In this document: piece after piece, positions 1 through 64,000 of the stretch | How positions within the stretch are numbered: the stretch's first letter is position 1 | Layout: every line of letters starts with the position of its first letter | IMG/VR virus record: IMGVR_UViG_3300008261_004773 | Coordinates: 1-64,000 of that record | Length of the DNA stretch: 64,000 nt | Reading direction: 5' to 3' (one strand) | DNA from: a virus | The notes under the pieces: model-generated | The model's database searches: none | What the model saw: the letters and a program-made list of their open reading frames with translations, nothing else | Told to the model about the DNA's origin: nothing | Position numbers and translations under genes: made by a program

Positions 1-483
1 GGGAGATACACAAAAATAAAATTAAATGACAAGGGAACACTGAAGTTTATACATAACGTTAATCTGACAGGTGCGTATTCCTTTGGAAATGTTTTCGGAT
101 TTTTGGGTTATAGTATCATCATGAACGCGGGAAAATATGGTATTACAGGTGCCAATATAAGTGGAGCGATTACCAAAACACCTGACGATAAAAATCTTTT
201 TATAAGTCCATCGATTACTGCATTTTATACTAAACCTTTTCAAGCGGGGAAGAAGTTGAGTATTTCTCCTGAGATTTACGTTATTTCCACACCAGTTGTA
301 TACTCATCAGTGGATAAAATCACTGTATCTGATAGATATTTTAGTGGATTTATTGGATCAGGATTCGATTACCAAATATCAAGAAGATTTAAGTTTAATA
401 TAAACTATAAAGCGAATGTGAGTACCAATCCTGAATTTCCAATTCTTTCTTTTTTCTTGGTTGGTTCGAAAATTAACTTATGA
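1..483 (+). CDS. 5'-truncated probable outer-membrane beta-barrel protein
   Basis: Frame is open from base 1; alternating hydrophobic beta strands; ends SKINL. Confidence 0.5.
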   Translation, partial: GRYTKIKLNDKGTLKFIHNVNLTGAYSFGNVFGFLGYSIIMNAGKYGITGANISGAITKTPDDKNLFISPSITAFYTKPFQAGKKLSISPEIYVISTPVVYSSVDKITVSDRYFSGFIGSGFDYQISRRFKFNINYKANVSTNPEFPILSFFLVGSKINL

Positions 484-1913
484 GATTTGTATTTTTAATA
501 TTATTTTTTATACCAATAATTCTTTTCGGGCAAAGTATTACTTCACCTCCCGCAAGAGTTTATCAATTTAATACTTCAAACCAAGATGGTAGTGGATTCA
601 TTCTTAACGGTTTCAATGCATCAAGTACATTATTGGCATCAGTTGGATTTGTAAACCCACCTGCCGGAACAACATTTAGTATCACAACAACCACAGGTCT
701 TTCATTTGCTACAGGGTATAATACTTGGAGTAACATTACTCGGATAGCGTTTACGGGAACTATGGTTAATATTAATAATGCATTGGCATCTCTCAAAGTT
801 AATACAGGGGGAACACTTGGTAATGTTCAGATATCTGTGTCGGCAACAGTGAACCCCGTTGGTTATTATTATAATCCCGTGAATGGTCACTTCTACCTAC
901 CAGTCTCATCAGGACAATTCTATACAACCGCTAAATCACTTGCATCGCAACAGACATTTAAAGGGCAGACAGGATATTTGGTAACAATTACCTCAGCCAA
1001 TGAGGAATCTTTCATTTTTTCTAACGTACCACAAAGTAACATTTGGTTTGCATTATCTGATGCAGCACAAGAAGGTTATTGGAGAGTGGATGCCGGTCCT
1101 GAAAATGGTACTTTAATCAAAACACAAAACGGACAACTAGCAGGTAATATCTCAGGTCAATATAACAACTGGTGTGGTGGTGAACCAAACAATGCAGGTG
1201 GGGAACATTATGCGGTAACAAAATGGGGTGGTGGAAATTGTTGGAATGATCTACCAAACAACTATTCTTGCGCTTATATTATTGAATTCGGTACATGGAC
1301 AAATCCTGAACAACAGACATTTACAGATTTTTATAGTGCGAATGTTACAAATCAAGTTTCTTTAGGATCAATATCGGGAACCATCTCAGTACCAACACTA
1401 TCATCATATCCAACAATAAGTTTATTTAGTGTAGTAAACGGTGTAGATAATTTGATTCAGACCAAAACGGTTACATCCTCAGGATACTACACATTTAGTG
1501 TACCTTCACAGAACACTGTCTACAAATTAGTTCCTTCTTTTTCTTCAGTTGGAATCACATCATCAGACTTTAATTTGGTTTTTAATGAGACACAAAATAT
1601 CTCGACGCCACCTATCATTGCACCAGGTCAATTTATGACAGGTACAAAACAATGGAAGGCTGCAGATGTCAATAAAAATGGTATTTTGGATTTCGGTGAT
1701 GCATACCTTGTTGCTGCGCATATTACGGGATTCAGACCATTGACTGAAGTACTTTGGTTCTCATCAACAAACTACGACTCTATCAATAGAACTAACTTCG
1801 GAACAATAAGTCCCGTAACATCATTTACTTTGAATTTTGTTACATCAAGTTTAGTACAGAACATAAAGTATTGTGTTTTAGGTGATGTTAACCTATCACA
1901 TTCATCTCAATAA
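480..1913 (+). CDS. Secreted C-type lectin domain protein with dockerin-like C-terminus
   Basis: Signal peptide; EPN and WND motifs; ADVNKNGILDFGD and GDVN Ca-binding loops. Confidence 0.7.
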   Translation: MRFVFLILFFIPIILFGQSITSPPARVYQFNTSNQDGSGFILNGFNASSTLLASVGFVNPPAGTTFSITTTTGLSFATGYNTWSNITRIAFTGTMVNINNALASLKVNTGGTLGNVQISVSATVNPVGYYYNPVNGHFYLPVSSGQFYTTAKSLASQQTFKGQTGYLVTITSANEESFIFSNVPQSNIWFALSDAAQEGYWRVDAGPENGTLIKTQNGQLAGNISGQYNNWCGGEPNNAGGEHYAVTKWGGGNCWNDLPNNYSCAYIIEFGTWTNPEQQTFTDFYSANVTNQVSLGSISGTISVPTLSSYPTISLFSVVNGVDNLIQTKTVTSSGYYTFSVPSQNTVYKLVPSFSSVGITSSDFNLVFNETQNISTPPIIAPGQFMTGTKQWKAADVNKNGILDFGDAYLVAAHITGFRPLTEVLWFSSTNYDSINRTNFGTISPVTSFTLNFVTSSLVQNIKYCVLGDVNLSHSSQ

Positions 1914-1920
1914 AAAAACT

Positions 1921-2811
1921 ATGAAAAAGTTATTATTATTTTTGACATTGGTACCATCATTATCAATCGGTCAGGTTTCGAATTGGAGACAAGGATCAAA
2001 TAACTCGTCATCACAAAGCAACTCAACTCCACCCCCATCATCGACTAACAATACAAACAGAAGTGTTGATAGGAGTCCTCAAATAAGTAATTGGAGACAA
2101 GATCCGCCGAGTAGACAAACTCAAAATTATTATACACCACCAAGAAGACCACTAAGTCCTTTCTATTCACCAAATTATTTTGGACCGAATAGATGGTTCG
2201 GATGGGGAGCTCCAATGTATTTCGATTATTGGACACCATCATTCTATTACAATAATTGGGGTTACAGAGAACCTGCAAGAATATATTACAGAGAAGGTAG
2301 ACAAGATACAGTTAGAGGAAGAAAAGTTCATTTTTCATTTGGTTTCCAAACAACGGCATTCAAGGATCAGGTTGGTGGATGGTTTACAATAGGTGATAGA
2401 ACTTATTTTATTGGTGAATTTAATGTTACAATCAATAGAGATGATTCCTATTTTGTATCAAATAAAACCATTTGGAATTATTATAATGATGTAATGATTG
2501 TTAACGGAACGAGATTCACAATTAATCAATTATTTCCACTTCAGAAAGATGTGGAAAGAAACAATTCATATTACGTAGGATTAGGTAGAAAAATCAAAAG
2601 AACTGGTTTCCATTTTATGGTTGGTTTGGATAACACTAACCTGAGATACAGATACAAAGATGATATTGGTTTTATAACTTTCCCGAAGTCTGATAAAAAA
2701 ATGTTTACAGTCAAAGTAGGTGCATTGAGAGATATTGGAATATTCACAGTAAAATTGGATGTTGATCCTGTTACGAGAAGAGTGACAGCAGGAACTGGTT
2801 TAAATTTTTAA
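1921..2811 (+). CDS. Secreted protein with low-complexity N-terminus and probable C-terminal beta-barrel
   Basis: MKKLLLFL signal peptide; ends GTGLNF (BAM-type terminal Phe). Confidence 0.55.
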   Translation: MKKLLLFLTLVPSLSIGQVSNWRQGSNNSSSQSNSTPPPSSTNNTNRSVDRSPQISNWRQDPPSRQTQNYYTPPRRPLSPFYSPNYFGPNRWFGWGAPMYFDYWTPSFYYNNWGYREPARIYYREGRQDTVRGRKVHFSFGFQTTAFKDQVGGWFTIGDRTYFIGEFNVTINRDDSYFVSNKTIWNYYNDVMIVNGTRFTINQLFPLQKDVERNNSYYVGLGRKIKRTGFHFMVGLDNTNLRYRYKDDIGFITFPKSDKKMFTVKVGALRDIGIFTVKLDVDPVTRRVTAGTGLNF

Positions 2812-2817
2812 CTATTT

Positions 2818-3456
2818 ATGAAAAAAGACACTATGGATTTGAAATCTATTATAAAGGAGGCTTTAGAAAAGCATGTTGAAAAAACATTGGTATTGACTGA
2901 ATCAACTCAGATATCAGAAAGTTTGAAGTACCACGTTGATAACAATCTATCTTTAACCAACAATGTATTCAGAGTTTATTCTGAAAAATACTTTGAATTG
3001 GTAAACGAGGTGAGACAACTTTGGAAAGAGGGAAAAATCAAATTGAATGAAGAAGATACTTTGATGGTAGAGTCTGATTTAGGTGAAAAAATTAAGATCG
3101 GAAAAGAGTATGTTTATCTTGATGCACCATACATTTCTGAGACATGGACAGAAGAAGAAATATTAGAGGAGGCAGAACACAGAGGTAAGAAAGTAAACTT
3201 AGGGAAACCGTTCAGAACACCAGGTGGTCCTAAAAAGTTTGCAGTATATGTTAGGAAACCCGGTGGTGGAGTGAAGAAAGTAACTTTCGGAGATCCTAAT
3301 CTAAGAGTGAGAAATAGAAATAAAGGCGCTGCCAAGTCTTTTAGAGCAAGACATAGATGTGATCAGAAAAAAGATAGAACTACTGCAGGATATTGGTCTT
3401 GTAACGTAGGTAGATATGCAAAACAATTAGGATTATCAAGCAAAAACTCTTGGTAA
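2818..3456 (+). CDS. Hypothetical phage protein (probable virion protein)
   Basis: Basic C-terminal domain GGPKKF..VTFGDP..FRARH.C..YWSC; TATTTAT upstream; true start may be 2833. Confidence 0.55.
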   Translation: MKKDTMDLKSIIKEALEKHVEKTLVLTESTQISESLKYHVDNNLSLTNNVFRVYSEKYFELVNEVRQLWKEGKIKLNEEDTLMVESDLGEKIKIGKEYVYLDAPYISETWTEEEILEEAEHRGKKVNLGKPFRTPGGPKKFAVYVRKPGGGVKKVTFGDPNLRVRNRNKGAAKSFRARHRCDQKKDRTTAGYWSCNVGRYAKQLGLSSKNSW

Positions 3457-3722
3457 TGGACTTCCCATTTCAACAGCAAATTATTGAAGGTAAAATTGTT
3501 AGAACTTTCACCCCTGATGTTGATGTCGCTGAGCTGAAATGGCATCAAGATCTGAAAGACAGGAAAGTTAGAATAATCGAAGACGGAGGATGGTCATTCC
3601 AAATAGAAGATGACTTGCCAAACAAATTATCAGTTGACCAACAAATCTTTATACCCAAATTTGTCTGGCATAGAGTAATTAAAGGTAAGGACAATCTCGT
3701 TGTTGAGATTGAAGAAATATAA
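3450..3722 (+). CDS. Small cupin-like protein
   Basis: WHQD ... IPKFVWHRVI motifs. Confidence 0.5.
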   Translation: MVMDFPFQQQIIEGKIVRTFTPDVDVAELKWHQDLKDRKVRIIEDGGWSFQIEDDLPNKLSVDQQIFIPKFVWHRVIKGKDNLVVEIEEI

Positions 3723-4369
3723 TGTCGTATTTAGTTGCAAATATTCCACCAATAGAGGTTTACATAGATAAAAAATTTTTATTCGATTTCCAAAAAGATG
3801 AAAAAGGTAATTACTTGGGTGATGGAGAATGGGAAAAAGGTCATTGGGTTACTGTTAAAAGTATTCCCAACCAAGCGTTGTTGTTCGAAACATACATAGA
3901 TAAATTCTCTGCAGTATACGATAAATTACCTTTACATGCTTTCAGATGGAGATTACCTGAAGAGGGAGATGTAATCTACCCGTTGGACTTTCTACAGTTA
4001 TGGGATTGCCTTTCTTACAATATAAGTGTGATTCAGAAAAGAGTTTTACGTAAAACAAAAACTTTGACTACTCTTAAAGATCAGACGACAGTTGAAGGAG
4101 AGTATCTTTTTACAATTGACACAGCTAGTTCAGAACCAAATGAGGTTGATTGTGGATGGTCTGAAACACCAAATGAACACAAGTGTTATAACATATCCAA
4201 AATATCTAACGGACAATTTGTTGCTCAGCCAAACAACCGAACTAGATGGTTTCAGCCATCTAGATCGGGTGATTTAAGTGAAATACCATATTTCAGATAT
4301 TCAACTAAAGTTTGGACTTGTGAAGGTTTTTCGAAGTGGAGACCTTCAGAGGAAAATTGGATCTACTAG
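3722..4369 (+). CDS. Hypothetical phage protein
   Basis: 215-aa ORF translationally coupled to the upstream gene. Confidence 0.6.
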   Translation: MSYLVANIPPIEVYIDKKFLFDFQKDEKGNYLGDGEWEKGHWVTVKSIPNQALLFETYIDKFSAVYDKLPLHAFRWRLPEEGDVIYPLDFLQLWDCLSYNISVIQKRVLRKTKTLTTLKDQTTVEGEYLFTIDTASSEPNEVDCGWSETPNEHKCYNISKISNGQFVAQPNNRTRWFQPSRSGDLSEIPYFRYSTKVWTCEGFSKWRPSEENWIY

Positions 4370-5292
4370 GCTATCGAGGGTCTTTCTTCGTATACAGGTA
4401 CTGGCTCCGATACACACTCAGGCTCCTCCGCTATCATATCAAATTCAATTGCTCTCATTTTGGGATAGTACTCCTCAACACATTCTTTGTGTACCTGTTG
4501 TTGAATTTCATCTGAACATAAATTCTTATTTGTTGCATTAGATTTAAAAATCTTTCTGACTATTGGAAACAAATAATCATCTGCATCAACGTCAAGATAG
4601 TCGACTCTATTATCTTCAGCATTCCAAAAAGAAAATTCGTGATCATCATGTAATCCTTTGTAACCCGCAAACTTATATCCTGTCTCTTTATTGATGAAGT
4701 AAACTAAAATACCTCTTCTCCAATATTTTTCGAAGTAATTTTTCTCTCTTTGGTAAGTTGTACACCATCTTGTTGATGTACCATATTTTGAAGAAGCCGA
4801 AAAAGTTAAAGGCCTCAAAATTAACCACTTCTGATCTTCATACTCTCTGATTATTTGACCTTCGAGTTCTTTAGTTAATTCTTTCATTGACGCTAATGTC
4901 AGAGCACCTCTAATATCATCAATGTTTTTATAACTGGTTACATCTTTGTTCTCGATTAACCCTTTTTCCATTAAGGACATGAAATGGGTTAAAGTCTGAT
5001 AAGTATCGTTTGTGAAATGTTCAGAAATATAATTTTGAAGGTAAAATAGTTGGTTATCTGTTAACTCATTAGTTGAAATTCCTTTTGAGATAAGATTGGA
5101 TTGAATTTCCAACATACCCTTGGATAAGTCATCTGGGTGAAAATGATTTTTTACATTGAATCTACTTCCAAATATTTTACACATAAGTGGGAAATACTTG
5201 TAGGACTTCGAAGTATCCAATCTTTTCATCATATCGAACACCGTCATATTCAGTTCGGGATATTGTTTTTTCAACTCATCTAATCGAGACAT
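4366..5292 (-). CDS. Hypothetical protein, KYGxxTxWCTT family
   Basis: Motif shared with 38923..40407. Confidence 0.6.
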   Translation of the reverse strand: MSRLDELKKQYPELNMTVFDMMKRLDTSKSYKYFPLMCKIFGSRFNVKNHFHPDDLSKGMLEIQSNLISKGISTNELTDNQLFYLQNYISEHFTNDTYQTLTHFMSLMEKGLIENKDVTSYKNIDDIRGALTLASMKELTKELEGQIIREYEDQKWLILRPLTFSASSKYGTSTRWCTTYQREKNYFEKYWRRGILVYFINKETGYKFAGYKGLHDDHEFSFWNAEDNRVDYLDVDADDYLFPIVRKIFKSNATNKNLCSDEIQQQVHKECVEEYYPKMRAIEFDMIAEEPECVSEPVPVYEERPSIA

Positions 5293-5345
5293 AATTTTTC
5301 TTTTGGAAAAAAATAGGAGAAAATAAAATTACAGTCAAATGAGGG

Positions 5346-5918
5346 CTAGTCAAACCAAAAAATAAGGGCTTTACGAATTCCACTTGTTACAGGTGTAACA
5401 CCGTGAATATGATCTTTATCACAATGAAAACCAACTATTTTTTTTGATTCTGGCATCACCATTAAATTGTGAATTGGGAAATGTGTACCTCCACCACCAA
5501 CTTCATTCAGATATGTTACAGTTGTAAAAATTCGGGTTGGAACGTAGTTCGGTATCCATCTACCTTTAGGGGGTATGAAACCATTTCCGTTTTCATCAGG
5601 GGTTCCCATATATCTATCTTCAGGGTTTTCTGAATAAGTGTTGTCTGCGTGATAAATATATCCCTCAGTTTGATATGCAAATCCTACGTAATTAACTAAC
5701 CATTCCCTCCTTTCTACTTTTTCGTTTAGAAAGGATATTTGTTTTTTTATAATATTTTGGAAAAATACGGTGGTGTAAATTGGATCGTCAGGGTCAATAG
5801 TTTCCCACTTGTAGAACGGTTCACTTGGTGGTTGAAAGTAGGACAACTTATAATCCATCATTTCTAACAGAGTCTTAAGTTCGTAGTCAGTTAAAAAATT
5901 TTGTTCTTGGATTATCAT
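5346..5918 (-). CDS. 2OG-Fe(II) oxygenase
   Basis: HAD ... HGVTPV..G.R motifs. Confidence 0.8.
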   Translation of the reverse strand: MIIQEQNFLTDYELKTLLEMMDYKLSYFQPPSEPFYKWETIDPDDPIYTTVFFQNIIKKQISFLNEKVERREWLVNYVGFAYQTEGYIYHADNTYSENPEDRYMGTPDENGNGFIPPKGRWIPNYVPTRIFTTVTYLNEVGGGGTHFPIHNLMVMPESKKIVGFHCDKDHIHGVTPVTSGIRKALIFWFD

Positions 5919-5931
5919 CGAGTAAAAGTTG

Positions 5932-6018
5932 CGGAGGCTCAGGGATTCGAACCCCAGTTACAGTTTCCCGTAATTCAGTTTTCAAGACTGACGCATTCAA
6001 CCGCTCTGCCAAACCTCC
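5932..6018 (-). tRNA. tRNA-Ser(TGA)
   Basis: Cloverleaf, long variable arm, GGTTCGAATCC. Confidence 0.95.
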
Positions 6019-6072
6019 GTAGGATACAAATATACTAAATTAAATATGAATATCAAAGACTATTTATCTGTT

Positions 6073-6651
6073 ATGAATCATAAATTATTAGTTGAAGGTA
6101 GATTAGATGTGATCACGAGAGCAATTGTGAGAGACATAATTACATTTTTCAAATACCAAAGACAGGGGGAGTTTGGGTTACCCAAAGAATTGACAGGAGA
6201 AGAAGTTTATGATTTTGAGAATCTTGATACCAAGTTCGAAATTTTTTTAGATCTACAACAAAACGAAAATGTAAATGGTTTTGACGTTGATGCTGAATAT
6301 TGGGACGATGAACAAATATTGTATATTACGATTATCACCAAACCTGATCCATCACATTCCATTTTACAAGATTTATTGAAAGAATTGAATGAAGTTGTAA
6401 GACATGAGTTGGAACACATCAAACAACATGAAGAATCTTATGACTTTCCAAAAGAACCAAAGAGTCACGAAAAATATTATACACAACCTCATGAGCTTGA
6501 CGCCCAAAGAGTGGGATTCAAAAGAAGATCCAAGATCGAGAAAATTCCGATGGAAAAAATGGTTAGGGATTGGTTTGAAAAAAACAAACACAAGTATAAA
6601 ATGAAACCTGATCAGGTCGAAAGAGTTGTTCAGAAAATATTGGAAAGATGA
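6073..6651 (+). CDS. Putative zincin-like metalloprotein
   Basis: HELEH motif plus downstream E; start placed after TATTTAT. Confidence 0.55.
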   Translation: MNHKLLVEGRLDVITRAIVRDIITFFKYQRQGEFGLPKELTGEEVYDFENLDTKFEIFLDLQQNENVNGFDVDAEYWDDEQILYITIITKPDPSHSILQDLLKELNEVVRHELEHIKQHEESYDFPKEPKSHEKYYTQPHELDAQRVGFKRRSKIEKIPMEKMVRDWFEKNKHKYKMKPDQVERVVQKILER

Positions 6652-7403
6652 TAGACGAAAAGAAAATATTCGATAAATTTTTCAGAGGTCAAACATTTGA
6701 ATATCACGGTTCTAAGTACCGATTCGATGATATTCAGAAAATTGATGATGGAAAAAATCTATTCAAAATTTGTTGGATCCCTGATTTTTATCCTCATTCC
6801 TACTTTTTTGAAAAACTTGTCATGGACTGTAATAACATTTTACAGGAGAGGTTAAGATATCTTAGTCTCCAAGTTGATGGGAATGATTCTGTGGACATTT
6901 ATACTGAAGTATCTGATTTGACTAAAAAACTATTTGTTAGAAAATCATTACTCAAAGAAATTGACAAAGAAATTTCGAAATGGAAAGTTATAAGAATGGA
7001 AGTCCCCAAAGAAAAGAAAACATACATCTTGGGTGTCGACATTCGTCTATCAGAAAAACCCTACCATCAAAATGACAACAATGAATATATCACTATGCAT
7101 TTCGATATTGATATTAACTACATAGAAGATGTTGACGGTCCAACAAACAATAGATTGAAATTAAATCCCGATTTAAGTTCTACAATGATTTGGAATTTTA
7201 TCTTGGATTCTCTTTATGATCAAGATTTACCATCACAAATGGATGAGGTAATAATTCCAATATTAGAACCTGAAATGAAAATAGGTGACTATGATATCTA
7301 CTATAACAGTTCTTTCGGAATTTCTAGTATTTTGGGGTTACCTTTTGGAAAAAAACAAGTTCGTCAGGGTCATTTGTCAAATAATGATTCTATATTCATT
7401 TAA
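6648..7403 (+). CDS. Hypothetical protein
   Basis: 251-aa coupled ORF. Confidence 0.55.
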   Translation: MIDEKKIFDKFFRGQTFEYHGSKYRFDDIQKIDDGKNLFKICWIPDFYPHSYFFEKLVMDCNNILQERLRYLSLQVDGNDSVDIYTEVSDLTKKLFVRKSLLKEIDKEISKWKVIRMEVPKEKKTYILGVDIRLSEKPYHQNDNNEYITMHFDIDINYIEDVDGPTNNRLKLNPDLSSTMIWNFILDSLYDQDLPSQMDEVIIPILEPEMKIGDYDIYYNSSFGISSILGLPFGKKQVRQGHLSNNDSIFI

Positions 7404-8029
7404 CGTTTTTCTTGAAACTTCTGAATCATTTTTTTAATAAGATTAGATAAAACAGATCCTGTCACGACCATCGCACCTGAAGAGACTAACCTTTTTCCTA
7501 TCAACTGAATTAAAGCTTGAGTATTATCTGCACCGATTGACAGATGATATAAATCCTCCAATATAGGTAAAATAAATGCGTATGACATTGTATTGATCAT
7601 ACTTGTAGAGGTTATGGCTAACATGGATATGAAATCTACAAATGCTCTTCTAAGTTCATCCGCCTTTATTTGTACAACCTCAAATTCGCTAGATAAACCC
7701 TTATCGGATATTTTTTTGTATAAATTTTTTAGTTTTCTATCGTTATCATAGTAAAATTGTGCAACTGCACCTAAAACTAAAAGAGAAACCTCATACTCTG
7801 TAAGATTGGGAATATTACCCTCAACCCAATTTTTCAAAGGACCTATCATTCCTCCAATAGATGCACCCCAAGTCAAAAGGAATTTGAAATTCAATTTGTA
7901 AACAGTCTGAACGTCATCAATAACCTTTTTGGTAATTTCATTCAACTGTCTCATATTATCTCCAAATCTTTCTTTTAAAGATTCAGTTATAATCACTTGC
8001 ATTTGAGACTCTGATATCAAATAATTCAT
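7400..8029 (-). CDS. Hypothetical membrane-associated (probable virion) protein
   Basis: N-terminal ISESQ motif, hydrophobic helices, TATTTAT upstream. Confidence 0.55.
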   Translation of the reverse strand: MNYLISESQMQVIITESLKERFGDNMRQLNEITKKVIDDVQTVYKLNFKFLLTWGASIGGMIGPLKNWVEGNIPNLTEYEVSLLVLGAVAQFYYDNDRKLKNLYKKISDKGLSSEFEVVQIKADELRRAFVDFISMLAITSTSMINTMSYAFILPILEDLYHLSIGADNTQALIQLIGKRLVSSGAMVVTGSVLSNLIKKMIQKFQEKR

Positions 8030-8063
8030 ACAAACAATAAATACTTAAATTATATTTATTAGT

Positions 8064-8672
8064 ATGATGAATCCAGAAGTAAAGGAAGGTGACAGAATAA
8101 TCTGTTATCATATGGAGGGTGAATTAGGTGTCCCTCCCGGTACAAAAGGTACTGTTAGAGGAGTTGGTCGTGATCCTTTTGAACTCGTTAATGATGAAAA
8201 AATCATAAGAGTTAATTGGGACAACGGAAGTCAACTGAGTCTACTTACAACAACTGATTTTTGGAAGTTGGATAAGGAAAGTATGTCTGAGCAGGTACGT
8301 GAACCGGCAGAATATAGTGCTTTCAAAAAGGCAACTGATATATTTGAAAACTTCGATTGGAGATATCTCAGAGACTTTCTTGTTGCGGTAAGAGATGCGG
8401 GGCCAGTCAATATGTTCGAGGCCGGTCCTTTTTTAATTGGGGGTAAGGAGTGGATTGATAGGTATTACGGTGAGGGTAGAGAGGATGATGAAAGGTTTCA
8501 AAAGGTTCTTGAGATGGCCGATACCGCGAGAGACAAAATGATTGCAGGTACAGTAAATTATCTAAATAAGAATAAAGAAGGTTGGGAGTTGGAAGACGCT
8601 GAAAGATATTTGAGAACTTTTGCCAAAAAAATGATGTCGGTTTACATCGGTTTCCCAATACCACAACGTTAA
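8064..8672 (+). CDS. DUF4314-like plus DUF5049-like fusion protein
   Basis: VPPGTKGTV..VNWDNGS; VRDAGPVNMF. Confidence 0.55.
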   Translation: MMNPEVKEGDRIICYHMEGELGVPPGTKGTVRGVGRDPFELVNDEKIIRVNWDNGSQLSLLTTTDFWKLDKESMSEQVREPAEYSAFKKATDIFENFDWRYLRDFLVAVRDAGPVNMFEAGPFLIGGKEWIDRYYGEGREDDERFQKVLEMADTARDKMIAGTVNYLNKNKEGWELEDAERYLRTFAKKMMSVYIGFPIPQR

Positions 8673-8722
8673 ACAAAACACTCGGGAATGTCTTCCCACT
8701 TAGTAGTGTATTTTTTTGGATA

Positions 8723-8953
8723 TCATGACATCAACTCTTTGTCAAACGTGACAATTACTTCTCCAGAATTGTGAGCTGGAGTATAATAATCAAATTTGTG
8801 GTGATCTAAAATTTCACAAACTCTGTTTTTCATAAATTCAGACTTACCTGTGATAATACGCAAAGGTAGTTCTTTTGAGTTTAATAACACAAAATTTTCA
8901 ACCTCATCTTGAACCTTGTGATGATAATAACCGTGTAAGTCTAATTCTTTCAT
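8723..8953 (-). CDS. Stand-alone Smr domain protein
   Basis: LDLHG..IITGKS..NSG motifs. Confidence 0.8.
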   Translation of the reverse strand: MKELDLHGYYHHKVQDEVENFVLLNSKELPLRIITGKSEFMKNRVCEILDHHKFDYYTPAHNSGEVIVTFDKELMS

Positions 8954-10044
8954 TAGTTGGATAACGGGGCTTTGATAGACGGGTGTGATTGATAATCTCT
9001 CAGAACAAAATCATTGACATTGATTTTATCCCAATCAACCAAATACCCATCTCTGAATTTAAACTCGAAGTTCAAATCTACTTTTGGTAACTCAAACCAA
9101 CTACGGCCAATCTGTTCTTTGGCTTGATCAATGTGGTTTTGATACAAATGAGTGTCACCCAAATTTCCTATCAGTTGATCAGGTACCATATTTACCAATT
9201 TGCCGAGCAACATGAGGAGTAATCCGTATGAGGCGATATTGAAGGGCAACCCCAAGAAGGTATCAACACTTCGTTGATTCCACATCAGGGAGATTGCTCT
9301 TTTGGGTGTTGGTTCATAATAAACATTGTCAAAGTCAGGAATATTATTTTCATCATACTCCATTCCTGTTTCATAGTTTTGAGTGAACCACAATTTATAT
9401 CTTTCAGAATAACTTAATTCTCTTGTAAAAACTTGGAACCCATAATGACAAGGTGGTAAAACCATTTCATCTAATTCTGCAACATTCCAAGCAGAGACCA
9501 TCATTCTTCTACTGTCAGGATCAACTCTCAATAAATTGATTAGACGCGATATTTGATCATACCATATTGAACCTCTTCTAAGACCATCTTTTAGATCCAT
9601 CCAGCCTTGCCATTGTCTCCATTGTTTACCATAAATTGGTCCTAATTCACCCCACTCCTTTGCAAACTCATCATCTGTTTTGATTTTGTTGATGAACTCT
9701 TCTTTGTTAGTAATGGCATAACCTGCAATTGTGGTATCATCCATAAACTTTTCTAACGTCTTTCTTTGATAGTTAGCCCAAGCATCACCATCCCAAATAT
9801 GACAATCATTATCAACCAGGTATTTGATGTTGGTGTCTCCACGAAGAAACCATAACAGCTCTGTTACCATAGTTTTCCAAGCCATTTTTTTGGTGGTGAG
9901 CAAGGGGAAACCCTCACTCATGTTATGGCGAATCTGACGACCAAAAACCGATATAGTACCGGTTCCCGTTCTGTCTGTTTTTTTTACACCTGAGTGTATA
10001 ATTTCTTCAAGTAAAGCCTGATATCTTGCGTCTAAGTTATTCAT
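8953..10044 (-). CDS. thyA: Thymidylate synthase
   Basis: DRTGTGT, LPPCH, QRSVD.FLGLPFN. Confidence 0.97.
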   Translation of the reverse strand: MNNLDARYQALLEEIIHSGVKKTDRTGTGTISVFGRQIRHNMSEGFPLLTTKKMAWKTMVTELLWFLRGDTNIKYLVDNDCHIWDGDAWANYQRKTLEKFMDDTTIAGYAITNKEEFINKIKTDDEFAKEWGELGPIYGKQWRQWQGWMDLKDGLRRGSIWYDQISRLINLLRVDPDSRRMMVSAWNVAELDEMVLPPCHYGFQVFTRELSYSERYKLWFTQNYETGMEYDENNIPDFDNVYYEPTPKRAISLMWNQRSVDTFLGLPFNIASYGLLLMLLGKLVNMVPDQLIGNLGDTHLYQNHIDQAKEQIGRSWFELPKVDLNFEFKFRDGYLVDWDKINVNDFVLRDYQSHPSIKAPLSN

Positions 10045-10204
10045 AACTAGATTTTATATGGTTCATTGCTAACTCTACTGATTCTAGCATAGTCATCTGA
10101 TTATTTTTTTCTCTCAAAGTCCTTGAAAGATCTAATACCTGATCACGAATTTTCAATTGGAAAGCTTCGTGCATGAGTTCATCTAAAATTTCTTCGTTTG
10201 TCAT
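10037..10204 (-). CDS. Small hypothetical protein (55 aa, MTNEEILDELMHEAF...)
   Basis: Translated by hand; fills the gap and overlaps both neighbours. Confidence 0.6.
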   Translation of the reverse strand: MTNEEILDELMHEAFQLKIRDQVLDLSRTLREKNNQMTMLESVELAMNHIKSSYE

Positions 10205-10401
10205 GACCTATTTTGGTTATTCCACTCTTCAATAATGTATTTGACGTTGTCAGAAAGATGATCCATTTTGGATAACCAATCTAACACATCATTAACACCT
10301 AAATTATAAGATTCCTCGACACATTTTTCAACTGATTGTCTGTCCAAAAGCGTGTTGTGAACAATATTGTTTTCGATTATTTTTTCAAGTTCTATTTTCA
10401 T
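10201..10401 (-). CDS. Small hypothetical protein
   Basis: ATGA overlap with the ligase stop. Confidence 0.55.
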   Translation of the reverse strand: MKIELEKIIENNIVHNTLLDRQSVEKCVEESYNLGVNDVLDWLSKMDHLSDNVKYIIEEWNNQNRS

Positions 10402-11438
10402 GATTCTTCTTCTTTTTGCCAAAATGGTTTTGAATATTGTGGTCTGATGGATTTCCATATAATTTGAGAATAATCTCTACCGTCCAACATACTGAATAAT
10501 ATAGATGGGTGGGTATATCTTTTTGCTTGATCGGCGAATTCTTTCCTATCGAGACCTTTAGTGTTTAGGTCATCAAATATTCCTCTGTAATCCCTGTCTA
10601 TGTTTTCGTATCTGATTACTAAATCTTTGACGGTGTTTTTTACCCATGAATCAAATTCATCGGGCACACGATCTAAAAGGTCGGTGAGATCTTTCTTATC
10701 TTTCAAGTACTCCCAAATATCCACATTAGAAAATCCGGTGAGAATTCTGTGTAACCTAACGTACTCTTCACCTTTGATTTTCATTCTAAACCCTTTTCTG
10801 AAACGAACAACAAATCCTTCAGCGTTTTGTAAAATTTTGGACTTCAATTCGGTAAAATCCCGAATTCCATCGTATCTGTTTACAATATCCCAACCGTCCA
10901 TTTCAATATCATCATACATCAATTCCTTGCCTTCAGGATTGACAATAGATAAAAGTACCAATCTTTCATCATTGGAATAATCTACGACAATCCTGTTTTC
11001 AGGGTAAATAATTTCAAAAAGATAGGTGAACCCTGGAACACAAATCTTATCGTAGTTGTATTTCTTTGCAATCTCAAGACCTTTAATTGCTTGATCAGAG
11101 GTAAAAGAACCTTTGGTTGCCATGTGCCACTCACCGTTATAATGGAAAAAAATACCCAAGGATCCGTCCATCTTTTCGAAAACCTCAAACGGTTCTGTTG
11201 GGATTTCATTTGGGTCAATTTCTTCCATGTTGAAGAACTTGTTGAAGGATTTAGCAATTGTATTACCATCGCCATCCATAATCAAACCTCGGCACATCAG
11301 AGTAATTTCATCCCACTTACCCTCGTATTGTGTTTTACGAGAATAATTGTAGATGGCAAGAGGAAGGGTTGTGTGAAGATTTCTCTCCACCAACCCTAAT
11401 TCTACGTAGTCATTCAATATGTCTAATAATCTATTCAC
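10398..11438 (-). CDS. T4 Rnl1-family RNA ligase
   Basis: CRGL, KFFN, EKMDGSLG, EGFVV, KIK motifs. Confidence 0.9.
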   Translation of the reverse strand: MNRLLDILNDYVELGLVERNLHTTLPLAIYNYSRKTQYEGKWDEITLMCRGLIMDGDGNTIAKSFNKFFNMEEIDPNEIPTEPFEVFEKMDGSLGIFFHYNGEWHMATKGSFTSDQAIKGLEIAKKYNYDKICVPGFTYLFEIIYPENRIVVDYSNDERLVLLSIVNPEGKELMYDDIEMDGWDIVNRYDGIRDFTELKSKILQNAEGFVVRFRKGFRMKIKGEEYVRLHRILTGFSNVDIWEYLKDKKDLTDLLDRVPDEFDSWVKNTVKDLVIRYENIDRDYRGIFDDLNTKGLDRKEFADQAKRYTHPSILFSMLDGRDYSQIIWKSIRPQYSKPFWQKEEES

Positions 11439-11439
11439 A

Positions 11440-11652
11440 CTATTTTTTGATAATCATGTTGGTAGATTGAATACCCAATCTTAAGACAGGTAGTTGTTTT
11501 TCAAATTCGTCTCTTTGCATCACTTCGTAATAACCGTCTAATATTTTTACTGTTGGTGTATTTTCCATTTCTAATAGGATAGTTCCACTCGCAGAGGGTC
11601 CATCATAAAGTTTAATTGTTTTTGTTGTTGTGTTGAAAAGGAGTGTTTGCAT
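11440..11652 (-). CDS. Small hypothetical protein
   Basis: ORF within the operon. Confidence 0.55.
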   Translation of the reverse strand: MQTLLFNTTTKTIKLYDGPSASGTILLEMENTPTVKILDGYYEVMQRDEFEKQLPVLRLGIQSTNMIIKK

Positions 11653-11664
11653 TTTTTTTGTATT

Positions 11665-12072
11665 TTAAAGTTTAATTTGAAATCTGTTTCTCATTACGTC
11701 TAGTTTTTCTTCAGGGACACCATGAACATTTTGTCCTCCATGACGATTCTCTACAATTATGGTATGGATCCTGTAACCATATTTTTTTGCAATTATTTGA
11801 TAAAATCTCATTTCCCATTCTTGAGTAAATGTATTTGAGACAACAATATTACGAAAGAAAATCCAACCAAAGATACTTGGGTGCATCCAATATGAGACTT
11901 TTCTTTTACACCAATTGTGAGCATCCTTCAATTTTGTAGAATCAAAATTATAAGATCCGTCTTTCATAAAAAATTGGTCGGCTTCAAAAATTTGCCATGA
12001 CTTACCTAAAGATCTGGCAACGGTGGATTTACCTGACCCTGGTAAACCTCTTACGAGATAAAGATTTTTCAT
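11665..12072 (-). CDS. P-loop kinase (AAA_33, polynucleotide kinase-like)
   Basis: GLPGSGKST, EADQFF, VSNTF, HGVP. Confidence 0.85.
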   Translation of the reverse strand: MKNLYLVRGLPGSGKSTVARSLGKSWQIFEADQFFMKDGSYNFDSTKLKDAHNWCKRKVSYWMHPSIFGWIFFRNIVVSNTFTQEWEMRFYQIIAKKYGYRIHTIIVENRHGGQNVHGVPEEKLDVMRNRFQIKL

Positions 12073-12767
12073 GTGTCTATGTTTACGAGTTGTTCTGTGT
12101 GATGATCTTTTTGCATCTCGGAAAGTTTTTCTCTATGACGTAGCATTGGTATGACTTCAGTCCTCAAATTATAAGGTCTAAACTCAGGGTGACCATCCAT
12201 ACCAACATCCATTCTCTGTCCTTTTCCCAATCGAAGATGGGTTGGAAGGTGACAGTGACCGTGTATGTGCATAACACCTTTTGCTAATCCATCCCAAGAT
12301 GATATTGGGTAGTGCATCATACGGAATTTGAATTGTCCGTATTCAAGCGTGTTGTAGTGACTAACACTTTTGAATAACCCTTGACAACCGTCACGGTTTC
12401 TTTCTATGTGGTGATCGTGGTTACCAAGTACCAAGTGTATATTTTTACAAACTAATCTATCCCAAAACTCACGTATTTTTTCATATCCACTGAATGACCA
12501 ATCACCCAAATGTATTAAGATATCATCTTGGCCAACAACTTCGTTTATGTTGTTCACTATTGTTGCATCCATTCTGTCGAGATCAGGGAAATCGCGGGTT
12601 TGGCCGACAGGTATTTCACCTTCAGCTGTTCTCCAATTTGTTATACCACGACATATATTTTTGTGGTGGTAATGCGTGTCGGAGGTAACCCATACGTTTG
12701 TATCGTAGTCTATTTTTATCATCACAACAAAGATAAGAAAAAAAATTATTTCGGAGATAAAACCCAT
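12069..12767 (-). CDS. Calcineurin-like metallophosphoesterase
   Basis: DTH, LGD, GNHD, HGHCH; true start possibly near 12722. Confidence 0.88.
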   Translation of the reverse strand: MGFISEIIFFLIFVVMIKIDYDTNVWVTSDTHYHHKNICRGITNWRTAEGEIPVGQTRDFPDLDRMDATIVNNINEVVGQDDILIHLGDWSFSGYEKIREFWDRLVCKNIHLVLGNHDHHIERNRDGCQGLFKSVSHYNTLEYGQFKFRMMHYPISSWDGLAKGVMHIHGHCHLPTHLRLGKGQRMDVGMDGHPEFRPYNLRTEVIPMLRHREKLSEMQKDHHTEQLVNIDT

Positions 12768-13057
12768 GTAATTTTTCCAAACACATTAGATTGACCTGAA
12801 AATTTTCTGACTTTGAAGTGGTTGGATTCGGTTAAAACACAAAGGTCCCCCACCTCAGGATCGTCGGCTTTAGAAACTACCAAGATACTATCAGTCGGGA
12901 TACCGAGAGTGGAGGGACCTTTATATTTTAGGTAGAAGGTTGAGTATAAATCTTCTACTATTAATTCATTGAGATCTAATCTTTTTGATACGTAAGTCTC
13001 AGCGGGAGATGCAAAACCTGTTGTTCTTGTTTTTACCTCTAATTGTGACTGTATCAT
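12746..13057 (-). CDS. UmuD/LexA S24-like small protein
   Basis: GFASPA...LDLNE signature. Confidence 0.65.
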   Translation of the reverse strand: MIQSQLEVKTRTTGFASPAETYVSKRLDLNELIVEDLYSTFYLKYKGPSTLGIPTDSILVVSKADDPEVGDLCVLTESNHFKVRKFSGQSNVFGKITWVLSPK

Positions 13058-13088
13058 GTAACAAATTTAGACCATTCTTGTTACAACG

Positions 13089-13757
13089 TCAAACAAACTT
13101 GTAATTATTTTCATCAATTTTTTCACCAACGTATCCGAACTTTTCCAGAAAATTGATAATATCCGTTGAAGTATAAGAATAGTTTTGGAAGTTGCTTTCA
13201 ATCATTTCTAAATATAAAACAGGTTTTTGTTCTAATATTCTTTTCATTCCCCTCAAAACAAACATTTCATAACCCTCGACATCGATTTTTACATGGGTAA
13301 TATTCGTGTTAAAAGGGATCATGTGATCCAATTGGTGTATTGGTATTTTTACATCTGACTCTTGATCGATGATTCTATTATAACCGTAACCCCATAGTTC
13401 TTGATGTTGACTCATGAAAGCAGTACCATCATGGTTACCAAGAGCAACGTTATAACAAAAAGTATTACAATCATTACTAACAACGTTATTTACCAATTCA
13501 TTAAATGCTGTTGGGTTTGGTTCAAAAGAAAATATCAAAAATCTTCTATTCTTATTGAATAAAGAAAGACATCCTGTGCTGGCGCCTATGTCAATTACCA
13601 TTGGTCCTGAATGAGATTGGATGTCGTTGTAAATGGTCTGAAATAGAAGGTTTTCAGATAAAACCAAGTTATTTTCGGATTCCCATATCCCCCCAATGAA
13701 AGGACTCATTTCAGATATGTTGAGAGTCAGTTCATCAAATAGAGTTGTTTTATTCAT
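13089..13757 (-). CDS. FkbM-family methyltransferase
   Basis: DIGA, FEPNP, KIDVEGYE. Confidence 0.9.
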   Translation of the reverse strand: MNKTTLFDELTLNISEMSPFIGGIWESENNLVLSENLLFQTIYNDIQSHSGPMVIDIGASTGCLSLFNKNRRFLIFSFEPNPTAFNELVNNVVSNDCNTFCYNVALGNHDGTAFMSQHQELWGYGYNRIIDQESDVKIPIHQLDHMIPFNTNITHVKIDVEGYEMFVLRGMKRILEQKPVLYLEMIESNFQNYSYTSTDIINFLEKFGYVGEKIDENNYKFV

Positions 13758-13793
13758 TTCCTAAAACTAAACTATTTATAGAAAAAGTAATTT

Positions 13794-14333
13794 ATGCCAG
13801 CATATTTTTTTAATTTAAGCGACGGTGAAAGAGAAAATATATTAGATCAACACAAAAAACCTTATGATGGTCTAAGAACAATGGGATGGGAGTCAAAAAA
13901 CCCTCAAACTCTTTATATTCAAGATTTTGCCAATGACAAAATGGGTGTGACAATCAACAATAAGGGAGAAGCGAAGGGATATACTCACCTGAAGATTAAT
14001 GAACAACTTGGAATTCCATATACAAAATCACCTGATCTTACTTCAGAATTTTCTGAGGGAGAGATGTGTGAGCAGTGTGGTTCAGGTACAATGATGGAAG
14101 GTATGTGTAACGAATGTGGGTATAAGATGGAGAATTTAGAAGAAATGACACCACAAGAAGAAGATCTTGATGACGTTGAAGATTTGAATCCATCTGCAGA
14201 ATTTGATTATGTGGGTGGAGCAGACAACACTACAGACACATACGAAGGTATGGACGAGGATTTAGTTGAATCAGTTGAAGGGGAAAGATCCACTATTATG
14301 GAGATGTTCCAAAGAATGAGAGTTATTAAATAA
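13794..14333 (+). CDS. Acidic hypothetical protein with Zn ribbon
   Basis: CEQC..CNEC; TATTTAT upstream. Confidence 0.55.
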   Translation: MPAYFFNLSDGERENILDQHKKPYDGLRTMGWESKNPQTLYIQDFANDKMGVTINNKGEAKGYTHLKINEQLGIPYTKSPDLTSEFSEGEMCEQCGSGTMMEGMCNECGYKMENLEEMTPQEEDLDDVEDLNPSAEFDYVGGADNTTDTYEGMDEDLVESVEGERSTIMEMFQRMRVIK

Positions 14334-15606
14334 GAGGTCTATAACCCTCTTTATCATAGATTAGTTGATGGCCATGGATATCCAAATTCATGGTCATTTT
14401 TGTTTCCACATCCTCCCTTGACATTTCTCTCAGTTCTTGATGTGCAAATGACCTTAACTTGTCCATTACGGCATCTGTTCCTCCAAACCATGAACAATGC
14501 CAACCAAAAGGTTCCTTCGTGTGTTGTTTATTTTCAGAATATCTATTTTTTCTTATTTCTTGTGGAGTTGATTTCAGAAGAGTTTCCCATCTTACTCCAG
14601 CAGTTCCTGGCCAAAGTCCATTATAAAATCTATCGAAGTCCCAAATACACCATTTTTGTAATTGGAAACAATAGTCGTCTTCAGGGATCATTTCTATAAA
14701 ATCATCTAATTTATTAGGATCGGGGATTTCATCCAAATCAGATATAAGGATTACATCATTTTTATTCAAACCCAATTTGTATAATCCTTTTAGAATCTCA
14801 TTTCTTTGGAAGTTTTCTCTAAACCAATGAATGTGAAGATTTTCTGGTACATCAATTTCGCTTGGTGAATATATCATTTTACTTGGAAATTCATCAATTA
14901 CAATATTGATAATTTTGTCAGAATATTCATCAAATAGTTCTTTATTCTGTTCAAAAAAGGCCGGTTTTGGTATACCTGAGTGGGTTTGTTTTGACTCAAC
15001 GAGTATGAACTTGTCCACCTTATCATTCAAAAGTTTCAACCTCAAAGAAAGGATTTCAAATTCATTATTGAATACGAAACAATCGTATATCCTCGAATTT
15101 TGTTCACTATGAATTGTTTTGTTAGTTTTTGCCTTAATCAAATCAATTTCCACTGAATTTATTTTTTTACATTCGGTAGTAATCCATTCAAAAAATTCAC
15201 GTTTTCTCAAAAAATGGGAATAATTGAATATCGTCGGTCCGTCCTTATAATATCCTTCTTTATTGAAAGCCAAAACTATTGGATTAGAACTAAGAGCAAT
15301 TTCCCATTTTTCCAATTCACAGGTAAACGAATCATTCTGTTCCGATAAAACAAAAATGTCTGTGGGGATCAACTCAAAATTCATCTCATAAAAGTGAATT
15401 ATTCTTTTCAAAACGAGAGGTAAGGTTTCATCCTTCCTATGATAAAAGACGTTGTACTCTTTTTCTTTGACATCTCCCTCTGATTCTATATCAAATTGGT
15501 ATAAAAAAGTTGTGTATGTCGTGGATTGTATCTTAGGTGATAAAAGATTTCTTTGAAAGGTAGACGGATCGTTCAATAATATAATTTCGAAAATCCTATT
15601 TTTCAT
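14326..15606 (-). CDS. GT17-like glycosyltransferase (C-terminal domain)
   Basis: YDCF.F..E, THSG.PK, ENFQR, SDLDEIP, GWH.SW. Confidence 0.8.
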   Translation of the reverse strand: MKNRIFEIILLNDPSTFQRNLLSPKIQSTTYTTFLYQFDIESEGDVKEKEYNVFYHRKDETLPLVLKRIIHFYEMNFELIPTDIFVLSEQNDSFTCELEKWEIALSSNPIVLAFNKEGYYKDGPTIFNYSHFLRKREFFEWITTECKKINSVEIDLIKAKTNKTIHSEQNSRIYDCFVFNNEFEILSLRLKLLNDKVDKFILVESKQTHSGIPKPAFFEQNKELFDEYSDKIINIVIDEFPSKMIYSPSEIDVPENLHIHWFRENFQRNEILKGLYKLGLNKNDVILISDLDEIPDPNKLDDFIEMIPEDDYCFQLQKWCIWDFDRFYNGLWPGTAGVRWETLLKSTPQEIRKNRYSENKQHTKEPFGWHCSWFGGTDAVMDKLRSFAHQELREMSREDVETKMTMNLDIHGHQLIYDKEGYRPLI

Positions 15607-15667
15607 ATTGATGTATTTCTTATTTCAAATAATAACCTTATATTTTGGATATTAAACGTTTTTTAAT

Positions 15668-16261
15668 ATGCATGAATCAATCCAATTTATAACACGTCAC
15701 AGAAATTTGAATATAGACTATTCAAACTACTATTATTACACAAACGCATTCACTGATCAAGAACTAATTGATCTTAAAACACTTGGTGAAAACACTCCGA
15801 AAGAAAAGGGAAGTGTTACGAACGAAGGTAAGGTAACTGAGACAAGAATTAGCGAAGTTGGATGGATAATGCCCAACCAAGATTCAATGTGGTTATACAA
15901 TAAGATTACAAAAATGGTTTTGGAGGCGAATGATACGATGTGGGGATTCGATCTTTTGGGTTATCACGACAACTTACAATATACAACATATTACGGAGGT
16001 GGAGGTCACTATGATTGGCACACTGACGTAGGGCCTGGAATGGCAAACAGAAAAATATCTGTAGTTGTACAACTTTCTGATCCAAGTGAATATACTGGAG
16101 GTACACTAAATTTAAATGGTGGTAACGGAATTATTGAAGCTCCTCAGGAAAAAAATACAGTAATTATATTTCCGTCATTTGTTTTACATAGAGTTACTCC
16201 TGTAATGACAGGAATAAGAAAATCTTTAGTTACATGGATAGCAGGACCCCCACTAAGATAA
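15668..16261 (+). CDS. 2OG-Fe(II) oxygenase (PKHD type)
   Basis: WHTD, HRVTPV..G.R.SLV.W. Confidence 0.88.
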   Translation: MHESIQFITRHRNLNIDYSNYYYYTNAFTDQELIDLKTLGENTPKEKGSVTNEGKVTETRISEVGWIMPNQDSMWLYNKITKMVLEANDTMWGFDLLGYHDNLQYTTYYGGGGHYDWHTDVGPGMANRKISVVVQLSDPSEYTGGTLNLNGGNGIIEAPQEKNTVIIFPSFVLHRVTPVMTGIRKSLVTWIAGPPLR

Positions 16262-16683
16262 GAAAAGAGATCGATCCGAAAGAACTCAGAAAATTACTAC
16301 AAGAAAACGAAACTTTTCTACTGAACCTTACTTCTAATTTCGATCAACCAACATGGTTCCAGCCTCTATCAAAAATTGAGGCCAGGAAAAAATGGTTAGG
16401 TGCAGATCCTTTCGAAATATGGTTGGAAAATATAAACATGGATTACTATGAAATGCCCATGAGTCAGGCTGTGGAGTTCATGTTAGAATTTGGATATACT
16501 ACGGAATGGATTATAGATACAGGTCCTGTCGGAGAAACAAGTATTTCTATATTCCGTAATGCAATGTTGATTATAGACAAGGGAAAGGTTTTCTATAATT
16601 CTACCTCAGATTGTTACTGTTCAGAAAGTGTTTTAGAAAACATTATCAGATTAAATCCTGATTTTGTTAGTGTACCTGATTAA
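16234..16683 (+). CDS. Hypothetical protein
   Basis: 149-aa ORF. Confidence 0.5.
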   Translation: MDSRTPTKIRKEIDPKELRKLLQENETFLLNLTSNFDQPTWFQPLSKIEARKKWLGADPFEIWLENINMDYYEMPMSQAVEFMLEFGYTTEWIIDTGPVGETSISIFRNAMLIIDKGKVFYNSTSDCYCSESVLENIIRLNPDFVSVPD

Positions 16684-17255
16684 TATTCGGTGTTAAAAAA
16701 GAATACTTGGAATAATCTTCCATCATAAATGTTCTTTCCAAAATAATCTAACGACACGTGGAAATTGTCGGCTCTGTATAGGATCAGACGGTTGAATATG
16801 TTTCCTATTCTGTCAACCATTTCCCATTTTGTCATGTCTTGACACTCATCCCAAGCTTCTTGTGCGTCTTCAGGTTTTTCAGTTTTGTAATCATATGATC
16901 TTCTTCCTGTTTCTATATGTCTGAAAAGACCTGTACCTGATGAAAGAGGTGCATCTGGTGTGAGATAACAAACACCTGCCCAATCTGTTGTTGAGTCTGC
17001 ATGTATCCATGACCTGTCAGTTGCAATTGTATACTGATAAGATCCTGTATATTGATCTTCACTCCAATATGTTACATTCCCTGCGTGAGGTCCTACAATC
17101 GATTGTATGGTGGTTTTGAGACTATCATTTAAGAAGGATATGGTTCTCTGACCTGGATAGTTTCCTCTAACTGCAAATTCTTGTTTTAATGCAAAATCTC
17201 TGACTTGCCAAGGATTGATATAGAAGTCATCTACAACGATTGAATTGATTCTCAT
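16680..17255 (-). CDS. DUF6445-like 2OG-Fe(II) oxygenase
   Basis: VVDDFY, YPG.R, IHAD, FNR, FH, GRL.Q. Confidence 0.75.
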   Translation of the reverse strand: MRINSIVVDDFYINPWQVRDFALKQEFAVRGNYPGQRTISFLNDSLKTTIQSIVGPHAGNVTYWSEDQYTGSYQYTIATDRSWIHADSTTDWAGVCYLTPDAPLSSGTGLFRHIETGRRSYDYKTEKPEDAQEAWDECQDMTKWEMVDRIGNIFNRLILYRADNFHVSLDYFGKNIYDGRLFQVFFFNTEY

Positions 17256-17342
17256 GTCTCTTTTTTTTAAAATATAGAAAGAAATATTTCTTTTTGAAAT
17301 AGACTTTTCGCTTTAAATGTAATATTTCTTATAAAAAGTTTT

Positions 17343-17645
17343 ATGGAGATTAAAGAAATTGTGTCTTACACTGTTTTACCTTCAGCCAACATTTTGGAGG
17401 TAACATTCAGAACAATAGACGATACGGACGATCACATTAGAAATGTCGAGATAGAATATAACGAGGTTGCCAATTATGGGTTTGAATTAGAAACAGAATC
17501 TATCGACTTTTTTTTCGATGACGACGATGACTTTGAAAAAGAAGAAAGTGAATCAGTAGAATTGGATGAAGAAGAGTTGGTAACTTTCCTCAACGAATAT
17601 TTCCTTCTCAATCCTGAAAAATTACCTGAAGCAACAATTTTCTAA
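17343..17645 (+). CDS. Very acidic hypothetical protein
   Basis: D/E-rich 100 aa. Confidence 0.55.
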   Translation: MEIKEIVSYTVLPSANILEVTFRTIDDTDDHIRNVEIEYNEVANYGFELETESIDFFFDDDDDFEKEESESVELDEEELVTFLNEYFLLNPEKLPEATIF

Positions 17646-18184
17646 GGACCTACCCTTGTAAGGTTGATTATCATTATTTTTTTCCCACCAAATTGATAGA
17701 ATGGCCAAATACCACTGCTTGTGAGTTCCAAACTTTCAAATTTATCTTCAGTGATTTGAAAAGTGAAAGTGTGTCTCGAGTTTGTTCTGATGGGATCATT
17801 ATATGAAAATTGTAAATAACCTTCTTGCCATTGGTTATTTCCCCAAATCCAATAAGAGGAACGATATCTCGAATCCCAAAGATCTGATCCAAAATTATTA
17901 ACGCCCAAATATCTCAAATTCAAGATGCTATAATCAAAATGAATAAATGTGTGACCCACTTTAATTCTATCAAAAGGTATGGGAGTGGATCTACTTGTAT
18001 CAATGTAAACATCACCTGATCTGTAAGTTGAATCTTTTGCTGTATTCTGATCAACGTATTTGATTGTAATACGATTGATTAGATATTTTCCACTAAGGGT
18101 TACAGTTGTACCTGCAACATATTTTTCACAACTTGAAAAAAGTAGAGATAGGAGTAGTACGGGTAGTATGATTATTTTTTTCAT
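17642..18184 (-). CDS. Lipoprotein
   Basis: MKKIIIL...FSSC lipobox. Confidence 0.7.
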   Translation of the reverse strand: MKKIIILPVLLLSLLFSSCEKYVAGTTVTLSGKYLINRITIKYVDQNTAKDSTYRSGDVYIDTSRSTPIPFDRIKVGHTFIHFDYSILNLRYLGVNNFGSDLWDSRYRSSYWIWGNNQWQEGYLQFSYNDPIRTNSRHTFTFQITEDKFESLELTSSGIWPFYQFGGKKIMIINLTRVGP

Positions 18185-18231
18185 TTTGCGAAGATATGAG
18201 TTATTTACCGACATAACAAATATTTATCTAC

Positions 18232-18531
18232 ATGGTTTTGGATATAGATAGAATTATTTCATTTTTAAATAAATTTTCTTCAGGTGGTGATTCTGAATTA
18301 AAGGAACAAGAAGCCGCATCCTCTTCGACAGGAGATGCTGGAGGGTCAACAGCTTCAACCGGAACTCCGATGAAAAAGTGGGAGTCAGGTAGGAAATTCG
18401 GAAAAAGTTACATGAACGATCCTAAATACAAATGGAATAGTGATAGAGCTCTTGGTAAGACATACATGAACGATCCTAAATACAAATGGGAGTCAGGTGT
18501 TACCAGAGGTCACGCAAATCCTGTACCTTAA
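18232..18531 (+). CDS. Small protein with tandem 18-aa repeats
   Basis: YMNDPKYKW twice; KW.S three times. Confidence 0.65.
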   Translation: MVLDIDRIISFLNKFSSGGDSELKEQEAASSSTGDAGGSTASTGTPMKKWESGRKFGKSYMNDPKYKWNSDRALGKTYMNDPKYKWESGVTRGHANPVP

Positions 18532-18542
18532 TATTTATGAGT

Positions 18543-19838
18543 ATGAAATTCCAAATAAGCGAAAGCCAAAGAAAAGAAATCCAAGGTTTCTATAACTCCA
18601 ATAAGGGGAATATTGCTATTGTTGAGCTACTTTCATTAAATGAAAATTATGCAATTTTCTTAGATATGTTGATTGATATCAAGAACAAAAAAATGATTGG
18701 AAACGTTTGGGAAAGTATGGATAACTTCAAACTATTCTTTAACGACTCAAACACGATTTTAGGAGAAGAGCAAAGTCTGATCAGAAATCAAATCAATTCT
18801 TTGGTAATTGTTGAGGGGTCTATGGATTTGATGGTTCTCAAACAACAGTATATTTTGATGAATGAGCAGGTGATGGATTGGCTCAAAAGTGCTGGTCAAA
18901 GTGTTTCTAATGTTGCTGGTGATGTTTGGGATTATGCTAAAGAAAAAGGATCTGAGGCGGTACAAGGAGTAAAAAAATTCGCCAATGATGCTTGGGAAGG
19001 AACTAAGGAATTTGTAGGAAAGGTTAGTGATTTAGCCCTCCAACAAGCATTTGCCCTTTTGAAAAAGGGGACCCTTTATCTTGCAAGAAGTATAAGAAGT
19101 GGTCTTTATCACCCGGGTGGAATGATTTTGGATGCGATATTAATTGCCACAGGAATTGGTAAGGCCGCACAATTTATCTTGTGGGGTATAGTGGTGGCGT
19201 TAGACATTTACGAACTAACAACGGGTAATTATGAAAATAAAGATGAGACATTCGGTACAAGATTACTTTTCACAGGTGTTGACCTTCTTGGTTTAGTTTT
19301 TGCGGGAGTTGCTGCTGGAACTGCAAGAACAGCTGTAACAGGGTTTATAAAAAAATTCGGATCATCCGTTCAAGGTATTAGTAAGGGAATTAAAGAATCA
19401 CCTGTGATTTTATCCATTTTGACAAAAATGAAACAAGCCGTATCTGCAGCACCTACTAAACTCAGAGAAGCTCAAAGCTGGATAATGACTAAAAATCCAA
19501 CAATCGGAAATTGGATTGGTGGTATACTTGGAAGTGCCGCTAAGATCTTCGAAAAAATCATAACATTTATTGGACAAGTTACTATAGGTACTGGTAAGGC
19601 AGCACTAAAAGTTGTATCAGCTCCTGGCAAAATCGTCCAAAAGGGTAGTGAGAAGTTGGCACGAGGAGTTGGTGTTGGTAAACAAACGGCTCAGAAAATT
19701 GGTGCGGGTGGCCAAGCAGCGGTCAATGTCGGAGGAGTAAACTACGGACTTGAAAGATACGGACAAATGAAGGCCGCAGATCAACTACAAGGAATAAACT
19801 TAGCAAGTGCGGAGTTTGATTTTGAATCATCTCTATAA
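18543..19838 (+). CDS. Probable internal virion protein with hydrophobic helices
   Basis: ISESQ N-terminus; G/A-rich TM-like segments; TATTTAT upstream. Confidence 0.55.
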   Translation: MKFQISESQRKEIQGFYNSNKGNIAIVELLSLNENYAIFLDMLIDIKNKKMIGNVWESMDNFKLFFNDSNTILGEEQSLIRNQINSLVIVEGSMDLMVLKQQYILMNEQVMDWLKSAGQSVSNVAGDVWDYAKEKGSEAVQGVKKFANDAWEGTKEFVGKVSDLALQQAFALLKKGTLYLARSIRSGLYHPGGMILDAILIATGIGKAAQFILWGIVVALDIYELTTGNYENKDETFGTRLLFTGVDLLGLVFAGVAAGTARTAVTGFIKKFGSSVQGISKGIKESPVILSILTKMKQAVSAAPTKLREAQSWIMTKNPTIGNWIGGILGSAAKIFEKIITFIGQVTIGTGKAALKVVSAPGKIVQKGSEKLARGVGVGKQTAQKIGAGGQAAVNVGGVNYGLERYGQMKAADQLQGINLASAEFDFESSL

Positions 19839-19850
19839 TATTTATACAAT

Positions 19851-20888
19851 ATGGAAAATATACTTAATGAACAATTAAAAAGAGTAAAATTACTCATGGA
19901 ATATGACACCAGTCTTACTCTCACAGATAACGAATTTTTAATCTTTGAACAAGCACAGTTTCTACGTACTTTTACTGATGATGCATTAAAGGTATTAAGT
20001 GGTGAAATTAAAGCATTCAAAATGTTCGGTAACAGTGCTGAGGCTGCAGAAACTTTCTTGAAAAATGCAAGAGCAGGTAGAGCAACTGCACAGGAAATGG
20101 GGATGTTTACAAAAGAAGTTTTGAAGAACCCGAGTTTAGCAAAATCCAACATCGGTGTGTTTGATGATGCGGCAGCAAACTACACTAAACAACTGATGAA
20201 TGCTAAAGGTAGTAAGGCAGTTCAATTCCAAAATGCTACTCAAGCCGATAGAATTAGTATGTTGAAGAACGATGGTTATTCAGAGGCGGCAATCAATAGA
20301 ATCATAAAACAAGCCGATGATATTAAACCAACAGTAGGTCAGACCTCTGTTACAACAGCTGTAGATGCTGGTACCGGAGTAGCTTCAGGTGTTGGGAGAG
20401 GTAACATAATGAAAAGAGGTTATGATAAACTGAAAGACAAGTTGGGTGAATTGAGAACGGTGGCTAAAGGTGGATGGAAGAAAGCCTTAATTTGGGCTGC
20501 GGGTCTTGGTATTTCAGGGGCGGCACTTTGGTATTTTATGCAAGATAACGGAGTTCAGGCTCAAGACACACCTACTACTCCACCTACAGACGGAGGTCAA
20601 GGAGTTGGAACTGCAGCTGCTATACCAACAGAATTAGCTGATGTTGAGGGAGTAAAAAAATTTCAAGATTGGTTGGACACTAACAAGAAAGGATGGGCTA
20701 CAGGATATCCTGGTGGTGTTTTGAACAAAGCCGGAGGATACGGTAGATTCGGTCCAAGAACACAAAAACAATGGAATGACGAAACAGTTAAGGCTGAATA
20801 TATGAAAGGATCTACCCCACCAACGACAACGGGTGAAGAAGGATTAGAAGGTGGTGGCGGAACATCAACAGAAGAACAACCAGATTAA
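19851..20888 (+). CDS. Probable virion protein with TM helix and peptidoglycan-binding-like C-terminus
   Basis: ILNEQ N-terminus; VKKFQDWL..G.FGPRT. Confidence 0.55.
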   Translation: MENILNEQLKRVKLLMEYDTSLTLTDNEFLIFEQAQFLRTFTDDALKVLSGEIKAFKMFGNSAEAAETFLKNARAGRATAQEMGMFTKEVLKNPSLAKSNIGVFDDAAANYTKQLMNAKGSKAVQFQNATQADRISMLKNDGYSEAAINRIIKQADDIKPTVGQTSVTTAVDAGTGVASGVGRGNIMKRGYDKLKDKLGELRTVAKGGWKKALIWAAGLGISGAALWYFMQDNGVQAQDTPTTPPTDGGQGVGTAAAIPTELADVEGVKKFQDWLDTNKKGWATGYPGGVLNKAGGYGRFGPRTQKQWNDETVKAEYMKGSTPPTTTGEEGLEGGGGTSTEEQPD

Positions 20889-20892
20889 TTTT

Positions 20893-21822
20893 ATGAAAAA
20901 GAACATATTCGAACAACCTCAACCTAATACGGGTACTGATTTAGATAAATTGAAAAGAGCAATCGATGCTGGATGTATTGCAAAATACAAGTGGTTCGTT
21001 CCCTTGACAGGTGGAAAGGATCAAAAATACCCGTCCTTGAGAAAGGAAACTGCTTCAGGTAAAGATGTCATAGCGGGAAAGGGTACCAAAGATGGAACTG
21101 TGTTCCTTTTTTATGCTGACGGAACTCTGAAGAATCTCAAAAGTGGTAAATCACATCCTTGGGCATGTGACGCCATGAATGTTGTACCTGAAACTCCATT
21201 GACTGTGAATCAGTCAAAGGTTTTGGAAATTATTGGAAGAACAGAAAATGGTGGATGGTTTGTTAAACCAGTACCTACAGACGTAGAAGTTGAGGATGGT
21301 ACTTTTACAAAAGAAGATTTAAGTGCTCCATCATCAGGAGAGACAATTTTATTAAGATATAAAAAATATTTTCCTAATGAGTTTTTCGTTTATAGAAAAG
21401 GAGGAAAAAAACCTCAGGTTAATCCAACCACACCAGTAACACCTACAGTAATTCCTACACCTGGAGGATCAACAAACCCATCGACAATTTCTCAAGGACT
21501 TAAAGACCAATTAGAAAAAGTAAAAGTCGACTTCAATGAAGTTGCTTGTGAAGGACTCATAAACTCGTATTTCGAAATGGCTCAATATGGTGGACAACAA
21601 GATCCAAAAGCACTTGACGAAATCAAGAATGCAGTATATGGATGTTACAGAAAGAATATGAGAAACATGAGTGCTAATACCAAAGACCAACTTAGATGGT
21701 TGAGTGGTAATGAAGAAAATGCTAAGAATATTCTTGGTATGAAAAAGTTCAAAAAGATAGGAAACATTAGACAAGATAACGAAAGAAGAGTTTATAGACT
21801 CGACAAATTACCATCATTTTAA
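20893..21822 (+). CDS. Hypothetical (probable virion) protein
   Basis: IFEQ N-terminus; in operon. Confidence 0.55.
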   Translation: MKKNIFEQPQPNTGTDLDKLKRAIDAGCIAKYKWFVPLTGGKDQKYPSLRKETASGKDVIAGKGTKDGTVFLFYADGTLKNLKSGKSHPWACDAMNVVPETPLTVNQSKVLEIIGRTENGGWFVKPVPTDVEVEDGTFTKEDLSAPSSGETILLRYKKYFPNEFFVYRKGGKKPQVNPTTPVTPTVIPTPGGSTNPSTISQGLKDQLEKVKVDFNEVACEGLINSYFEMAQYGGQQDPKALDEIKNAVYGCYRKNMRNMSANTKDQLRWLSGNEENAKNILGMKKFKKIGNIRQDNERRVYRLDKLPSF

Positions 21823-21825
21823 TAT

Positions 21826-22518
21826 ATGAAAAACTTAAAAAAAGATATTAGAAAGTCTCTTGTGGAGGCAAAAAAACAAAAGGAAAATAGATTGATTGAA
21901 GCGAAAATCGTTCAATCAAGACTTTTAACACTTTTGGAATCTACACCTGATTTCAAAAATTTCAAGGATCTACCCTTCGAAAGACAATGGGAAATAGGTG
22001 TTCCATTTATGCAAGAAATTGCTTATTTGAAACAACTTGGAGTTGATGATAATTTGATCAATGAACAAGGTATTGTTGAGATTTTAGGAAAACTCTTTGG
22101 TACTACTGCTTCTGCAGGTACGGAAACAATTTTCGAGGCAATGATTTCATCTTTTTTGAAAAAATTGGGAATGGAAGGATTTTTGGCAGATGCAGTAACA
22201 TTCTTCTTTGTTAGAAACCCAAAAAAGATTTGGGAATCATTTGGTGATTGTAATGCATTTTCTGCTAACGTGGGACAAGCGATTATGGAAGCTTTCATTG
22301 TGAAATTACAGAGAGATTACAAGGCTACAGGTGCGGGAATGGACTTCATCAGAAATGCCTTGATCGAGACTATGGAAAATAGTGACTTCGGTCAAAAATT
22401 AGGTGAAAAATTTACAAGTTTTGTTTGTAATTTCTTCTCTAACGTAAAAGATAAGGGAACACAAGTTCTGAATACAATCAATCAACCTTCACAACAACCA
22501 GCACTAGCTACTAAGTGA
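21826..22518 (+). CDS. Hypothetical (probable virion) protein
   Basis: LVEA/LIEA/LLES/INEQ motifs. Confidence 0.55.
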   Translation: MKNLKKDIRKSLVEAKKQKENRLIEAKIVQSRLLTLLESTPDFKNFKDLPFERQWEIGVPFMQEIAYLKQLGVDDNLINEQGIVEILGKLFGTTASAGTETIFEAMISSFLKKLGMEGFLADAVTFFFVRNPKKIWESFGDCNAFSANVGQAIMEAFIVKLQRDYKATGAGMDFIRNALIETMENSDFGQKLGEKFTSFVCNFFSNVKDKGTQVLNTINQPSQQPALATK

Positions 22519-22581
22519 TATCAAGGGGTGAAGACCCCTGATTATAAATGGGTGAAAAATAAGGGAGGTATTTCGAATCTT

Positions 22582-22609
22582 AAGGAGAGGGTGTTGTCAC
22601 CCTCTTTTT
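22582..22609. terminator. Intrinsic terminator between convergent genes
   Basis: GAGAGGGTG/CACCCTCTT hairpin plus T tract. Confidence 0.65.
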
Positions 22610-22628
22610 ATTTATAAAAAAAAGGTTC

Positions 22629-23309
22629 TTACGAACCTTTTTTCTTTGTCTTAACAACTTCATCGATGATTCCATAATCAACTGCCTCATCGGCACTCAA
22701 CCAAAAATCTCTGGCGGCATCTTCAGTAACTTGTTCTGCGGATTTACCACAGAATTCACCTAAAAGTTCGAAAAGAATTTTGTTGGTCTTTTCCCATTCG
22801 ATAAAGTTAATACGGGCATCTTGAATGTTACCACCAGCACCTCCTGAAGTTTGATGTAACATTGTCTTTGAGAAACGTAATGATGATCTTTTACCTTTGG
22901 TTCCTGCTCCAAGTAGAACTGACCCCATTGATGCTGCCATACCTGTATTCACAGTTCTAATATCACAACTGATGTACTGCATCACATCCACCATAGAAAG
23001 TCCTGATTTAACACTTCCACCAGGAGAATCAATGTGCATTGTAATATCGGTTTTATCTGTTGAATCTAAGAACATCAATTGGGCTTGAACAACTGTACTC
23101 ATGTTATCGTTCACAGGTCCTGCAACCCATAGAAGACGGTCTCTCATCAAACGTGAGAAGATATCCATCTGAGTTACTCTCATTTCTCTTTCCTCCAAAA
23201 TATAAGGGGTCATTGACGACTCTATTTGGGATCCGAAGTAATGTAAATCTAATGATCCTTTACCCAAATGTTTTACGTAATAGTTTTGGAAGTCTTTAGT
23301 AATATCCAT
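22629..23309 (-). CDS. clpP: ATP-dependent Clp protease proteolytic subunit
   Basis: DIFSRL, SPGG, AASMG (Ser), HQ, RD catalytic triad. Confidence 0.95.
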   Translation of the reverse strand: MDITKDFQNYYVKHLGKGSLDLHYFGSQIESSMTPYILEEREMRVTQMDIFSRLMRDRLLWVAGPVNDNMSTVVQAQLMFLDSTDKTDITMHIDSPGGSVKSGLSMVDVMQYISCDIRTVNTGMAASMGSVLLGAGTKGKRSSLRFSKTMLHQTSGGAGGNIQDARINFIEWEKTNKILFELLGEFCGKSAEQVTEDAARDFWLSADEAVDYGIIDEVVKTKKKGS

Positions 23310-23344
23310 AATTGTTTTTTTTCAAAGGTAATAAAAAATATGAA

Positions 23345-25036
23345 TTAGAAATTTTTTCTTTTGATCAAAAAGTTACCTATAACTAAAATATCCAATTTTC
23401 TTCCCACAAATGTGTTTAGTGCGTCGTATGGGGTTTCTACAATTGGCTCATCAGGTCCATTGAAACTTGTGTTCAATAAAACAGGTATTTTTGTTTTCTT
23501 ATAAAATTCACTAATCAATTTGTAAAACTTGGGGTTTGTATCAGGTGTTACAGATTGATGTCTTGAAGAATTATCAATGTGAGTGACTGCTGGTATTTTG
23601 TCTCTCCATTCTTCTTTCACAGTTGTAGTCACTAACATGTAAGGAGAAAAAACATCTGATTCAAAAACTTCAGATTGTTTTTCAAAAAGAACTGCAGGTG
23701 CAAAAGGTCTATACCATTCACGACCTTTCAAACCATTTATGTTTTTTTCCATCCATGGTTTGGACGGATTGGCTAAAATAGATCGATTACCCAAAGCCCT
23801 TGGTCCAATTTCAGAACCACCTTGCATCCAACCGATTACTTTATTCTCTGATAGATATTGTGAGGTAATGTCAACTAAGTCATCAAAATTTTCAAAATAT
23901 TCAGATTCACATTCGGGAAACTTGTCTATTTCTGTTTTGATTTCACCTTTTGTATAACTTTTACCGAGATAAGGGCTTAAGAAAGTTGTTTTTTCCATTT
24001 TGGAAATACTTTGATACCCATACCAAGCACAACCCAAAGGTATACCTGAGTCGTCTGCGGGTGGAACAAAATAACAATTCTTGTAAAGGTCAGATTTTAT
24101 GATCAATTCATTCGAATTGCAGTTCAAAAATGAACCACCTGCAACACATATATTTTGTGAACCTGTTAATCTTTTTGCCATTCTTGCAAGAATTAAAGAA
24201 GACTGTTCTTGTTCACGTTGATATAAACCCGCAACATTCGCTCTTTGGTAAAAGTCACTGTAATACCTAACCTCAGGATAAAACTCTATTAATTGGATTG
24301 AAATATCGTATTCAAGTTCCTTAACTGACAGAGAATGACTATCAACAAAATCTTTTTCGGCGTAAGATGCCAAACCCATAAGTTTACCTGCGGACCAATC
24401 ATTCTTTTCTTTATTATAAACAAGTTGGTAGGTTCCCATACCATACATTGTTCCTAATGATCCCTGACCATCGGTTTGATAGGGATGAGGAAATGGTTGC
24501 CACTTTTTGAATACTTCATTATATCCATCCATTTTGAAATGGTAGATACTGATTGATTCACCCCAACTGCTACCCTCGGGAAGTTGAGGTAATTTTAGGT
24601 CAGGATACCAATTTTCAGTTCTACGTCCAAATGAATTTGTTTCCTCTATGAGGTTACCCATAGCGTCTGCAACTACTACGGCACTTTCTTTAAAGCCAGA
24701 ACTGTAGAATGAAGAATAGGCGTGTGCTAAATGGTGTGGGATGAATTTTAGTTTCTCGATTGGCAGCTTTAAATGATATTCGAACTGATCTTCCATACCT
24801 TCGAAAGACTCGGTTGAAGAGTAAACATACAGGTCTACATCATCATAACTCAGTCCATATTGATTTAAACAATAGTCTATAGACAAAAGAGGAAGACCCT
24901 CTCCACCATCTCTATATTTACCACCATCACCTTTTATTCGGGATAGTCTTGATTGGGTAATTCCAATCAGAATTTTACCGTCCTTAATCAAAACGACACC
25001 TCTGTCGTGACCTGCTGACATTCCTAATACAATCAT
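23345..25036 (-). CDS. NodU/TobZ-family carbamoyltransferase
   Basis: HHLAHA, GKLMGLA, GPRALGNRS, RPFAP, LNTSFN; start moved off the tRNA. Confidence 0.92.
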   Translation of the reverse strand: MIVLGMSAGHDRGVVLIKDGKILIGITQSRLSRIKGDGGKYRDGGEGLPLLSIDYCLNQYGLSYDDVDLYVYSSTESFEGMEDQFEYHLKLPIEKLKFIPHHLAHAYSSFYSSGFKESAVVVADAMGNLIEETNSFGRRTENWYPDLKLPQLPEGSSWGESISIYHFKMDGYNEVFKKWQPFPHPYQTDGQGSLGTMYGMGTYQLVYNKEKNDWSAGKLMGLASYAEKDFVDSHSLSVKELEYDISIQLIEFYPEVRYYSDFYQRANVAGLYQREQEQSSLILARMAKRLTGSQNICVAGGSFLNCNSNELIIKSDLYKNCYFVPPADDSGIPLGCAWYGYQSISKMEKTTFLSPYLGKSYTKGEIKTEIDKFPECESEYFENFDDLVDITSQYLSENKVIGWMQGGSEIGPRALGNRSILANPSKPWMEKNINGLKGREWYRPFAPAVLFEKQSEVFESDVFSPYMLVTTTVKEEWRDKIPAVTHIDNSSRHQSVTPDTNPKFYKLISEFYKKTKIPVLLNTSFNGPDEPIVETPYDALNTFVGRKLDILVIGNFLIKRKNF

Positions 25037-25073
25037 AGGAGAAATATAATAAAAATTTTCTTTAAATAAAATG

Positions 25074-25155
25074 TGCCCCATGAGAGACTCGAACTCTCAC
25101 ATCTCACGATACTAGATCCTAAGTCTAGCGCGTCTACCAATTTCGCCAACGGGGC
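25074..25155 (-). tRNA. tRNA-Leu(TAG)
   Basis: Cloverleaf with variable arm. Confidence 0.95.
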
Positions 25156-25158
25156 ATG

Positions 25159-25245
25159 TACCTCAGGCGGGGGTCGAACCCGCACGGACATTTTCTGTCC
25201 ACAAGATTTTAAGTCTTGCGCGTATACCTATTTCGCCACCAAGGT
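25159..25245 (-). tRNA. tRNA-Leu(TAA)
   Basis: Cloverleaf with variable arm. Confidence 0.95.
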
Positions 25246-25251
25246 ATTCAT

Positions 25252-25542
25252 TTACTCAGTTTCCTCAGAAATAATTGTTCCATACTGTTGTGCGGCTTTT
25301 GGATTCCTTTGCATGAAGAGTTCATAGGCGACTTGGTATCGACCTAATTCAACCTGACATGGGAAGTTCTCCATGTACAACGAGTCGGATGCAATCCTAA
25401 GACTGTCATTTTCGGAAGTTAATTTTTGAATTTCAACTTCTTGTTTTCTTACAATACTATCGGATTTATTCCACATAGCACCTGCATAACAGAAGAGTAA
25501 TCCCCAAACTACAACCAATATTCTGAGTGTTCTGTTGTTCAT
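25252..25542 (-). CDS. Membrane-anchored coiled-coil protein
   Basis: N-terminal TM helix. Confidence 0.55.
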   Translation of the reverse strand: MNNRTLRILVVVWGLLFCYAGAMWNKSDSIVRKQEVEIQKLTSENDSLRIASDSLYMENFPCQVELGRYQVAYELFMQRNPKAAQQYGTIISEETE

Positions 25543-25553
25543 TTTATTTTGGT

Positions 25554-26045
25554 TTAGATGAATGATTTTTGATAATCATTCCAAATATTAACAATAATAT
25601 TGTCTTCAGTCAAAAGACTTGGGATGTGTGGTTTTTTATTCATGACCATTCTAGCTTCTTCAGGAGTTCGGTTGGCCTTCTTCAAATTACACTTCATGCA
25701 AGAAGTCACTAAATTGGTCCAATCATTAGTACCTCCCCTACTTTTGGGAACTACGTGATCCAATGTCAAATTTCGTTTGGACCCACAATAAACACATTCA
25801 TGCCCGTCTCTTTTATAAATTCTGTTTCTGTTGGGTCTAAGACCTCTTGAAAAGTGTCTAATGTAATTCAGTAGTCGAATTATAACGGGACGTACGTATG
25901 TCTTGTAACCTGTTGTAATAGGATTGTCAGATGATTTTACAATCTCCGCTTTCCCTTTATCAACCAATATGAATCCTCTCCGAACGGAAGTAACGTTCAG
26001 AGGGGTGTAATCAAAATTCAATACTAATACTCCGTCCATGATCAA
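25554..26045 (-). CDS. HNH endonuclease (McrA-like)
   Basis: RD..CVYCG..TLDHV.P.SRGG..W.N....C..CN. Confidence 0.9.
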   Translation of the reverse strand: MIMDGVLVLNFDYTPLNVTSVRRGFILVDKGKAEIVKSSDNPITTGYKTYVRPVIIRLLNYIRHFSRGLRPNRNRIYKRDGHECVYCGSKRNLTLDHVVPKSRGGTNDWTNLVTSCMKCNLKKANRTPEEARMVMNKKPHIPSLLTEDNIIVNIWNDYQKSFI

Positions 26046-26080
26046 TTTTTACAAAAGTATATGATTTATGTTTAAAAAAC

Positions 26081-26229
26081 AAAAAAGGGTCAATTTTACT
26101 CGACCCTTTTGAATATATTACAATTTAGCAATAGTTTATGGTTCGAGATTTTCCACGTCTCAGTGTAACCGAATTCTCATATAAACATGTTGTTCCCAAA
26201 AGACACAATATATCTTGTCTCATATTCAT
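26081..26229 (-). promoter_or_regulatory. Putative leader-peptide attenuator (34-aa ORF 26125..26229 plus terminator 26081..26110)
   Basis: ORF MNMRQDILCLLGTTCLYENSVTLRRGKSRTINYC; AAAAGGGTC/GACCCTTTT hairpin; CTCGAACC antiterminator candidate. Confidence 0.55.
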
Positions 26230-26264
26230 GATGATAAATATAATATTCCAATGTATTTATTTGT

Positions 26265-26951
26265 ATGAAATTTTTTGATTTTTATACAGATTTGATTTCT
26301 GAAGCAAGATATTCCTCAGATGAAAAATTTGATTGGATTGCATCGAAGATGGAATCTTGGTTATTTGATAAGATGGTGGGATCTCCTTATTTGATGAAGG
26401 GAATGAGATGGGCACCAAAATTCAGAGAATATATTAAAAACAATACTCGTGAACCATTTGACACAGAATCAAACCTTGTGATGGCTTTGGATCATATCGA
26501 AGATTTTCTACAATCCCTATCCAAAAGAGACAGTCAGGATGTAATCAAAGATATTATGATTTCATTTCCTGACATTAAAGCCAAAATTTCAAGATTCGGT
26601 AAACCTGAAGTACCTGGTAAAAGAGGTAGACCTGCAGGATCTAAAAATATGCCAAAAACAGATAGAGAACTTGACATAGACGTTTCTTTATCTACACCGA
26701 AAATCTCGGAACCTGAAGTCTCAAGTGAACCAATTTCAGTTACCCCAAAAAGAGCTGGTAGACCCAAAATATACAATGATGATTTCACAGCAATTGAGAG
26801 GTCAAAATACAAAAAAGAAGGACCTGCAATGATCAAAAGTTTGGAGGCGAAAGTTGAATCATTGGACAACGAAGTTAATATGACCATAGCAAGGATCAGA
26901 AAGATTATGGCAGATATTGACAAGAGAAAAAAATTTTTCGGGATAGAATAA
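26265..26951 (+). CDS. AT-hook-containing protein
   Basis: KRGRP and KRAGRPK motifs; C-terminal coiled coil. Confidence 0.6.
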   Translation: MKFFDFYTDLISEARYSSDEKFDWIASKMESWLFDKMVGSPYLMKGMRWAPKFREYIKNNTREPFDTESNLVMALDHIEDFLQSLSKRDSQDVIKDIMISFPDIKAKISRFGKPEVPGKRGRPAGSKNMPKTDRELDIDVSLSTPKISEPEVSSEPISVTPKRAGRPKIYNDDFTAIERSKYKKEGPAMIKSLEAKVESLDNEVNMTIARIRKIMADIDKRKKFFGIE

Positions 26952-26968
26952 GTTTTCAATTTTTTATT

Positions 26969-26976
26969 TATCTTTG
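26969..26976 (+). promoter_or_regulatory. Bacteroidota-type -7 promoter element TAnnTTTG (representative copy)
   Basis: TATCTTTG just before a tRNA; also at 28112 and 31510 (+) and 6027, 23323, 26052, 47373 (-). Confidence 0.7.
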
Positions 26977-26980
26977 TGTC

Positions 26981-27057
26981 GGACTTGTAGCTCAGTCGGT
27001 CAGAGCGGCACACTCATAATGTGAAGGTCGATGGTTCGAACCCGTCCTAGTCCACCA
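26981..27057 (+). tRNA. tRNA-CAT (probably Ile2, otherwise elongator Met)
   Basis: CTCATAA loop; encoded CCA. Confidence 0.9.
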
Positions 27058-27068
27058 AATTTTATCCC

Positions 27069-27335
27069 ATGGTAAGTATAGATATCGAAATTTATGAGTT
27101 CGTTAGAGCTTGTTCCAGTTATGACATAAAGGAGCTGATTAAAGAATTGGTTGATGAAGGTCATTTACCTAAAGACCTTTTCAATGAAAAAGGTGAGGTC
27201 AAAAAAGAAATGACAAGAAAGTCTGTAAACGAAATTGATTTCCAAGAAAATTTAGAAAAACTCAAACTAAAATATTTTTCGTTAAATCGAGAAGAAGAAC
27301 TATATTTGCAACAATTATTCAACAAATACAATTAA
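27069..27335 (+). CDS. Hypothetical protein
   Basis: 88-aa ORF. Confidence 0.55.
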   Translation: MVSIDIEIYEFVRACSSYDIKELIKELVDEGHLPKDLFNEKGEVKKEMTRKSVNEIDFQENLEKLKLKYFSLNREEELYLQQLFNKYN

Positions 27336-27340
27336 CAATT

Positions 27341-28054
27341 ATGAAAAAAATCACATCACTTTTACTCGTTGGTATTCTTTTTTTGGCTTCTTGTACCAAA
27401 CAAGATATTCAAACACCACAACAAACTGTTTCTGAACAGATCACATCAACATCAGTTCAAAGTAATTCAGTTTCAGAAACTCCTATGGCTTATGTGTTTA
27501 TCGAACCACAATCGAAAACGGGTTTGGTTACAAAGTACATGAAGGACACTGCTAAGGTTATCCGATTTTACTCTTTTTGGGTTGGTTTAAACTTACAACA
27601 ATCCAATGTTACTGATCTGAACAAATACATTGATATGCCTTATTGGTACAATGGTGTTCTACCAAGTGTTAGACAAGTGGAAGTACCCCAAACTTCAGGT
27701 GGTACAGATATGAATGGTAAACCTGTGGTTGCACACAATTTTAAATCTTTCATGATCCCAAAAAATACAATCAATGATTTCGTTTGGGTTACAATATTTG
27801 TTCCAACTTCATCTATGTTAAACGACACAAAACGCCAAAAAAGAATAGAGTATTCATATAAAAGAAACGGTGCGACTGCTTTGACTCAAAACTACACACT
27901 CACAGGTAGTGCACCTTACTCAGTGATTGTGAACTACACAGGTAACCGAATTCCACAAGGGACTTACCGTGTAATCTCTACTTGGACAAATACCAACATG
28001 AGAGTGAGACTTAATACGACCGACGACGTTTACTTCAGAGGTAACGGTAACTAA
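27341..28054 (+). CDS. Lipoprotein
   Basis: MKKI...LASC lipobox. Confidence 0.7.
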   Translation: MKKITSLLLVGILFLASCTKQDIQTPQQTVSEQITSTSVQSNSVSETPMAYVFIEPQSKTGLVTKYMKDTAKVIRFYSFWVGLNLQQSNVTDLNKYIDMPYWYNGVLPSVRQVEVPQTSGGTDMNGKPVVAHNFKSFMIPKNTINDFVWVTIFVPTSSMLNDTKRQKRIEYSYKRNGATALTQNYTLTGSAPYSVIVNYTGNRIPQGTYRVISTWTNTNMRVRLNTTDDVYFRGNGN

Positions 28055-28076
28055 TTGATTTGAAACAATATTTATA

Positions 28077-28109
28077 AAAACCCTGAACCTTGAACGTTTG
28101 GGGTTTTTT
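28077..28109 (+). terminator. Intrinsic terminator
   Basis: AAAACCCTGAAC/GTTTGGGGTTTT plus T tract. Confidence 0.65.
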
Positions 28110-28128
28110 ATTATCTTTGAATCAAAAT

Positions 28129-28202
28129 TGGGAAGTGGCTCAGCCCGGTAGAGCACCTGGTTTGGGACCAGGGGGCCGCAGGTTCGAATCCTGTCTTCCC
28201 AA
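28129..28202 (+). tRNA. tRNA-Pro(TGG)
   Basis: Cloverleaf. Confidence 0.93.
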
Positions 28203-28216
28203 CATATTTAGAACAT

Positions 28217-28726
28217 ATGTTTGAAAAAATAATTTATGGTGAGACCTATGGGTACAAAAACTTCATAACTGAAGATGAGAGAGTCTATCTTTTGGAGTCG
28301 GCACGTAAGTTATCAAGTTCAATGAATGTAGTGGGTTCTAAAAGAATGTTCTATTTAGATAATATTTCTGATTATCCCCATGATTTGATAAGGGAAATTA
28401 GAGATAGAATCGTAGTGACAGAACAATTGGAGAACTACAAAGAACCTGAAAAGGGAAAAAATTTTTTCGCTGAGTATGGGAAGGATTCAGAATGTCGTTT
28501 ACATCGGGATCCCACTTTTGAAACCGATTACATTCATGTCCGTTATAATTTGATGCTGTCTAAGCCCGATAGAGGAGGTCAAACAGTACACGGAGATGAG
28601 TTTTTGGACATTGATGAAAGAGTCCTTTGGAAGTGTTTCGCAGAACACCTTGAGCACGGTTCTGACGTAGTTATGGGAAACAAACCAAGATCAATAATCT
28701 CGATGGGATTTTTGATAAAAAAATAA
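28217..28726 (+). CDS. 2OG-Fe(II) oxygenase-like protein
   Basis: HRD ... GG ... H ... PR. Confidence 0.7.
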   Translation: MFEKIIYGETYGYKNFITEDERVYLLESARKLSSSMNVVGSKRMFYLDNISDYPHDLIREIRDRIVVTEQLENYKEPEKGKNFFAEYGKDSECRLHRDPTFETDYIHVRYNLMLSKPDRGGQTVHGDEFLDIDERVLWKCFAEHLEHGSDVVMGNKPRSIISMGFLIKK

Positions 28727-28729
28727 AAA

Positions 28730-28801
28730 GTCTCCTTAGCTCAGCGGTAGAGCATCTCGCTGTTAACGAGAGGGTCCAAGGTTCGAAACCTTGAGGGGAC
28801 G
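28730..28801 (+). tRNA. tRNA-Asn(GTT)
   Basis: Cloverleaf. Confidence 0.93.
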
Positions 28802-28806
28802 CAAAA

Positions 28807-28880
28807 GGATCGGTAGTTCAGTTGGTTAGAATGCTGCCCTGTCACGGCAGAGGTCGCGGGTTCGAGTCCCGTCCGGTCCG
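28807..28880 (+). tRNA. tRNA-Asp(GTC)
   Basis: Cloverleaf. Confidence 0.95.
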
Positions 28881-28935
28881 CAAAGAGGGTAAAACGTGTA
28901 GTAGCCTCAGGTGTGATATCCGCCACTACACTCCA

Positions 28936-29008
28936 GCGGAAGTAGCTCATTCGGTAGAGCACAACCTTGCCAAGGTTGGGGTAGCCAGTTCGAGCCTGGT
29001 CTTCCGCT
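28936..29008 (+). tRNA. tRNA-Gly(GCC)
   Basis: Cloverleaf. Confidence 0.95.
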
Positions 29009-29020
29009 CTGATAGGGTTT

Positions 29021-29110
29021 GTAGGTTGTAACGTCCCTTTTGGACACCCGTATTCAAAATCCAATTGATGTCAACGGTCAGTTGGGATAATCTGTTGACG
29101 AAAAACCTAC
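29021..29110 (+). ncRNA. Unassigned structured RNA with pseudoknot potential
   Basis: GTAGGTT/AACCTAC closing stem; two internal hairpins. Confidence 0.5.
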
Positions 29111-29114
29111 TCAA

Positions 29115-29188
29115 GGGCTGTTAGCTCAGTTGGCTAGAGCACCTGCCTTGCACGCAGGGGGTCCACGGTTCGAATCCGTGACGGTCCA
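29115..29188 (+). tRNA. tRNA-Ala(TGC)
   Basis: Cloverleaf, G3:U70. Confidence 0.95.
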
Positions 29189-29190
29189 CA

Positions 29191-29772
29191 ATGAATTATT
29201 CTGATGATCTGAAAGTAGTTTGGATTACCCCTATGAGGACGGGGACAAGGTCCTCTAATGCCTTGATGAAGAAACTAAACTTCAGTGGTATGAATCACGA
29301 AATAAAAGTTCCTGATGGCAAAGAAAATTATTTTGTGGTTATGAATATTAGGAACCCATACTCTAGGTTGGTATCCTTGTATAATATGTTCAGATTCTCA
29401 CAAAAGAATATGAACTATGAATTTGAAACTTGGATCAAAAAGGACCACTATGTGTTAATGGATAATGTTCATGATACATTCCTTTCGAACAGGATAAAAA
29501 AACTCAAAACAACACCATCTGTTTTTATTAGAATGGAAAATTTTGTAGAAGATATTCTTTCTTTAGACTTTATTGAAGAAAACTACGAATTGCTAAAAGA
29601 GGATATTGAAGAGAATATTTTAAAAAACAGATATGAAAATGACTATGTTCCGTCTGGTACTCAAAAAAAATTTTGGAAAGAGTATTATACGGATGAACTG
29701 GCGGAAATGGTTCAATACAAAATGAAGCACGAATTCGAATACTTAAATTATAATCTCAATTCTTGGAAATAA
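29191..29772 (+). CDS. Sulfotransferase family 2 protein
   Basis: PMRTGTRS and RNPYSRLVS PAPS-binding motifs. Confidence 0.75.
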   Translation: MNYSDDLKVVWITPMRTGTRSSNALMKKLNFSGMNHEIKVPDGKENYFVVMNIRNPYSRLVSLYNMFRFSQKNMNYEFETWIKKDHYVLMDNVHDTFLSNRIKKLKTTPSVFIRMENFVEDILSLDFIEENYELLKEDIEENILKNRYENDYVPSGTQKKFWKEYYTDELAEMVQYKMKHEFEYLNYNLNSWK

Positions 29773-30146
29773 TGGCACATCCTAACGTACATGCAGAATC
29801 ATCTGCAAAAAAATTTGGTGGAAAACCTGAGGACTATATTCATTTACATGAATGGCTTGATGAGACTAAGGGTTGGATTGGTGATTCACTTCACAGAATG
29901 TTCAGACATCATGCCGAGGGTATCTTTGAAATGGAAAAAAAATTTGGTAGTGAATTCAGAAATTCTGATGGTAGAACCGTTTACACAAGATATGTTGGAG
30001 AACAACACGTCAAAGAAGATTGCTACGGATACATTCCTTCTGCTAAAGAATGGTTGATGAATTTGCAAAGCAAGAATAGACCCCAGTGGATGATCAGGAC
30101 ACTTAAAATGAATAATACAGATCCCGAAAATCAGACATCTCAATAA
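29772..30146 (+). CDS. DUF6915-like protein
   Basis: HP..HA.SSAKKFGG, HR..RHH.EG, GEQHV.ED. Confidence 0.7.
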   Translation: MAHPNVHAESSAKKFGGKPEDYIHLHEWLDETKGWIGDSLHRMFRHHAEGIFEMEKKFGSEFRNSDGRTVYTRYVGEQHVKEDCYGYIPSAKEWLMNLQSKNRPQWMIRTLKMNNTDPENQTSQ

Positions 30147-30774
30147 TTCCTAAATCCCTGTATCTGTTTTTTGCCATTTGATTATATTCATAAAACGGGT
30201 TATCGAATCTTACAGGAAGAGAATTACCTCTCTTTATTACACCAACACCCCAATCTGTATTGATAGTATTAACCACTAAATCATCTCTGTGGGACCTTAG
30301 GTTATAGATTACTTTCCATACAGTTCCATTCCAAGGTTGTTGTTGTCCGTCTACATAATAATCTTCTCTTTGCATGAAGTATGACTCAGGATTACAATCA
30401 TGTAGGAATATGAAGCCATTTGGTTTCAGATGATATAGAGAATTCTGAACGTCTCTCATTACTTGTGATGATATGTGTAAACCATCTATGAATACCACAT
30501 CCCATTGAAATCCCGGATCTAAATCCAAATATCCTTTTTCCAAACTATCAAAAAATTGATCGGAAGTCATTTGATATTTCACTGGATTGTCGGGAAATTC
30601 TACACCTGGATCAACACCCATTTTGTTTTCGCAGTTTACCAAATCAAAACAATCGGAAGGGTTGCATACACCAATCTCCAAGTAGTTTTTGAAATTATTA
30701 ACTCTAATTACTTCGTTGATTATGTCGTATCTATAAATGTAATCCATGGTAGAATGATACAACGTCTTTTCCAA
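30103..30774 (-). CDS. Class I SAM-dependent methyltransferase (Methyltransf_24-like)
   Basis: YLEIGV, FIDGLH, LHD. Confidence 0.85.
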   Translation of the reverse strand: MEKTLYHSTMDYIYRYDIINEVIRVNNFKNYLEIGVCNPSDCFDLVNCENKMGVDPGVEFPDNPVKYQMTSDQFFDSLEKGYLDLDPGFQWDVVFIDGLHISSQVMRDVQNSLYHLKPNGFIFLHDCNPESYFMQREDYYVDGQQQPWNGTVWKVIYNLRSHRDDLVVNTINTDWGVGVIKRGNSLPVRFDNPFYEYNQMAKNRYRDLGIIEMSDFRDLYYSF

Positions 30775-30802
30775 TTTGTAAACTTAGATTATATTTACTT
30801 AT

Positions 30803-31498
30803 ATGAAGATTATTTTAACACCTGAAGATAAAAAGTATTTGAGATTCTACGGTAAATACATCCAATCTTATGGGGAAAAAGAAACCACATTTAGAATCGA
30901 TGATTGGAACCCTGACTACACAGATATACATGATGGAAGATTACACGCCGATGAGAATTATTACTTGGACATTCCCGAGAGAATAACACCAATCATCAGA
31001 AAAATCTCTGAGTCTTTGTCCGATTATGAACCTAATTATGAGAGTGATGATGTAGGATCAACTTGGGCGGATTTCAAAATTGATAGCCAAGACAATAGTG
31101 TTCACGTTGAATTTTGCTACAGTTATTTCACAAGGGATGAACAGGGTATGAGTTGGGATGAGGTGGAGATTTCGGCAGACGACACCCTTTCAAAAATTAT
31201 GGATGAATTGAGGGAGTCTAACGTACCATATATGTCAGTAAAATTTGATGGTAATGGTGATAGTGGATCTATCGAAGGTGCAGAGGATGAAGATGGTGCA
31301 ATTATTGATTTACCTGCAGACATTGAAGATTGGTGTTATAATCAATTGGAGAGTAATTACGGTGGATGGGAGATCAATGAAGGATCCAACGGATCTTTTA
31401 TCTTCAATACCGAAAAAAATGAAGTAATTCTTGATTTTGCGTGGAATAACGAAAATACAGAATGTGATACAATTTACGAAGAAAAGTTTGATATCTAA
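30803..31498 (+). CDS. DUF6878-like acidic protein
   Basis: FDG.GDSG ... GWEINEG. Confidence 0.6.
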   Translation: MKIILTPEDKKYLRFYGKYIQSYGEKETTFRIDDWNPDYTDIHDGRLHADENYYLDIPERITPIIRKISESLSDYEPNYESDDVGSTWADFKIDSQDNSVHVEFCYSYFTRDEQGMSWDEVEISADDTLSKIMDELRESNVPYMSVKFDGNGDSGSIEGAEDEDGAIIDLPADIEDWCYNQLESNYGGWEINEGSNGSFIFNTEKNEVILDFAWNNENTECDTIYEEKFDI

Positions 31499-31533
31499 GA
31501 AAGTTTTACTATCTTTGATATAATTATAAAAAC

Positions 31534-31680
31534 ATGAGAACTACAATGCGTCATACAGTCTTCAGTAAACAACAAGTGATTTGTTGGTACCAAGACACGC
31601 CCGTAGTTCAGAGTTAAGAATATCCTGATGTATAGTAATATACAAACCCTGAACGACAGAAATGAAGTTCGGGGTTTTTT
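31534..31680 (+). promoter_or_regulatory. Putative leader-peptide attenuator (27-aa ORF 31534..31617 plus terminator 31644..31680)
   Basis: ORF MRTTMRHTVFSKQQVICWYQDTPVVQS; terminator hairpin; antiterminator GTTCAGAGTT. Confidence 0.7.
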
Positions 31681-31726
31681 ATTTTTGGGATGTTTGGCTC
31701 TTTGGAATATTGGTTGTAAATTTGAC

Positions 31727-31799
31727 GGTCCTTTAGCTCAGTTGGAAGAGCACTTGCCTTACATGCAAGGTGTCGTAGGTTCGATTCCTACAGGGACTA
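31727..31799 (+). tRNA. tRNA-Val(TAC)
   Basis: Cloverleaf. Confidence 0.93.
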
Positions 31800-31809
31800 C
31801 AAAAAATGA

Positions 31810-31868
31810 CAAAGTCGGAAGTGAAACCTGTCCAAAGTCGGAAGTAAAAACAAGACAAAATCGGAAGT
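31810..31868 (+). repeat. Three 13-bp direct repeats CAAARTCGGAAGT, period 23
   Basis: Copies at 31810, 31833, 31856. Confidence 0.85.
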
Positions 31869-31869
31869 T

Positions 31870-32214
31870 ATGAAACCAAAACAATTACTACAGATGTGGG
31901 TTGAGAGATTCAACCAGTACGATTACGATGGATTATCTGAAATGTATTCAGAAAACGCCATCAACCATCAAACCCCATTAGGGATTCTTGAAGGTAAAGA
32001 AAAGTTGAAACAGTTTTTTAAGGAGGACTTTGAAAAACACGAGATGGTCTGTATTGTTGAAAATATTTTCGAAGATGGGAATGTCGGTATTTTGGAGTGG
32101 AAAGACCCAAAAGGGCTGAGAGGTTGTGGGTTTTTTTGGTTCGATAATGATAAAATAGTTTATCAAAGAGGGTATTGGGATAGATTAAGTTTTATGGAAC
32201 AGCAACAAAAGTAG
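31870..32214 (+). CDS. SnoaL/NTF2-like protein
   Basis: Y.E.A..HQ..G ... ILEW ... RGYWD. Confidence 0.8.
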   Translation: MKPKQLLQMWVERFNQYDYDGLSEMYSENAINHQTPLGILEGKEKLKQFFKEDFEKHEMVCIVENIFEDGNVGILEWKDPKGLRGCGFFWFDNDKIVYQRGYWDRLSFMEQQQK

Positions 32215-32217
32215 GTT

Positions 32218-32433
32218 ATGAAATATATTTTTAGAGGACATACTGTGTTTGAGTACAAACCAGATGATAAGTTTGATAAGGTAGTACAAGGTCAAATTCA
32301 TGGTGCAATTCCTGCTTTTGACTTTTGTAAGATGATTGACGAAGACTATAAATTGTTAGGAGAATTTTTCAACACAGTTTATAGGCATACTCAGGGAGAA
32401 GATGTACCTTTGGAAGATATTGAAGTTTATTAG
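32218..32433 (+). CDS. Small hypothetical protein
   Basis: ORF between SnoaL gene and tRNA-Phe. Confidence 0.55.
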   Translation: MKYIFRGHTVFEYKPDDKFDKVVQGQIHGAIPAFDFCKMIDEDYKLLGEFFNTVYRHTQGEDVPLEDIEVY

Positions 32434-32434
32434 A

Positions 32435-32507
32435 GGTGACGTAGCTCAGTTGGTAGAGCACTTGACTGAAGATCAAGGTGTCGTCAGTTCGATTCTGACC
32501 GTTACCA
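32435..32507 (+). tRNA. tRNA-Phe(GAA)
   Basis: Cloverleaf. Confidence 0.93.
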
Positions 32508-32511
32508 CGGA

Positions 32512-32612
32512 TGTTGAGTAGTGGATACGTTATTGGGCTCAAGCTCATTAAGGCGAAACGGTACGCTTCTCTTTTCGAGACCACGTTATGGGTTCGAGTC
32601 CCATCTCAACAA
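32512..32612 (+). ncRNA. tRNA-like RNA lacking canonical D and anticodon arms
   Basis: TGTTGAG/CTCAACA acceptor; ATGGG-TTCGAGT-CCCAT T arm. Confidence 0.7.
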
Positions 32613-32617
32613 CAACC

Positions 32618-32689
32618 GACCTCTTAGCTCAGTGGAAGAGCTCTTCACTTTTAATGAAGAAGTCGATGGTTCGAATCCATCAGGGGTCA
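32618..32689 (+). tRNA. tRNA-Lys(TTT)
   Basis: Cloverleaf. Confidence 0.93.
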
Positions 32690-32695
32690 CAATAA

Positions 32696-32767
32696 GGTCG
32701 AGTGGCCGAGTGGCTCAGGCGCTAGTCTGCAAAACTAGCTACCCCAGTTCGATTCTGGGTTCGACCT
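32696..32767 (+). tRNA. tRNA-Cys(GCA)
   Basis: Cloverleaf. Confidence 0.93.
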
Positions 32768-32782
32768 CGAAAAAAGAAAGTT

Positions 32783-33025
32783 ATGGAAACAGATACAAAA
32801 GTATTGGATGATTTCAGAAGGAGAATGACAAAACTTGGAATTGAATGCAAGTTTGTAGGGAATTTTCCATGGGTATATCTTGACGAGATCAATGGGAAAA
32901 GAGTTACTGAACGTTTCTGTGGTAACCATGGTTTCACAATTGCTTTCCTACCTATCCGTAAGGGACAAAAAATGAATCTCACAGATATTGGGGAGATAAT
33001 GAAAGTGGTAAGAAAGTATAGATGA
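32783..33025 (+). CDS. Small hypothetical phage protein
   Basis: GNFPWVYLDEING motif; ORF between tRNAs. Confidence 0.6.
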   Translation: METDTKVLDDFRRRMTKLGIECKFVGNFPWVYLDEINGKRVTERFCGNHGFTIAFLPIRKGQKMNLTDIGEIMKVVRKYR

Positions 33026-33031
33026 TAAAAC

Positions 33032-33104
33032 GCGTGTGTAGCTCAGCTGGAAGAGCAGTGGTCTCCAAAACCAAAGGTCGTAGGTTCGATTCCTACCATG
33101 CGTG
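33032..33104 (+). tRNA. tRNA-Trp(CCA)
   Basis: Cloverleaf. Confidence 0.93.
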
Positions 33105-33107
33105 CAA

Positions 33108-33241
33108 AAGGTTGATTGGGGAATGGTGATATCAATGACTCGAGAGTGTATTTCGGTCGGTATCATCGGAGTTGGGAGAAATACACCTGAGTAATGCCAA
33201 TCATAAAAGGGGTCGTCCACGCAACCATCTTCCCCTTTCCT
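33108..33241 (+). ncRNA. Unassigned structured RNA between tRNA-Trp and tRNA-Tyr
   Basis: TGATTGG/CCAATCA, GTGTATTTC/GAAATACAC and AAAGGGG/CCCCTTT helices. Confidence 0.6.
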
Positions 33242-33246
33242 AATTT

Positions 33247-33328
33247 GGGAGTATTGCCTAGCGGCAATGGCAGAAGACTGTAAATCTTCCCTCTTTCGAG
33301 TTCGTTGGTTCGAGTCCAGCTACTCCCA
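33247..33328 (+). tRNA. tRNA-Tyr(GTA)
   Basis: Cloverleaf with variable arm. Confidence 0.93.
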
Positions 33329-33333
33329 CTTAT

Positions 33334-33404
33334 TGTCGTATGGTGTAACGGTAACACAGCAGATTTTGGTTCTGCTTTTCAAGGTTCGAATCCTTGTGCG
33401 ACAA
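33334..33404 (+). tRNA. tRNA-Gln(TTG)
   Basis: Cloverleaf. Confidence 0.93.
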
Positions 33405-33409
33405 CTCAT

Positions 33410-33482
33410 GGTGGATGTAGTTCAGAGGAAGAACACTTGATTGTGGTTCAAGATGTCGTGGGTTCGAGTCCCATCATTCACC
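33410..33482 (+). tRNA. tRNA-His(GTG)
   Basis: Cloverleaf, G-1 and C73. Confidence 0.93.
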
Positions 33483-33488
33483 CAACAT

Positions 33489-33563
33489 TGGAATGTAGCT
33501 CAGTTGGTTTAGAGCGCTAATCTGATACGTTAGATGTCGGCGGTTCGAGTCCGCCCATTCCAA
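33489..33563 (+). tRNA. tRNA-Ile(GAT)
   Basis: Cloverleaf. Confidence 0.9.
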
Positions 33564-33570
33564 CAAAAGA

Positions 33571-33655
33571 GGAGAGTTGCCTGAGTGGTTAAAGGAGCGG
33601 TTTGCTAAACCGTGGTCGGGAAACTGATCCATTGGTTCGAATCCAATACTCTCCG
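33571..33655 (+). tRNA. tRNA-Ser(GCT)
   Basis: Cloverleaf with variable arm. Confidence 0.95.
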
Positions 33656-33705
33656 CATTTGACAATTAAAATCTATTTTACTATTATTTCATACAAACTT
33701 TTTTT

Positions 33706-34146
33706 ATGACTATCAAACAAGCTTTAAAGTACAAAAACAAACTTGCTAAGAAAATTTCTGAAGAGATGATCAAAATCTCGCATTATAACTCAATAGAAGT
33801 AGGATCTGTTCGTCCTTACGATGTTAATGAGTCTTACCAAAAATATTACACCATGGTAAATGAATTGGTGGATTTAAAAAACAAAATACATCTTGCAAAC
33901 GCACCTGTTTATTACCAAATTTTCCGTTTATCTGAATTAAAAGGAATGGTGAGTAACCTAAAACAATTGGATTGTTCTGAAGGTAAAGTTGCATCAAGAT
34001 ATGGTAGAAGTATGGGTGAAGAACCTACAATTAAGACCGCTGTAATTACAGTCAAAATGAGAGATGAGGCGGTGGAAACTTTGGAAACTGAGATTGAAAA
34101 AATTCAAGAAGAATTGGATCATCACAACGCAATTACAACAATTTAA
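33706..34146 (+). CDS. DIP1984/DUF6847-like coiled-coil protein
   Basis: M.IKQAL...LK.KI..AN ... IQEELD.HN..T pattern. Confidence 0.6.
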   Translation: MTIKQALKYKNKLAKKISEEMIKISHYNSIEVGSVRPYDVNESYQKYYTMVNELVDLKNKIHLANAPVYYQIFRLSELKGMVSNLKQLDCSEGKVASRYGRSMGEEPTIKTAVITVKMRDEAVETLETEIEKIQEELDHHNAITTI

Positions 34147-34153
34147 AAATATT

Positions 34154-34330
34154 GGGTCAAGTGAAGAGGAGAGATAATTAAAAGTTAAGCTAGCAATGGC
34201 TCTACAATCAAATATTTCTGATGCAGGAACTCGAATTGTGTATTCAAAAATTAAAATTCATCAGTTCAAAAATTAAACGTCAGATGTCAACATTCTTTCA
34301 ATTTTAATTTTCAAACCTTTTCCTTGATCC
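34154..34330 (+). ncRNA. Stem-closed RNA with heptad UCA/UUA repeats downstream of the DIP1984-like gene
   Basis: 15-bp closing helix; about 7-nt periodicity inside. Confidence 0.6.
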
Positions 34331-34348
34331 TCCTTAAAACAATTTATT

Positions 34349-34591
34349 ATGGAACTTTTTTGGACTTATTATGTTATCTGTGTGATTTATTGTCACATTC
34401 AACTCTACAAAAGATATCGTAGAGACATGACGCCTGGAGCGTTGAATATAACACCGGCTCTAGATTCAATCATGGTTATTATTCTCGGTTGGGCTTTGGC
34501 TCCTGTGGACTTTTTCCTAACTTGGATCAGGCTTTACAAAGAAGCTGAGGAAGCACGTAGAAGAAATTCAGACGATAAGAAAGTATTCTAA
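34349..34591 (+). CDS. Small membrane protein
   Basis: Two hydrophobic segments. Confidence 0.55.
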   Translation: MELFWTYYVICVIYCHIQLYKRYRRDMTPGALNITPALDSIMVIILGWALAPVDFFLTWIRLYKEAEEARRRNSDDKKVF

Positions 34592-34672
34592 TTTGACCTT
34601 TCGATATAGTTTTGATATATTTATAATCTATTGGTAAACTATTTTTTACATAAACTAAAACAAAAAAAACAA

Positions 34673-34846
34673 ATGAAAAAAGTATTGTTTTCTCTTTTGG
34701 TAATCGCAGGTTTAGCGGCTTGTAATGGTTCTACTTCTACTGAAGTTGCAACTAAAGATTCAGTTGTAGTTGATTCTACAGCAGTTTCTACAGAGGTTGT
34801 TGCTGATTCAACTAAAGTTGATTCAGTTGCTGCTGAAGTTAAGTAA
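34673..34846 (+). CDS. Small lipoprotein with DS-rich repeats
   Basis: LAAC lipobox; DSV/DST repeats typical of Bacteroidota. Confidence 0.7.
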   Translation: MKKVLFSLLVIAGLAACNGSTSTEVATKDSVVVDSTAVSTEVVADSTKVDSVAAEVK

Positions 34847-34867
34847 TTTATCTTCTCACCGAAATAG

Positions 34868-34896
34868 AAAACCCACTTTTTGAGTGGGTTTTTTAT
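34868..34896. terminator. Bidirectional terminator
   Basis: AAAACCCACT/AGTGGGTTTT. Confidence 0.7.
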
Positions 34897-36105
34897 TTAT
34901 AGTAATCTTTTGATCTGTTTTATATTTTCTCTGATGGATTCGTTTTTACTTACAGTATTCTTCTTTACCCAATCTACCCATTTGTAAGGTTGTACCTCAT
35001 CAGTTTTTGAGACAGTTTTGATATTACTTGTATCCACGTCTAACGCTCTTAAAGGTTTCGTTAATAGGTCTAATATTGGATCTTTTCTTGAGTCGAGTTT
35101 AGGTCTTTCAGGTTTGATCTCCTTTCTTTTCTTGTCTTTGTCATCAACCTCTGTGTCACTGTCGAATTGTCTAAAACTTATTTTTGACTTAGATCTATCT
35201 AATATTCTTGCAACAGTATCACGACCGGCAGTTCCAATAACTTTATTCTTTGACAATGTCTGATCCGGTCTTACTTTGATATTAGATACAGAGCAAAATT
35301 CTGTGTAATAAATTTTCTTTTCAATCATATGTTGTATGATTACAGAATCTTTACAGTTGTCTCTGTTACCAACAAAAACAACTTTACCATCCTCTGGATT
35401 CAAAACTTTCTTATCATTATCGACTGAATATTCTACGCTTGATATGTAACGACCATTAGACAACTCGTATACTTCGTTGATTGGGGTTATCATATCTCTG
35501 TGTTCAAGTTTCATCATCACAGCATTTTTCAGTGGCTCTAATATCTTTTTCAATATTGGATCCTCACTACGTTCTTTGGATGTGGTGTCTTTTTTGACTT
35601 GAGTATCTTTACTAAAAAAGTCATCCCAATTAGTTTCGGATGATTTTGTCCCTGCAGACATAGGAATATTTTGTGTACCAACGTCGAACTTATCAACGTA
35701 ATTCATTGGATCAACCAATTTACCATCTTTTTTCAATGTGAAATGTAAATGCGGACCACGTGAGTTACCTCTACCCGGATCATCCGATCCTCCACCTGAA
35801 AGCCCGACCACCTGACCTCTTTTTACAGTACTACCCTGAGATACATCAACGCGTTTTACGTGACAAAATCTACTCCAAAAACCATTACCATAATCAATAT
35901 CGATTGTACCACCACATTGTCTGTTATGATTTGGGTGTGCTGTTTTTACAATACCATCTGCTGGTGCCTTTATAGCTGTGCCTGAAGGTACGGGAATGTC
36001 CACACCTGGATGTGTTTCATAACTTCTTTTGGCACCAAATGGAGAAGATACTTGGGATGATCCTACAGGATTCATAAATGTGACTTCTCTCAGTAACTTT
36101 TTCAT
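34897..36105 (-). CDS. M23 peptidase with a second, degenerate M23 domain
   Basis: HPGVD, H, HLHF in the first domain; second domain lacks the ligands. Confidence 0.85.
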   Translation of the reverse strand: MKKLLREVTFMNPVGSSQVSSPFGAKRSYETHPGVDIPVPSGTAIKAPADGIVKTAHPNHNRQCGGTIDIDYGNGFWSRFCHVKRVDVSQGSTVKRGQVVGLSGGGSDDPGRGNSRGPHLHFTLKKDGKLVDPMNYVDKFDVGTQNIPMSAGTKSSETNWDDFFSKDTQVKKDTTSKERSEDPILKKILEPLKNAVMMKLEHRDMITPINEVYELSNGRYISSVEYSVDNDKKVLNPEDGKVVFVGNRDNCKDSVIIQHMIEKKIYYTEFCSVSNIKVRPDQTLSKNKVIGTAGRDTVARILDRSKSKISFRQFDSDTEVDDKDKKRKEIKPERPKLDSRKDPILDLLTKPLRALDVDTSNIKTVSKTDEVQPYKWVDWVKKNTVSKNESIRENIKQIKRLL

Positions 36106-36142
36106 ATAAGATAAATACCCATAAAAAAGAAAAACCGATTTT

Positions 36143-36364
36143 TCAATCGGCTTCTTTTTTTCTGTCTAATCCATATTTGATATACTTGTACCAAATACGT
36201 TCATGGATATAATATTGTATTGGTTTGTAAAGTAATTCTGCAACTCCGAAAGCGGCACCAACTTTTACAGAACCAGTTGCAAACCACATGATAAGAAAAC
36301 CTATTAGTGTACTAATAATTCTGTAACTTATGGTTTTAGCAACGTGTCTTTTATTTTGTACCAT
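36143..36364 (-). CDS. DUF2061 membrane protein
   Basis: KTISYR ... YYIHERIW. Confidence 0.85.
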   Translation of the reverse strand: MVQNKRHVAKTISYRIISTLIGFLIMWFATGSVKVGAAFGVAELLYKPIQYYIHERIWYKYIKYGLDRKKEAD

Positions 36365-36756
36365 TATACTTCGTACGAATTAACCATCTCAGTGATATCT
36401 AATCCTTCCCATCCCTGATTACGGTTCAAATTTATACCTATAGCTCTCGGTATTTGTTCATTCTCAGGATCTTTGTCGTTAAGTATTACTCTTGTACCTC
36501 TACCTAAGTCCATAACAAGTTGATGGTATTTGACACCAATTTTTTCGAGTTCCTGTTTTGTGAACAATTCGTATGAGCTTGGTCTAGCTGTTGTTATTAC
36601 TATTACTGCCCCCTCGTCGTAGTATTTGTTTATTACATCGATAACCTCTTGTATGGGGGTCAAAACTGAAGTTGATAGTTCATTGAACTTTCTATATTGA
36701 ACTAATGTTCCATCGATATCGACGAAGAAAGTTGGGTTTTTAATTGTTTTATTCAT
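36364..36756 (-). CDS. HAD phosphatase (PNKP 3'-phosphatase-like)
   Basis: DIDGT, TAR, ND. Confidence 0.8.
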   Translation of the reverse strand: MNKTIKNPTFFVDIDGTLVQYRKFNELSTSVLTPIQEVIDVINKYYDEGAVIVITTARPSSYELFTKQELEKIGVKYHQLVMDLGRGTRVILNDKDPENEQIPRAIGINLNRNQGWEGLDITEMVNSYEV

Positions 36757-37273
36757 TGCTTAAGAAAAAATGTATTCCTTTACTCCAGTAATCACCAAAT
36801 GAACCTTCAATATCTTTGTATTTTATCGATGTCACGTAGTCTTCACCTTCAATATCGGTAATGTTTATTTTTAGTTTTGATACGTCAAAATTCTCCTCAT
36901 CGTCAATTGTAATTTCGAAGAACTGACCTTTGATATTATCTTCAACATATAACGTATTAGAGTTGTAGATTTCCGTCATTTCAGAGTTGGGATCATGTGT
37001 TTCTTGGAATAGAATTATCTGAACTTCCTCTTTAAATATGGTTGCATTTTCATCATCAAACACAGTTATTTCAGTGTTTTCAGGAATTCCACCAACTATT
37101 GAGGATTCCGTAGAGACTAAATGTTCCATGTCAACGTTGAGGATATCGGCAACGTCCTCTAATATACACTCTTGTAAATTTAGATGTTCGAGTTGTTCTC
37201 TCTGATCCGAATCAATCGGATGTTGATAAATTTCTGAACCTCTACCTTGTAATACAATGGTGAATTTGGGCAT
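36749..37273 (-). CDS. Acidic hypothetical protein
   Basis: 174-aa ORF. Confidence 0.55.
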   Translation of the reverse strand: MPKFTIVLQGRGSEIYQHPIDSDQREQLEHLNLQECILEDVADILNVDMEHLVSTESSIVGGIPENTEITVFDDENATIFKEEVQIILFQETHDPNSEMTEIYNSNTLYVEDNIKGQFFEITIDDEENFDVSKLKINITDIEGEDYVTSIKYKDIEGSFGDYWSKGIHFFLSNE

Positions 37274-37288
37274 ATGTTTTATTTTTTG

Positions 37289-37361
37289 AGCGGGAAACCG
37301 GGCTCGAACCGGCCACCTATAGCTTGGAAGGCTATCGCTCTACCAAATGAGCTACTCCCGC
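37289..37361 (-). tRNA. tRNA-Gly(TCC)
   Basis: Cloverleaf. Confidence 0.95.
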
Positions 37362-37544
37362 TTAATATCTTTTTGGAATTATAATCCAAAATAAAATATA
37401 AATCAAAATTATTGGTAGTGGAGAAAAAATAAGTCCTGCAAACAATATTCTGAAAAAAACAGGATCTGTGTTGAAGTATTCACCTAATCCTGAGCAAACA
37501 CCACCGAAAACTTTATCGACGGGATCTCTGAAAATTCGTTTCAT
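37362..37544 (-). CDS. PspC domain protein
   Basis: R...DKVFGGVCSGLGEYF..DP...R..F. Confidence 0.85.
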   Translation of the reverse strand: MKRIFRDPVDKVFGGVCSGLGEYFNTDPVFFRILFAGLIFSPLPIILIYILFWIIIPKRY

Positions 37545-37560
37545 AAATTATATTATTTAA

Positions 37561-37640
37561 GTGAACAGTGGTTGGTGGGATACTATACCTCGGAGTCGAC
37601 TTCCTTTCACTGCTGCAGACAGTTACACCAACATGTTCAC
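37561..37640 (-). ncRNA. Unassigned 80-nt structured RNA
   Basis: GTGAACA/TGTTCAC and GTTGGTG/CACCAAC stacked helices. Confidence 0.5.
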
Positions 37641-37646
37641 CATCCG

Positions 37647-37742
37647 TTAAAATGTGATATTGTCCCCATGTTCAGGATAATCATCTCCCTGTCCATTGTT
37701 GGGATCGAGTTCTACCTCGTATTTCAAATCATAACTCATCAT
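37647..37742 (-). CDS. Possible 31-aa acidic peptide MMSYDLKYEVELDPNNGQGDDYPEHGDNITF
   Basis: Translated by hand; follows tRNA-Thr. Confidence 0.35.
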   Translation of the reverse strand: MMSYDLKYEVELDPNNGQGDDYPEHGDNITF

Positions 37743-37755
37743 CAACGGTTTTGTG

Positions 37756-37828
37756 AGCCAGAGACAGGAATCGAACCTGCGACCTACTGATTACAAATCA
37801 GTTGCTCTACCTGCTGAGCTACTCGGGC
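37756..37828 (-). tRNA. tRNA-Thr(TGT)
   Basis: Cloverleaf. Confidence 0.93.
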
Positions 37829-37839
37829 ATTCATTCTAA

Positions 37840-38052
37840 TTACTTCAAAGATAACGTTTTTTCTTCCAAATCAAAATTTTTTTTATTCATTTCTTTGATT
37901 GTTTTTCTTCCAGTTTTCCAATCAAGCCAAGTGTCCATATCACGGAGATCCATGAGGGTTTTCTCATGAACGAGAATGAAACCCTCAGGAGCAACCCCCG
38001 CGAACTTACGAACCTCACCCTCTCTTTCGAGAATCTCTTTGATATTAACCAT
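37840..38052 (-). CDS. Small hypothetical protein
   Basis: Coupled ORF. Confidence 0.55.
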   Translation of the reverse strand: MVNIKEILEREGEVRKFAGVAPEGFILVHEKTLMDLRDMDTWLDWKTGRKTIKEMNKKNFDLEEKTLSLK

Positions 38053-38635
38053 TATTCAAGAATTTTAAAATTTTTTCTTTGATTCCTGTTTGTTTGATTC
38101 CTTCATTAGATTTCTTTGTATGGACGAAATTATCTAAACCCCAATCATAAACAAACTCTAAATCGTTCTCAGTTTGAAACTTACCCATATTCAAATCATC
38201 AACAGCAACCCAAGATGTTATCTCAGGATGATCATTCAAATAGGTTTTAATTTCTAATGATCTTTCTTCTTCTAATTTGGCGTAGTTCCTAAAATTTTTT
38301 TCCCAATTTTTTGGATCAATTTCACTTACTCTTTTTGTAACGCCAATAGGACCTTTGGTAATACCTTGATCCATATAGTACTTCTGAAGTTCTTCCAAAC
38401 TCGCATAGTACCTCCAATCAGAGGAAACAACAATTTCTGCACCAGTCTCCTCTAAAACTTCATTTAGAACCTTTACAGCCTTTTTATTAAAGTTATCGAA
38501 TCTATATTCAAAAGGGATCTCACTTGGAGTCATGGATAACTTTCGTCCTCCCCATTTTTTCTGTTTTTTGTAACGTCCACCCCATTCTGTGGACAAACAG
38601 ATTACACCATCATTATCTAAGAAAATCACTTTCAT
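38045..38635 (-). CDS. HAD_SAK_2 (Swiss Army Knife RNA repair-type) phosphatase
   Basis: FLDNDGV, VVSSDWR, R..EI, VAVDD. Confidence 0.85.
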   Translation of the reverse strand: MKVIFLDNDGVICLSTEWGGRYKKQKKWGGRKLSMTPSEIPFEYRFDNFNKKAVKVLNEVLEETGAEIVVSSDWRYYASLEELQKYYMDQGITKGPIGVTKRVSEIDPKNWEKNFRNYAKLEEERSLEIKTYLNDHPEITSWVAVDDLNMGKFQTENDLEFVYDWGLDNFVHTKKSNEGIKQTGIKEKILKFLNNG

Positions 38636-38711
38636 AAGACAAATGTACGAATATTTATTATAACACCAAAAAGTCTAAAGACATAAACTTTAAACACCCC
38701 TCAGATGGACG

Positions 38712-38936
38712 ATGCAAATAAACAGGGAAACGTGGCAGAAAACACTCCAAGAGAATCTGTCTCAAATATTTTTAATGCTCGCTTTGTTCTTCAATCCATT
38801 TGGATTCGATGCCGTTCAGTATTCCCTAATATTACTGACAGGAAGTTTATGGAAAGCGAACTTCGTTTTGTATTGTATTGCGGGGGTATTTTTTGGGCTT
38901 TATATCTACTTTCGAAGATTATCTAAAGCGCCTTGA
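38712..38936 (+). CDS. Small two-TM membrane protein
   Basis: FFNPFGFD between two hydrophobic helices. Confidence 0.55.
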   Translation: MQINRETWQKTLQENLSQIFLMLALFFNPFGFDAVQYSLILLTGSLWKANFVLYCIAGVFFGLYIYFRRLSKAP

Positions 38937-40407
38937 GTTTTCCTTCTTTGAATAACTCAAAATTGGGACCTTTGGTTAAAAAATAGTCTTTTCCAACCTT
39001 TCTATATCCTAAGATACCTGCGTTCTTAGCTGCGGCGAAGAATGAAGAATGTTGACCTCTTAATTCTCTTGGTTCCATTGTATAGTTACCTCTTTTGTAT
39101 TTGGTTTTTCCATTGTCTGTAATTTTCTCGATGTAACCGATGTCAACTAAAAAGTCTAATTTGGTTCCTATTTTACCTGCCTCCAAGAATTTAACAAGTT
39201 TTGAAATCATCCCTTTGTTTTTTCCGAATGTATATCCATATGTTGGAGTAAAAACGGCTTGATCGCCAATTACTTTTTTCTGTAACTCACGGTTATTCTC
39301 CACTTTATTCATAACACTAGAAAGTATCCACCTCCTCATTGTATCTGTAGTGTTTTCAACAGTATCCAAAACCATAGGTGATTTCAGTTCGAAATTTTCT
39401 AAACCTAAATCTATGTAATCACTATCTTCCGAAGGATCATTACCTTGAAAACCAAGATCAATTTTGAATACATTCCTTTGGAACCTATGATTGAATTCCA
39501 CATCACCATATGAGATCATGATTTGGTAAGAATCTAATACCTTACTCTCATTTAATTTTGATAGATATATTGTTAACTCACCCACAGCGTGATTTGGCAT
39601 ACCCTGTACGTTTTCAAATGCATCGATCCCGATTCCTAACTTTGTACCGGGCATCAAATAGTTTTTTGTTTGATCTAAACGTTGGTAATCGTTGAATACT
39701 TGAAATAACAATTCGTTCTTCTGAGATTCCGTGGATTTCTTTTTGTGTTCGTAGATTGCATCTGTAATATCCGAGAATGCGTATTTGAATACCTCAACTT
39801 CCCTATCCGACATTTTGTTGTCTGCTGTGTCCCACCAAGATTCTTTACCTGAGTTATCAAAGTGTACTGCAACTTTTGTGTAGTTACCTGGCTTTGAACT
39901 TTTCTTGTCGATGATGTAAAATAAAAGTTGACCTCCTGATGTATATCTACCAAAATGTCCCGCACCTTTTGAAGTTGTGCACCACTTTGTTCCTGATCCG
40001 TATTTACATGAAGATTCTTCATTTTTCGGTATTATAACAACGAATTTATCGTCCTCATAAATCTTATCAATTTGTTTTTCTAGTTCTTTTTCTTTTTGTT
40101 TTTGTTTGATAGGGAATAAAGCTGAATCTAATTCTTCAAAACTTTCATATTGATTGATGTCTTTTTTATCAAGTTGGGATTGATACTTATCAAAACTTTT
40201 AATCAAATTAATCCCAATTTCAGCGTCACCTTCAATATGATCAGGATGAACTCCTTTCAGAACAAAATCCGTGTATTTGTGATTGAAATCTTGTAAATCA
40301 GCAATATTCAGAAACCAATCTAAAGTTTTTTCATCAAACTTGTTGGTATATTTTTTCTTTAAATCTTCTTTACGTCCTTCCCCTAATAAAATTGATATGA
40401 ACTTCAT
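38923..40407 (-). CDS. KYGxxTxWCTT family protein (probable virion protein)
   Basis: SSCKYGSGTKWCTT; TATTTAT upstream. Confidence 0.6.
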   Translation of the reverse strand: MKFISILLGEGRKEDLKKKYTNKFDEKTLDWFLNIADLQDFNHKYTDFVLKGVHPDHIEGDAEIGINLIKSFDKYQSQLDKKDINQYESFEELDSALFPIKQKQKEKELEKQIDKIYEDDKFVVIIPKNEESSCKYGSGTKWCTTSKGAGHFGRYTSGGQLLFYIIDKKSSKPGNYTKVAVHFDNSGKESWWDTADNKMSDREVEVFKYAFSDITDAIYEHKKKSTESQKNELLFQVFNDYQRLDQTKNYLMPGTKLGIGIDAFENVQGMPNHAVGELTIYLSKLNESKVLDSYQIMISYGDVEFNHRFQRNVFKIDLGFQGNDPSEDSDYIDLGLENFELKSPMVLDTVENTTDTMRRWILSSVMNKVENNRELQKKVIGDQAVFTPTYGYTFGKNKGMISKLVKFLEAGKIGTKLDFLVDIGYIEKITDNGKTKYKRGNYTMEPRELRGQHSSFFAAAKNAGILGYRKVGKDYFLTKGPNFELFKEGKLKAL

Positions 40408-40453
40408 ATGGTATAAATATACAAAAGGGGAGATCTATGTCTCCCCTTTTTTG

Positions 40454-40525
40454 TAGTCCCGCCAAGAATCGAACTTGGAATTACTGCTTAGAAGGCAGTA
40501 GTTATATCCATTTAACTACAGGACC
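40454..40525 (-). tRNA. tRNA-Arg(TCT)
   Basis: Cloverleaf. Confidence 0.93.
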
Positions 40526-40530
40526 ATGTT

Positions 40531-40881
40531 TTATTTCCAAAATAGTTGGATCAAAAGTATAATAAAACTTAATGATAAACAAATTATTGTTTTAGTTGTC
40601 ATGGGTTCTTTGAGTATAAACCAAGCCATTATGCTAAATACAATAACACCAATACTGAATCCAATAATACGGTTTGGCCAAGTCTGACCATCGTAGAGAC
40701 TAACCATTTCCCTACTTGCCAAAATTACAAAATAACCAACAGGGACACCCATCAAAGTCATTAGGAAGGGGTGTTCTTTGATCCATTTATTCCAAAGGTG
40801 ACCTTGTAATTGATAAAATGTGAAAGCCTGTGAAAACAGGTAGACTGTTAAAATAAAAATAATCGAGTAAATCTTGTTCAT
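40531..40881 (-). CDS. Four-TM DMT/SMR-like membrane protein
   Basis: Four hydrophobic helices; LKEP motif. Confidence 0.55.
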   Translation of the reverse strand: MNKIYSIIFILTVYLFSQAFTFYQLQGHLWNKWIKEHPFLMTLMGVPVGYFVILASREMVSLYDGQTWPNRIIGFSIGVIVFSIMAWFILKEPMTTKTIICLSLSFIILLIQLFWK

Positions 40882-40918
40882 TGTCACAAATATAAAAAAA
40901 AGTTGTGACAAAAAAAAA

Positions 40919-42496
40919 TTACCTAAAAGAGTACAAATTGAAAGCTACGTGATGCCAATATTCCTCAGGTTCGAAATCTTCGATCTTGGCGTTTTTTATA
41001 AATTTTCCTGAACTATCGGAAACCTTGATTTTATTTCTTGCTACATCGGGAAAAGATCCCTGTAAAATTAATTTGGTGTTATCTTTTGTTTTCACAACAT
41101 CAATCCACTCTCCATCACGAGTTCCGTAACGATTGAATTTTCCTTTAGCCCTTAAACTTCCATCAGGGTAATAATACACCCAATCTCCGAGTCTATTATC
41201 ATTTTTACCGTATCTGCCCACAGCAAAAACCTTCCCTGATGGATAGAAAATGGTGATCTTACCATTTACAGTTGCGTTTTGGTAACGAGAGCCTCTCGAA
41301 CCACTACTTATAAATCTCAATTTTCCTTGTTCAGTAAATCCTGATATTTTAAGGTTCTTTTCGGAATAGTCTACTAATCTATGACCTCTCGAGTAGTAAC
41401 TTTTTTCAAACCAAACTCCATCTTTATAACCGTCAGGGCCATAAATTCCTTTAATTTCAAGTTTTCCATCATGATATCTTTCAAATGGCCCCTCCAAGGT
41501 TTCGAGACCTACTAATGAGTGATTACCTTTGACTGAAATTCCACCTTTGGAATCGTACACCACAAAAGGCCCTTTCAGTTTACCTTTTTCATATGTAGAT
41601 ACTCCAATAAGTTTGCCTCGATCATATTGTTTCCAAAGACCATTCTTCCTTCTTCTACTATCTAAATAACCCTTATCCTTAACAGGAATTTCCATATTAC
41701 CAGGAAATGGGTCTTGTGTCATACTATATTGTGGGACTCTTTCACCTACAAATTCATAGAATTTATATTGATCTAAACTCGCTTCATTATCATTCTTATC
41801 CATGAATTGATCGGACTCGAAATGTAATTGGTATGGAGATTTGGGGTCATCCAAGTTGAAGAGTAAAAAGTAATTCGAACCTTTAGGATCTGTAAGGTAA
41901 CTTTTGAAATATTTGTAATTACCAATAGTACATATGTCAATCTTAGCACCTCTATTTCTACCTTTACACCTACCTAATATATCTCTGTAAATTTTCCATG
42001 TGTCTTGGTCGTAACCGAACACTTGAAAAACCTGATATTTGTATTTTTTATCTTGATACATACCAAGGTATTTCATACCTCCTGTAGATTCTAATTTTTC
42101 TATTTCGTTTTGTGTGACGTAGTTGTCCAGTCCTTGAATTTCATCGTAAACGATATCAGATTCTCTCACCGAAATTGCATCTTTAAGAAAATTTTTTACG
42201 TCCTCTGAAGTCTTATACAGGTGAATATCTTTGTGTTGGAATTTGTTTTTGTTTTTTTCGAAAAGCTCAAAGTATTCTTTGTATTTGTAGATATCCTCGG
42301 GCTTAATCATTCCCGTACCCACTTTCTTTGTCAACCAACTTAATAGGTAAAATTTATTACCCGTAACCTCCACAATTTTATTGAAGTCGTCCTCAGAAAC
42401 AGGTTTGTCTTCACCAACATATTTGTTTTTCAAATTGACGGTGTTCTGATCTAACTGTTCTTTAAGAAGTTTCCAAATTAAACTGCGTAATTCCAT
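40919..42496 (-). CDS. MORN-variant repeat protein
   Basis: Repeated G.W..Y...G.....G.Y units; YQLHFESDQFMD. Confidence 0.7.
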   Translation of the reverse strand: MELRSLIWKLLKEQLDQNTVNLKNKYVGEDKPVSEDDFNKIVEVTGNKFYLLSWLTKKVGTGMIKPEDIYKYKEYFELFEKNKNKFQHKDIHLYKTSEDVKNFLKDAISVRESDIVYDEIQGLDNYVTQNEIEKLESTGGMKYLGMYQDKKYKYQVFQVFGYDQDTWKIYRDILGRCKGRNRGAKIDICTIGNYKYFKSYLTDPKGSNYFLLFNLDDPKSPYQLHFESDQFMDKNDNEASLDQYKFYEFVGERVPQYSMTQDPFPGNMEIPVKDKGYLDSRRRKNGLWKQYDRGKLIGVSTYEKGKLKGPFVVYDSKGGISVKGNHSLVGLETLEGPFERYHDGKLEIKGIYGPDGYKDGVWFEKSYYSRGHRLVDYSEKNLKISGFTEQGKLRFISSGSRGSRYQNATVNGKITIFYPSGKVFAVGRYGKNDNRLGDWVYYYPDGSLRAKGKFNRYGTRDGEWIDVVKTKDNTKLILQGSFPDVARNKIKVSDSSGKFIKNAKIEDFEPEEYWHHVAFNLYSFR

Positions 42497-42555
42497 TCCT
42501 ATAAATACCACTTACCCAAAATAAAAAACCCCATCCGAAGACGGGGTTAATTAAA

Positions 42556-42894
42556 TTAAAGTGATCTGAGAACGTAGGAGAGTAGTGATAACACACCAAC
42601 CAAAATTGGCATGTAAGTTTTTGCTCCCCCCATAAGTGCGAGATGTAAAACAACCGCAGCACTCATAAATGAAGTAACCAATACCATTCCGTAAAGGGAC
42701 GTTACTGGAATACAAAGTAAGATAACACCCAAAAGTTCTCCAACCCCTGTTAGTAATCTATACTTTTCTAACTTCATAAATGCGAAGTTTCCGACCATTT
42801 CTTGAGTTCCGATGATTTTTTCTACAGCACCTTTACCTAACATAACGGCTACAACTGCAGTTAAAACCCATCCGAGAATTGCTAAAATTGTCAT
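42556..42894 (-). CDS. DoxX-like membrane protein
   Basis: Four TMs; K, GEL.G, A...H. Confidence 0.75.
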   Translation of the reverse strand: MTILAILGWVLTAVVAVMLGKGAVEKIIGTQEMVGNFAFMKLEKYRLLTGVGELLGVILLCIPVTSLYGMVLVTSFMSAAVVLHLALMGGAKTYMPILVGVLSLLSYVLRSL

Positions 42895-42992
42895 ATAATT
42901 TATTTTGAAATTAAAGAATAGTTAAACAACATGACATTGTCAAATAAAAAACCCCCACCGTAGTGAGGGTTTTATATTCTATGATGTTTAGA

Positions 42993-45900
42993 TTACTTAC
43001 CAAAAGTATATCTGATACCTAACTGTGCAGACCATACATCAAATACTGATGAATTGAATTGATATGTGTCTTTGATCAAGTAAGTACCGCTTGCATCTCT
43101 TTGAGTTGCCAATCTATACGTTGGAATGTTACTAGCATCTCTGCTAACGAAGTTTAACAACTGAGGGTTTGTAGCTCTTTGAGATACACCCCATTTGTTG
43201 TTTACCATGTTTCCAAAGTTTAAAATGTCAGCTCTAATTTGGAAAGAATTTCTTTTTCCACCGATTTTAACAAATACATCCTGAGCTATTGAAAGATCGA
43301 ATCTATGTAGGAAAGGAAGATCAAGTGCGTTTCTTTCAGCGTACTGTCCTCTTCTTGTTGATAGATATGGATCTTGAGATATGAAAGCTTCGAATGATGC
43401 TTGTTGTTCAGCTTCAGTGTAAACTCTTGTTCCTACTGTAAGTGGTGCAAAACGAATGTCAGATCCTTTGTTTGGTACAAATACCAAATCATTGTTATTT
43501 ACTCTGTCACCGTTCAAATCACCAGCTACAATGTAAGAGAATGGATTGTTCTGTGAACCAACATAACCAAGAGTGATTGTTGTTGCTCCACCATATTTTT
43601 TACCGTAGTCAATTCTGTAACCTAACAAACCTACGATTCTATTTCTAACAACAAAGTCAGAAATTGATAGTCCTAAGTTATTGTTACCGTTTACAGATAC
43701 TGCTGACTGCCAGCTACCACTCGCGATTGAACCCGCACTCATGAAATCTTCAGCCATAGCGTTTGTGTAAGCTACGTAACCCCAAAGACCTTTTGATACA
43801 GGTTTTTCTAATTTGAATGTTGCTGAACGATTGTAAGCACCATTTCTGTTTGTTAGAACTGCTGCCATTGATACGTTATCATTTACTCTTACACCATTAT
43901 CATTTCCTGCGAAAAGGTCTCTAGTATCAACACCACCTAACTTACCAACTGGTTTATCTAAGTTAGCGTTGTAATAATGAACCGCATTGATGGTTTTGTT
44001 GTAGAGTAATTCAGCACTCAAAATTAAACCAAGCCAAGGTAGTTTCTGATCAATAGCGATGTTGTTTTTCCAAACTTGTGGAAATTTATAATTCTGATTA
44101 GTGAATGCTAAATCAAACGTAGAAGGTAAAGTTGGTGTTGATGGGATGAAGTATTGATTAGGATTTGCAGTGAAACCATATTGTGCCGCTGCCGCTCCTG
44201 ATACATCGATAAATCCTGTTAACACACCGTTGTTACCAACTTGGTTAGAAAGGAACACGTATGGTGGTCTACCTGTGAATACACCTGTACCACCACGGAT
44301 TTGTGTTTTTTTCTGACCTTTGAGGTCGTAGTTGAATCCGAAACGAGGTTCTATTAAGAACTGTGTTTTTGGAAGAACACTTGTATTGAATCCTTCACCA
44401 TTTGCGAAGATCATTGAAGACACCGCTTTATTTTCTAAAGCTGTGTTACCTAAATCAATAACATTTGCTCTGATACCAAAAGTCAACTTCAGTTCTTTGG
44501 TTGCGTTGAATTCATCTTGAACGTAAAGATCCAAACGATTAGCTTCCAAAACCTGCATTGGTTCTACCGCTCCAGGAAGTGCAGAATAACGTAATTGGAA
44601 TCTTGCCGGTGCGAATGTTGAAGGTCTACCACCGTTAGCAATTGATTGTCTTGCTGCGGTATAGAAGTCGTTCAGACTGTTGAAGATGTAAACTCCGTTA
44701 GAAGCTGGGAAGAATAAGTTATTTGATTGATAACTTTGATAGTTGAAACCACCAACCAAAGTATGTTTGTTCAAATACTTTGTCAAGTTATTTGTTACGT
44801 TGAACGTCCAATAGTTCAATTTGTTACCAGGTGTGAAAGGGTCGAAACCTACTGAAGTGTAAGTTGCGGAACCTTCTCTGATATCAATAGTTGGGAACAT
44901 TTGACTCAAATATGCTCTATCCTCAATTTGCTTATCGTAAGAAACGATTAAGTTATTGTGAAGTGTGTTAGAGATTTTAGAGTTAAGTTCCAAAACCGCA
45001 GAACGAGTATTGTCCTGAATAATGTAACCACTATTTTTGAAACTCATTGCGTTGAACTGAGTAGTTCTGTTTCCTGCTCCCGCTGACTGAGAGTTTGAAA
45101 TGTTAATCTCAGCAGAAGAATTGTGATTCACATAACGAGCGGTTAACTTGTTATTCTTGTTGATGTTCCAATCCACACGAATCAAGAATTTTCTTGAATC
45201 GTTAGTGTTAGAATACCCTTCCCAAGGACCTGTGACATAACCCAAACTATCTTTCATAAAGTTTGATAGTCTTTGCATGTCAGCAAATTTAACTCTACTG
45301 ATTTGTGTACCTGTTAAAGGAGATCCTTCTGAAATCCAAGTCGTACCTGGTTCAGTTCTTACGATACTCTCATAGTTACCAAAAATGAATAATTTGTTTT
45401 TGATAATTGGAGCACCTAATCTGAAACCTTGTACCTTTTCATCAAATTTAGCCGCAGTTACTGTCGTACCCCTTGCATTGTTACCAACATAAGTAGATGA
45501 GTTGTTTCTCTGTGTTTGATACACACTTCCTTCAACCTCATTCGTACCTGAACGAGTAACAGCATTGATACCTGCACCAACGAAACCACTTTGACGAATA
45601 TCGAAAGGTGCCACGTTAACCTGAAGTTGGTCAATTGCATCCAATGATATTGCTGAAGCACCAGTTCTACCACCCGCTTGAGCTGAAGAACCCAAACCAA
45701 AGTTGTTGTTGAACTGTGATCCGTCAATAGTGAAGTTGTTTAAACGTGAGTCTTGAGCTCCAAAAGAGTTTCCGTTACCGAATGGGTTGTACTTTGTGAT
45801 ACCATCGATAGTTCTTGCTCCCGCGATCGGAATAGAAGTAAGTTCTCTACGTCCGAATTGTTGAGCAGCTCCGGTTTTGTCTTTCGAAAAAACGTTACTC

Positions 45901-46268
45901 TTTGTTCCCACGACTGTAACCTCACTGAGTTGTTTAGAGTCGGAAAGTAGAACTACGTCCACATTACTTGTCGAGCCCAACAATGTCTGAATGTCTGTGA
46001 TCTCAGCCATTTTGTAACCAACGTAACTAACGTGGATAATGTAAGGTCCACCTACACGAACTGCTGGAATGGTATACAAACCAGATTTTGTTGAGCTTGT
46101 TCGATACTCAGAACCTGAAGGTTGGTGTACTGCGTGTACAGTGGCACCTGCTAAAGTTTCTCCTTTTTCATTTTTCACAACACCTGACAGGGTAGAAGTT
46201 GTAATCTGCCCGAAAGATGTCAATGCCACCATAAAGGATAAAAGGGACATCAAGATTGCTTTTTTCAT
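42993..46268 (-). CDS. TonB-dependent receptor (Oar-like, N-terminal carboxypeptidase regulatory-like domain)
   Basis: Signal peptide, plug (NAVTRSGTN), beta-barrel, ends GIRYTF. Confidence 0.92.
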   Translation of the reverse strand: MKKAILMSLLSFMVALTSFGQITTSTLSGVVKNEKGETLAGATVHAVHQPSGSEYRTSSTKSGLYTIPAVRVGGPYIIHVSYVGYKMAEITDIQTLLGSTSNVDVVLLSDSKQLSEVTVVGTKSNVFSKDKTGAAQQFGRRELTSIPIAGARTIDGITKYNPFGNGNSFGAQDSRLNNFTIDGSQFNNNFGLGSSAQAGGRTGASAISLDAIDQLQVNVAPFDIRQSGFVGAGINAVTRSGTNEVEGSVYQTQRNNSSTYVGNNARGTTVTAAKFDEKVQGFRLGAPIIKNKLFIFGNYESIVRTEPGTTWISEGSPLTGTQISRVKFADMQRLSNFMKDSLGYVTGPWEGYSNTNDSRKFLIRVDWNINKNNKLTARYVNHNSSAEINISNSQSAGAGNRTTQFNAMSFKNSGYIIQDNTRSAVLELNSKISNTLHNNLIVSYDKQIEDRAYLSQMFPTIDIREGSATYTSVGFDPFTPGNKLNYWTFNVTNNLTKYLNKHTLVGGFNYQSYQSNNLFFPASNGVYIFNSLNDFYTAARQSIANGGRPSTFAPARFQLRYSALPGAVEPMQVLEANRLDLYVQDEFNATKELKLTFGIRANVIDLGNTALENKAVSSMIFANGEGFNTSVLPKTQFLIEPRFGFNYDLKGQKKTQIRGGTGVFTGRPPYVFLSNQVGNNGVLTGFIDVSGAAAAQYGFTANPNQYFIPSTPTLPSTFDLAFTNQNYKFPQVWKNNIAIDQKLPWLGLILSAELLYNKTINAVHYYNANLDKPVGKLGGVDTRDLFAGNDNGVRVNDNVSMAAVLTNRNGAYNRSATFKLEKPVSKGLWGYVAYTNAMAEDFMSAGSIASGSWQSAVSVNGNNNLGLSISDFVVRNRIVGLLGYRIDYGKKYGGATTITLGYVGSQNNPFSYIVAGDLNGDRVNNNDLVFVPNKGSDIRFAPLTVGTRVYTEAEQQASFEAFISQDPYLSTRRGQYAERNALDLPFLHRFDLSIAQDVFVKIGGKRNSFQIRADILNFGNMVNNKWGVSQRATNPQLLNFVSRDASNIPTYRLATQRDASGTYLIKDTYQFNSSVFDVWSAQLGIRYTFGK

Positions 46269-46486
46269 TTTGCTTTCTGTTTATTGGTTTATAAATAAAA
46301 AATCCCGCGACTGTTACGTCAACGGGATTTGTTTAATTTCTATGTGTTTTTCGGTAATAATTAAGTTCCACAAAATTGTTTTTAAGGATTATCCTTGTTT
46401 CAATAAGTATAGGGCACAGTTTCCAAGTTGTCAAACTTCATGTTAAGAAAATGTAAACACGGAGATATCCAACTGATTTTCAGTAA

Positions 46487-46669
46487 TTAATTTTTTAAAG
46501 AATTAATAAGATTTTTGTCTTCGTTCGAGAGATTCTGAAACCACTCAGGACTCAGATCATTATAACTTTTTTTGTTGTCGAAATCGGGATTCCCTTTTTC
46601 GTCACATGGATACACGTAGTCCTTATCTACGTAGATGCATACGGATGCTAATTTTAATATTTCTTTCAT
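46487..46669 (-). CDS. Small hypothetical protein
   Basis: 60-aa ORF. Confidence 0.5.
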   Translation of the reverse strand: MKEILKLASVCIYVDKDYVYPCDEKGNPDFDNKKSYNDLSPEWFQNLSNEDKNLINSLKN

Positions 46670-46685
46670 AGTTCAGGATCGTTTG

Positions 46686-46759
46686 TACTCCGTAGGGGAT
46701 TCGAACCCCTGATTTTCTCCGTGAAAGGGAGACGACTTGAGCCACTGGTCTAACGGAGC
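46686..46759 (-). tRNA. tRNA-Glu(TTC)
   Basis: Cloverleaf. Confidence 0.93.
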
Positions 46760-46771
46760 GGTAAAAAAAAA

Positions 46772-46956
46772 ACAGGCTTTTCGTGACCTTTTACACATCA
46801 TGACCAACATATTCCTACATTGGTGGTTACATTTTCGTCGTTGGTTAATTACTCCTGACTTATAGTAAACACTACCCTCACCGCTCTGATACCGCGAATC
46901 AAGACGGCGTCTTTGGGATTCATATACCGAGGGGTTCCACCTCAGTCTTCACCTGT
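46772..46956 (-). ncRNA. Unassigned 185-nt structured RNA abutting the tmRNA 3' end
   Basis: ACAGG/CCTGT closure, several hairpins, U tract. Confidence 0.55.
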
Positions 46957-46957
46957 C

Positions 46958-47352
46958 TGGTGGAGATGACGGGAGTCGAACCCGTGTCTTGTTCACGAAC
47001 ACTATAAATGACTACACGTTTAGTACAACGTTGTTTCTCAACGTTACGAAATATTAGGTTAGATATATGTGGGAAACCAACCTACAAACAACCTGGTCTC
47101 AGAATTATTTTAAACGAGCTCTGACCTGTCACCCGTATATTGGACTTCTGTTCCTAGGTTAACGTCCTAATCGACCCGATATGTTGTTCTCTACGATTAC
47201 GCAGCAACAACGCTTTCTTCACGGATAAGACCGATAGCAGAAAGTTTTGCGAAAGTTTCGCCGTTTGTGTTTCAAATCAGTTTTTAAGGAGTTAATTCAG
47301 CTCCTACGTGCCATCTATAATATCACATGCCAATCAATGCCGTGACATCCCC
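46958..47352 (-). ncRNA. ssrA: tmRNA; tag GETFAKLSAIGLIREESVVAA (47197..47262)
   Basis: GGGGATG 5' end; GGGTTCGACTCCCGTCATCTCCACCA 3' end; tag ends AA-stop. Confidence 0.93.
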
Positions 47353-47435
47353 ATGATTTCAAATAACTTTTTCAAAGGTAAGAATAAATAGTTTCTAATC
47401 CAAACGAATTTTATATTTATATTAAAATCATTGTT

Positions 47436-48476
47436 TTGGCATCGAGTGAATTATTTCAAATATTAAGAAAATACGTAAGGGGACAAGCGGATAGGTATGA
47501 TATTGAAAGGACCGAACCATCGATACATAGGGTTGTTGAAAATCCGGTAAAGGGGTTAACAAAAATTCAATTCGAGTTCAAAAACGACGAAGAACTACTC
47601 GAAGCTTTAGGTGTTTCTCAGGACGACGTTTTCTTTGTGAATCATGTTTACTCACCTCATTCAAATTGGGGATTCACAGATGAATCTCGTGTATTCGAAG
47701 ACTTCGAACAAGGATATATTGTTTTTTATGAATTGAACGAAGAAAATTTGGAAACAATGAATTTTATTTTGAAAGTTTTGGATCCAAATTATGATTACTC
47801 GGATCTACCGGAAGAAAACACAAACAAAAGGGCAGCGGAGATTCTTTTGAAAGTTTATCCAAAACAGACTAATAGGATTTTAGATGATTATCATTCTGAG
47901 TTTGAACATGCGGCGACTCAAAAGGCGATGGAAATTATCGACGAAGAACTTACTGAAGAACTCAAAAAAAATGAATTCACAGTTGCAAGAAAGTGGGACA
48001 CAGTGAGTATCAATGTAGGTGAATTGATAATGTTATACTTGAAAACGGGATTAGTGTGGTTGAGTTTCAAGGATCTATTTAAAGAGTTATACAAAGGAGA
48101 AGATCAAGGTTGGAATTGGTCCGAACAAAGTTATGAGTGGGGATATAACAGTGACTTCGACAAAGAATCCTTCAATCGAGATGTTGCTTGGCAACTTGAT
48201 AAGATTAAAGACAACATTGAAGAAGATGAAAATCTTCCAAAATTTATAGAGTTTTATAACAGAATCACAAAAAAATTCAAACCAATGGTCATGTATGATT
48301 TACCCAAATTGAAGGGTGTCACTTTCATGATTAAAGATTTCGATAAAGATGAAATGAAAGTTGAGGTAATCCTACGTAAAGACCTAAAATCAATATCCAG
48401 AAAAGTCTCAGAAGAAAATTTTTATAAATTATTATACCAACCTGAATTATTTGCTGGTCCGTTTGGTGATGTGTAA
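47436..48476 (+). CDS. Hypothetical protein
   Basis: 346-aa ORF with TTG start. Confidence 0.6.
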   Translation: MASSELFQILRKYVRGQADRYDIERTEPSIHRVVENPVKGLTKIQFEFKNDEELLEALGVSQDDVFFVNHVYSPHSNWGFTDESRVFEDFEQGYIVFYELNEENLETMNFILKVLDPNYDYSDLPEENTNKRAAEILLKVYPKQTNRILDDYHSEFEHAATQKAMEIIDEELTEELKKNEFTVARKWDTVSINVGELIMLYLKTGLVWLSFKDLFKELYKGEDQGWNWSEQSYEWGYNSDFDKESFNRDVAWQLDKIKDNIEEDENLPKFIEFYNRITKKFKPMVMYDLPKLKGVTFMIKDFDKDEMKVEVILRKDLKSISRKVSEENFYKLLYQPELFAGPFGDV

Positions 48477-48509
48477 AAGTTTACTTACTTTTGTAGTAAA
48501 TTTTTATTA

Positions 48510-49349
48510 ATGAATCAAGAATTAGAATTTCTAAAATCTGTTTTGAGTGTTCCAACCAAGACTTACCAAGAAGGTGAGATGGTAAAATATCTTATCAATT
48601 GGTGTAATAAAGAAGGTTTGGATTACGAAGTAGATCAAAATTACAACGTTTACGTCACAAAAAAAACAGGTGAAATAAATGAAGGATTTTACTATCCGTG
48701 TGTAGTTGCACACACAGATACTGTACATAACATAGACATCATCAATGTGGTTGAAGAACAACTACCAAACGCACAAGGAGAAATCAAACTCGCATTGAAG
48801 GCCTACAATGACCAAGGTCAACCAACAGGTATTGGTGGTGATGATAAAGCTGGCGTTTTTGCTTGTCTGACTTTATTGAAAGAACTTCCATTTCTGAAAG
48901 CAGCCTTCTTCGTTTCAGAGGAAACTGGTTGTCATGGATCACAGAAAGCCAACACAAAATTTTTTGAAAATGTGGGGTATGTTATTCAGTTTGATGCTCC
49001 CGAAAATTGGATGATTACCGAAAGATGTTTCGGACAAGTTCTGTTCGACAGAGACTCAGAATTCTTCGAAGTTTGTGATAAGGTATTATCTGAGGGGATG
49101 GTTATGGAAGACATGGATTATATGACTCACCCTTATACTGATGTTTGGGCGTTGAGGTCTAAATTTGATTTTTCTTGTATTAACTTTTCTATTGGGTACT
49201 ACAACTACCACACCAAAAATGAATATGTAGTTGTTGAAGACGTTTACAATGGAATTAATATGGGTAGAAAAATGATTGAGAATTTAGGATATAAGTTACA
49301 TTACAAACAGAACGTACCACAGAAATCTTTTAATAGATTATGGGATTAA
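48510..49349 (+). CDS. M20/M28-family Zn peptidase
   Basis: AHTD, GGDDKAG, EE, D, H ligands. Confidence 0.85.
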   Translation: MNQELEFLKSVLSVPTKTYQEGEMVKYLINWCNKEGLDYEVDQNYNVYVTKKTGEINEGFYYPCVVAHTDTVHNIDIINVVEEQLPNAQGEIKLALKAYNDQGQPTGIGGDDKAGVFACLTLLKELPFLKAAFFVSEETGCHGSQKANTKFFENVGYVIQFDAPENWMITERCFGQVLFDRDSEFFEVCDKVLSEGMVMEDMDYMTHPYTDVWALRSKFDFSCINFSIGYYNYHTKNEYVVVEDVYNGINMGRKMIENLGYKLHYKQNVPQKSFNRLWD

Positions 49350-49382
49350 TAAAAAAGGGGGTTTTTCAACCCCCTTTTTTTT
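49350..49382. terminator. Bidirectional terminator
   Basis: AAAAAGGGGG/CCCCCTTTTT. Confidence 0.75.
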
Positions 49383-51390
49383 ATTTACCCTTCTTCAGTT
49401 TTATTTCTTCACCATCTACAATCACTTTGTAAGATGTCCCTTCTTTCACATTTCCCTTCAAAACTTCTTCTGACACAAGATCTTCCACTTTGTCCTGAAT
49501 TGCTCTCTTGAGTGGTCTTGCTCCGTAAAGTTCATCATACCCAACATTAGAAATATAATCTACGAGTGTTTGGTCATAAGAGATCTTATAGTTCATTTCA
49601 TTCAAACGTGAGATCAACTTCTTGATTTCAATTTCACTGATTTTCTTGATGTCATCTTCTTTGAGTGCATTGAATGTAATGATGTCATCAACACGGTTCA
49701 AGAATTCGGGAGAGAAGAAATTTTTCATTTCTTTCATCAAGATTTCTTTTTTCTGTTCATCAGAACCATACTTGGACGAACCGAATCCGATACCCGTACC
49801 GAAGTCTTGTAGTTTTTTTACACCCAAGTTAGAAGTCATGATAATCAACGTATTTCTGAAGTTGATTTTTCTACCCAAACTATCGGTAACATGACCGTCA
49901 TCCAATATTTGTAGTAAGACAGAGAATATATCTTTGTGAGCTTTCTCTACCTCATCGAATAGGATTACAGAATAAGGTTTGTTTTTAACTTGCTCTGTAA
50001 GTTGACCACCTTCATCGTAACCAACATAGCCTGGAGGAGCACCTACTAATTTGGAGATAGTATGTTTTTCTTGATATTCACTCATGTCCACTCTGATCAA
50101 AGAATCCTCAGTACCGAAAATTTCTTTTGCGAGTTGTTTTGCTAAGTGAGTTTTACCTACACCTGTTGATCCTAAGAAAATGAATGAACCGATTGGACGA
50201 TTTGGATCTTTGATACCCAAACGATTTCTACGAATAGATTTTACAATCTTGAGAACCGCAGCATCTTGACCGATAACTCTATCCTTGAGGACTGAATCCA
50301 AATTAACAAGAGCCTTGGTGTCATCGATAGACATCTTGGATACCGGAATTTTGGTCATTGTAGAAACAACTTCATAAACCAAGTCCAAAGAGATTTCCTT
50401 CTTTGATTGAGACATTTCTTCTTCGAACTTTTTCTTTGCGTCTTCGAGTTTTACAATGATCTTCCTTTCTTTATCACGTAATTCTGCGGCTTGCTCGTAG
50501 TTCTGTTTCTTAACAACATCCATTTTGAGTTGTTTGATCTCAGAAGCCTTTTGTTTCAATTCTTCGATAGCTGCGGGAATTTTAGTTTCGAGTTGTGTAC
50601 GAGCACCAACCTCGTCAAGGATATCGAAAGCTTTATCGGGAAACTCACGATCAGTAATATAACGATCGGCCAATTTCACACAAGCCTCCAAAACAGAATC
50701 AGAATAAGTTACCTTATGGTAAGCTTCATACTTGTCTTTGGAATTTTTGAGAATAAGGAGTGTTTCTTCCTTGGTTGCACCTTCAACCATAATTTTTTGG
50801 AAACGTCTCTCGAGTGCTCCATCTTTTTCAAAGTTGGTACGGTATTCATCAAGTGTAGTTGCACCAATACATTGAATCTCTCCACGAGATAATGCTGGTT
50901 TGAAGATGTTTGATGCATCCAATGAACCTGACGCATTTCCTGCTCCAACCATTGTGTGAATTTCATCGATGAACACAACCACATTTGGGTTAGCCTGTAA
51001 TTCTTCGATGATCACTTTCAACCTTTCTTCGAACTGACCACGGTATTTTGTACCGGCAACAATTGAGTTGATATCGAGATTCACAATCCTTTTATCCATC
51101 AAATTTTTTGGACACTCACCGTTATAAATCTTCATAGCCAAACCCTCAACGATTGCGGTCTTACCACAACCAGGTTCTCCGATGATAATTGGATTGTTCT
51201 TTTTTCTTCTCGAAAGAATTTGAGCAATCCTCATGATTTCTTTATCTCGGCCGATAACGGGATCCAATTTACCTTGTTCGGCTAATTTGATAAGATCCCT
51301 ACTGAAATTATCCAACACTGGTGTTGGGCTGTCAGAAGATTGTTTCTTCTTACTCATCATTTTGTCATCGTCATCAAGTAGATCATTCAT
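49381..51390 (-). CDS. clpC: ClpC-like AAA+ unfoldase lacking the N-terminal domain
   Basis: Two Walker A motifs, UVR-type middle domain, GIGF ClpP-docking loop. Confidence 0.9.
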   Translation of the reverse strand: MNDLLDDDDKMMSKKKQSSDSPTPVLDNFSRDLIKLAEQGKLDPVIGRDKEIMRIAQILSRRKKNNPIIIGEPGCGKTAIVEGLAMKIYNGECPKNLMDKRIVNLDINSIVAGTKYRGQFEERLKVIIEELQANPNVVVFIDEIHTMVGAGNASGSLDASNIFKPALSRGEIQCIGATTLDEYRTNFEKDGALERRFQKIMVEGATKEETLLILKNSKDKYEAYHKVTYSDSVLEACVKLADRYITDREFPDKAFDILDEVGARTQLETKIPAAIEELKQKASEIKQLKMDVVKKQNYEQAAELRDKERKIIVKLEDAKKKFEEEMSQSKKEISLDLVYEVVSTMTKIPVSKMSIDDTKALVNLDSVLKDRVIGQDAAVLKIVKSIRRNRLGIKDPNRPIGSFIFLGSTGVGKTHLAKQLAKEIFGTEDSLIRVDMSEYQEKHTISKLVGAPPGYVGYDEGGQLTEQVKNKPYSVILFDEVEKAHKDIFSVLLQILDDGHVTDSLGRKINFRNTLIIMTSNLGVKKLQDFGTGIGFGSSKYGSDEQKKEILMKEMKNFFSPEFLNRVDDIITFNALKEDDIKKISEIEIKKLISRLNEMNYKISYDQTLVDYISNVGYDELYGARPLKRAIQDKVEDLVSEEVLKGNVKEGTSYKVIVDGEEIKLKKGK

Positions 51391-51443
51391 ATTTAATAAT
51401 TTTTTTCAAAGGTGTATCAAAATTTGGACATAAACAATTATTT

Positions 51444-51518
51444 TGACAAATTGTCATGATATATTTTTTTTGTCTGTCATTTTGTCTAAAAGATTATTCT
51501 TAGACTATCAAATTGTCA
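51444..51518. promoter_or_regulatory. Three TGACAAATTGTCA-like boxes, period 31 bp, between divergent clpC and hsp20
   Basis: Copies at 51444, 51475, 51506. Confidence 0.6.
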
Positions 51519-51592
51519 CCATAAATGAATCGGCACCAATATTGATAAACTACAGAATAAATAATAAATTTTAAAATCAAAAACAAATTATT

Positions 51593-51988
51593 ATGATCTA
51601 CGGTACAAACGATTTCAATGACATCTTTGAAAAGTTTTTCAACAGTCCTAACACTTATTACAAGACTTCGGTTGTAACAAAAAACAAAGAAGATGAAAAC
51701 AACTACGAAGTAAACCAAACTAAAGATGGTGCATACCTTTTATTTGAAGCACCTGGTTTCAACAAAGAAAATTTGAAGGTTGAAATCGAAGATGGTGTAA
51801 TGACCATTGACGGTAAGAGAAAATACAAAATGAACGGTGAGGAAATTTCTAAATCGATTCACAAACAATTCAAATTAGGAACTGATTACAATGCAGAACT
51901 AATTGAAGCAACGATCGAGGACGGACTCCTTACGGTTTTCATACCAGGATTCAAGAAACAAGAAAAAAAGAAGATCTCACTTCTATAA
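51593..51988 (+). CDS. Hsp20 small heat-shock protein
   Basis: PGF.K..L.V ... A...DGLL.V. Confidence 0.9.
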   Translation: MIYGTNDFNDIFEKFFNSPNTYYKTSVVTKNKEDENNYEVNQTKDGAYLLFEAPGFNKENLKVEIEDGVMTIDGKRKYKMNGEEISKSIHKQFKLGTDYNAELIEATIEDGLLTVFIPGFKKQEKKKISLL

Positions 51989-52047
51989 TAAATGCTCATT
52001 CAAGATCAGATCCCTCACCAAATGGTGGGGGATTTGTATTTATATTC

Positions 52048-52362
52048 ATGGACAATTGGAAAAAATTTGTTGAAGATACTTTAGCCGCTCAAGAGATACT
52101 ACAAAAATATCTTGAGTTGAGACTTATGTTCCAAGAGTTGGGATACACTGAGAAACAATTGGAAAGAATTAGTTCTGGTCCCGAAAGAATGTTTGAAATC
52201 AGAGCTGAAATAGCGATGCTTATGCGTGATCTCAAAAAACAACTGAAAGGTTTCGGTTTCGATATTCAAGATGAGGATCTCATGCTTTATTTACAGTCAA
52301 AAATGAATAAAATTGATTTATTAACACCTTTAAAAGATGGCAGTAAAGAAAGAGACGATTGA
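52048..52362 (+). CDS. Hypothetical protein
   Basis: 104-aa ORF; TATTTAT upstream. Confidence 0.55.
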   Translation: MDNWKKFVEDTLAAQEILQKYLELRLMFQELGYTEKQLERISSGPERMFEIRAEIAMLMRDLKKQLKGFGFDIQDEDLMLYLQSKMNKIDLLTPLKDGSKERDD

Positions 52363-52579
52363 GGGATCCAAAATTATCAACGAGATTGAGTCCTCAAATA
52401 TTAAAAAGACAACATACGACACGGAACTAAAATCACTTGTTTGTGAATTCAATAATGGATTAGTTTACGAATATAAAGATGTACCTCACGCCACGTACAC
52501 CAAATTCAGAATGGCTGAGTCACAAGGGAAATTTTTCATGAGCGAGATTTCTAAGAAGTTCACATACAAAAAACTCTAA
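52337..52579 (+). CDS. KTSC domain protein
   Basis: SSNI...YD....L..EF.NG..Y.Y..VP..AESQG.FF. Confidence 0.85.
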   Translation: MAVKKETIEGSKIINEIESSNIKKTTYDTELKSLVCEFNNGLVYEYKDVPHATYTKFRMAESQGKFFMSEISKKFTYKKL

Positions 52580-52600
52580 CTCACTGAGTATTTATATCAG

Positions 52601-54607
52601 ATGAGTAATTTCCAAAAAATATTAGATAGTTTCACCCTGAGGGATACTTTAAATCCGAAAATTTGGGATAATCCTGAAGATCCTGAAAAATCAAAAATGA
52701 AGCCCAAGGTTCGTAAAGCCTTGATGAAAATTGCAAACGAGTTTATTGACTACTTGGGTGAGGATGCGTTTGTTGAAGATATCACCCTAACAGGGTCACT
52801 TTCAAACTTCAATTGGTCCGAATATTCAGACTTTGATCTTCACGTAATTGTAGATCTAAAGAAGTTTGGAAAACAGGAAGATACCTACAAAGAATTATTC
52901 AATCTTAAAAAACAACTTTTCAACGAAAAACATGATATCAAAATATTCGGATATGATGTAGAATTATATGCTCAAGGTGAAGATGAAAAACATGAAAGTT
53001 CAGGAGTTTATTCATTGATGGAGGATGAGTGGATTAATAAACCACAAAAAATGAAGAACGAAATTGATAAGTCTGTTATCGAGGATAAAGTAAAAAACTG
53101 GAACGAAAAGATAGAAAATGCTTTGGAGTCTTTGGACAAAGGTGATCTTGAGAAAGGAAAGAAAAAAATAGAGGACTTGAAAGACAAGTTGAAAGAGTAT
53201 AGAAAATCTGGACTTGAAAAAGAGGGAGAACTTTCATATGAGAATTTGACATTCAAATTCTTGAGAAGAAACGGTATGATTGAAAAATTATTCAACACGT
53301 ACAACAACTACATCGATCAAGAACTTTCAATGGAACAATCAATCAAAGAAAGTATTATCAAGTTCCTTCAAGAAGCACCAATGAGTTCTCATTTGACAGG
53401 CGGTGCTGACATTACAATACCAAGAGATGGTGCACACGCAGGACAAAGTGGTTGGCACTCAAGTAATGCTTGGGATATCAAAGCAGCTGTTGGAGATCCT
53501 GTTTTTGCTTTAGCCGGTGGTACAGTACAAACCTTCTCTGATTATGGTGCAGATGTTATAAAGAGGGGTGGTAAAAAATTATATGGTCAAAGTTTCACTG
53601 TTGATAGTGAAGGTGGTTTACCTGACATCTATTATACACACTTACAAGGTGCACAAGTTAGAAAAGGAGATAAAGTTCAGTGTGGTCAACTCTTGGGGTA
53701 TGTCATGGATTTCCCTAATAGTTCCTATGATCACGTTCACATTGGTATTGAGTCAGGTCATAACATAAGAGAGTTTTTGAATGATGATGGATCTTTGAAA
53801 TGTGCTAAAGGACAAAAATTAGGAAAGTACGCCAAGAAATTTAGTGAAGACGGTGAGATATCCGATCTTGTTGGAGATTCAAGATTTTTACAAGACATCA
53901 TCAGAGTGGCTGAAGGAAATAAAACCTACAAATACGAGCCAGGTAAAATTACCTATGACAAGGACGTTGAGTTCATTCAAACCGCTTTACAGTTCTTAGG
54001 ATTCTCATTACCAAAATGGGGTGTTGACGGTAAGTATGGTCCTGAGACAGAAAACGCAGCCAAAGAATTCCAAAAATCTATGCAGATCACAACTGATGGA
54101 AAAATGGATGGTTTTGATCTTAGATACTTAACCGCGATGTTGGTTATTAGAAAATTCTCAGATGATGATTTGAGTAAAATCAAAAAACAAAAAGAGGTTG
54201 ATACTTCAAACATAACTGACAAGAACTTCTACGAAAGGATATTAAAGGAGTTAGGTGCTCCTGTCACATCAGAAAACCTTAAATTTTTATATGCGTGGAG
54301 ACAGGCCGAGGGTAAGGGAGGAAGATATAACCCATTCAATACAACATGGAAACTACCTGGTTCAACAAATATGAATAAGGTCGGAGTACAACATTACAAA
54401 TCATTGGAGGATGGTATGATTGCGACTCTTAAAACATTGAGAAATGGAAGGTACAGTTGTATTGTAGATGGTCTCAAAAACGACATTGGGGCATCCCAAA
54501 TATCAAAATGTTCATCACTTAAAACTTGGGGAACTGGAGATTTGGTTGCTAAAGTGGTTAATAGTTACGAAAAGGGAGCGTCTCCGAGTATCAAAGACCT
54601 CGCATAA
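52601..54607 (+). CDS. Nucleotidyltransferase - M23 - PG-binding - lysozyme-like fusion
   Basis: GS...SDFDLH; H...D and HVH; DG.YGPET; AW..AE..NPFN. Confidence 0.7.
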   Translation: MSNFQKILDSFTLRDTLNPKIWDNPEDPEKSKMKPKVRKALMKIANEFIDYLGEDAFVEDITLTGSLSNFNWSEYSDFDLHVIVDLKKFGKQEDTYKELFNLKKQLFNEKHDIKIFGYDVELYAQGEDEKHESSGVYSLMEDEWINKPQKMKNEIDKSVIEDKVKNWNEKIENALESLDKGDLEKGKKKIEDLKDKLKEYRKSGLEKEGELSYENLTFKFLRRNGMIEKLFNTYNNYIDQELSMEQSIKESIIKFLQEAPMSSHLTGGADITIPRDGAHAGQSGWHSSNAWDIKAAVGDPVFALAGGTVQTFSDYGADVIKRGGKKLYGQSFTVDSEGGLPDIYYTHLQGAQVRKGDKVQCGQLLGYVMDFPNSSYDHVHIGIESGHNIREFLNDDGSLKCAKGQKLGKYAKKFSEDGEISDLVGDSRFLQDIIRVAEGNKTYKYEPGKITYDKDVEFIQTALQFLGFSLPKWGVDGKYGPETENAAKEFQKSMQITTDGKMDGFDLRYLTAMLVIRKFSDDDLSKIKKQKEVDTSNITDKNFYERILKELGAPVTSENLKFLYAWRQAEGKGGRYNPFNTTWKLPGSTNMNKVGVQHYKSLEDGMIATLKTLRNGRYSCIVDGLKNDIGASQISKCSSLKTWGTGDLVAKVVNSYEKGASPSIKDLA

Positions 54608-54652
54608 ATTAAATTATTCTTAAGGAACGTATATTTATAAAGAAAAAATTAA

Positions 54653-55477
54653 ATGGCTTTAGTAACATATCTCATTGGTTCATGTGCAGGGGGTCCAGCA
54701 ATACTTGTTGATTTTGACAGCAGTAATTTACCTGCGGTCAACGGTAATTATTTCCTTAGATTCTCAGGTGCAACTGCCGAGGGTTGTTATGACATTATCG
54801 ATAATGCAGAGCCAACTACAGGTGTAGACGTTGTTACGTACATGTCCGTTGATTACGGAGATTGTGCAACTTGTGAGGCAGTTGTAACACCAACTCCAAC
54901 TCCAAGTACTACTGCAACACCAACACCATCAGTTACTAAAACACCAACGGTTACACCAACAAAAACGGCTACCGCAACCCCTACTCCAAGTATAACAGCA
55001 TCACCAACGGTTACACCAACAAAAACGGCTACACCTACTCCAAGCGTGACTGCAGCGGTTACATCTACTCCAACAGTTACTCCAACAAACTCACCAACAC
55101 CGAGCACAACCGCAGGTGCAACTCCAACTCCTTCAGTAACCACAACTAAAACGCCTACTCCTACGCAGTCAGGTACAGCAAGTGTAACACCAACACCTAC
55201 GGGAACTGCTGCAGTTACACCTACACCAACTTCGAGTGTCACACCAACTGTAACACCGACAACAACACCAACACCTACACCATTCGGAGTATTCAGTGCT
55301 AATACGTACTATGAATTCACAAATGAAATGTTCGGATCTTACAGTGGGGGTACTTATGACCCAAGTGTAGGACAATTACCACGTCCAGCTAACCAAGCAA
55401 TGATTGGAAGTGAAAGAGGCACAGTTTATGACATGAGTGCAATAAAGATCGGTGGATTCGATGGATTAAATAACTAA
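54653..55477 (+). CDS. Thr/Pro-rich mucin-like repeat protein
   Basis: About 130 aa of TPTP(S/T)VT repeats. Confidence 0.75.
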
Positions 55478-55498
55478 AAAAAAACTAAAAAAAATATC

Positions 55499-56857
55499 AT
55501 GGCAGACATCAGACCATTAGGAAGTGAAAGATTAGAGGGTTTAGACAAAATCAAAAGAATCATGGAGATTGCAAAATACAAAGATGCATCTTCGAACCCT
55601 GTTAATGAAAACACTTCTTCAGAATACAACATTACTTTCGCCGACGGCAACAGTTTCGGTATTGTTAAAGAAAAACAAGGATATATCATTAAACAAATGT
55701 TGGAGGAAGGCCAATCAGATTATATTGAGCCAATGAAAAATAGAAAATATTTTTCAAGCTATTCTCAAGCATTAAAGAAACTGAATTTAATGATCAAAGA
55801 AAACAATTCTTTAGTTGGTAACGAAGAGGGTGTTTCTTTATTCGGAGAGCAGAAAAAATTTGTTCTTAAGGCTCCTCAAGCGGCTGCTGAACAATCTCCT
55901 GTGGCACCTGAAGAACCAGTTGCACCGACTCTACCGGAACCTGAATTACCTTCAACAGAGGAAATGCCAGCACCTGATGCTGAGGTTCCTGTTGATGATG
56001 TATCAGTAGATACTGAAATGGGGATGGAAATGGATTCTGAACCAACAGACAACGAACCTGTGTCATTTAAAGTTATTCAGAAGTTGACAGGTAAGTTAAC
56101 TCAAAAGATCAGACAATTTGGTTCAGAGAATGAAATGTCTTCTGAGGATATCAAATACGTTATAAATATGGTTCTTTCTTCAGTTGATTTGACAAATCTT
56201 TCGACAGAGGACAAGGATGAAATTATGAACAAATTTGAATCTGATGAAGCAGATGCGGTTGTAGACGGTGGTGATGACAAAGATGGTACCGATATTACAG
56301 ATGACACTGAGGTTGAAGATATACAAAACTTTATGGATGTTGAAAACGACGCTGATATGGTAGATGTGGGGGCACAACCTGAAGGATTTGGAAAAATCGA
56401 GGCAGAGGAACAGTGGCAAGCGGCTATCGCACCGGCAATTGAAAGAATGGCAATGTCATATGCGGCTAACAAAGCTGCTGATAAAGTTTCAGACATGTTT
56501 TCAAATGAAGAAGAAATTGAAGAAGAATCTGCAGTTGAGAAAAGTTTGTTAGATCATTTATTCTCAGAATCTAAAGTTGATAAAGTATTATCGAAATACT
56601 TTGAGGTTAAGGATTCTGAAAAGAGAATGATCCAAGAAAAAAGAACTGTGAAAAATATTCAATTGAAGAAAGTTATTGAAAAAGAAATGAATTCAGTAAA
56701 AAAACTATCTGAGTCAATTGAACAAGAATTAGCTGCTGAAAAATTTTTAGAAGAAAACTTTGGTTTTTCTTTGATTGGAAAAACAAACAAGAAAAACTTA
56801 GTGTTCGAAAAAAATAATAAACAAACTAAAATTTCACCTGAAGGATTGATTCTATGA
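55499..56857 (+). CDS. Acidic probable head/scaffold-associated protein
   Basis: In operon with terminase; many (I/L/V)xE motifs. Confidence 0.55.
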   Translation: MADIRPLGSERLEGLDKIKRIMEIAKYKDASSNPVNENTSSEYNITFADGNSFGIVKEKQGYIIKQMLEEGQSDYIEPMKNRKYFSSYSQALKKLNLMIKENNSLVGNEEGVSLFGEQKKFVLKAPQAAAEQSPVAPEEPVAPTLPEPELPSTEEMPAPDAEVPVDDVSVDTEMGMEMDSEPTDNEPVSFKVIQKLTGKLTQKIRQFGSENEMSSEDIKYVINMVLSSVDLTNLSTEDKDEIMNKFESDEADAVVDGGDDKDGTDITDDTEVEDIQNFMDVENDADMVDVGAQPEGFGKIEAEEQWQAAIAPAIERMAMSYAANKAADKVSDMFSNEEEIEEESAVEKSLLDHLFSESKVDKVLSKYFEVKDSEKRMIQEKRTVKNIQLKKVIEKEMNSVKKLSESIEQELAAEKFLEENFGFSLIGKTNKKNLVFEKNNKQTKISPEGLIL

Positions 56858-57243
56858 GTTATCTAATCTATGTAAATGGACTTGGTCCAAATTTTAGAGG
56901 TGATAATTTGTATGAGTTTATTTTTTCGGATGAGAAAGATGTTTGGGGTGAAAATTGGGACAGTAAACCATCAAATGGTTACCCTCAACCACCCGATTTG
57001 AAATATGTAAAGAAAGTAGGAGTTCTGAAAAATACCGATATAAAATTGGATTTGATTCAGAACTCTGATTATTTTAGTATGATAGATGCGGTTGACGGAG
57101 TAATCGCATTAGCCTGGGAATCTGATGAGGTAGAAGATAGAATGGTGTTCAGGTTTGGCCAAAGTGAGGAGGAAATAACTGATATTCTATATTCTAAAGA
57201 TTTAATTCTCAAAATAGAAAAAAAGGAATCTTATGAAAATTAA
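56854..57243 (+). CDS. Hypothetical protein
   Basis: Coupled ORF. Confidence 0.6.
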   Translation: MSYLIYVNGLGPNFRGDNLYEFIFSDEKDVWGENWDSKPSNGYPQPPDLKYVKKVGVLKNTDIKLDLIQNSDYFSMIDAVDGVIALAWESDEVEDRMVFRFGQSEEEITDILYSKDLILKIEKKESYEN

Positions 57244-58015
57244 TAAAAAAGCCTTGGATTTAGTTGAAGTAGGTTTAAGACCTGACACAGTTGCAAAAAT
57301 GTCAGAGTCACAAATTAACACCTTACATTCAAAAATGATCTCTGAAATCACTATGGTTTCTAAAGCAGATACGAGCACTATTAACAAACTTAAAACTGAA
57401 AAGAAACCTTTCGAGGTTTACGAAAAAGAAATCAAAGAACAACCTGATACTGAAGTTAGCATGACTGACAAGACAGCAGGAGGTACGACACAAGATCCTG
57501 TACAAGTACAAGGACCTGATGGGACTGACGACGTAGGTAATGATCAAATCAATAAAGAGAAGGAGATTTCAGAAAGAGAAACTAATCCTTGGGCTATTTG
57601 TACAGCACAACTTGGTAAAGAGTTTGGTACAACAGAGAGAAGTGATTGGTCTAAAGGACAAATGAAAAAATATGAAAGATGTGTTAAGGACGTAAAGAAA
57701 ACTGTGAAGGAAGGAAAAAATCCTGTATCTTTGTTTATTGAAAACAAGATTATGGAATTAGTATCTAAACATATCCCACCAAAAATGACTAAGGGAGAAT
57801 TGATGAAACACTTAGTTGAAGACGGACCAGCGGTAGCCCCATCAAAACCAAAAACATCTCCAACAACAAAACCAGGAAAACCTGGTACTAAACCTCAGAA
57901 GCCCGGCCATCCTTTAAGGAATCCAAATCCAGGTGAAAAACCCGCACCTAAAGCTGGCCACGAAAAGGCGAAGAAAGAGGTTATAGACTTAATTATCAAC
58001 TTATTAGACAAGTAA
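57233..58015 (+). CDS. Hypothetical protein with P/K-rich tail
   Basis: NPWAIC..KYERCV motif. Confidence 0.6.
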   Translation: MKINKKALDLVEVGLRPDTVAKMSESQINTLHSKMISEITMVSKADTSTINKLKTEKKPFEVYEKEIKEQPDTEVSMTDKTAGGTTQDPVQVQGPDGTDDVGNDQINKEKEISERETNPWAICTAQLGKEFGTTERSDWSKGQMKKYERCVKDVKKTVKEGKNPVSLFIENKIMELVSKHIPPKMTKGELMKHLVEDGPAVAPSKPKTSPTTKPGKPGTKPQKPGHPLRNPNPGEKPAPKAGHEKAKKEVIDLIINLLDK

Positions 58016-58017
58016 TC

Positions 58018-59322
58018 ATGGCAAAGAAACTGAAAGAACAATTAGATTATGGTAATAGACCGGAAAGAATGGATCCTAATTTGGAGAGAAAGTTAGCAGA
58101 TCCACAGGGTCTTTATGGACAGAATCCTGCTATGAGAAAAGGACCCCAAGATGTTGAAAGATTGGTTAGCTCAAGATTCAAAAAAGTTGCCGACAAGTTA
58201 AGGTCTGTACCCGGAATGAGAGATCTCAGTCCAAGAGTGGTACAAGCTTTCTATATGCAAATGATGAATAGCCTACCAACAATAATGAGAATTGAGGGTG
58301 CGCACAAAGATGAATTGATTGAGTTAGCTAAAAAAGCTTCACTCGAAGAAACAGAAGTTCCTGATGGTTGGGTTAATATAATTGCAGAATTAGGTATGCC
58401 AATTGATGTCTCTAATTTCAGATACGAACCTGAAGATGAAGAGGAGGAAGAAGATGAGGAGGAAAAAGAAGAAAAATTGCAATTCCAATCATTTGATGTT
58501 GAGGATCTAACAGACGCTGAACAGCTCGAGTTAGAAAAACACAAAAGAAACATCATCAACGCTATCATCCAAGGTGCTGCTAAGAAGGGACATTACATAT
58601 TTCAAAAACCCTCTGTAAAGAGAGCATTAGACCGCATTGATCCACAATTATTTCCATTGTACTTGGCTATAATGGCAGTTAATGACTACATGTACTTCAC
58701 TCAAGAACAAATGATTGAAATGATGAGTACAACAGGTCAAGGTGTTGCTGGAAAAGTTGAGTTGGATCCCGAAGGAGAAGAGGGAGATGAGGGTGGAGAA
58801 GAAGGTGAGTCTGAAATTGATACTGTAATCAAAGCTCAAGGTCTTATCTTCCCAATTTTATGCCATGAGATCATAAAAGGTATTGAAGAGTCCAAAGGAA
58901 GACATGGTTTACCGAAGGAACCCGGAATGCGTCAAAAAGTTCAACAACAAGTTGATACTTTGGCAAACGAACCAATGCAATTGAGAATCGGACCAGAAAT
59001 TGTAGAAAAAATCCGTTTTTCACTTCCTGATGAAATGTTTGATGAATCCAATAAAGGATTAATAAACTGGTTCCACATCTTGTTATACCAAATTGATGCA
59101 AAAGAATTCTTGGAAATCATAGGAGACGCTATCTCAGATGATAAATCTAAAAACAAGAAAGCTACTGCGAGATTCGAGGAGATCATGAAAGAAGCTCAGA
59201 ACATGAAGTCAGAATTCGAAAATTACAAAGAAGAAAATGACATCGATTCTGAAGATGAAGGAGACGACGATGAAGGTCTCGACGATTTCTTAGGAAGTTT
59301 GGGTATATCAAGACCCAAATAA
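58018..59322 (+). CDS. Hypothetical protein upstream of terminase
   Basis: 434 aa; acidic tracts; HEIIKG. Confidence 0.6.
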   Translation: MAKKLKEQLDYGNRPERMDPNLERKLADPQGLYGQNPAMRKGPQDVERLVSSRFKKVADKLRSVPGMRDLSPRVVQAFYMQMMNSLPTIMRIEGAHKDELIELAKKASLEETEVPDGWVNIIAELGMPIDVSNFRYEPEDEEEEEDEEEKEEKLQFQSFDVEDLTDAEQLELEKHKRNIINAIIQGAAKKGHYIFQKPSVKRALDRIDPQLFPLYLAIMAVNDYMYFTQEQMIEMMSTTGQGVAGKVELDPEGEEGDEGGEEGESEIDTVIKAQGLIFPILCHEIIKGIEESKGRHGLPKEPGMRQKVQQQVDTLANEPMQLRIGPEIVEKIRFSLPDEMFDESNKGLINWFHILLYQIDAKEFLEIIGDAISDDKSKNKKATARFEEIMKEAQNMKSEFENYKEENDIDSEDEGDDDEGLDDFLGSLGISRPK

Positions 59323-59328
59323 TTTTCT

Positions 59329-61086
59329 GTGACCAGAGAACAATTAATTATCGAAGTTACGAAGTGTATGAAAAACACTCCGTACGCGATGAGAACTTAT
59401 TTGCAGACTTTTGACAATACCGTCAAAAGATATGTACCATTGGATCTATTCCCTGACCAAGTAACCTTAGTTGAGGATTATGATAATTACAACGAAAACA
59501 TTGCACTGAAATATAGACAGGCGGGTGTATCAACAGTAACCGCTGCATGGTCTTCGAAAAGGTTAGTTTTTGCAAAGAAGAACAATCCAGAAAAAATACT
59601 GATCATTGCAAACAAATTGGATACCGCTGTAGAATTTGCTAATAAGGTTAGAGGATTTACAGAACAATGGCCTGCTTGGGTTGGGGTTGGCTTTTCACAA
59701 GAAAAAAATTCACAAAGACATTTCAAACTCACAAATAATTGTGAAGTTAAGGCGGTTGCAACTTCCAAAGATGCCTTACGTGGTTATACACCTACAATCC
59801 TAATATTCGATGAAGCAGCATATATTGAGGCAGATGACGACTTTTGGGCAGCCTGTATGGCTTCCCTGTCTACGGGAGGTAAAGTGATTGTAATTTCTAC
59901 CCCAAATGGTTACGATCCAATTTACTATGAAATCTATGAACAGGCATTGAGAAACATGAATACGTTCAAAGTTTCTGAAATGTTTTGGTACAAGGATCCG
60001 AGATACAACAAAGATCTTTACATGGTAAAATGTGATGATCTGACTGATTATCTTTTAAACCGCGAAAATTACAAGAACACTGAAGTTATAGACCTAACGG
60101 TAGAAAATGCCTACGAAAGAGATTATGATGTTGTAAAAAATTACATCTCACAAGGATTCAAACCATGTTCATCTTGGTTCGAAGGTATGGTAAAAAAACT
60201 GAAGTATGACAAAAGAAAAGTTGCTCAGGAACTTGAGTGTAACTTTTTGGGGTCAGGTGATAATGTATTCGAATCAACTCTCCTTACTAAAATAAAAGAT
60301 AATGATATAAAAGATCCTGATGGAAAAATGATGGCAGGTAACTTGTGGATTTGGAAAGATCCTGTTATGAGTCATAGATACATCATGGGTGTGGACGTTT
60401 CGAGGGGTGATTCGGAGGATTTTTCTTGTATCCAAATTATCGATTTTGATGAGAGAGAACAAGTTTTTGAATATGTGGCTAAAACACCGCCAGACGTTTT
60501 AGCGGAAGTTGCCTACAAGTGGGGTAAGATGTATAATGCAATGATTGTCACAGATCTGACTGGAGGTATGGGAGTCGCAACGGCGAGAAAATTGCAAGAG
60601 TTAGGTTATAAGAATTTATATGTTGAAGGACTGACAGAAAGAAACAAATATAAATGGGATCCGAAAAGAGACGAAAAAATACCAGGGATTAACTTCAATG
60701 CTAAAAGGGTTCAAATTATTGCATCTTTGGAAGAATCTTTGAGACACGGTTTCAAAGTTAGATCTCAAAGACTTTTGAATGAAATGGGTAAATTCATTTA
60801 TGTGAATGGTAGACCAGATCACCAAAAAGGTCACCATGACGATACAATTATGTCAATTGCTATGGCAATTTACGTTGGAGATACTGCATTCCAAAACTTA
60901 CAGAAGGTTGTTCAACAAACTAAAGTTATGATTGATTCGTGGCACACAGAACGTAGTGAGAACAAAATGAGATCTGATTTTTTCAATCCTACAATACCCG
61001 TAGCAGGAAATCACAATCCAAGATTTATCAACGAAGCATCCAAAGAGGACTACAGGAAATATGGATGGTTATTTGGGGGTCGATAA
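59329..61086 (+). CDS. terL: Terminase large subunit (T4 gp17-like)
   Basis: KYRQAGVST, FDEAA, STPNG, GVDVSRG, HDD. Confidence 0.93.
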   Translation: MTREQLIIEVTKCMKNTPYAMRTYLQTFDNTVKRYVPLDLFPDQVTLVEDYDNYNENIALKYRQAGVSTVTAAWSSKRLVFAKKNNPEKILIIANKLDTAVEFANKVRGFTEQWPAWVGVGFSQEKNSQRHFKLTNNCEVKAVATSKDALRGYTPTILIFDEAAYIEADDDFWAACMASLSTGGKVIVISTPNGYDPIYYEIYEQALRNMNTFKVSEMFWYKDPRYNKDLYMVKCDDLTDYLLNRENYKNTEVIDLTVENAYERDYDVVKNYISQGFKPCSSWFEGMVKKLKYDKRKVAQELECNFLGSGDNVFESTLLTKIKDNDIKDPDGKMMAGNLWIWKDPVMSHRYIMGVDVSRGDSEDFSCIQIIDFDEREQVFEYVAKTPPDVLAEVAYKWGKMYNAMIVTDLTGGMGVATARKLQELGYKNLYVEGLTERNKYKWDPKRDEKIPGINFNAKRVQIIASLEESLRHGFKVRSQRLLNEMGKFIYVNGRPDHQKGHHDDTIMSIAMAIYVGDTAFQNLQKVVQQTKVMIDSWHTERSENKMRSDFFNPTIPVAGNHNPRFINEASKEDYRKYGWLFGGR

Positions 61087-61123
61087 GTATTTATATTATC
61101 AACGTAACACGTAAAATTGTAAA

Positions 61124-62965
61124 ATGGATAATAAGAATCTAACGGTATGGCAACGACTTTCTGCGGCATTTGGACCTAACGCGCTCCTTAATCAGGATTA
61201 TCCTACTTTTCATTTCGACAAAGAGGTTCTTTTAAAAACTCAAGACAAAGCCCAATACGAAAAAGAAAAACTTCAAGCCCAACAAACCTTTTACTTATCT
61301 AATCAATGGGCAAAAGTTGAAAACAATTTGTATTCTCAAGCAGTATATTATGAACCAACAAGATTGGCTTCAGTATACGACTATGAATCAATGGAGTATA
61401 CTCCTGAAATATCTGCGGCGTTAGATATCTACGCTGAGGAATCAACAACCACTAACGAAGACGGGTTCATTCTACAAATTTATTCTGAATCAAAAAGAAT
61501 CAAGGGTGTATTAGCAGATCTTTTCAATAACACATTGGATATCAATACAAACTTACCAATGTGGACAAGAAACACGTGTAAATATGGTGACAATTTTGTA
61601 TATCTGAAATTGGATCCTGAAAAAGGAGTTGTTGGTGTACAACAATTACCAAATATAGAAATCGAAAGAGTTGAAGCAGGAATGCACGAAAAAAGAGCAC
61701 AATCTTTGGAAGACCCTACAGCTCAAAGAGCCCTTCACTTCAAGTGGAAAAACAAAAACATGGAGTTCCAATCTTGGGAGATTGCACATTTCAGACTACT
61801 GGGTGACGACAGAAAACTTCCATATGGTACCTCGATGTTAGAAAAAGCAAGACGTATTTGGAAACAATTATTGTTATCTGAAGACGCAATGTTAATTTAT
61901 CGTACTTCAAGAGCACCTGAAAGAAGAATATTCAAAGTGTTCGTTGGAAATATGAATGACGAGGATGTTGAAGCATACGTTCAACGTGTAGCAAATAAGT
62001 TCAAAAGAGATCAGGTGTTGGATCAAAAGACGGGTAACGTGGACATGAGGTTCAACCAAATGGCTGTTGATCAGGACTACTTTGTTCCCGTGAGAGACCC
62101 TGCAGCTCCTTCTCCAATTGATACATTACCAGGTGCACAAAACTTAGCTGAGATTGCCGATATTGAATATATTCAGAAGAAATTACTAACTGCATTACGT
62201 GTTCCAAAAGCATTCTTGGGATTTGAAGAAGTGGTAGGAGACGGAAAAAATTTGTCATTACAAGATATTCGTTTTGCCCGTACTATTAATAGAATCCAAA
62301 AAAGTATGTTGCAAGAATTGAACAAAATTGCAATTATACATTTGTTTCTCAACGGATTTGAAGAAGAAATTGCAAACTTCACTTTAGGTCTTACAAACCC
62401 ATCTACTCAAGCTGACCTTTTAAAGATTGATGTATGGAAAGAGAAAGTTTTACTTTACAAAGATGCAGTTGCGGATCCAGGTAATGGTATTCAACCTGTA
62501 TCATCTACATGGGCTAAAAAACATATTCTCGGAATGTCTGATGAGGAAATCAAATTGGATTTACAACAACAAAGAATAGAAAAAGCGGTAGGTGAAGAAT
62601 TGAAGAATACTCCAGCCGTAATCCAAAAAACAGGTATATTTGACAATATTGACAAACTATATGGTTCTACAACAGGATCTACAGCAACTGCAGGAGCAAC
62701 ACCTAGTGGAGAAGTTTCTGAACCTGCTTTAGGGGCCTTACCTGCTGAAACAGGTGGAGCTTTACCGGGTGAAGAGGTGGCCGCTCCTGAGGCAGCACCT
62801 GAGGGAGAAGCTGCGGGTGGAACAGTACCAGAATCACGTTTCGACAACATGAATATTTTGCTAGACTCAGATATGATTAAGGGTAGAACAATCTTAGATT
62901 TGAGCCATGGTCAACAATATTTAGGAGAAATTGAAAAAGAGTTAGACAACTTACTAAACTCCTAA
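61124..62965 (+). CDS. Portal protein (T4 gp20-like)
   Basis: YRTSRAPERRIF, QDYF.P, IDTLPG.QNL, ALRVPK. Confidence 0.93.
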   Translation: MDNKNLTVWQRLSAAFGPNALLNQDYPTFHFDKEVLLKTQDKAQYEKEKLQAQQTFYLSNQWAKVENNLYSQAVYYEPTRLASVYDYESMEYTPEISAALDIYAEESTTTNEDGFILQIYSESKRIKGVLADLFNNTLDINTNLPMWTRNTCKYGDNFVYLKLDPEKGVVGVQQLPNIEIERVEAGMHEKRAQSLEDPTAQRALHFKWKNKNMEFQSWEIAHFRLLGDDRKLPYGTSMLEKARRIWKQLLLSEDAMLIYRTSRAPERRIFKVFVGNMNDEDVEAYVQRVANKFKRDQVLDQKTGNVDMRFNQMAVDQDYFVPVRDPAAPSPIDTLPGAQNLAEIADIEYIQKKLLTALRVPKAFLGFEEVVGDGKNLSLQDIRFARTINRIQKSMLQELNKIAIIHLFLNGFEEEIANFTLGLTNPSTQADLLKIDVWKEKVLLYKDAVADPGNGIQPVSSTWAKKHILGMSDEEIKLDLQQQRIEKAVGEELKNTPAVIQKTGIFDNIDKLYGSTTGSTATAGATPSGEVSEPALGALPAETGGALPGEEVAAPEAAPEGEAAGGTVPESRFDNMNILLDSDMIKGRTILDLSHGQQYLGEIEKELDNLLNS

Positions 62966-62988
62966 TATTTATAAAAAAATATTGTTCC

Positions 62989-63687
62989 ATGACCTTCGGA
63001 GAAGTAAAATCCATAATTGAAGAAAGCTTGATAGAATCTTATAAAGATTCCAAAAATTTCAAAAGTGTGATGAAAGAGTTTCACACAAATATCTTGACTA
63101 ACAAGTCATTGTCTAAATTGTATTCCCTATACGATGATTTGAATTCAGAAAAATCTTTGTCCGAAAAAGAAGCTAAGGAGTACTTGGAAGAAGGTATCTC
63201 TCTTATTAGATCTGTATTGGAAAATGCTAAGTTGCCAAAATTCACATCTAAAAAGATTGAAAACAAATACAAAGATTTGGATACATTAGTTTACACCAAA
63301 AATTTGAATATATCAGAGAGAGTTTCTGCTAAAAACAATCTTATTTCCAATTTAACTAAATCTCCTAACTCATTGAAAGAATCGATTAACCTACCTTTGA
63401 CATCGATGGTTTCAGTTGCAAATCAAACCCTGAAGAATTACATTGAGACTATGGATGAGTCAACAAAAAAAGATTTCTTCAAAGTAATCAAATCTGATCA
63501 GAATGATTTGGAAAAAGAGTTTGGTACAATCAAAGAAAGTGCAATTAATAAATTGCAAACTATTTTGGAAGGTGAAAACGAGTTTGAGTTGAAAACCAAA
63601 ATATCTGAAACGATTGATAGATTGAAAAACGAAGAGTTCAATCAAATGAATTTTGTAAGAATCAGCTCGTTAGAAAAATCTATTTAA
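62989..63687 (+). CDS. Hypothetical head-region protein
   Basis: Downstream of portal; TATTTAT upstream. Confidence 0.6.
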   Translation: MTFGEVKSIIEESLIESYKDSKNFKSVMKEFHTNILTNKSLSKLYSLYDDLNSEKSLSEKEAKEYLEEGISLIRSVLENAKLPKFTSKKIENKYKDLDTLVYTKNLNISERVSAKNNLISNLTKSPNSLKESINLPLTSMVSVANQTLKNYIETMDESTKKDFFKVIKSDQNDLEKEFGTIKESAINKLQTILEGENEFELKTKISETIDRLKNEEFNQMNFVRISSLEKSI

Positions 63688-63869
63688 TTTCCTATCTTCT
63701 GTTGTGTATAAATAGCTTTAAGCTTTTGAGTCCTTTTTTTGACTGAAGGTTTAACATACTCTTTTCTTTCGAAAAGTGTTTTTTGTTGCTTAGTCTTCAT
63801 CACCTTAGATTTCAAGGTCTTAAGTGCTCTTTCAATGTTTTCGTTTTTTCCGATTTCAATAATTAACAT
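63684..63869 (-). CDS. rpsU: Ribosomal protein bS21
   Basis: ENIERALK..K.K ... YVKPSVKKR ... KAIY. Confidence 0.9.
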   Translation of the reverse strand: MLIIEIGKNENIERALKTLKSKVMKTKQQKTLFERKEYVKPSVKKRTQKLKAIYTQQKIGN

Positions 63870-64000
63870 AATAACATATATTTCGAAAAGTCAATTTTGA
63901 CAATTATATTCCTTTTTCATAATATTTTAAAAACAAATAAACTATTGTATATGAAACAAAATGAAGAAAGGAAAAACCTCAAAAATAAATAACTTCGAAT

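Follow-up and report, generated by a model that had tools for sequence, protein, structure and literature searches.

An uncultured giant phage carries a short leader ORF and a terminator ahead of ten tRNA genes, and these elements probably form a ribosome-mediated transcription attenuator of the trp/his type, which gates read-through from the leader promoter (P1) into the phage tRNA array. We observed the anatomy of this element, its conservation, the matching of its codons to the downstream tRNAs and the covariation of its alternative helix in the window, a stretch of 64,000 nt of viral DNA, and in related loci. Attenuation had been proposed in a first-pass annotation of this DNA; it is now supported by the matching of leader classes to their arrays, by the tracking of tRNA gains and losses, by codon-box choice and by a covarying alternative pairing. 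The parts of the cassette and of its array, and the class-2 remnant described below, lie on the plus strand.

A leader ORF matched to the downstream tRNA genes

The putative promoter P1 (31487-31517) consists of a TTTG at 31487-31490, a 19-nt spacer and a TAnnTTTG box at 31510-31517, where the first-pass annotation had placed it. In Flavobacterium the sigma-A box occupies positions -12 to -5 (PMC9723704), and P1 is predicted to start near 31522. The 5' UTR counted from this start is 12 nt long, A/T-rich and devoid of a Shine-Dalgarno sequence. In relatives, a TAnnTTTG box recurs 15 to 19 nt before the leader ATG, with the same spacing as in the phage's ordinary genes.

The annotated leader ORF was present at 31534-31617, with an ATG start and 27 codons followed by TAA. 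Its codons 7 to 20 (31552-31593), here called sensor codons, make up the 14-codon stretch reported to hold the amino acids of all ten downstream tRNAs; indeed, all ten are there, together with one Thr. Among the 62,109 stop-free stretches of 14 residues in the six-frame translation of the window, all ten amino acids came together in only two places, one of which was the leader. Both leader Ser codons are AGT, as had been described. For nine of the 26 codons after the start, the array offers no tRNA (four Thr, two Arg, and one each of Met, Asp and Pro). With hindsight, these unmatched codons can be assigned to region 1 of the RNA switch described below, to codons left over from the loss of Met and Arg(acg) tRNAs, and to spacer. 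A role in pairing with region 2 would account for the conservation of the Thr-Thr codons, which have no downstream tRNA-Thr. Leader codons and tRNA genes also share the order Val-Phe-Lys-Cys-Trp-Tyr-Gln, but this order gave p ~0.03 in the window and ~0.5 in a fuller pair of the ancestral type, and we treated it as a coincidence.

The identities of the ten tRNAs, from Val to Ser(gct), were as annotated (31727-33656); the genes are not contiguous, since three ORFs and two non-coding elements intervene. After tRNA-Val (tac; 31727-31800) come a SnoaL-like ORF (31870-32214), an ORF of no family (32218-32433) and tRNA-Phe (gaa; 32435-32508). The adjoining segment (32509-32617) is a conserved, tRNA-like, non-coding RNA that combines an acceptor stem and a T arm with an enlarged middle part. 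It scored 26.5 bits against the Rfam tRNA model, below threshold, and was conserved in at least 10 loci with six compensatory pairs. Further on lie tRNA-Lys (ttt; 32618-32690), tRNA-Cys (gca; 32696-32768), an 80-codon ORF of no family (32783-33025) and tRNA-Trp (cca; 33032-33105). A second conserved, structured, non-coding RNA (33107-33245) occupies the interval between tRNA-Trp and tRNA-Tyr; it had no Rfam match, and its conservation extended to at least 40 loci with seven compensatory pairs. The genes for tRNA-Tyr (gta), Gln (ttg), His (gtg), Ile (gat) and Ser (gct) close the array (33247-33656). A possible inner promoter, TACCTTTG, was noted at 32405, 22 nt before tRNA-Phe. Given this box and the ORFs inside the array, the distal tRNAs could be uncoupled from the attenuator.

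The leader belongs to a family of differently programmed cassettes

Loci of relatives were recovered via the neighbouring DUF6878 gene, and an alignment of the upstream gene served as the query; the comparison does not include the closest homologues (82-87% identity). In viral contigs, a single-protein search with the upstream gene retrieved no relatives, and the exact back-translated leader pattern had no match. The GenBank phage collection, searched by DNA and by DUF6878 protein, yielded no cultured relative. The downstream gene (33706-34146) led to six loci, all lacking a tRNA array at that place. Using an nhmmer profile, we found the leader-to-terminator stretch in more than 100 related metagenomic phage loci. 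The leader itself is conserved, and its ATG, reading frame and stop were kept in 65 distinct class-1 leaders. Synonymous variation in class 1 was confined to the decoding set of one tRNA (GAA 45 and GAG 64; AAA 47 and AAG 17). The leader appears to be under selection as a translated sequence, and is presumably translated.

At least three paralogous leader classes were distinguished, each preceding its own tRNA cluster and using the amino acids of that cluster. Class 1, to which the window leader belongs, precedes Glu-Val-Phe-Lys-Cys-Trp-Tyr-Met-Gln-Arg(acg)-His-Ile-Ser. Class-2 leaders (e.g., L099:4221-4304) consist almost wholly of Asn, Leu, Thr, Arg, Ala, Pro, Asp and Gly, and precede Pro-Asn-Asp-Gly-Thr-Ala (plus Leu-Arg-Leu). 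The Leu/Arg-rich leaders of class 3 (e.g., L057:1258-1326) precede Leu(taa)-Arg(tct)-Leu(tag). A leader's own array covered 0.56 of it in class 1 and 0.74 in class 2, compared with 0.05-0.23 for arrays of another class. The three class-3 leaders were covered to 0.47 by their own arrays, to 0.14 by class-1 arrays and to 0.76 by class-2 arrays. Class-2 arrays often end in the Leu and Arg tRNAs of class 3.

The window also retains a remnant of a class-2 cassette (28076-28119), in which the homologous terminator (28076-28108) is followed by a TAnnTTTG box (28112-28119) ahead of tRNA-Pro; an ordinary gene stands in place of the leader ORF, and the nhmmer match (28031-28121) covers only model positions 122-216. 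No intact leader was found at the tRNA genes elsewhere in the window, namely, Ser (6018), Leu-Leu (25245), Met (26981), Pro (28129), Asn (28730), Gly (37361), Thr (37828), Arg (40525) and Glu (46759), or at the tmRNA.

Leader codons track the tRNA content of the array

The first-pass annotation had suggested comparing leader codons with array content across related phages. The two go together by class, as described above, and also at the level of tRNA gain and loss and of codon box. Across phylogenetically independent pairs in class 1, 18.6 contrasts changed in the same direction and 1.7 in the opposite direction (p = 4e-5). Class-1 arrays with a given tRNA almost always had a leader with the corresponding amino acid (with/without: Glu 65/0, Val 30/0, Phe 43/0, Lys 28/0, Cys 61/0, Trp 48/1). 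In the lineage of the window, where the array has no tRNA-Glu, both Glu codons of the leader have been replaced. This tracking shows a lag, the codon having been kept in the leader in roughly half of the tRNA losses.

Synonymous codon-box choice follows the anticodon found in the array. Leaders of arrays with Ser(gct) only used AGY 27 times and TCN twice, compared with 361 AGY and 1,306 TCN codons in phage genes overall. With Arg(tct) in the array, leaders used AGR 31 times and CGN never; with Arg(acg), they used CGN 20 times and AGR 10 times, the phage genes overall having 165 CGN and 770 AGR codons. The usual Val sensor codon is GTC (27 of 43). Under strict wobble rules GTC is not read by anticodon UAC, an observation that counts against the proposed attenuation.

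A conserved four-region RNA switch

The his/trp-type geometry claimed earlier proved to be a conserved four-region switch of the trp type, with a covarying base pair specific to the antiterminator. Region 1, the anti-antiterminator in codons 2 to 4 (31538-31544), pairs with 31603-31609 in the minimum free energy fold, and region 2 pairs with codons 1 to 6 in 57 of 64 distinct class-1 leaders. Region 2 (31603-31615), the 5' strand of the antiterminator, runs through the final four codons and one base into the stop codon, so that the two overlap; the sensor codons end 10 nt upstream of it. The 9/10 complementarity reported between 31606-31615 and the 5' arm of the terminator was confirmed and extends to a pairing of 31603-31615 with 31645-31657. 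The loop of this antiterminator contains a hairpin of six bp with a GNRA tetraloop (31629-31644); relatives retain a hairpin at this position with different stem sequences. Region 3 (31644-31657) provides both the partner of region 2 (31645-31657) and the 5' arm of the terminator (31644-31654). Region 4 (31667-31686) contains the 3' arm (31667-31677), the T tract (31675-31680) and further T residues at 31682-31686. The terminator annotated at 31644-31680 was confirmed; a consensus terminator scan had missed the hairpin at 31644-31677 because its loop exceeds the length that the scan allows.

Folding of both conformers gave -12.4 kcal/mol for the antiterminator and -17.6 to -20.7 kcal/mol for the terminator. 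Since the terminator is far more stable, the switch must be kinetic, and a kinetic switch would need transcription and translation to be coupled in the Bacteroidota hosts, a requirement that counts against attenuation. Across 55 sequences, the terminator helix was 95% paired and the antiterminator helix 91% paired, the latter value falling to 24-46% when the helix was slid. Moreover, one antiterminator pair covaries (GC in 30 sequences, AU in 17) while the terminator partner of that column stays G. In 83 of the 87 distinct elements, the nascent fold paired at least 5 nt of the terminator 5' arm with RNA upstream of that arm, nearly always in the last ~27 nt of the ORF; the median z of the pairing was -2.1 against shuffles.

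Two other readings of this stretch were considered. As the final stretch of the leader looks like the beginning of the tRNA-His gene, we considered an origin as the 5' half of a decayed tRNA, and rejected it because the segment is the conserved and covarying region 2. A small ORF (31662-31736) opens in the terminator loop. Class-2 terminators lack such an ATG, and we treated this ORF as a probable by-product of the conserved DNA of the second promoter-like element.

A second promoter-like box follows the terminator

This second element, P2 (31693-31724), consists of a TTTG at 31693-31696, a 20-nt spacer and TAAATTTG at 31717-31724, and thus looks like a canonical sigma-A promoter. Of 85 distinct spacers separating terminator and first tRNA in relatives, 77 carry a P2-like TAnnTTTG box, most commonly 9 nt before that tRNA; in the window it lies 2 nt from tRNA-Val. 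With the sigma-A box at -12 to -5, transcription from the window P2 would start ~2 nt inside tRNA-Val, near 31729. The early caution that TAAATTTG is too close to this gene was therefore justified, and an intact tRNA-Val should depend on read-through in the window. Transcription of the array from a promoter downstream of the terminator had been named as an observation that would speak against attenuation. A candidate for such a promoter does exist in most relatives, but the one in the window would start within the first tRNA gene.

Because most relatives keep the P2-like box, transcription probably does not reach the arrays through the attenuator alone. Read-through is probably dispensable for the transcription of most arrays, and the attenuator would probably add conditional control to basal transcription, which P2 would supply in most relatives. 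No TAnnTTTG box was found in the terminator-tRNA spacer of three relatives, in which the tRNA begins 9 nt (L054:4452-4556), 16 nt (L161:111) and 19 nt (L027:3945) after the start of the T run. At least one of the three has no room for a promoter after its terminator. Without a P2 box, read-through is the simplest route to these three arrays.

Alternative explanations

The frequency of the P2-like box and its typical position close to the first tRNA would also fit a separate unit made of leader and terminator, with the array transcribed from P2 only and with the released RNA or the peptide acting in trans, or with leader translation serving as a reporter for another phage circuit. The strong terminator agrees with this, as do the hairpin loop and the GNRA hairpin, which are conserved beyond the needs of a bare terminator. 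Precedent for an attenuator RNA or peptide of this kind is found in rnTrpL/peTrpL of Sinorhizobium, and trans-acting attenuator RNAs are known (PMC6614838, PMC7968998). However, the cassette always directly precedes the cluster that its codons match and tracks the gains and losses of that very cluster, three relatives have no box between terminator and tRNA, and P2 of the window would start inside tRNA-Val. A conserved and covarying antiterminator would moreover serve no purpose if termination were constitutive. We consider such a unit unlikely.

Far less credible is a structured RNA whose untranslated triplets pair with tRNA anticodons, either as a T-box-like sensor of uncharged tRNA or as a sponge or decoy for anticodon nucleases. 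The triplets do match the anticodons of the neighbouring tRNAs, box choice included, but no T-box or other Rfam family was detected at 31484-31733 even at a permissive threshold, and the sensor triplets are largely base-paired in the untranslated fold. Synonymous wobble variants are also common, and many of them, such as TTT, TAT, CAT and GAG, are not Watson-Crick complements of the anticodon. The conserved ATG, frame and stop, and an ATG placed after the promoter box as in the phage's ordinary genes, also speak for a coding sequence. A short ORF holding the ten amino acids by chance before a terminator might have been suspected in the window itself, where the pattern was sought after the fact, the odds were ~1 in 100 for the ~200-nt upstream region and the shared codon/tRNA order was marginal. 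The comparative data, with more than 100 loci, three differently programmed classes and tracking at both the amino-acid and the codon-box level, have already refuted this origin, and we give it virtually no weight.

Proposed mechanism

We infer from the sequence features that the leader is translated, that the promoters are active and that termination occurs and can be relieved; transcription attenuation would then proceed as follows. RNA polymerase would start near 31522 and make the transcript of the 27-codon leader. If no ribosome is loaded, region 1 would pair with region 2, and regions 3 and 4 would form the terminator. Smooth translation to the stop codon would place the ribosome over region 2; the terminator would again form, and transcription would end near 31680. 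A ribosome slowed at any of codons 7 to 20, which are read by the downstream tRNAs, would leave region 2 free to pair with region 3 around the GNRA hairpin before region 4 exists, and the polymerase would continue into tRNA-Val and the remaining array. More tRNAs from the array would mean faster decoding and therefore more termination, so that output would feed back on input. The device would thus be a demand-driven homeostat for its own tRNA set. The quantity sensed would be the decoding rate, whatever causes it to fall: a mismatch in codon usage, loss or cleavage of host tRNAs, or poor charging.

A broader and more speculative view, which we put forward only tentatively, is that these leaders are modular, re-programmable and multiplexed decoding-rate sensors, which each autoregulate one tRNA block, whose codons are rewritten upon tRNA gain or loss with a bias to the least-well-read synonym, and which may counter host tRNA loss, including that caused by anticodon nucleases. 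Since the sensor codons would be biased to the synonym read least well, sensitivity would rise. Such a multiplexed circuit, if real, would switch on exactly the needed set of replacement tRNAs during infection.

Discussion

Enterobacterial attenuators include multivalent ones, such as thr (Thr/Ile) and ilvGMEDA (Ile/Leu/Val), as well as trp, his, leu and phe. The phage element resembles them in its short ORF with regulatory codons followed by an intrinsic terminator. Its 1:2, 2:3 and 3:4 pairings likewise exclude one another, and its region 2 likewise lies where the ORF ends. The antiterminator and terminator energies in the window are similar to those of the E. coli trp leader, and the apparent bias of phage leaders to poorly decoded synonyms recalls the leu leader, which uses rare CUA codons. 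Unlike these attenuators, the phage element regulates tRNAs and not biosynthetic enzymes, so that its own product is what the sensor would read. Enterobacterial leaders contain runs of one to three kinds of amino acid, whereas the phage leader samples ten or more, mostly once each. Genomes of relatives each hold at least three differently programmed copies of this viral, modular element, and a second promoter-like box usually follows its terminator. None of the Rfam leader families (Trp, His, Leu, Thr, Phe) gave a match overlapping 31484-31733; weak matches to Trp_leader and Phe_leader lay elsewhere and were below threshold.

In the pheST attenuator of E. coli, a leader peptide controls phenylalanyl-tRNA synthetase through the decoding speed of its own codons. 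There too, a component of the translation apparatus is controlled by the decoding rate of its own codons, but pheST is cellular and regulates a synthetase through a single amino acid. T-box riboswitches likewise answer the state of a specific tRNA by attenuation, via a codon-like specifier. They differ in binding one tRNA directly, without translation, and in having a Stem I specifier loop and the T-box motif; the T-box covariance model had no match in 24000-48000 at E up to 1. The features of the phage leader ORF suggest translation, unlike in a T-box. An inducible accessory tRNA array is also known from Anabaena sp. PCC 7120, whose trn operon (L-array) is normally silent and is induced when translation is impaired (PMC8421152). 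Its control is exerted by a protein repressor, TrcR (PMC10272220). The L-array is cellular, and it has neither a leader peptide nor a codon-matched sensor. We found no published account of leader-peptide attenuation controlling tRNA genes.

Phage tRNA arrays are usually seen as cargo that is expressed constitutively, either to correct codon usage or to stand in for host tRNAs that have been cleaved. If our interpretation is true, textbook attenuation would extend from amino-acid biosynthesis to the translation machinery. The family would offer a natural experiment, in which the sensor "program" can be read from the sequence and compared with the regulated genes across hundreds of variants. The attenuator would also be a compact engineering template for sensors of tRNA availability, and the system would make the phage tRNA response to host tRNA depletion directly testable. 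The phage would gauge decoding speed for each of its tRNA sets and deliver tRNAs on demand.

Anatomy of the leader-tRNA locus

The 96.8-kb IMG/VR contig whose first 64 kb make up the window was judged to be about 31% complete, and its source is therefore a large uncultured phage. We found 23 tRNA genes and one tmRNA in the window, whose gene starts have TAnnTTTG boxes upstream and lack Shine-Dalgarno sequences. This box is the sigma-A-type promoter of Bacteroidota (PMC9723704), as a second source also states (PMC6847099). No cultured relative was found in the GenBank phage collection, either by DNA or by the DUF6878 protein. The exact box TATCTTTG occurs at 12 sites in the window (including 26969, 28112, 31510, 36811, 37846 on the minus strand, 42226, 49929 and 57726), and since these copies often lie directly 5' of tRNAs or small genes, this sequence is probably the promoter core that the phage prefers. 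The full-length tmRNA (46958-47352, minus strand; Rfam, 90.9 bits) adjoins a tRNA-Glu gene and has a TAnnTTTG box 20 nt upstream.

The elements that the first-pass annotation had described upstream of the tRNA array were all recovered: the box of the putative leader promoter P1 (31510-31517, with a TTTG 19 nt upstream), a 27-codon leader ORF (31534-31617) and a predicted terminator hairpin (31644-31654 paired with 31667-31677) that runs out into a T run. A 14-codon stretch of the leader indeed contains all ten array amino acids, both of its serine codons are AGT, which fits Ser(gct), and the end of the ORF matches the 5' arm of the terminator at 9 of 10 positions. The ten tRNA genes (31727-33656) are all present as well, but they do not form an uninterrupted series, since three ORFs and two conserved noncoding elements lie between them. 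In a six-frame translation of the window, stop-free 14-residue stretches with all ten amino acids occurred in only two places. Counting the window alone, the probability that such a stretch stands upstream of the array by coincidence is about 1 in 100, which is suggestive but not decisive.

A 139-nt noncoding element between tRNA-Trp and tRNA-Tyr (33107-33245) is kept in at least 40 loci of related phages. A stem closes it, its inner hairpin has five compensatory pairs and the loop of its 3' hairpin is invariant; it had no match in Rfam. The other element, between the tRNA-Phe and tRNA-Lys genes (32509-32617), is a conserved tRNA-like RNA with an acceptor stem of 7 bp and a T arm, but with an enlarged middle of three hairpins. 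It scores 26.5 bits with the Rfam tRNA model, which is below threshold, and is called by ARAGORN only when introns are allowed; six compensatory pairs were seen across 7 relatives.

At least three classes of leaders, each preceding its own tRNA cluster

Relatives were retrieved through the upstream DUF6878 gene (30803-31498), a graded series of homologues of which yielded an alignment, with which 160 loci were recovered among metagenome and viral contigs. A leader-to-terminator profile matched more than 100 of these, with two matches in many loci, and the element proved to be a family of at least three classes. Class 1, with a sensor of the window's type, precedes Glu-Val-Phe-Lys-Cys-Trp-Tyr-Met-Gln-Arg(acg)-His-Ile-Ser. 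The class-2 sensor (for example, in L099:4221-4304 and L058:4727) consists almost entirely of Asn, Leu, Thr, Arg, Ala, Pro, Asp and Gly and is followed by Pro-Asn-Asp-Gly-Thr-Ala, often with Leu-Arg-Leu in addition. Class 3 (for example, L057:1258-1326 and L105:6751-6849) is rich in Leu and Arg and precedes Leu(taa)-Arg(tct)-Leu(tag). Between classes, the 3' parts of the leaders, which encode the predicted RNA switch, are alike and the 5' sensor parts differ.

The fraction of the leader covered by its own array was 0.56 in class 1 and 0.74 in class 2, and arrays of the other classes covered 0.05 to 0.23. The class-3 leaders (n = 3) were covered to 0.47 by their own arrays, 0.14 by class-1 arrays and 0.76 by class-2 arrays, many of which have the Leu and Arg tRNAs of class-3 clusters at their end. 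Coverage of ordinary phage proteins was 0.33, 0.39 and 0.12 by arrays of classes 1, 2 and 3, respectively.

The window also holds a remnant of a class-2 cassette (28031-28121), with a homologous terminator and a TAnnTTTG box before tRNA-Pro and the end of an ordinary gene in place of the leader ORF; in relatives the leader at this position is intact and coded for Pro, Asn, Asp, Gly, Thr and Ala. In some related phages, ARAGORN assigned tRNAs to Pyl(cta) or SeC(tca) or could not read the anticodon (L007:1446-1518; in L041, some 1475 nt downstream from the class-2 element at 65-278; in L094, after tRNA-Phe). Such tRNAs may act as suppressors, and this would be a hint that stop codons are reassigned in some of the phage group.

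Leader codons follow the gain and loss of tRNAs

We compared 78 class-1 leader-array pairs, 77 of which were placed on a tree of the neighboring DUF6878 protein. Arrays that had a tRNA whose amino acid was missing from the leader were nearly absent: leaders with and without the amino acid numbered 65 and 0 for Glu, 30 and 0 for Val, 43 and 0 for Phe, 28 and 0 for Lys, 61 and 0 for Cys, 48 and 1 for Trp, 36 and 0 for Tyr, 41 and 0 for Gln, 43 and 0 for His, and 38 and 0 for Ile. The first-pass annotation had proposed testing whether leader codons track array tRNAs across relatives, and tracking was borne out: among phylogenetically independent pairs differing in a tRNA, the leader changed in the same direction in 18.6 and in the opposite direction in 1.7 (sign test, p = 4e-5). 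The closely similar leaders of L080, L075, L153 and L076 contain Phe and Lys, Phe alone, or neither, and their arrays match. Leaders of arrays with a gained tRNA-Asn and without Val, Phe and Lys carry Asn at those positions. In the window lineage and L018, the array lacks tRNA-Glu and both leader Glu codons are replaced, and in L009-L011 and L088 the leader ORF is destroyed and the array is down to Glu-Cys-Ile. After tRNA loss, the class-1 leader codon persists in about half of cases, which fits decay after release from constraint.

The choice of codon also follows the anticodon. With Ser(gct) as the only serine tRNA, leaders used 27 AGY and 2 TCN codons, compared to 361 and 1306 in phage genes overall; with Ser(tga) in the array, they used mostly TCN. 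Leaders of arrays with Arg(tct) had 31 AGR and no CGN codons, and those with Arg(acg) had 20 CGN and 10 AGR (phage genes overall, 165 and 770). The pairing of AGT with Ser(gct), noted earlier for the window, is thus a family-wide rule. Sensor codons vary synonymously within the reach of one tRNA, which argues for selection on decoding and not on RNA sequence.

Moreover, wobble-read codons (TTT, TAT, CAT, GAG and GTC) were overused in class-1 sensors (leaders in L008-L167 and window 31552-31593) relative to phage genes, in counts that include related leaders and are not phylogenetically independent. TTT and TTC numbered 45 and 6 in leaders versus 614 and 618 in phage genes, CAT and CAC 76 and 2 versus 194 and 181, and GAG and GAA 64 and 45 versus 461 and 1380; GTC made up 27 of 43 leader Val codons versus 7% of those in phage genes. 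Under strict wobble rules, anticodon UAC is not cognate to GTC, a caveat for the Val sensor codon. Such a skew would raise the sensitivity of the sensor and may tune it.

The leader end is predicted to pair with the terminator arm

Both conformers were obtained by folding. In the predicted fold of the untranslated window leader, 31538-31544 (codons 2-4; region 1) pairs with 31603-31609 in the leader end (region 2), and the terminator forms. When the 5' part was masked, mimicking a stalled ribosome, and the 3' terminator arm (region 4) was not yet included, 31603-31615 paired with 31645-31657 around a GNRA hairpin. This antiterminator had an energy of -12.4 kcal/mol; the terminator, at about -18 to -21 kcal/mol, was more stable. 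There are 10 nt between the last sensor codon and region 2, whose end overlaps the stop codon, and a ribosome terminating there would therefore cover region 2.

Of 87 distinct elements, 83 had a nascent fold in which 5 nt or more of the terminator 5' arm paired with an upstream segment, which with few exceptions lay in the final ~27 nt of the ORF (median z of -2.1 versus dinucleotide shuffles). In a 55-sequence alignment, the antiterminator helix was 91% paired, versus 24 to 46% when slid, and one of its pairs covaries (GC in 30, AU in 17). The covariation is specific to the antiterminator, since the terminator partner of the same column stays G and pairs as G-C or G-U. Pairing of regions 1 and 2 was found in 57 of 64 leaders and explains the conserved Thr-Thr codons despite the lack of a downstream tRNA-Thr.

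Read-through and a second promoter

Of 85 distinct spacers that separate the T run from the first tRNA, 77 contain a TAnnTTTG box, most often 9 nt before the tRNA, with a TTTG 20 nt upstream of it in class 1. With the box at -12 to -5 (PMC9723704), this usual distance would give a transcript with a 4- to 5-nt leader. The box is very probably a real promoter, so read-through would not be the sole route to transcription of most arrays. The first-pass annotation had considered the window copy, P2 (31717-31724), as a possible independent promoter and found it too close to tRNA-Val. The promoter reading probably holds for most relatives, and the reservation fits the window, where transcription beginning at the usual spacing from the box would start about 2 nt into tRNA-Val; here and in L018 the box is only 2 nt from tRNA-Val because tRNA-Glu was lost. 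L054, L161 and L027 had no TAnnTTTG box in this spacer, which from the start of the T run to the tRNA measures 9, 16 and 19 nt, respectively. The ATG of a small ORF (31662-31736) lies in the terminator loop, and the ORF extends across P2 to a point within tRNA-Val. Class-1 relatives have a similar ORF; it was judged a by-product of conserved DNA, since class-2 terminators lack it.

Read-through stays relevant because three loci lack the box, the window box is too near tRNA-Val, the antiterminator covaries and the codons track the tRNAs. Indeed, if termination were unconditional, neither the conserved and covarying antiterminator nor the codon tracking would make sense. The window element has the structure of leader-peptide attenuators, and no Rfam leader family or T-box matched the leader-terminator locus. 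A full-text literature search turned up no account of tRNA genes regulated by a leader peptide. Among published systems, the closest in function is a tRNA operon of Anabaena that is induced by stress (PMC8421152) and, unlike the leader-peptide type proposed here, is under a protein repressor, TrcR (PMC10272220).

We infer promoter activity, leader translation, termination and read-through from sequence. The trp and his operons also have internal promoters. We conclude that the layout is probably a basal promoter to which a promoter-attenuator unit adds a conditional input. Attack by anticodon nucleases is, speculatively, one condition among several under which decoding would be slowed, and this evidence does not single it out.

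Follow-up and report, generated by a model that had tools for sequence, protein, structure and literature searches.

What is a stretch of 101 bases doing inside an array of phage tRNA genes if it has the acceptor stem and the T arm of a tRNA and no anticodon arm between them? We addressed this question for an element in a virus record of 96,829 bp from IMG/VR, the first 64 kb of which (64,000 nucleotides, 35% G+C) are referred to below as the window. The CheckV completeness of the record is 31%, and the phage genome is thus probably about 300 kb. ARAGORN detected 23 tRNA genes and one tmRNA in the window. With a probability of roughly 0.7, we take the element to be a non-decoding small RNA on a tRNA frame, with a core that acts by sequence-specific binding. 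Its immediate surroundings are as follows.

32405..32412, + strand: TACCTTTG, a candidate Bacteroidota-type -7 promoter box, proposed from the placement of TAnnTTTG motifs
32435..32507, + strand: tRNA-Phe(GAA), the upstream neighbour (ARAGORN; Rfam tRNA, 72.2 bits)
32512..32612, + strand: the element
32618..32689, + strand: tRNA-Lys(UUU), the downstream neighbour (ARAGORN; Rfam, 71.1 bits)

The end of tRNA-Phe (32507/32508) lies 3-4 nt before the element, and tRNA-Lys starts (32618) 5 nt after it. Throughout the window, TAnnTTTG motifs were found 3-27 nt 5' of the first tRNA in most clusters, and also 5' of the tmRNA, starting at the following positions.

26969, 28112, 31717 and 32405, + strand: TAnnTTTG boxes upstream of the first tRNA of clusters or of the tmRNA
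6027, 37846, 40552 and 47373, - strand: TAnnTTTG boxes upstream of the first tRNA of clusters or of the tmRNA

These boxes are likely Bacteroidota-type promoters indicating the phylum of the host, and the pattern as a whole would fit a Bacteroidota host. The box TACCTTTG would then drive a Phe-X-Lys-Cys unit in which X is the anticodon-less element. In all 23 tRNA genes of the window a C directly follows the discriminator, mostly as CA (e.g. at 32508, 32690 and 32768), and an encoded CCA is found in one of the 23, the tRNA-Met ending at 27054 (trailer CCA). The C after the discriminator looks like a phage-wide 3' trailer rule and may bear on 3' processing. The tmRNA (46958-47352, - strand; Rfam 90.9 bits) is located directly upstream of tRNA-Glu on the same strand, and its predicted tag, GETFAKLSAIGLIREESVVAA, is unusually long.

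The preliminary description of this locus, made from the letters alone, had expected standard tRNA searches to return no canonical match here. ARAGORN with default settings was indeed silent, and the Rfam tRNA model gave 26.5 bits, below its gathering cut-off of 29, with a match that spans the acceptor and T arms only. The element was the sole sub-threshold tRNA match in the tRNA array of the window; the other long spacers at 33105-33246, 29009-29114 and 28882-28935 in the array yielded neither a sub-threshold tRNA nor a notable Rfam match. Apart from this weak tRNA match and a T-arm match to YrlA, no other Rfam family was detected at the element. Spurious open reading frames overlap it, and an RNA that tRNA finders and Rfam miss in this way goes unannotated in phage genomes. 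The folding energy (z = -1.81; 9 of 200 shuffles fold equally well) is by itself not convincing; the support for more than a chance fold is comparative.

When the features of a canonical tRNA were sought one by one, the 7-bp acceptor stem and the 5-bp T stem with a UUCRANY loop were present. Positions 10-13 have as their partner the strand ahead of the T arm, and 31 nt further in comes a hairpin that resembles a D arm. From 5' to 3' the element reads as follows.

32512..32518, + strand: acceptor stem, 5' strand UGUUGAG, paired with 32605-32611; double compensatory changes at 6 of 7 pairs
32519..32520, + strand: UA at the place of tRNA U8-A9, invariant in 17 distinct sequences
32521..32524, + strand: closing stem J, 5' strand GUGG, at the place of the 5' strand of the D stem, paired with 32581-32584
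32525..32533, + strand: 9-nt junction strand, here AUACGUUAU; 6 of 9 columns invariant
32534..32547, + strand: hairpin 1, UGGGC-UCAA-GCUCA, 5 bp with a conserved G.U pair
32548..32551, + strand: 4-nt linker UUAA (GUAA in most members), UAA invariant
32552..32567, + strand: hairpin 2, a D-arm look-alike, (G)GCG/CGC(T), 4-bp stem beginning with G.U and 8-nt loop AAACGGUA
32568..32580, + strand: hairpin 3, UCUC-UUUUC-GAGA, 4 bp and a 5-nt loop, the sole piece that resembles an anticodon arm
32581..32584, + strand: closing stem J, 3' strand CCAC, paired with 32521-32524 (covariation, RNAalifold)
32585..32587, + strand: 3-nt linker GUU (RUU family-wide) 5' of the T arm (alignment)
32588..32604, + strand: T arm AUGGG-UUCGAGU-CCCAU with a canonical T loop (Rfam tRNA alignment); double changes at 3 of 5 pairs
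32605..32611, + strand: acceptor stem, 3' strand CUCAACA (covariation)
32612, + strand: discriminator A (A, U or G family-wide), followed by C (alignment)

All stems listed in the preliminary description were found in place, base by base. Its statement that the D and anticodon arms are replaced holds for the anticodon arm, as there is no 5-bp stem with a 7-nt loop; it does not hold in full for the D arm, since a D-arm-like hairpin (32552-32567) survives inside the junction. The GUGG/CCAC stem encloses all three hairpins, with CCAC three bases 5' of the T arm, and two of its pairs show double changes from G-C to A-U (L025, L090). The 9-nt junction strand is AUAUGUAAG in nearly all members besides the window copy. 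Hairpin 1 shows double changes from U-A to C-G and from G-C to A-U. In hairpin 2 the loop AAACGGUA offers positions like A14, GG18/19 and A21 of a D loop, a likeness read from the sequence; the family loop is AAANGGU(N)A with UAA before it, and the corresponding D-arm signature is a 4-bp stem with the loop AAANGGUA. The stem of this hairpin covaries (second pair U-A or G-C, in a ratio of 10:7), and A, A, GG and A are conserved in its loop. We infer that hairpin 2 would dock on the canonical T loop and so form a tRNA elbow. In a single case, L079, a loop A is changed to G together with a change of the last linker U to C, like a Levitt-type pair. The loop of hairpin 3 is UUUUC in the window copy and in L028 only and UUUAC in the remaining members; its outer pair covaries (UA/CG/AU), and CUC/GAG is invariant in the alignment of 25 members described below (A3), with CUU in the later member L102. 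A pseudoknot between the hairpin 3 loop UUUAC and GUAAG strands can be drawn but is not supported, because the window variant alters both partners without compensation.

Homologues were sought with an 80-aa open reading frame 170 nt downstream of the element (32783-33025) as the anchor. In five IMG/VR contigs (L001-L005; anchor protein 79% identical) tRNA-Phe directly adjoins tRNA-Lys and the element is absent; in four closer metagenome contigs (L024, L025, L026 and L028) it lies between the two. A covariance model, R1, was built from the element-bearing anchored contigs and separates the two kinds of sequence widely, with members at 100-126 bits and every ordinary tRNA at 28 bits or less. Further members were obtained by pattern scans of IMG/VR from different parts of the core and confirmed with R1. 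This brought the family to 27 full-length homologues with 19 distinct sequences, from phage contigs of lake metagenomes and IMG/VR, in one copy per record. Most were found by patterns that fix parts of hairpins 1 and 3, so that the apparent conservation there is inflated. The protein-anchored loci and the scans that leave parts of these hairpins free provide a partial control, and in them the UUUAC loop is still seen and hairpin 1 has compensatory changes (L089, L090 and L099). A scan with an 18-mer returned two true members and three non-members; L100 and L101 lie in apparent coding sequences. Phe-Lys gaps of 145 nt (L027) and of 65-69 nt (L007, L008 and L016) were scored with R1 and are not members.

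Outside these contigs, the GenBank phages gave nothing close (tRNA-sized matches only), a pattern scan of 185,579 prokaryote genomes gave no match, and an exact 22-mer covering the T arm and acceptor gave none in IMG/VR. Literature searches found no published description of the family. The element is also absent from a 324-kb relative that is 97% complete; given this absence and that from L001-L005, its occurrence is patchy and the element is dispensable. At member loci the G+C content ranges from 31 to 50%, and the neighbouring proteins are 30-76% identical to those of the window phage or have no match there. At most loci the element is 3-6 nt from tRNAs, and these neighbours differ (between Phe and Lys, between Gly and Trp, or after Thr). 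At others (L079, L089 and L087) it stands alone among protein genes, hundreds of bases from any tRNA. That the element belongs to a conserved and previously undescribed RNA family of uncultured lake phages is well supported.

To judge the fold itself we used alignment A3, which was fitted to the model and holds 25 sequences, 17 of them distinct. In A3, 99.6% of pair cells were paired, compared with 88.5% in column shuffles and 29-42% when the partners were slid. Double changes occurred in 16 of 29 pairs, with at least one in each of the six helices, and the covariation score of the 17 distinct sequences was reached in none of 500 shuffles. In a small unfitted MAFFT alignment of four sequences, nine pairs were already compensatory; A1 and A2, both made with MAFFT, gave the same structure, and RNAalifold independently returned the same six helices. 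G.U pairs are kept at three positions, and hence the + strand, which is also the strand of the flanking tRNAs, is the strand of the RNA. These data establish the fold, its conservation and its strand, as the locus itself establishes its place among tRNA genes.

Selection acts differently on the two parts of the molecule. Between members, identity is only 65-66% in the acceptor and T stems, where pairing is nonetheless kept, and reaches 88% over the inner 73 columns; of the 39 unpaired core columns, 23 never change. Stems that vary and still pair around a frozen core indicate that the outer frame needs shape only and that the core needs its sequence. Read from these alignments, the pattern is the opposite of what decay would leave. 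Thus the view of the preliminary description, that this is a tRNA-like non-coding RNA rather than a decayed tRNA, was borne out: the six helices covary, the core is more conserved than the stems, and the homologues, which it had proposed to examine for covariation, show constraint and not decay. The varying handle and the near-frozen core also show where the function lies, and they provide a concrete bait for pull-downs, structure work and genetics.

In our preferred reading, a non-decoding RNA with a sequence-specific core, the element would be transcribed together with tRNA-Phe, tRNA-Lys and tRNA-Cys. RNase P would cut at U32512, since a 7-bp acceptor stem stacked on a 5-bp T stem, its T loop presumably docked by the GG loop of hairpin 2, would present the substrate that tRNAs usually offer. 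Trimming would leave A32612 as the last encoded base, and with CCA attached the stable product would measure about 104 nt. A C follows the discriminator in 24 of 25 members, as it does in 23 of 23 tRNAs of the window, and this shared 3' trailer signature, together with the adjacency to tRNAs at most loci, makes co-processing plausible. Taken with the intact 7/5 minihelix and T loop, it supports, and does not prove, a presumed maturation in which RNase P and the usual 3' pathway free the RNA and CCA is then added. The role of the acceptor and T stems would then be that of a generic handle for processing and stability only. The specific function would reside in the inner junction, that is UA-GUGG, the AUAUGUAAG strand, hairpin 1, the D-like hairpin 2 and the short hairpin 3 with UUUAC, and this core would most likely bind a phage or host protein or RNA in a sequence-specific manner.

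No protein gene is consistently linked to the element; the neighbours encode DUF6878, SnoaL-like, DUF6915 or unknown proteins, and the best candidate, a DUF6878 protein, occurs at 8 of 25 loci. A search of the phage genome for antisense targets gave chance-level 10-13-mers only, besides T-arm matches to its own tRNAs, and the 31%-complete record contains no gene for a CCA-adding enzyme, RtcB or Ro60. One possibility, which we advance tentatively, is that the RNA is a mobile effector, with a near-invariant core that captures one particular host factor whose normal ligand is tRNA, so as to block or divert it. That target might conceivably be an enzyme that modifies tRNA, a factor associated with the ribosome, or a defence that senses tRNA, such as an anticodon nuclease. 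A decoy for tRNA-targeting toxins, as put forward in the preliminary description, would be a possible role as well. The generic acceptor/T handle could, if this speculation is right, secure processing and stability in any host. A mobile effector would explain why the same core is found across phages that share few or no detected neighbour genes and range from 31 to 50% G+C.

Four other explanations were weighed against the non-decoding RNA. The first is that the RNA is charged with an amino acid and works off normal decoding, either in a tmRNA-like rescue or as an aminoacyl donor for non-ribosomal transfer, in which case the tRNA top half would be the functional part and not a mere handle. As read from the sequence, the 7/5 acceptor-T minihelix, the T loop and the D-like GG loop are what the CCA-adding enzyme, several synthetases and EF-Tu need; the topology is that of the tRNA-like domain of tmRNA, which this phage also encodes, and there is precedent in published irregular tRNAs and in B. 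cereus tRNA-Other, which are charged but unused in translation (PMC5389517). Against this, the discriminator may be A, U or G and variation affects six of seven acceptor pairs, which leaves no constant set of acceptor identity elements; 3:70 is U-A or C-G, whereas AlaRS requires G.U there for tmRNA; a tag reading frame is missing, and no synthetase-like or transferase neighbour was found. We consider a charged role unlikely.

The second explanation is that the element is a working decoding tRNA after all, in which an insertion of some 31-33 nt separates the acceptor stem from the D arm. On this view the D arm would be hairpin 2 and the anticodon arm hairpin 3. If so, the would-be anticodon loop CUUUACG of most members would carry the anticodon UUA of an ochre suppressor and the CUUUUCG of the window copy would carry UUU (Lys), assignments to which we give very little credit. 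Some observations do point this way. When about 25-33 nt are deleted from positions 9-44, default ARAGORN calls tRNA-Stop(tta) in L072 and L025, and the window copy, after deletions of this kind, is called as tRNA-Glu or tRNA-Lys; position 33 of the loop is a U, hairpin 2 makes a good D arm, and related phages do have odd tRNAs, such as one with an 8-nt anticodon loop in L010. The ARAGORN models obtained after deletion, however, have anticodon stems of 3 bp only, flanked by mismatches. An invariant C-G pair closes the loop to 5 nt, position 37 is C and not a purine, and the covarying stem J joins the would-be D-stem strand to the would-be variable region. A switch of the would-be anticodon between UUA and UUU among members could hardly be tolerated by a decoder. 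Nor does the genome call for a suppressor: 91% of the record is already covered by frames that run from stop to stop over 100 or more codons of the standard code, which leaves both an alternative genetic code and the need for a suppressor tRNA without support.

The preliminary description would have been overturned by a normal or intron-bearing tRNA fold, and neither relaxed ARAGORN nor exhaustive single deletions produced one. Relaxed ARAGORN returned a poor tRNA-Leu(caa) with a 29-nt intron and three G.U pairs in the anticodon stem, which we rejected, and all single deletions of 10-49 nt gave anticodon stems of 3 bp at best. A 5-bp anticodon stem with a 7-nt loop (U33, purine 37) is absent, and a forced 7-nt reading has C32 paired with G38 and C at 37. 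We conclude that the RNA cannot read codons and does not decode; a decoding tRNA with an insertion is very improbable.

The third explanation moves the function to the DNA or the precursor, as a tRNA-derived recombination or attachment site or as a cis spacer that orders the processing of the polycistronic tRNA transcript. Phage attachment sites often contain the 3' parts of tRNAs, and the position of the element in tRNA arrays shifts between loci; both count in its favour. A DNA site is at odds with acceptor strands that covary on both sides and with strand-specific G.U pairs, which reveal selection on RNA. In L079, L089 and L087 the element lies hundreds of bases from any tRNA, so there is no precursor to order, and a spacer would not need a conserved unpaired core. 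We therefore find a role of this kind scarcely credible.

Finally, a decaying tRNA pseudogene or a chance fold of the spacer has almost no probability left and appears, from the alignments, already contradicted: scores below both tRNA detector thresholds, the z-score of -1.81 and the absence from close relatives would suit it, but across 27 homologues at 31-50% G+C pairing is retained at 99.6% and each helix has compensatory changes, and the core, unpaired bases included, is more conserved than the stems and far more so than the neighbouring proteins.

Several other odd RNAs came to light in related phages. A second, unrelated anticodon-less RNA of tRNA shape is present in related lake phages (L008:5386-5468 and L007:6230-6318); here a 7-bp acceptor stem is followed by UA, by a closing stem AUGC(G)/(U)GCAU that surrounds two hairpins, and by a canonical T arm. 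ARAGORN does not call this RNA, and its second hairpin is longer in one copy than in the other. In L020, two RNAs of 130-145 nt (L020:6892-7036 and L020:7143-7273) combine a perfect or near-perfect acceptor stem and a canonical T arm with a long non-tRNA middle; they adjoin a 96-nt 'tRNA-Val(gac)', and none of these fits a normal cloverleaf. The RNA at L049:806-918 resembles a class II tRNA-Leu(UAA) with a hairpin of about 24 nt in the anticodon loop, too short for a group I intron. For L010:6105-6180 and L013:6105-6180 the ARAGORN output is a tRNA whose 8-nt loop has the four-base anticodon ccta, and this tRNA could be quadruplet-reading or amber-suppressor-like.

How does the element compare with known RNAs? 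With canonical tRNA (RF00005) it shares the 7-bp acceptor stem, U8-A9, the 5-bp T stem with a loop of UUCRANY type, the discriminator, a D-like GG hairpin, the 3' trailer rule of the phage tRNAs and the position in a tRNA array. It differs in having no 5-bp/7-nt anticodon arm, in its rewired D region and in its score (26.5 bits against 29). The irregular tRNAs found in polycistrons and the tRNA-Other group have extra loops or odd arms, and some are charged and unused in translation (Mukai et al. 2017, PMC5389517). They too are tRNA-shaped and clustered, but they keep an anticodon arm and many have 8/4 or 9/3 acceptor/T stems, whereas the element is 7/5 and has none.

The tRNA-like domain of tmRNA has the same succession of acceptor stem, joiner, closing helix around an inner domain, joiner and T arm, and likewise no anticodon. 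The element, in contrast, has no G3.U70, tag reading frame or pseudoknots, measures 101 nt against about 350, and has no Rfam tmRNA match. The suggestion in the preliminary description that the element might be Y-RNA-like was not upheld: Rfam YrlA (RF02553) scores 19.3 bits against a cut-off of 69, on the T arm only, and the record has no TROVE/Ro60 gene, as PF05731 (TROVE) found no match in its 96.8 kb, about 31% of the genome. YrlA of M. smegmatis is an RNase P substrate that acquires CCA, and some phages have members too (Chen et al. 2014, PMC4201824). The ends of YrlA form a Ro60-binding stem with GNCGAAN0-1G, and its gene lies within 4 kb of rsr (PMC4201824). Both are non-coding RNAs with a tRNA-like module, and the ends of the element form an acceptor stem, not a Ro-binding stem.

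The closest parallels are found in phages T5 and T4. The T5 record (GenBank AY543070) lists RNA1 and RNA2 as 'tRNA-like stable RNA with unknown functions' and RNA3 as 'putative tRNA-like RNA'. Like the element, these RNAs lie in a phage tRNA region on the strand of the tRNAs, abut tRNAs or each other, and have an acceptor stem and a canonical T arm around a non-tRNA middle, with lengths of 73-144 nt. RNA1 and RNA2 have a normal D arm in its normal place and an expanded anticodon arm, whereas in the element the partner of the D-stem position is the strand ahead of the T arm, and three hairpins lie within this stem. R1 reported no match on RNA1 or RNA2, and so there is no homology in sequence or core. 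T4 species 1 RNA (rnaC) is again a small stable RNA of a tRNA cluster, 6 nt from rnaD and beside tRNA-Arg. In its 3' 92 nt (L097:1410-1501, - strand) a non-tRNA interior is combined with an acceptor-like stem and the canonical T arm CCGGG-UUCGAAU-CCCGG, and this part gives a weak Rfam tRNA-Sec match. It differs from the element in its extra 5' domain, its length of 139 nt and its interior, and its R1 score of 17.3 bits is at the level of the ordinary T4 tRNAs; here, too, R1 finds no homology. No Rfam family covers rnaC or rnaD.

To our knowledge the function of rnaC has gone unexplained for decades, and we know of no one who has explained the tRNA-like stable RNAs of phage tRNA clusters, although they have been known since the era of T4 and T5. 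The element has what these RNAs have in common: it is encoded among phage tRNA genes and on their strand, and its acceptor-like stem and T arm come with no usable anticodon. It is of the same kind as the T4 and T5 tRNA-like stable RNAs, with a core and a wiring of its own. Its family provides a clean example of the kind, backed by covariation, that lacks the anticodon arm and has its D region remodelled into a closed junction of three hairpins. Should the effector reading prove true, this family, the second one in L007 and L008 and the RNAs of T4 and T5 would together make tRNA-framed RNAs a general phage toolkit.

Follow-up and report, generated by a model that had tools for sequence, protein, structure and literature searches.

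A DIP1984-fold protein gene and an adjoining stem-closed RNA with 7-nt repeats: probably an undescribed protein-RNA pair of jumbo T4-like phages

The locus and its source phage

The DNA considered here, further called the window, is the first 64 kb (64,000 nucleotides) of a 96.8-kb virus record of IMG/VR (IMGVR_UViG_3300008261_004773), the completeness of which is estimated at 31%. It contains 23 tRNA genes and a tmRNA, and codes for a T4-type portal protein and terminase, a ClpB-like ATPase and a TonB-receptor-like outer-membrane protein. The source is a jumbo (large) T4-like phage from lake water, as identified by the T4-type portal and terminase, and the same phage has been seen again in freshwater metagenomes from about 15 studies.

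On the plus strand of the window, positions 33706–34146 are occupied by a gene for a helical protein of 146 amino acids, the stop codon of which (TAA) lies at 34144–34146. It is followed by an RNA element of about 180 nt, which is matched by two covariance models at 34150–34333 on the same strand (R1, 119.7 bits, E 1.7e-19; R2, 106.3 bits) and is present as a single copy in the 96.8-kb record. Gene and RNA together form a compact pair of about 630 nt. Between a tRNA-Ser gene, ending at 33656, and the start of the protein gene there is a sigma-70-type promoter-like site (33659–33687, plus strand; TTGACA, 17 nt, TATTAT), which agrees with the consensus at 11 of 12 positions. Of 60 distinct related loci, 39 have a comparable promoter with at least 10 of the 12 positions, its end lying some 20 nt ahead of the ATG, and a few loci carry promoters of the Bacteroidota type (TTTG/TAnnTTTG) instead. 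In relatives, the RNA starts 1–10 nt past the stop codon of the gene, and a canonical intrinsic terminator is found within about 15 nt of its end in 35 of 65 loci; no canonical terminator is present right after the RNA in the window.

The region is covered by contigs from RNA libraries of four metatranscriptome studies, one contig spanning 33711–34858. Contigs of this kind, which may contain DNA, report on presence and on the continuity of gene and RNA and are silent on transcript ends and levels, and the gaps in their coverage that occur in some runs carry no meaning. In two studies contigs end at 34213/34214, in one case with an adapter tail, an observation that is too weak to propose a processing site.

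The original prediction held that no open reading frame explains the segment downstream of the gene, and this is upheld by the comparison with relatives. The window does contain a frame of 28 codons that starts from the GAUG at 34220–34223 (ATG at 34221), and frames of 20–35 codons exist in several relatives. However, an AUG at the conserved GAU column is found in 21 of 54 relatives, where it opens frames of 2–28 codons, so that there is no conserved reading frame in the element. The 28-codon frame is interrupted by frameshifts in the close relatives L048 and L050, according to a reading of the printed sequences, and the similarity that remains between the peptides is what repeated UCAAAA yields in any frame.

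A phage-borne relative of the DIP1984 family

The protein had initially been assigned to the DIP1984 family by eye, which proved correct for fold and superfamily but not for membership by the curated cut-offs. The AlphaFold2 model (pLDDT 94.6) consists of a helical hairpin followed by a helix, a beta-hairpin and another helix. Its sole convincing structural relative is 3KDQ, an uncharacterised protein of Corynebacterium diphtheriae, which superimposes with Z 13.1 and an rmsd of 3.1 on 140 of the 146 residues, whereas the next chains reach Z values of at most 8.9; Foldseek gives a probability of 1.00 and a TM score of 0.63 for the same structure. With 3KDQ matched over the full length, the window protein has the same fold as the DIP1984/DUF6847 family, which covers nearly the whole of the chain. 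In profile searches, the NCBIfam model DIP1984_fam (NF038048) matched residues 5–85 alone with 26.6 bits (E 5.6e-06; 23.7 bits in the genome-wide search) and did not reach its cut-off of 70, and Pfam DUF6847 (PF20935) gave 13.5 bits, which is below the gathering threshold of 27. Given the 26.6 bits against a cut-off of 70, the window protein is, by its profile scores, a distant relative of the DIP1984 family and no curated member. Its own relatives are matched more often, with 123 of 140 representatives recognised by DIP1984_fam at E ≤ 0.001 and 10 of 19 close relatives by DUF6847 at E ≤ 0.01.

The 140 close homologues have lengths of 142–163 amino acids, and a profile search yielded 1856 representative clusters (50% identity clusters) at E ≤ 0.001. 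The clade to which the window protein belongs was found in phage contigs only. For the close family there was no homologue in the cellular genomes searched with the A1 patterns, nor was one found in plasmids (tblastn); among deposited phage records the only matches are two uncultured huge phages, and no cultured phage. A ToxN-like or defence-family match is absent in Pfam, PADLOC and PHROG, the PADLOC results being restricted to weak matches of a coiled-coil type (LmuB) for a distant relative. In some sources the DIP1984 family is labelled 'septicolysin'. Since no function has been assigned to the family, its name explains nothing about the role of the protein.

The 146-aa protein is predicted to self-associate. 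When four copies were folded together, one copy against the others scored 0.68, as compared to 0.00 for the best of 3 controls. The runs agree in at least 86% of the contacts, with a partner pLDDT of at least 88, and the predicted self-interface is symmetric and formed by residues 21–32, 40–92 and 108–114. The mark for self-association is reached by 20 of 30 proteins that were solved as pairs and by 1 of 23 that were solved as single chains, counts that are only rough for the present case, and the pass of the window protein may reflect its likeness to the solved relative 3KDQ.

Structure and repeats of the RNA element

The RNA element is closed by a helix, P1, that appears both in the minimum free energy (MFE) fold and in the covariation of the family. 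Its purine-rich 5' arm (34154–34169, plus strand) is formed by GGGUCAAG (34154–34161) and GAAGAGG (34163–34169), with U34162 bulged, and pairs with a pyrimidine-rich 3' arm (34316–34330, plus strand) to give 15 bp, two of which are G-U. P1 is the outer helix of the MFE fold of 34147–34345, which has a free energy of -42.3 kcal/mol (z = -3.8), and 0 of 200 shuffled sequences were as stable. The 15-bp stem that had been noticed on inspection of the letters is therefore present and far beyond what chance would produce, and it begins 7 nt past the stop codon rather than the 8 nt then given. When RNAalifold was applied to the model-fitted alignment, only the outer 8 bp of P1 were recovered, and the inner extension of the helix (34173–34185 with 34302–34312) should consequently be taken as a prediction from a single sequence.

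Directly inside P1, the MFE fold contains a small hairpin, P2 (AGCUA-GCAA-UGGCU; 34188–34201, plus strand). The same position holds a hairpin in relatives, with stems that differ, and its 3-bp core shows 86.8% pairing, two of the three pairs having changed on both sides. On the 3' side of P2 the alignments show a conserved motif, CUACAA (34202–34207, plus strand).

The remaining part of the element is an A-rich tract of about 95 nt (34220–34315, plus strand), which has no conserved pairing in the alignment and is distinguished by its periodicity. It is composed of about 12 units of 7 nt, of which the first three are of a GAU type (34220–34243) and the others of a UCAAAAN/UUAAAAN type, so that UCAA or UUAA recurs about every 7 nt between 34244 and 34313; in the consensus of the family the tract terminates in UUAAAACUC. 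The T[CT]A trinucleotide is found at 34244, 251, 258, 266, 273, 280, 287, 304 and 311. These nine positions are as originally listed, and a further one at 34294 has to be removed because the sequence there is TCT. Counting pairs of T[CT]A at periodic distances (7, 14, 15, 21 and 22) gives 17, against 2.8 +/- 2.0 in shuffled sequences, and 0 of 5000 shuffles reach this number. The exact duplication noticed within the tract was also found, the 13-nt sequence TTCAAAAATTAAA being present at 34243 and 34265. Unpaired probability peaks at the UCAA units. In the core it amounts to only 0.4–0.7 in thermodynamic folding, and the description of the tract as single-stranded thus rests on the absence of conserved pairs.

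Conservation of the RNA and its linkage to the gene

The 3' flanks of homologous genes bear directly on the expectation that both the stem and the heptads recur. Among 86 viral loci that were found with the protein, nearly all have a helix that joins the first 1–10 nt past the stop codon to a segment 165–210 nt downstream, and the sequences of the P1 arms vary widely among clades. The interior has the same order throughout the family: a small hairpin and CUACAA, then UGAU, AU and GAU motifs some 7–8 nt apart, and in the 3' part UCAAAan, UcAAnau, UCAAana, UCAAaAn, a spacer, UcAAAnn and UUAAAACUC, after which the 3' arm follows. The covariance model R1, built from 13 sequences, places the element right after the gene and always on the plus strand in 59 of 66 loci. 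The broader model R2 was applied to 91 distinct phage loci, of which 75 have the RNA directly downstream of the gene, again on the plus strand, at E ≤ 1; at E < 0.01 the number is 66. The 16 loci that are missed by R2 include cases with about 50% G+C and with about 30% protein identity, and by eye these loci show diverged versions, with the closing stem, a purine-rich 5' arm, the hairpin, and A-rich heptads (GUAAAAC, NUAAAAN). The expectation was thus borne out.

Pairing in P1 is well preserved in the family, with 90.8% of the cells paired, versus no more than 51% after sliding the partner by 1–3 columns. Compensatory changes are found in 17 of 19 P1 pairs, and on each of the five measures that were used all 500 shuffles fall short; the covariation alignment was fitted to the model, and it is the slide control that is decisive. 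The frequent occurrence of G-U pairs makes the fold specific to the plus strand, and together with the compensatory changes it indicates that selection acts at the RNA level on the plus-strand fold.

The period of the repeats is conserved as well. In 61 aligned elements, the distances between T[CT]AA motifs peak at 7 (117 observed, 6 expected), and again at 14–15, 22–24 and 29–31. The 7-nt period is kept and the sequence of the unit drifts by clade, from UCAAAA to UUAAAAG and GUAAAAC. Two periodicity scores, one based on motif chains and one on generic lag-7 identity, did not separate the elements from background.

The RNA is also present in the huge uncultured phages LR756500 (462 kb) and LR756511 (595 kb), the proteins of which are 36% and 30% identical to that of the window, respectively. 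LR756511 has units of the type UUAAAAG and a Lys-rich open reading frame of 28 codons between gene and RNA, and in a second set of 73 loci that was seeded from its clade, an R1 match lies downstream in 24 of 43. Intervening frames were found elsewhere too, namely a zinc-ribbon frame of 62 amino acids in one clade and a C1 peptidase at one locus, and strict adjacency of stop codon and stem is therefore not essential.

The linkage was also examined in the reverse direction. A pattern describing the RNA core occurs at 75 places in IMG/VR, 44 of which have the full gene upstream, either directly or with the zinc-ribbon frame in between. The other 31 consist of one model-positive place that is cut at the locus start and 30 model-negative chance matches; the RNA without the gene was not found among the 75 places. 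When the pattern was run on genome contigs, none of the at least 124 matches listed had the gene upstream, and many of them were cyanobacterial heptamer repeats. Judged by these sequence comparisons, the RNA is real, conserved and obligately linked to the gene.

No catalogued RNA family covers the element. The segment 34147–34345 has no match in Rfam 15 at the gathering score, and what is found at E ≤ 10 is at chance level, such as CRISPR-DR47 with 19.6 bits versus 39 and on the opposite strand. In the literature searched there was no mention of 'DIP1984' or 'DUF6847' and no report of such an RNA, which agrees with the initial statement that no RNA partner has been described for this family.

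Bacterial DIP1984 genes

For comparison with bacteria, three bona fide DIP1984/DUF6847 genes are available, two from Bacteroidota and one from a cyanobacterium. Rfam gave no match at the three loci, and R2 none at the two loci from Bacteroidota. Downstream of the gene, a GC-rich Bacteroidota locus and the cyanobacterial locus have conserved blocks in common, which include a GGUUCGAAUCC-type hairpin and, following it, CACAAC, a motif that is related to the phage CUACAA and lies after the equivalent hairpin. At the GC-rich Bacteroidota locus, five heptads of a CAC type can be seen in register, as judged by eye and with no valid statistic. Because of the common downstream blocks at the Bacteroidota and cyanobacterial loci, it is likely that a diverged version of the RNA exists in bacteria. 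A separate category of bacterial DUF6847 genes without the RNA was dropped, since it had been defined by the phage motif only and the loci L359 and L371 have the common downstream blocks.

A proposed cognate protein-RNA module

Since gene and RNA travel together and the RNA belongs to no catalogued family, the two are probably an undescribed protein-RNA pair. The gene (33706–34146) and the RNA (34150–34333) would constitute one transcription unit and one functional module. As the sequence supports, a strong host-type promoter and a short leader precede the protein gene and the RNA forms the 3' part. The ends of this RNA pair to form P1, with P2 and CUACAA coming next, and P1 encloses the heptad tract of about 95 nt. 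Several copies of the DIP1984-fold protein may then bind along the lattice, with one protomer or dimer per unit or per pair of units, and P1/P2 could serve as anchor or nucleation site, comparable to the folded element on which T4 gp32 nucleates before its cooperative spreading along UUAAA repeats. What results would be a ribonucleoprotein that is made early in infection. As to its task, the context gives a weak hint of RNA-centred conflict or of RNA quality control, with tRNA arrays, a Thg1-like gene and SAK-type RNA-repair HAD domains near the module in some relatives.

The two-way linkage, which is kept across deep divergence, the constant 7-nt period with drifting units, the closing helix, the early-type promoters and the predicted self-association of the protein make a cognate ribonucleoprotein the simplest account of these observations. 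That gene and RNA are a functional pair in which several protein copies directly bind the heptad lattice is in our estimate somewhat more probable than the contrary. We know of no nucleic-acid binding in the DIP1984 family, which counts against direct binding, and conserved synteny would also be expected of a 3' element that acts in cis on the mRNA and is bound by another factor.

The most serious candidate for such a factor is a single-strand binding protein (SSB) of the gp32 type. The RNA would then act in cis as part of the 3'UTR, or offer a lattice to a single-strand binder, where cooperative loading on the U(U/C)AAA heptads sets mRNA stability or buffers free SSB, and the neighbouring protein would make no contact with RNA. 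The gp32 protein is a real rival ligand because the phages are T4-like, as is evident from portal and terminase, and encode gp32. Of 14 related records, 10 have a gp32 homologue, among them every record with a completeness of 52% or more, and its place in the genome is away from the element; in the 96.8-kb fragment itself the gp32 gene was not found. The site size of gp32 is about 7 nt, and in one of the related phages (L362) the gp32 leader has a hairpin, ACAAUUUAAAACUUCAAAAACA and the AUG, in this order. In T4 itself, gp32 nucleates on a pseudoknot in the gene 32 operator and spreads cooperatively over more than 40 nt of UUAAA/UAAA repeats (PMC535899), and operator and element thus both combine a folded part with a long A/U-rich stretch of weak structure, in which short units of a U(U)AAA type recur. 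The position is different, however, as the operator belongs to the leader of gene 32 and overlaps the ribosome-binding site, whereas the element is located 3' of a DIP1984-fold gene and has no such overlap. Unlike the operator, the element has its loop closed by a helix of 15–30 bp and keeps about 12 units strictly to a period of 7 nt. The gp32 leaders are short and have 1–2 UUUAAA units only; a pair of units spaced by 7 or 8 nt was found in 3 of 10 leaders (2 independent) versus 5.8% in the background, which is a weak and small comparison. Furthermore, it is the DIP1984-fold gene and not gene 32 that accompanies the RNA, likely diverged versions of the RNA adjoin DIP1984 genes of bacteria, which would not be expected to have gp32, and the units vary by clade (CAC-type, UAC-type), which is unlike the preference of a general SSB. 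We consider an explanation by gp32 or a similar binder unlikely.

Another option is that the RNA acts in trans as a decoy or sponge, the heptads of which titrate a host RNA-binding protein (S1, Hfq, or a protein of the RRM or KH type) or provide a bait or pseudo-antitoxin for an A-rich-specific endoribonuclease (ToxN/AbiQ); the protein would be a chaperone or be unrelated to the RNA. Early, strong promoters of the host type would suit a sponge. Many repeated, accessible motifs between stable stems are typical of sponges such as CsrB/RsmZ, to which the element may be likened, and phage pseudo-ToxI RNAs exist. In CsrB/RsmZ, the GGA motifs in hairpin loops are read by CsrA, a beta-sheet dimer, and on the trp leader TRAP, a beta-sheet ring, reads about 11 (G/U)AG triplets that are 2–3 nt apart (every 5–6 nt). 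The element resembles these RNAs in that a single RNA offers numerous short single-stranded motifs, spaced evenly or closely, as would suit multivalent binding. In contrast to both, its motif is UYAAA at every 7 nt and its protein is a helical bundle, and there is no sequence or family relation. The earlier suggestion of a TRAP-like ring is not supported as an assignment to that system, as U(C/U)AA(A) units recur at intervals of 7 nt and the adjacent protein is helical.

The suggestion of a type III antitoxin-like RNA is likewise not supported as an assignment. In type III toxin-antitoxin systems (ToxIN, AbiQ), the toxin gene is preceded by a terminator and, further upstream, by RNA repeats of about 36 nt, which the toxin excises. 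A protein gene and a repetitive RNA are combined in one operon in the window, too, but the units measure 7 nt instead of about 36, the gene precedes the RNA, and the protein resembles ToxN neither by profile match nor by fold. The short units also argue against a pseudo-antitoxin, as does the lack of similarity to ToxI or any Rfam family. Against a sponge in general there is the obligate linkage to one protein family. The units also differ in sequence between clades and with G+C content but keep their period, which is easier to reconcile with a cognate partner that co-evolves than with a host target that is fixed. A sponge or decoy therefore appears less likely still.

The layout of the element recalls Ro60/Rsr with the bacterial Y RNAs (YrlA), where an adjacent noncoding RNA of 100–200 nt has a long stem formed by its ends around a functional module, and which are found in phages as well (PMC4201824). 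In a surveillance particle of this type, the protein would bind the closing stem, and the inner module would tether damaged RNAs or tRNAs or present them to nucleases or repair enzymes. The element shares with Y RNAs a closing stem of the 5' and 3' ends that surrounds an internal module, a likeness in layout only. The bacterial versions have the GGUUCGAAUCC-type hairpin, which is T-loop-like, at the position of P2, whereas the P2 loops of the phages are not T-loops. Genes for tRNAs adjoin the module in the window, at the phage loci L081, L023, L031 and L082–L085 and at the bacterial locus L359, and among 96 loci the neighbours include Thg1 once and SAK RNA-repair HAD domains three times. However, the neighbours at the 96 loci are mostly unrelated and diverse, with no dominant conserved gene among them. 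Y RNAs have an internal tRNA-like domain where the element has a heptad tract, and the element has no match to Y RNAs or tRNA in Rfam. The TROVE domain (PF05731) of Ro60 was not found in the 96.8-kb fragment nor in five related records, four of which are at least 97% complete, and RtcB was not found in the fragment nor in four complete related phages. A particle of the Ro60 type is for these reasons improbable.

It is very unlikely that there is no functional RNA at all and that the segment is a small peptide gene, a set of DNA-level repeats (iterons) or a long terminator or spacer, since the reading frames mentioned above are not conserved, compensatory changes and G-U pairs point to selection on a plus-strand RNA fold, and separate canonical terminators follow the element at the 35 loci indicated.

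Implications

This is a genuine RNA, widely conserved and absent from the catalogues. If the cognate protein-RNA pair is confirmed, a dedicated RNA partner would be the first functional handle on a family of unknown function for which a crystal structure has been available since 2009, and the clade of the window alone counts at least 1856 clusters at 50% identity. A wider proposal, which we regard as possible but doubtful, is that DIP1984-fold proteins and stem-closed 'heptad-rail' RNAs make up a widespread ribonucleoprotein of large phages, bacteria and archaea, in which dimers polymerise on the 7-nt lattice to an RNA-templated array. Phages might employ such an array early in infection, in a conflict centred on RNA, where it could for example shield, detect or sequester the ends of tRNA or mRNA, or counter RNA-targeting defence.

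The RNA itself would represent a new class, with a long helix around about a dozen units of 7 nt, and lends itself to direct biochemical and structural tests. The compact pair could also serve as a programmable scaffold of protein on RNA. Because the module lies behind strong promoters of the host type in jumbo T4-like phages, it may belong there to an early programme of host takeover or anti-defence.

Organization of the module and its RNA

The DIP1984-fold gene and the heptad-repeat RNA are not always directly adjacent. In one clade of related phage loci (L018, L122, L127 and L115), the interval between them is occupied by a 62-aa ORF (1939-2128 in L018), which carries two CxxC pairs and is zinc-ribbon-like, and the end of which coincides with the start of the RNA; in this clade, the encoded protein may be a third component of the module. 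The same interval in LR756511, an uncultured phage of 595 kb, holds a 28-codon Lys/Pro-rich ORF (MAKGKTPKKEPKK..., positions 1988-2074 of locus L090), and an additional hairpin also separates the gene from the RNA there.

Within the RNA element itself, contigs from RNA libraries of two independent studies were found to break or end at 34213/34214 (window 34204-34214), which is between the CUACAA motif and the first GAU unit. One of the contigs that stop at this position has an Illumina adapter tail. The position may represent a processing site, or it may be an assembly break only.

With respect to gp32, the T4-type single-strand binding protein considered as a rival ligand, the leader of one phage gp32 gene (L362, from the phage to which locus L082 belongs) resembles the RNA in its grammar of a hairpin, ACAA and U(U/C)AAAA units. 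In the 70 nt before the ATG, an inverted-repeat element is followed by ACAAUUUAAAACUUCAAAAACA and then by the AUG.

Candidate relatives in bacteria

Conserved non-coding blocks were also detected 3' of bona fide bacterial DIP1984 genes, the hosts being Bacteroidota and a cyanobacterium (L359, 1930-2280; L371, 1170-1500, minus strand; L360, 1150-1491, minus strand). They include a T-loop-like hairpin (GGGUUCGAUCC / GGGUUCGAAUCC), the block CACAAC, and a motif common to L371 (GUACUGAU) and L359 (GUGCUGAU); no Rfam family matched the blocks at these three loci. Two tRNA genes lie immediately upstream of the DIP1984 gene in L359.

Heptanucleotide tandem repeats are known in cyanobacteria. Many cyanobacterial contigs were among the listed genome-contig matches (L239-L358) to a pattern derived from the RNA, with as many as three matches within a single 220-nt stretch of L299 among those listed, and they were set aside as presumably such repeats, unrelated to the module.

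Genomic context

The window encodes 23 tRNAs (5931-46759) and, on the minus strand, a tmRNA with tag GETFAKLSAIGLIREESVVAA (46958-47352). A ten-tRNA array ends with Ser-GCT, and the DIP1984-fold gene starts 50 nt beyond this last tRNA.

Directly 3' of the RNA is an 80-aa hydrophobic ORF (MELFWTYYVICVIY..., 34349-34591, plus strand), of which L142 has a homologue (MFWTYYAICVIY...) at the identical position; other clades carry a different gene downstream of the RNA. The gene for a DUF6878 protein (30803-31498, plus strand) precedes the module by 2.2 kb, and DUF6878 occurs in three of the 96 ORFs that are nearest neighbours of the module in other phages. A gene for a Thg1-like tRNA-His guanylyltransferase is located 3' of the RNA in L006 (3648-4373), and at three other loci a neighbour of the module contains a 'Swiss Army Knife' RNA-repair HAD domain. 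Together, the latter two types of neighbour hint weakly at an RNA-repair context.
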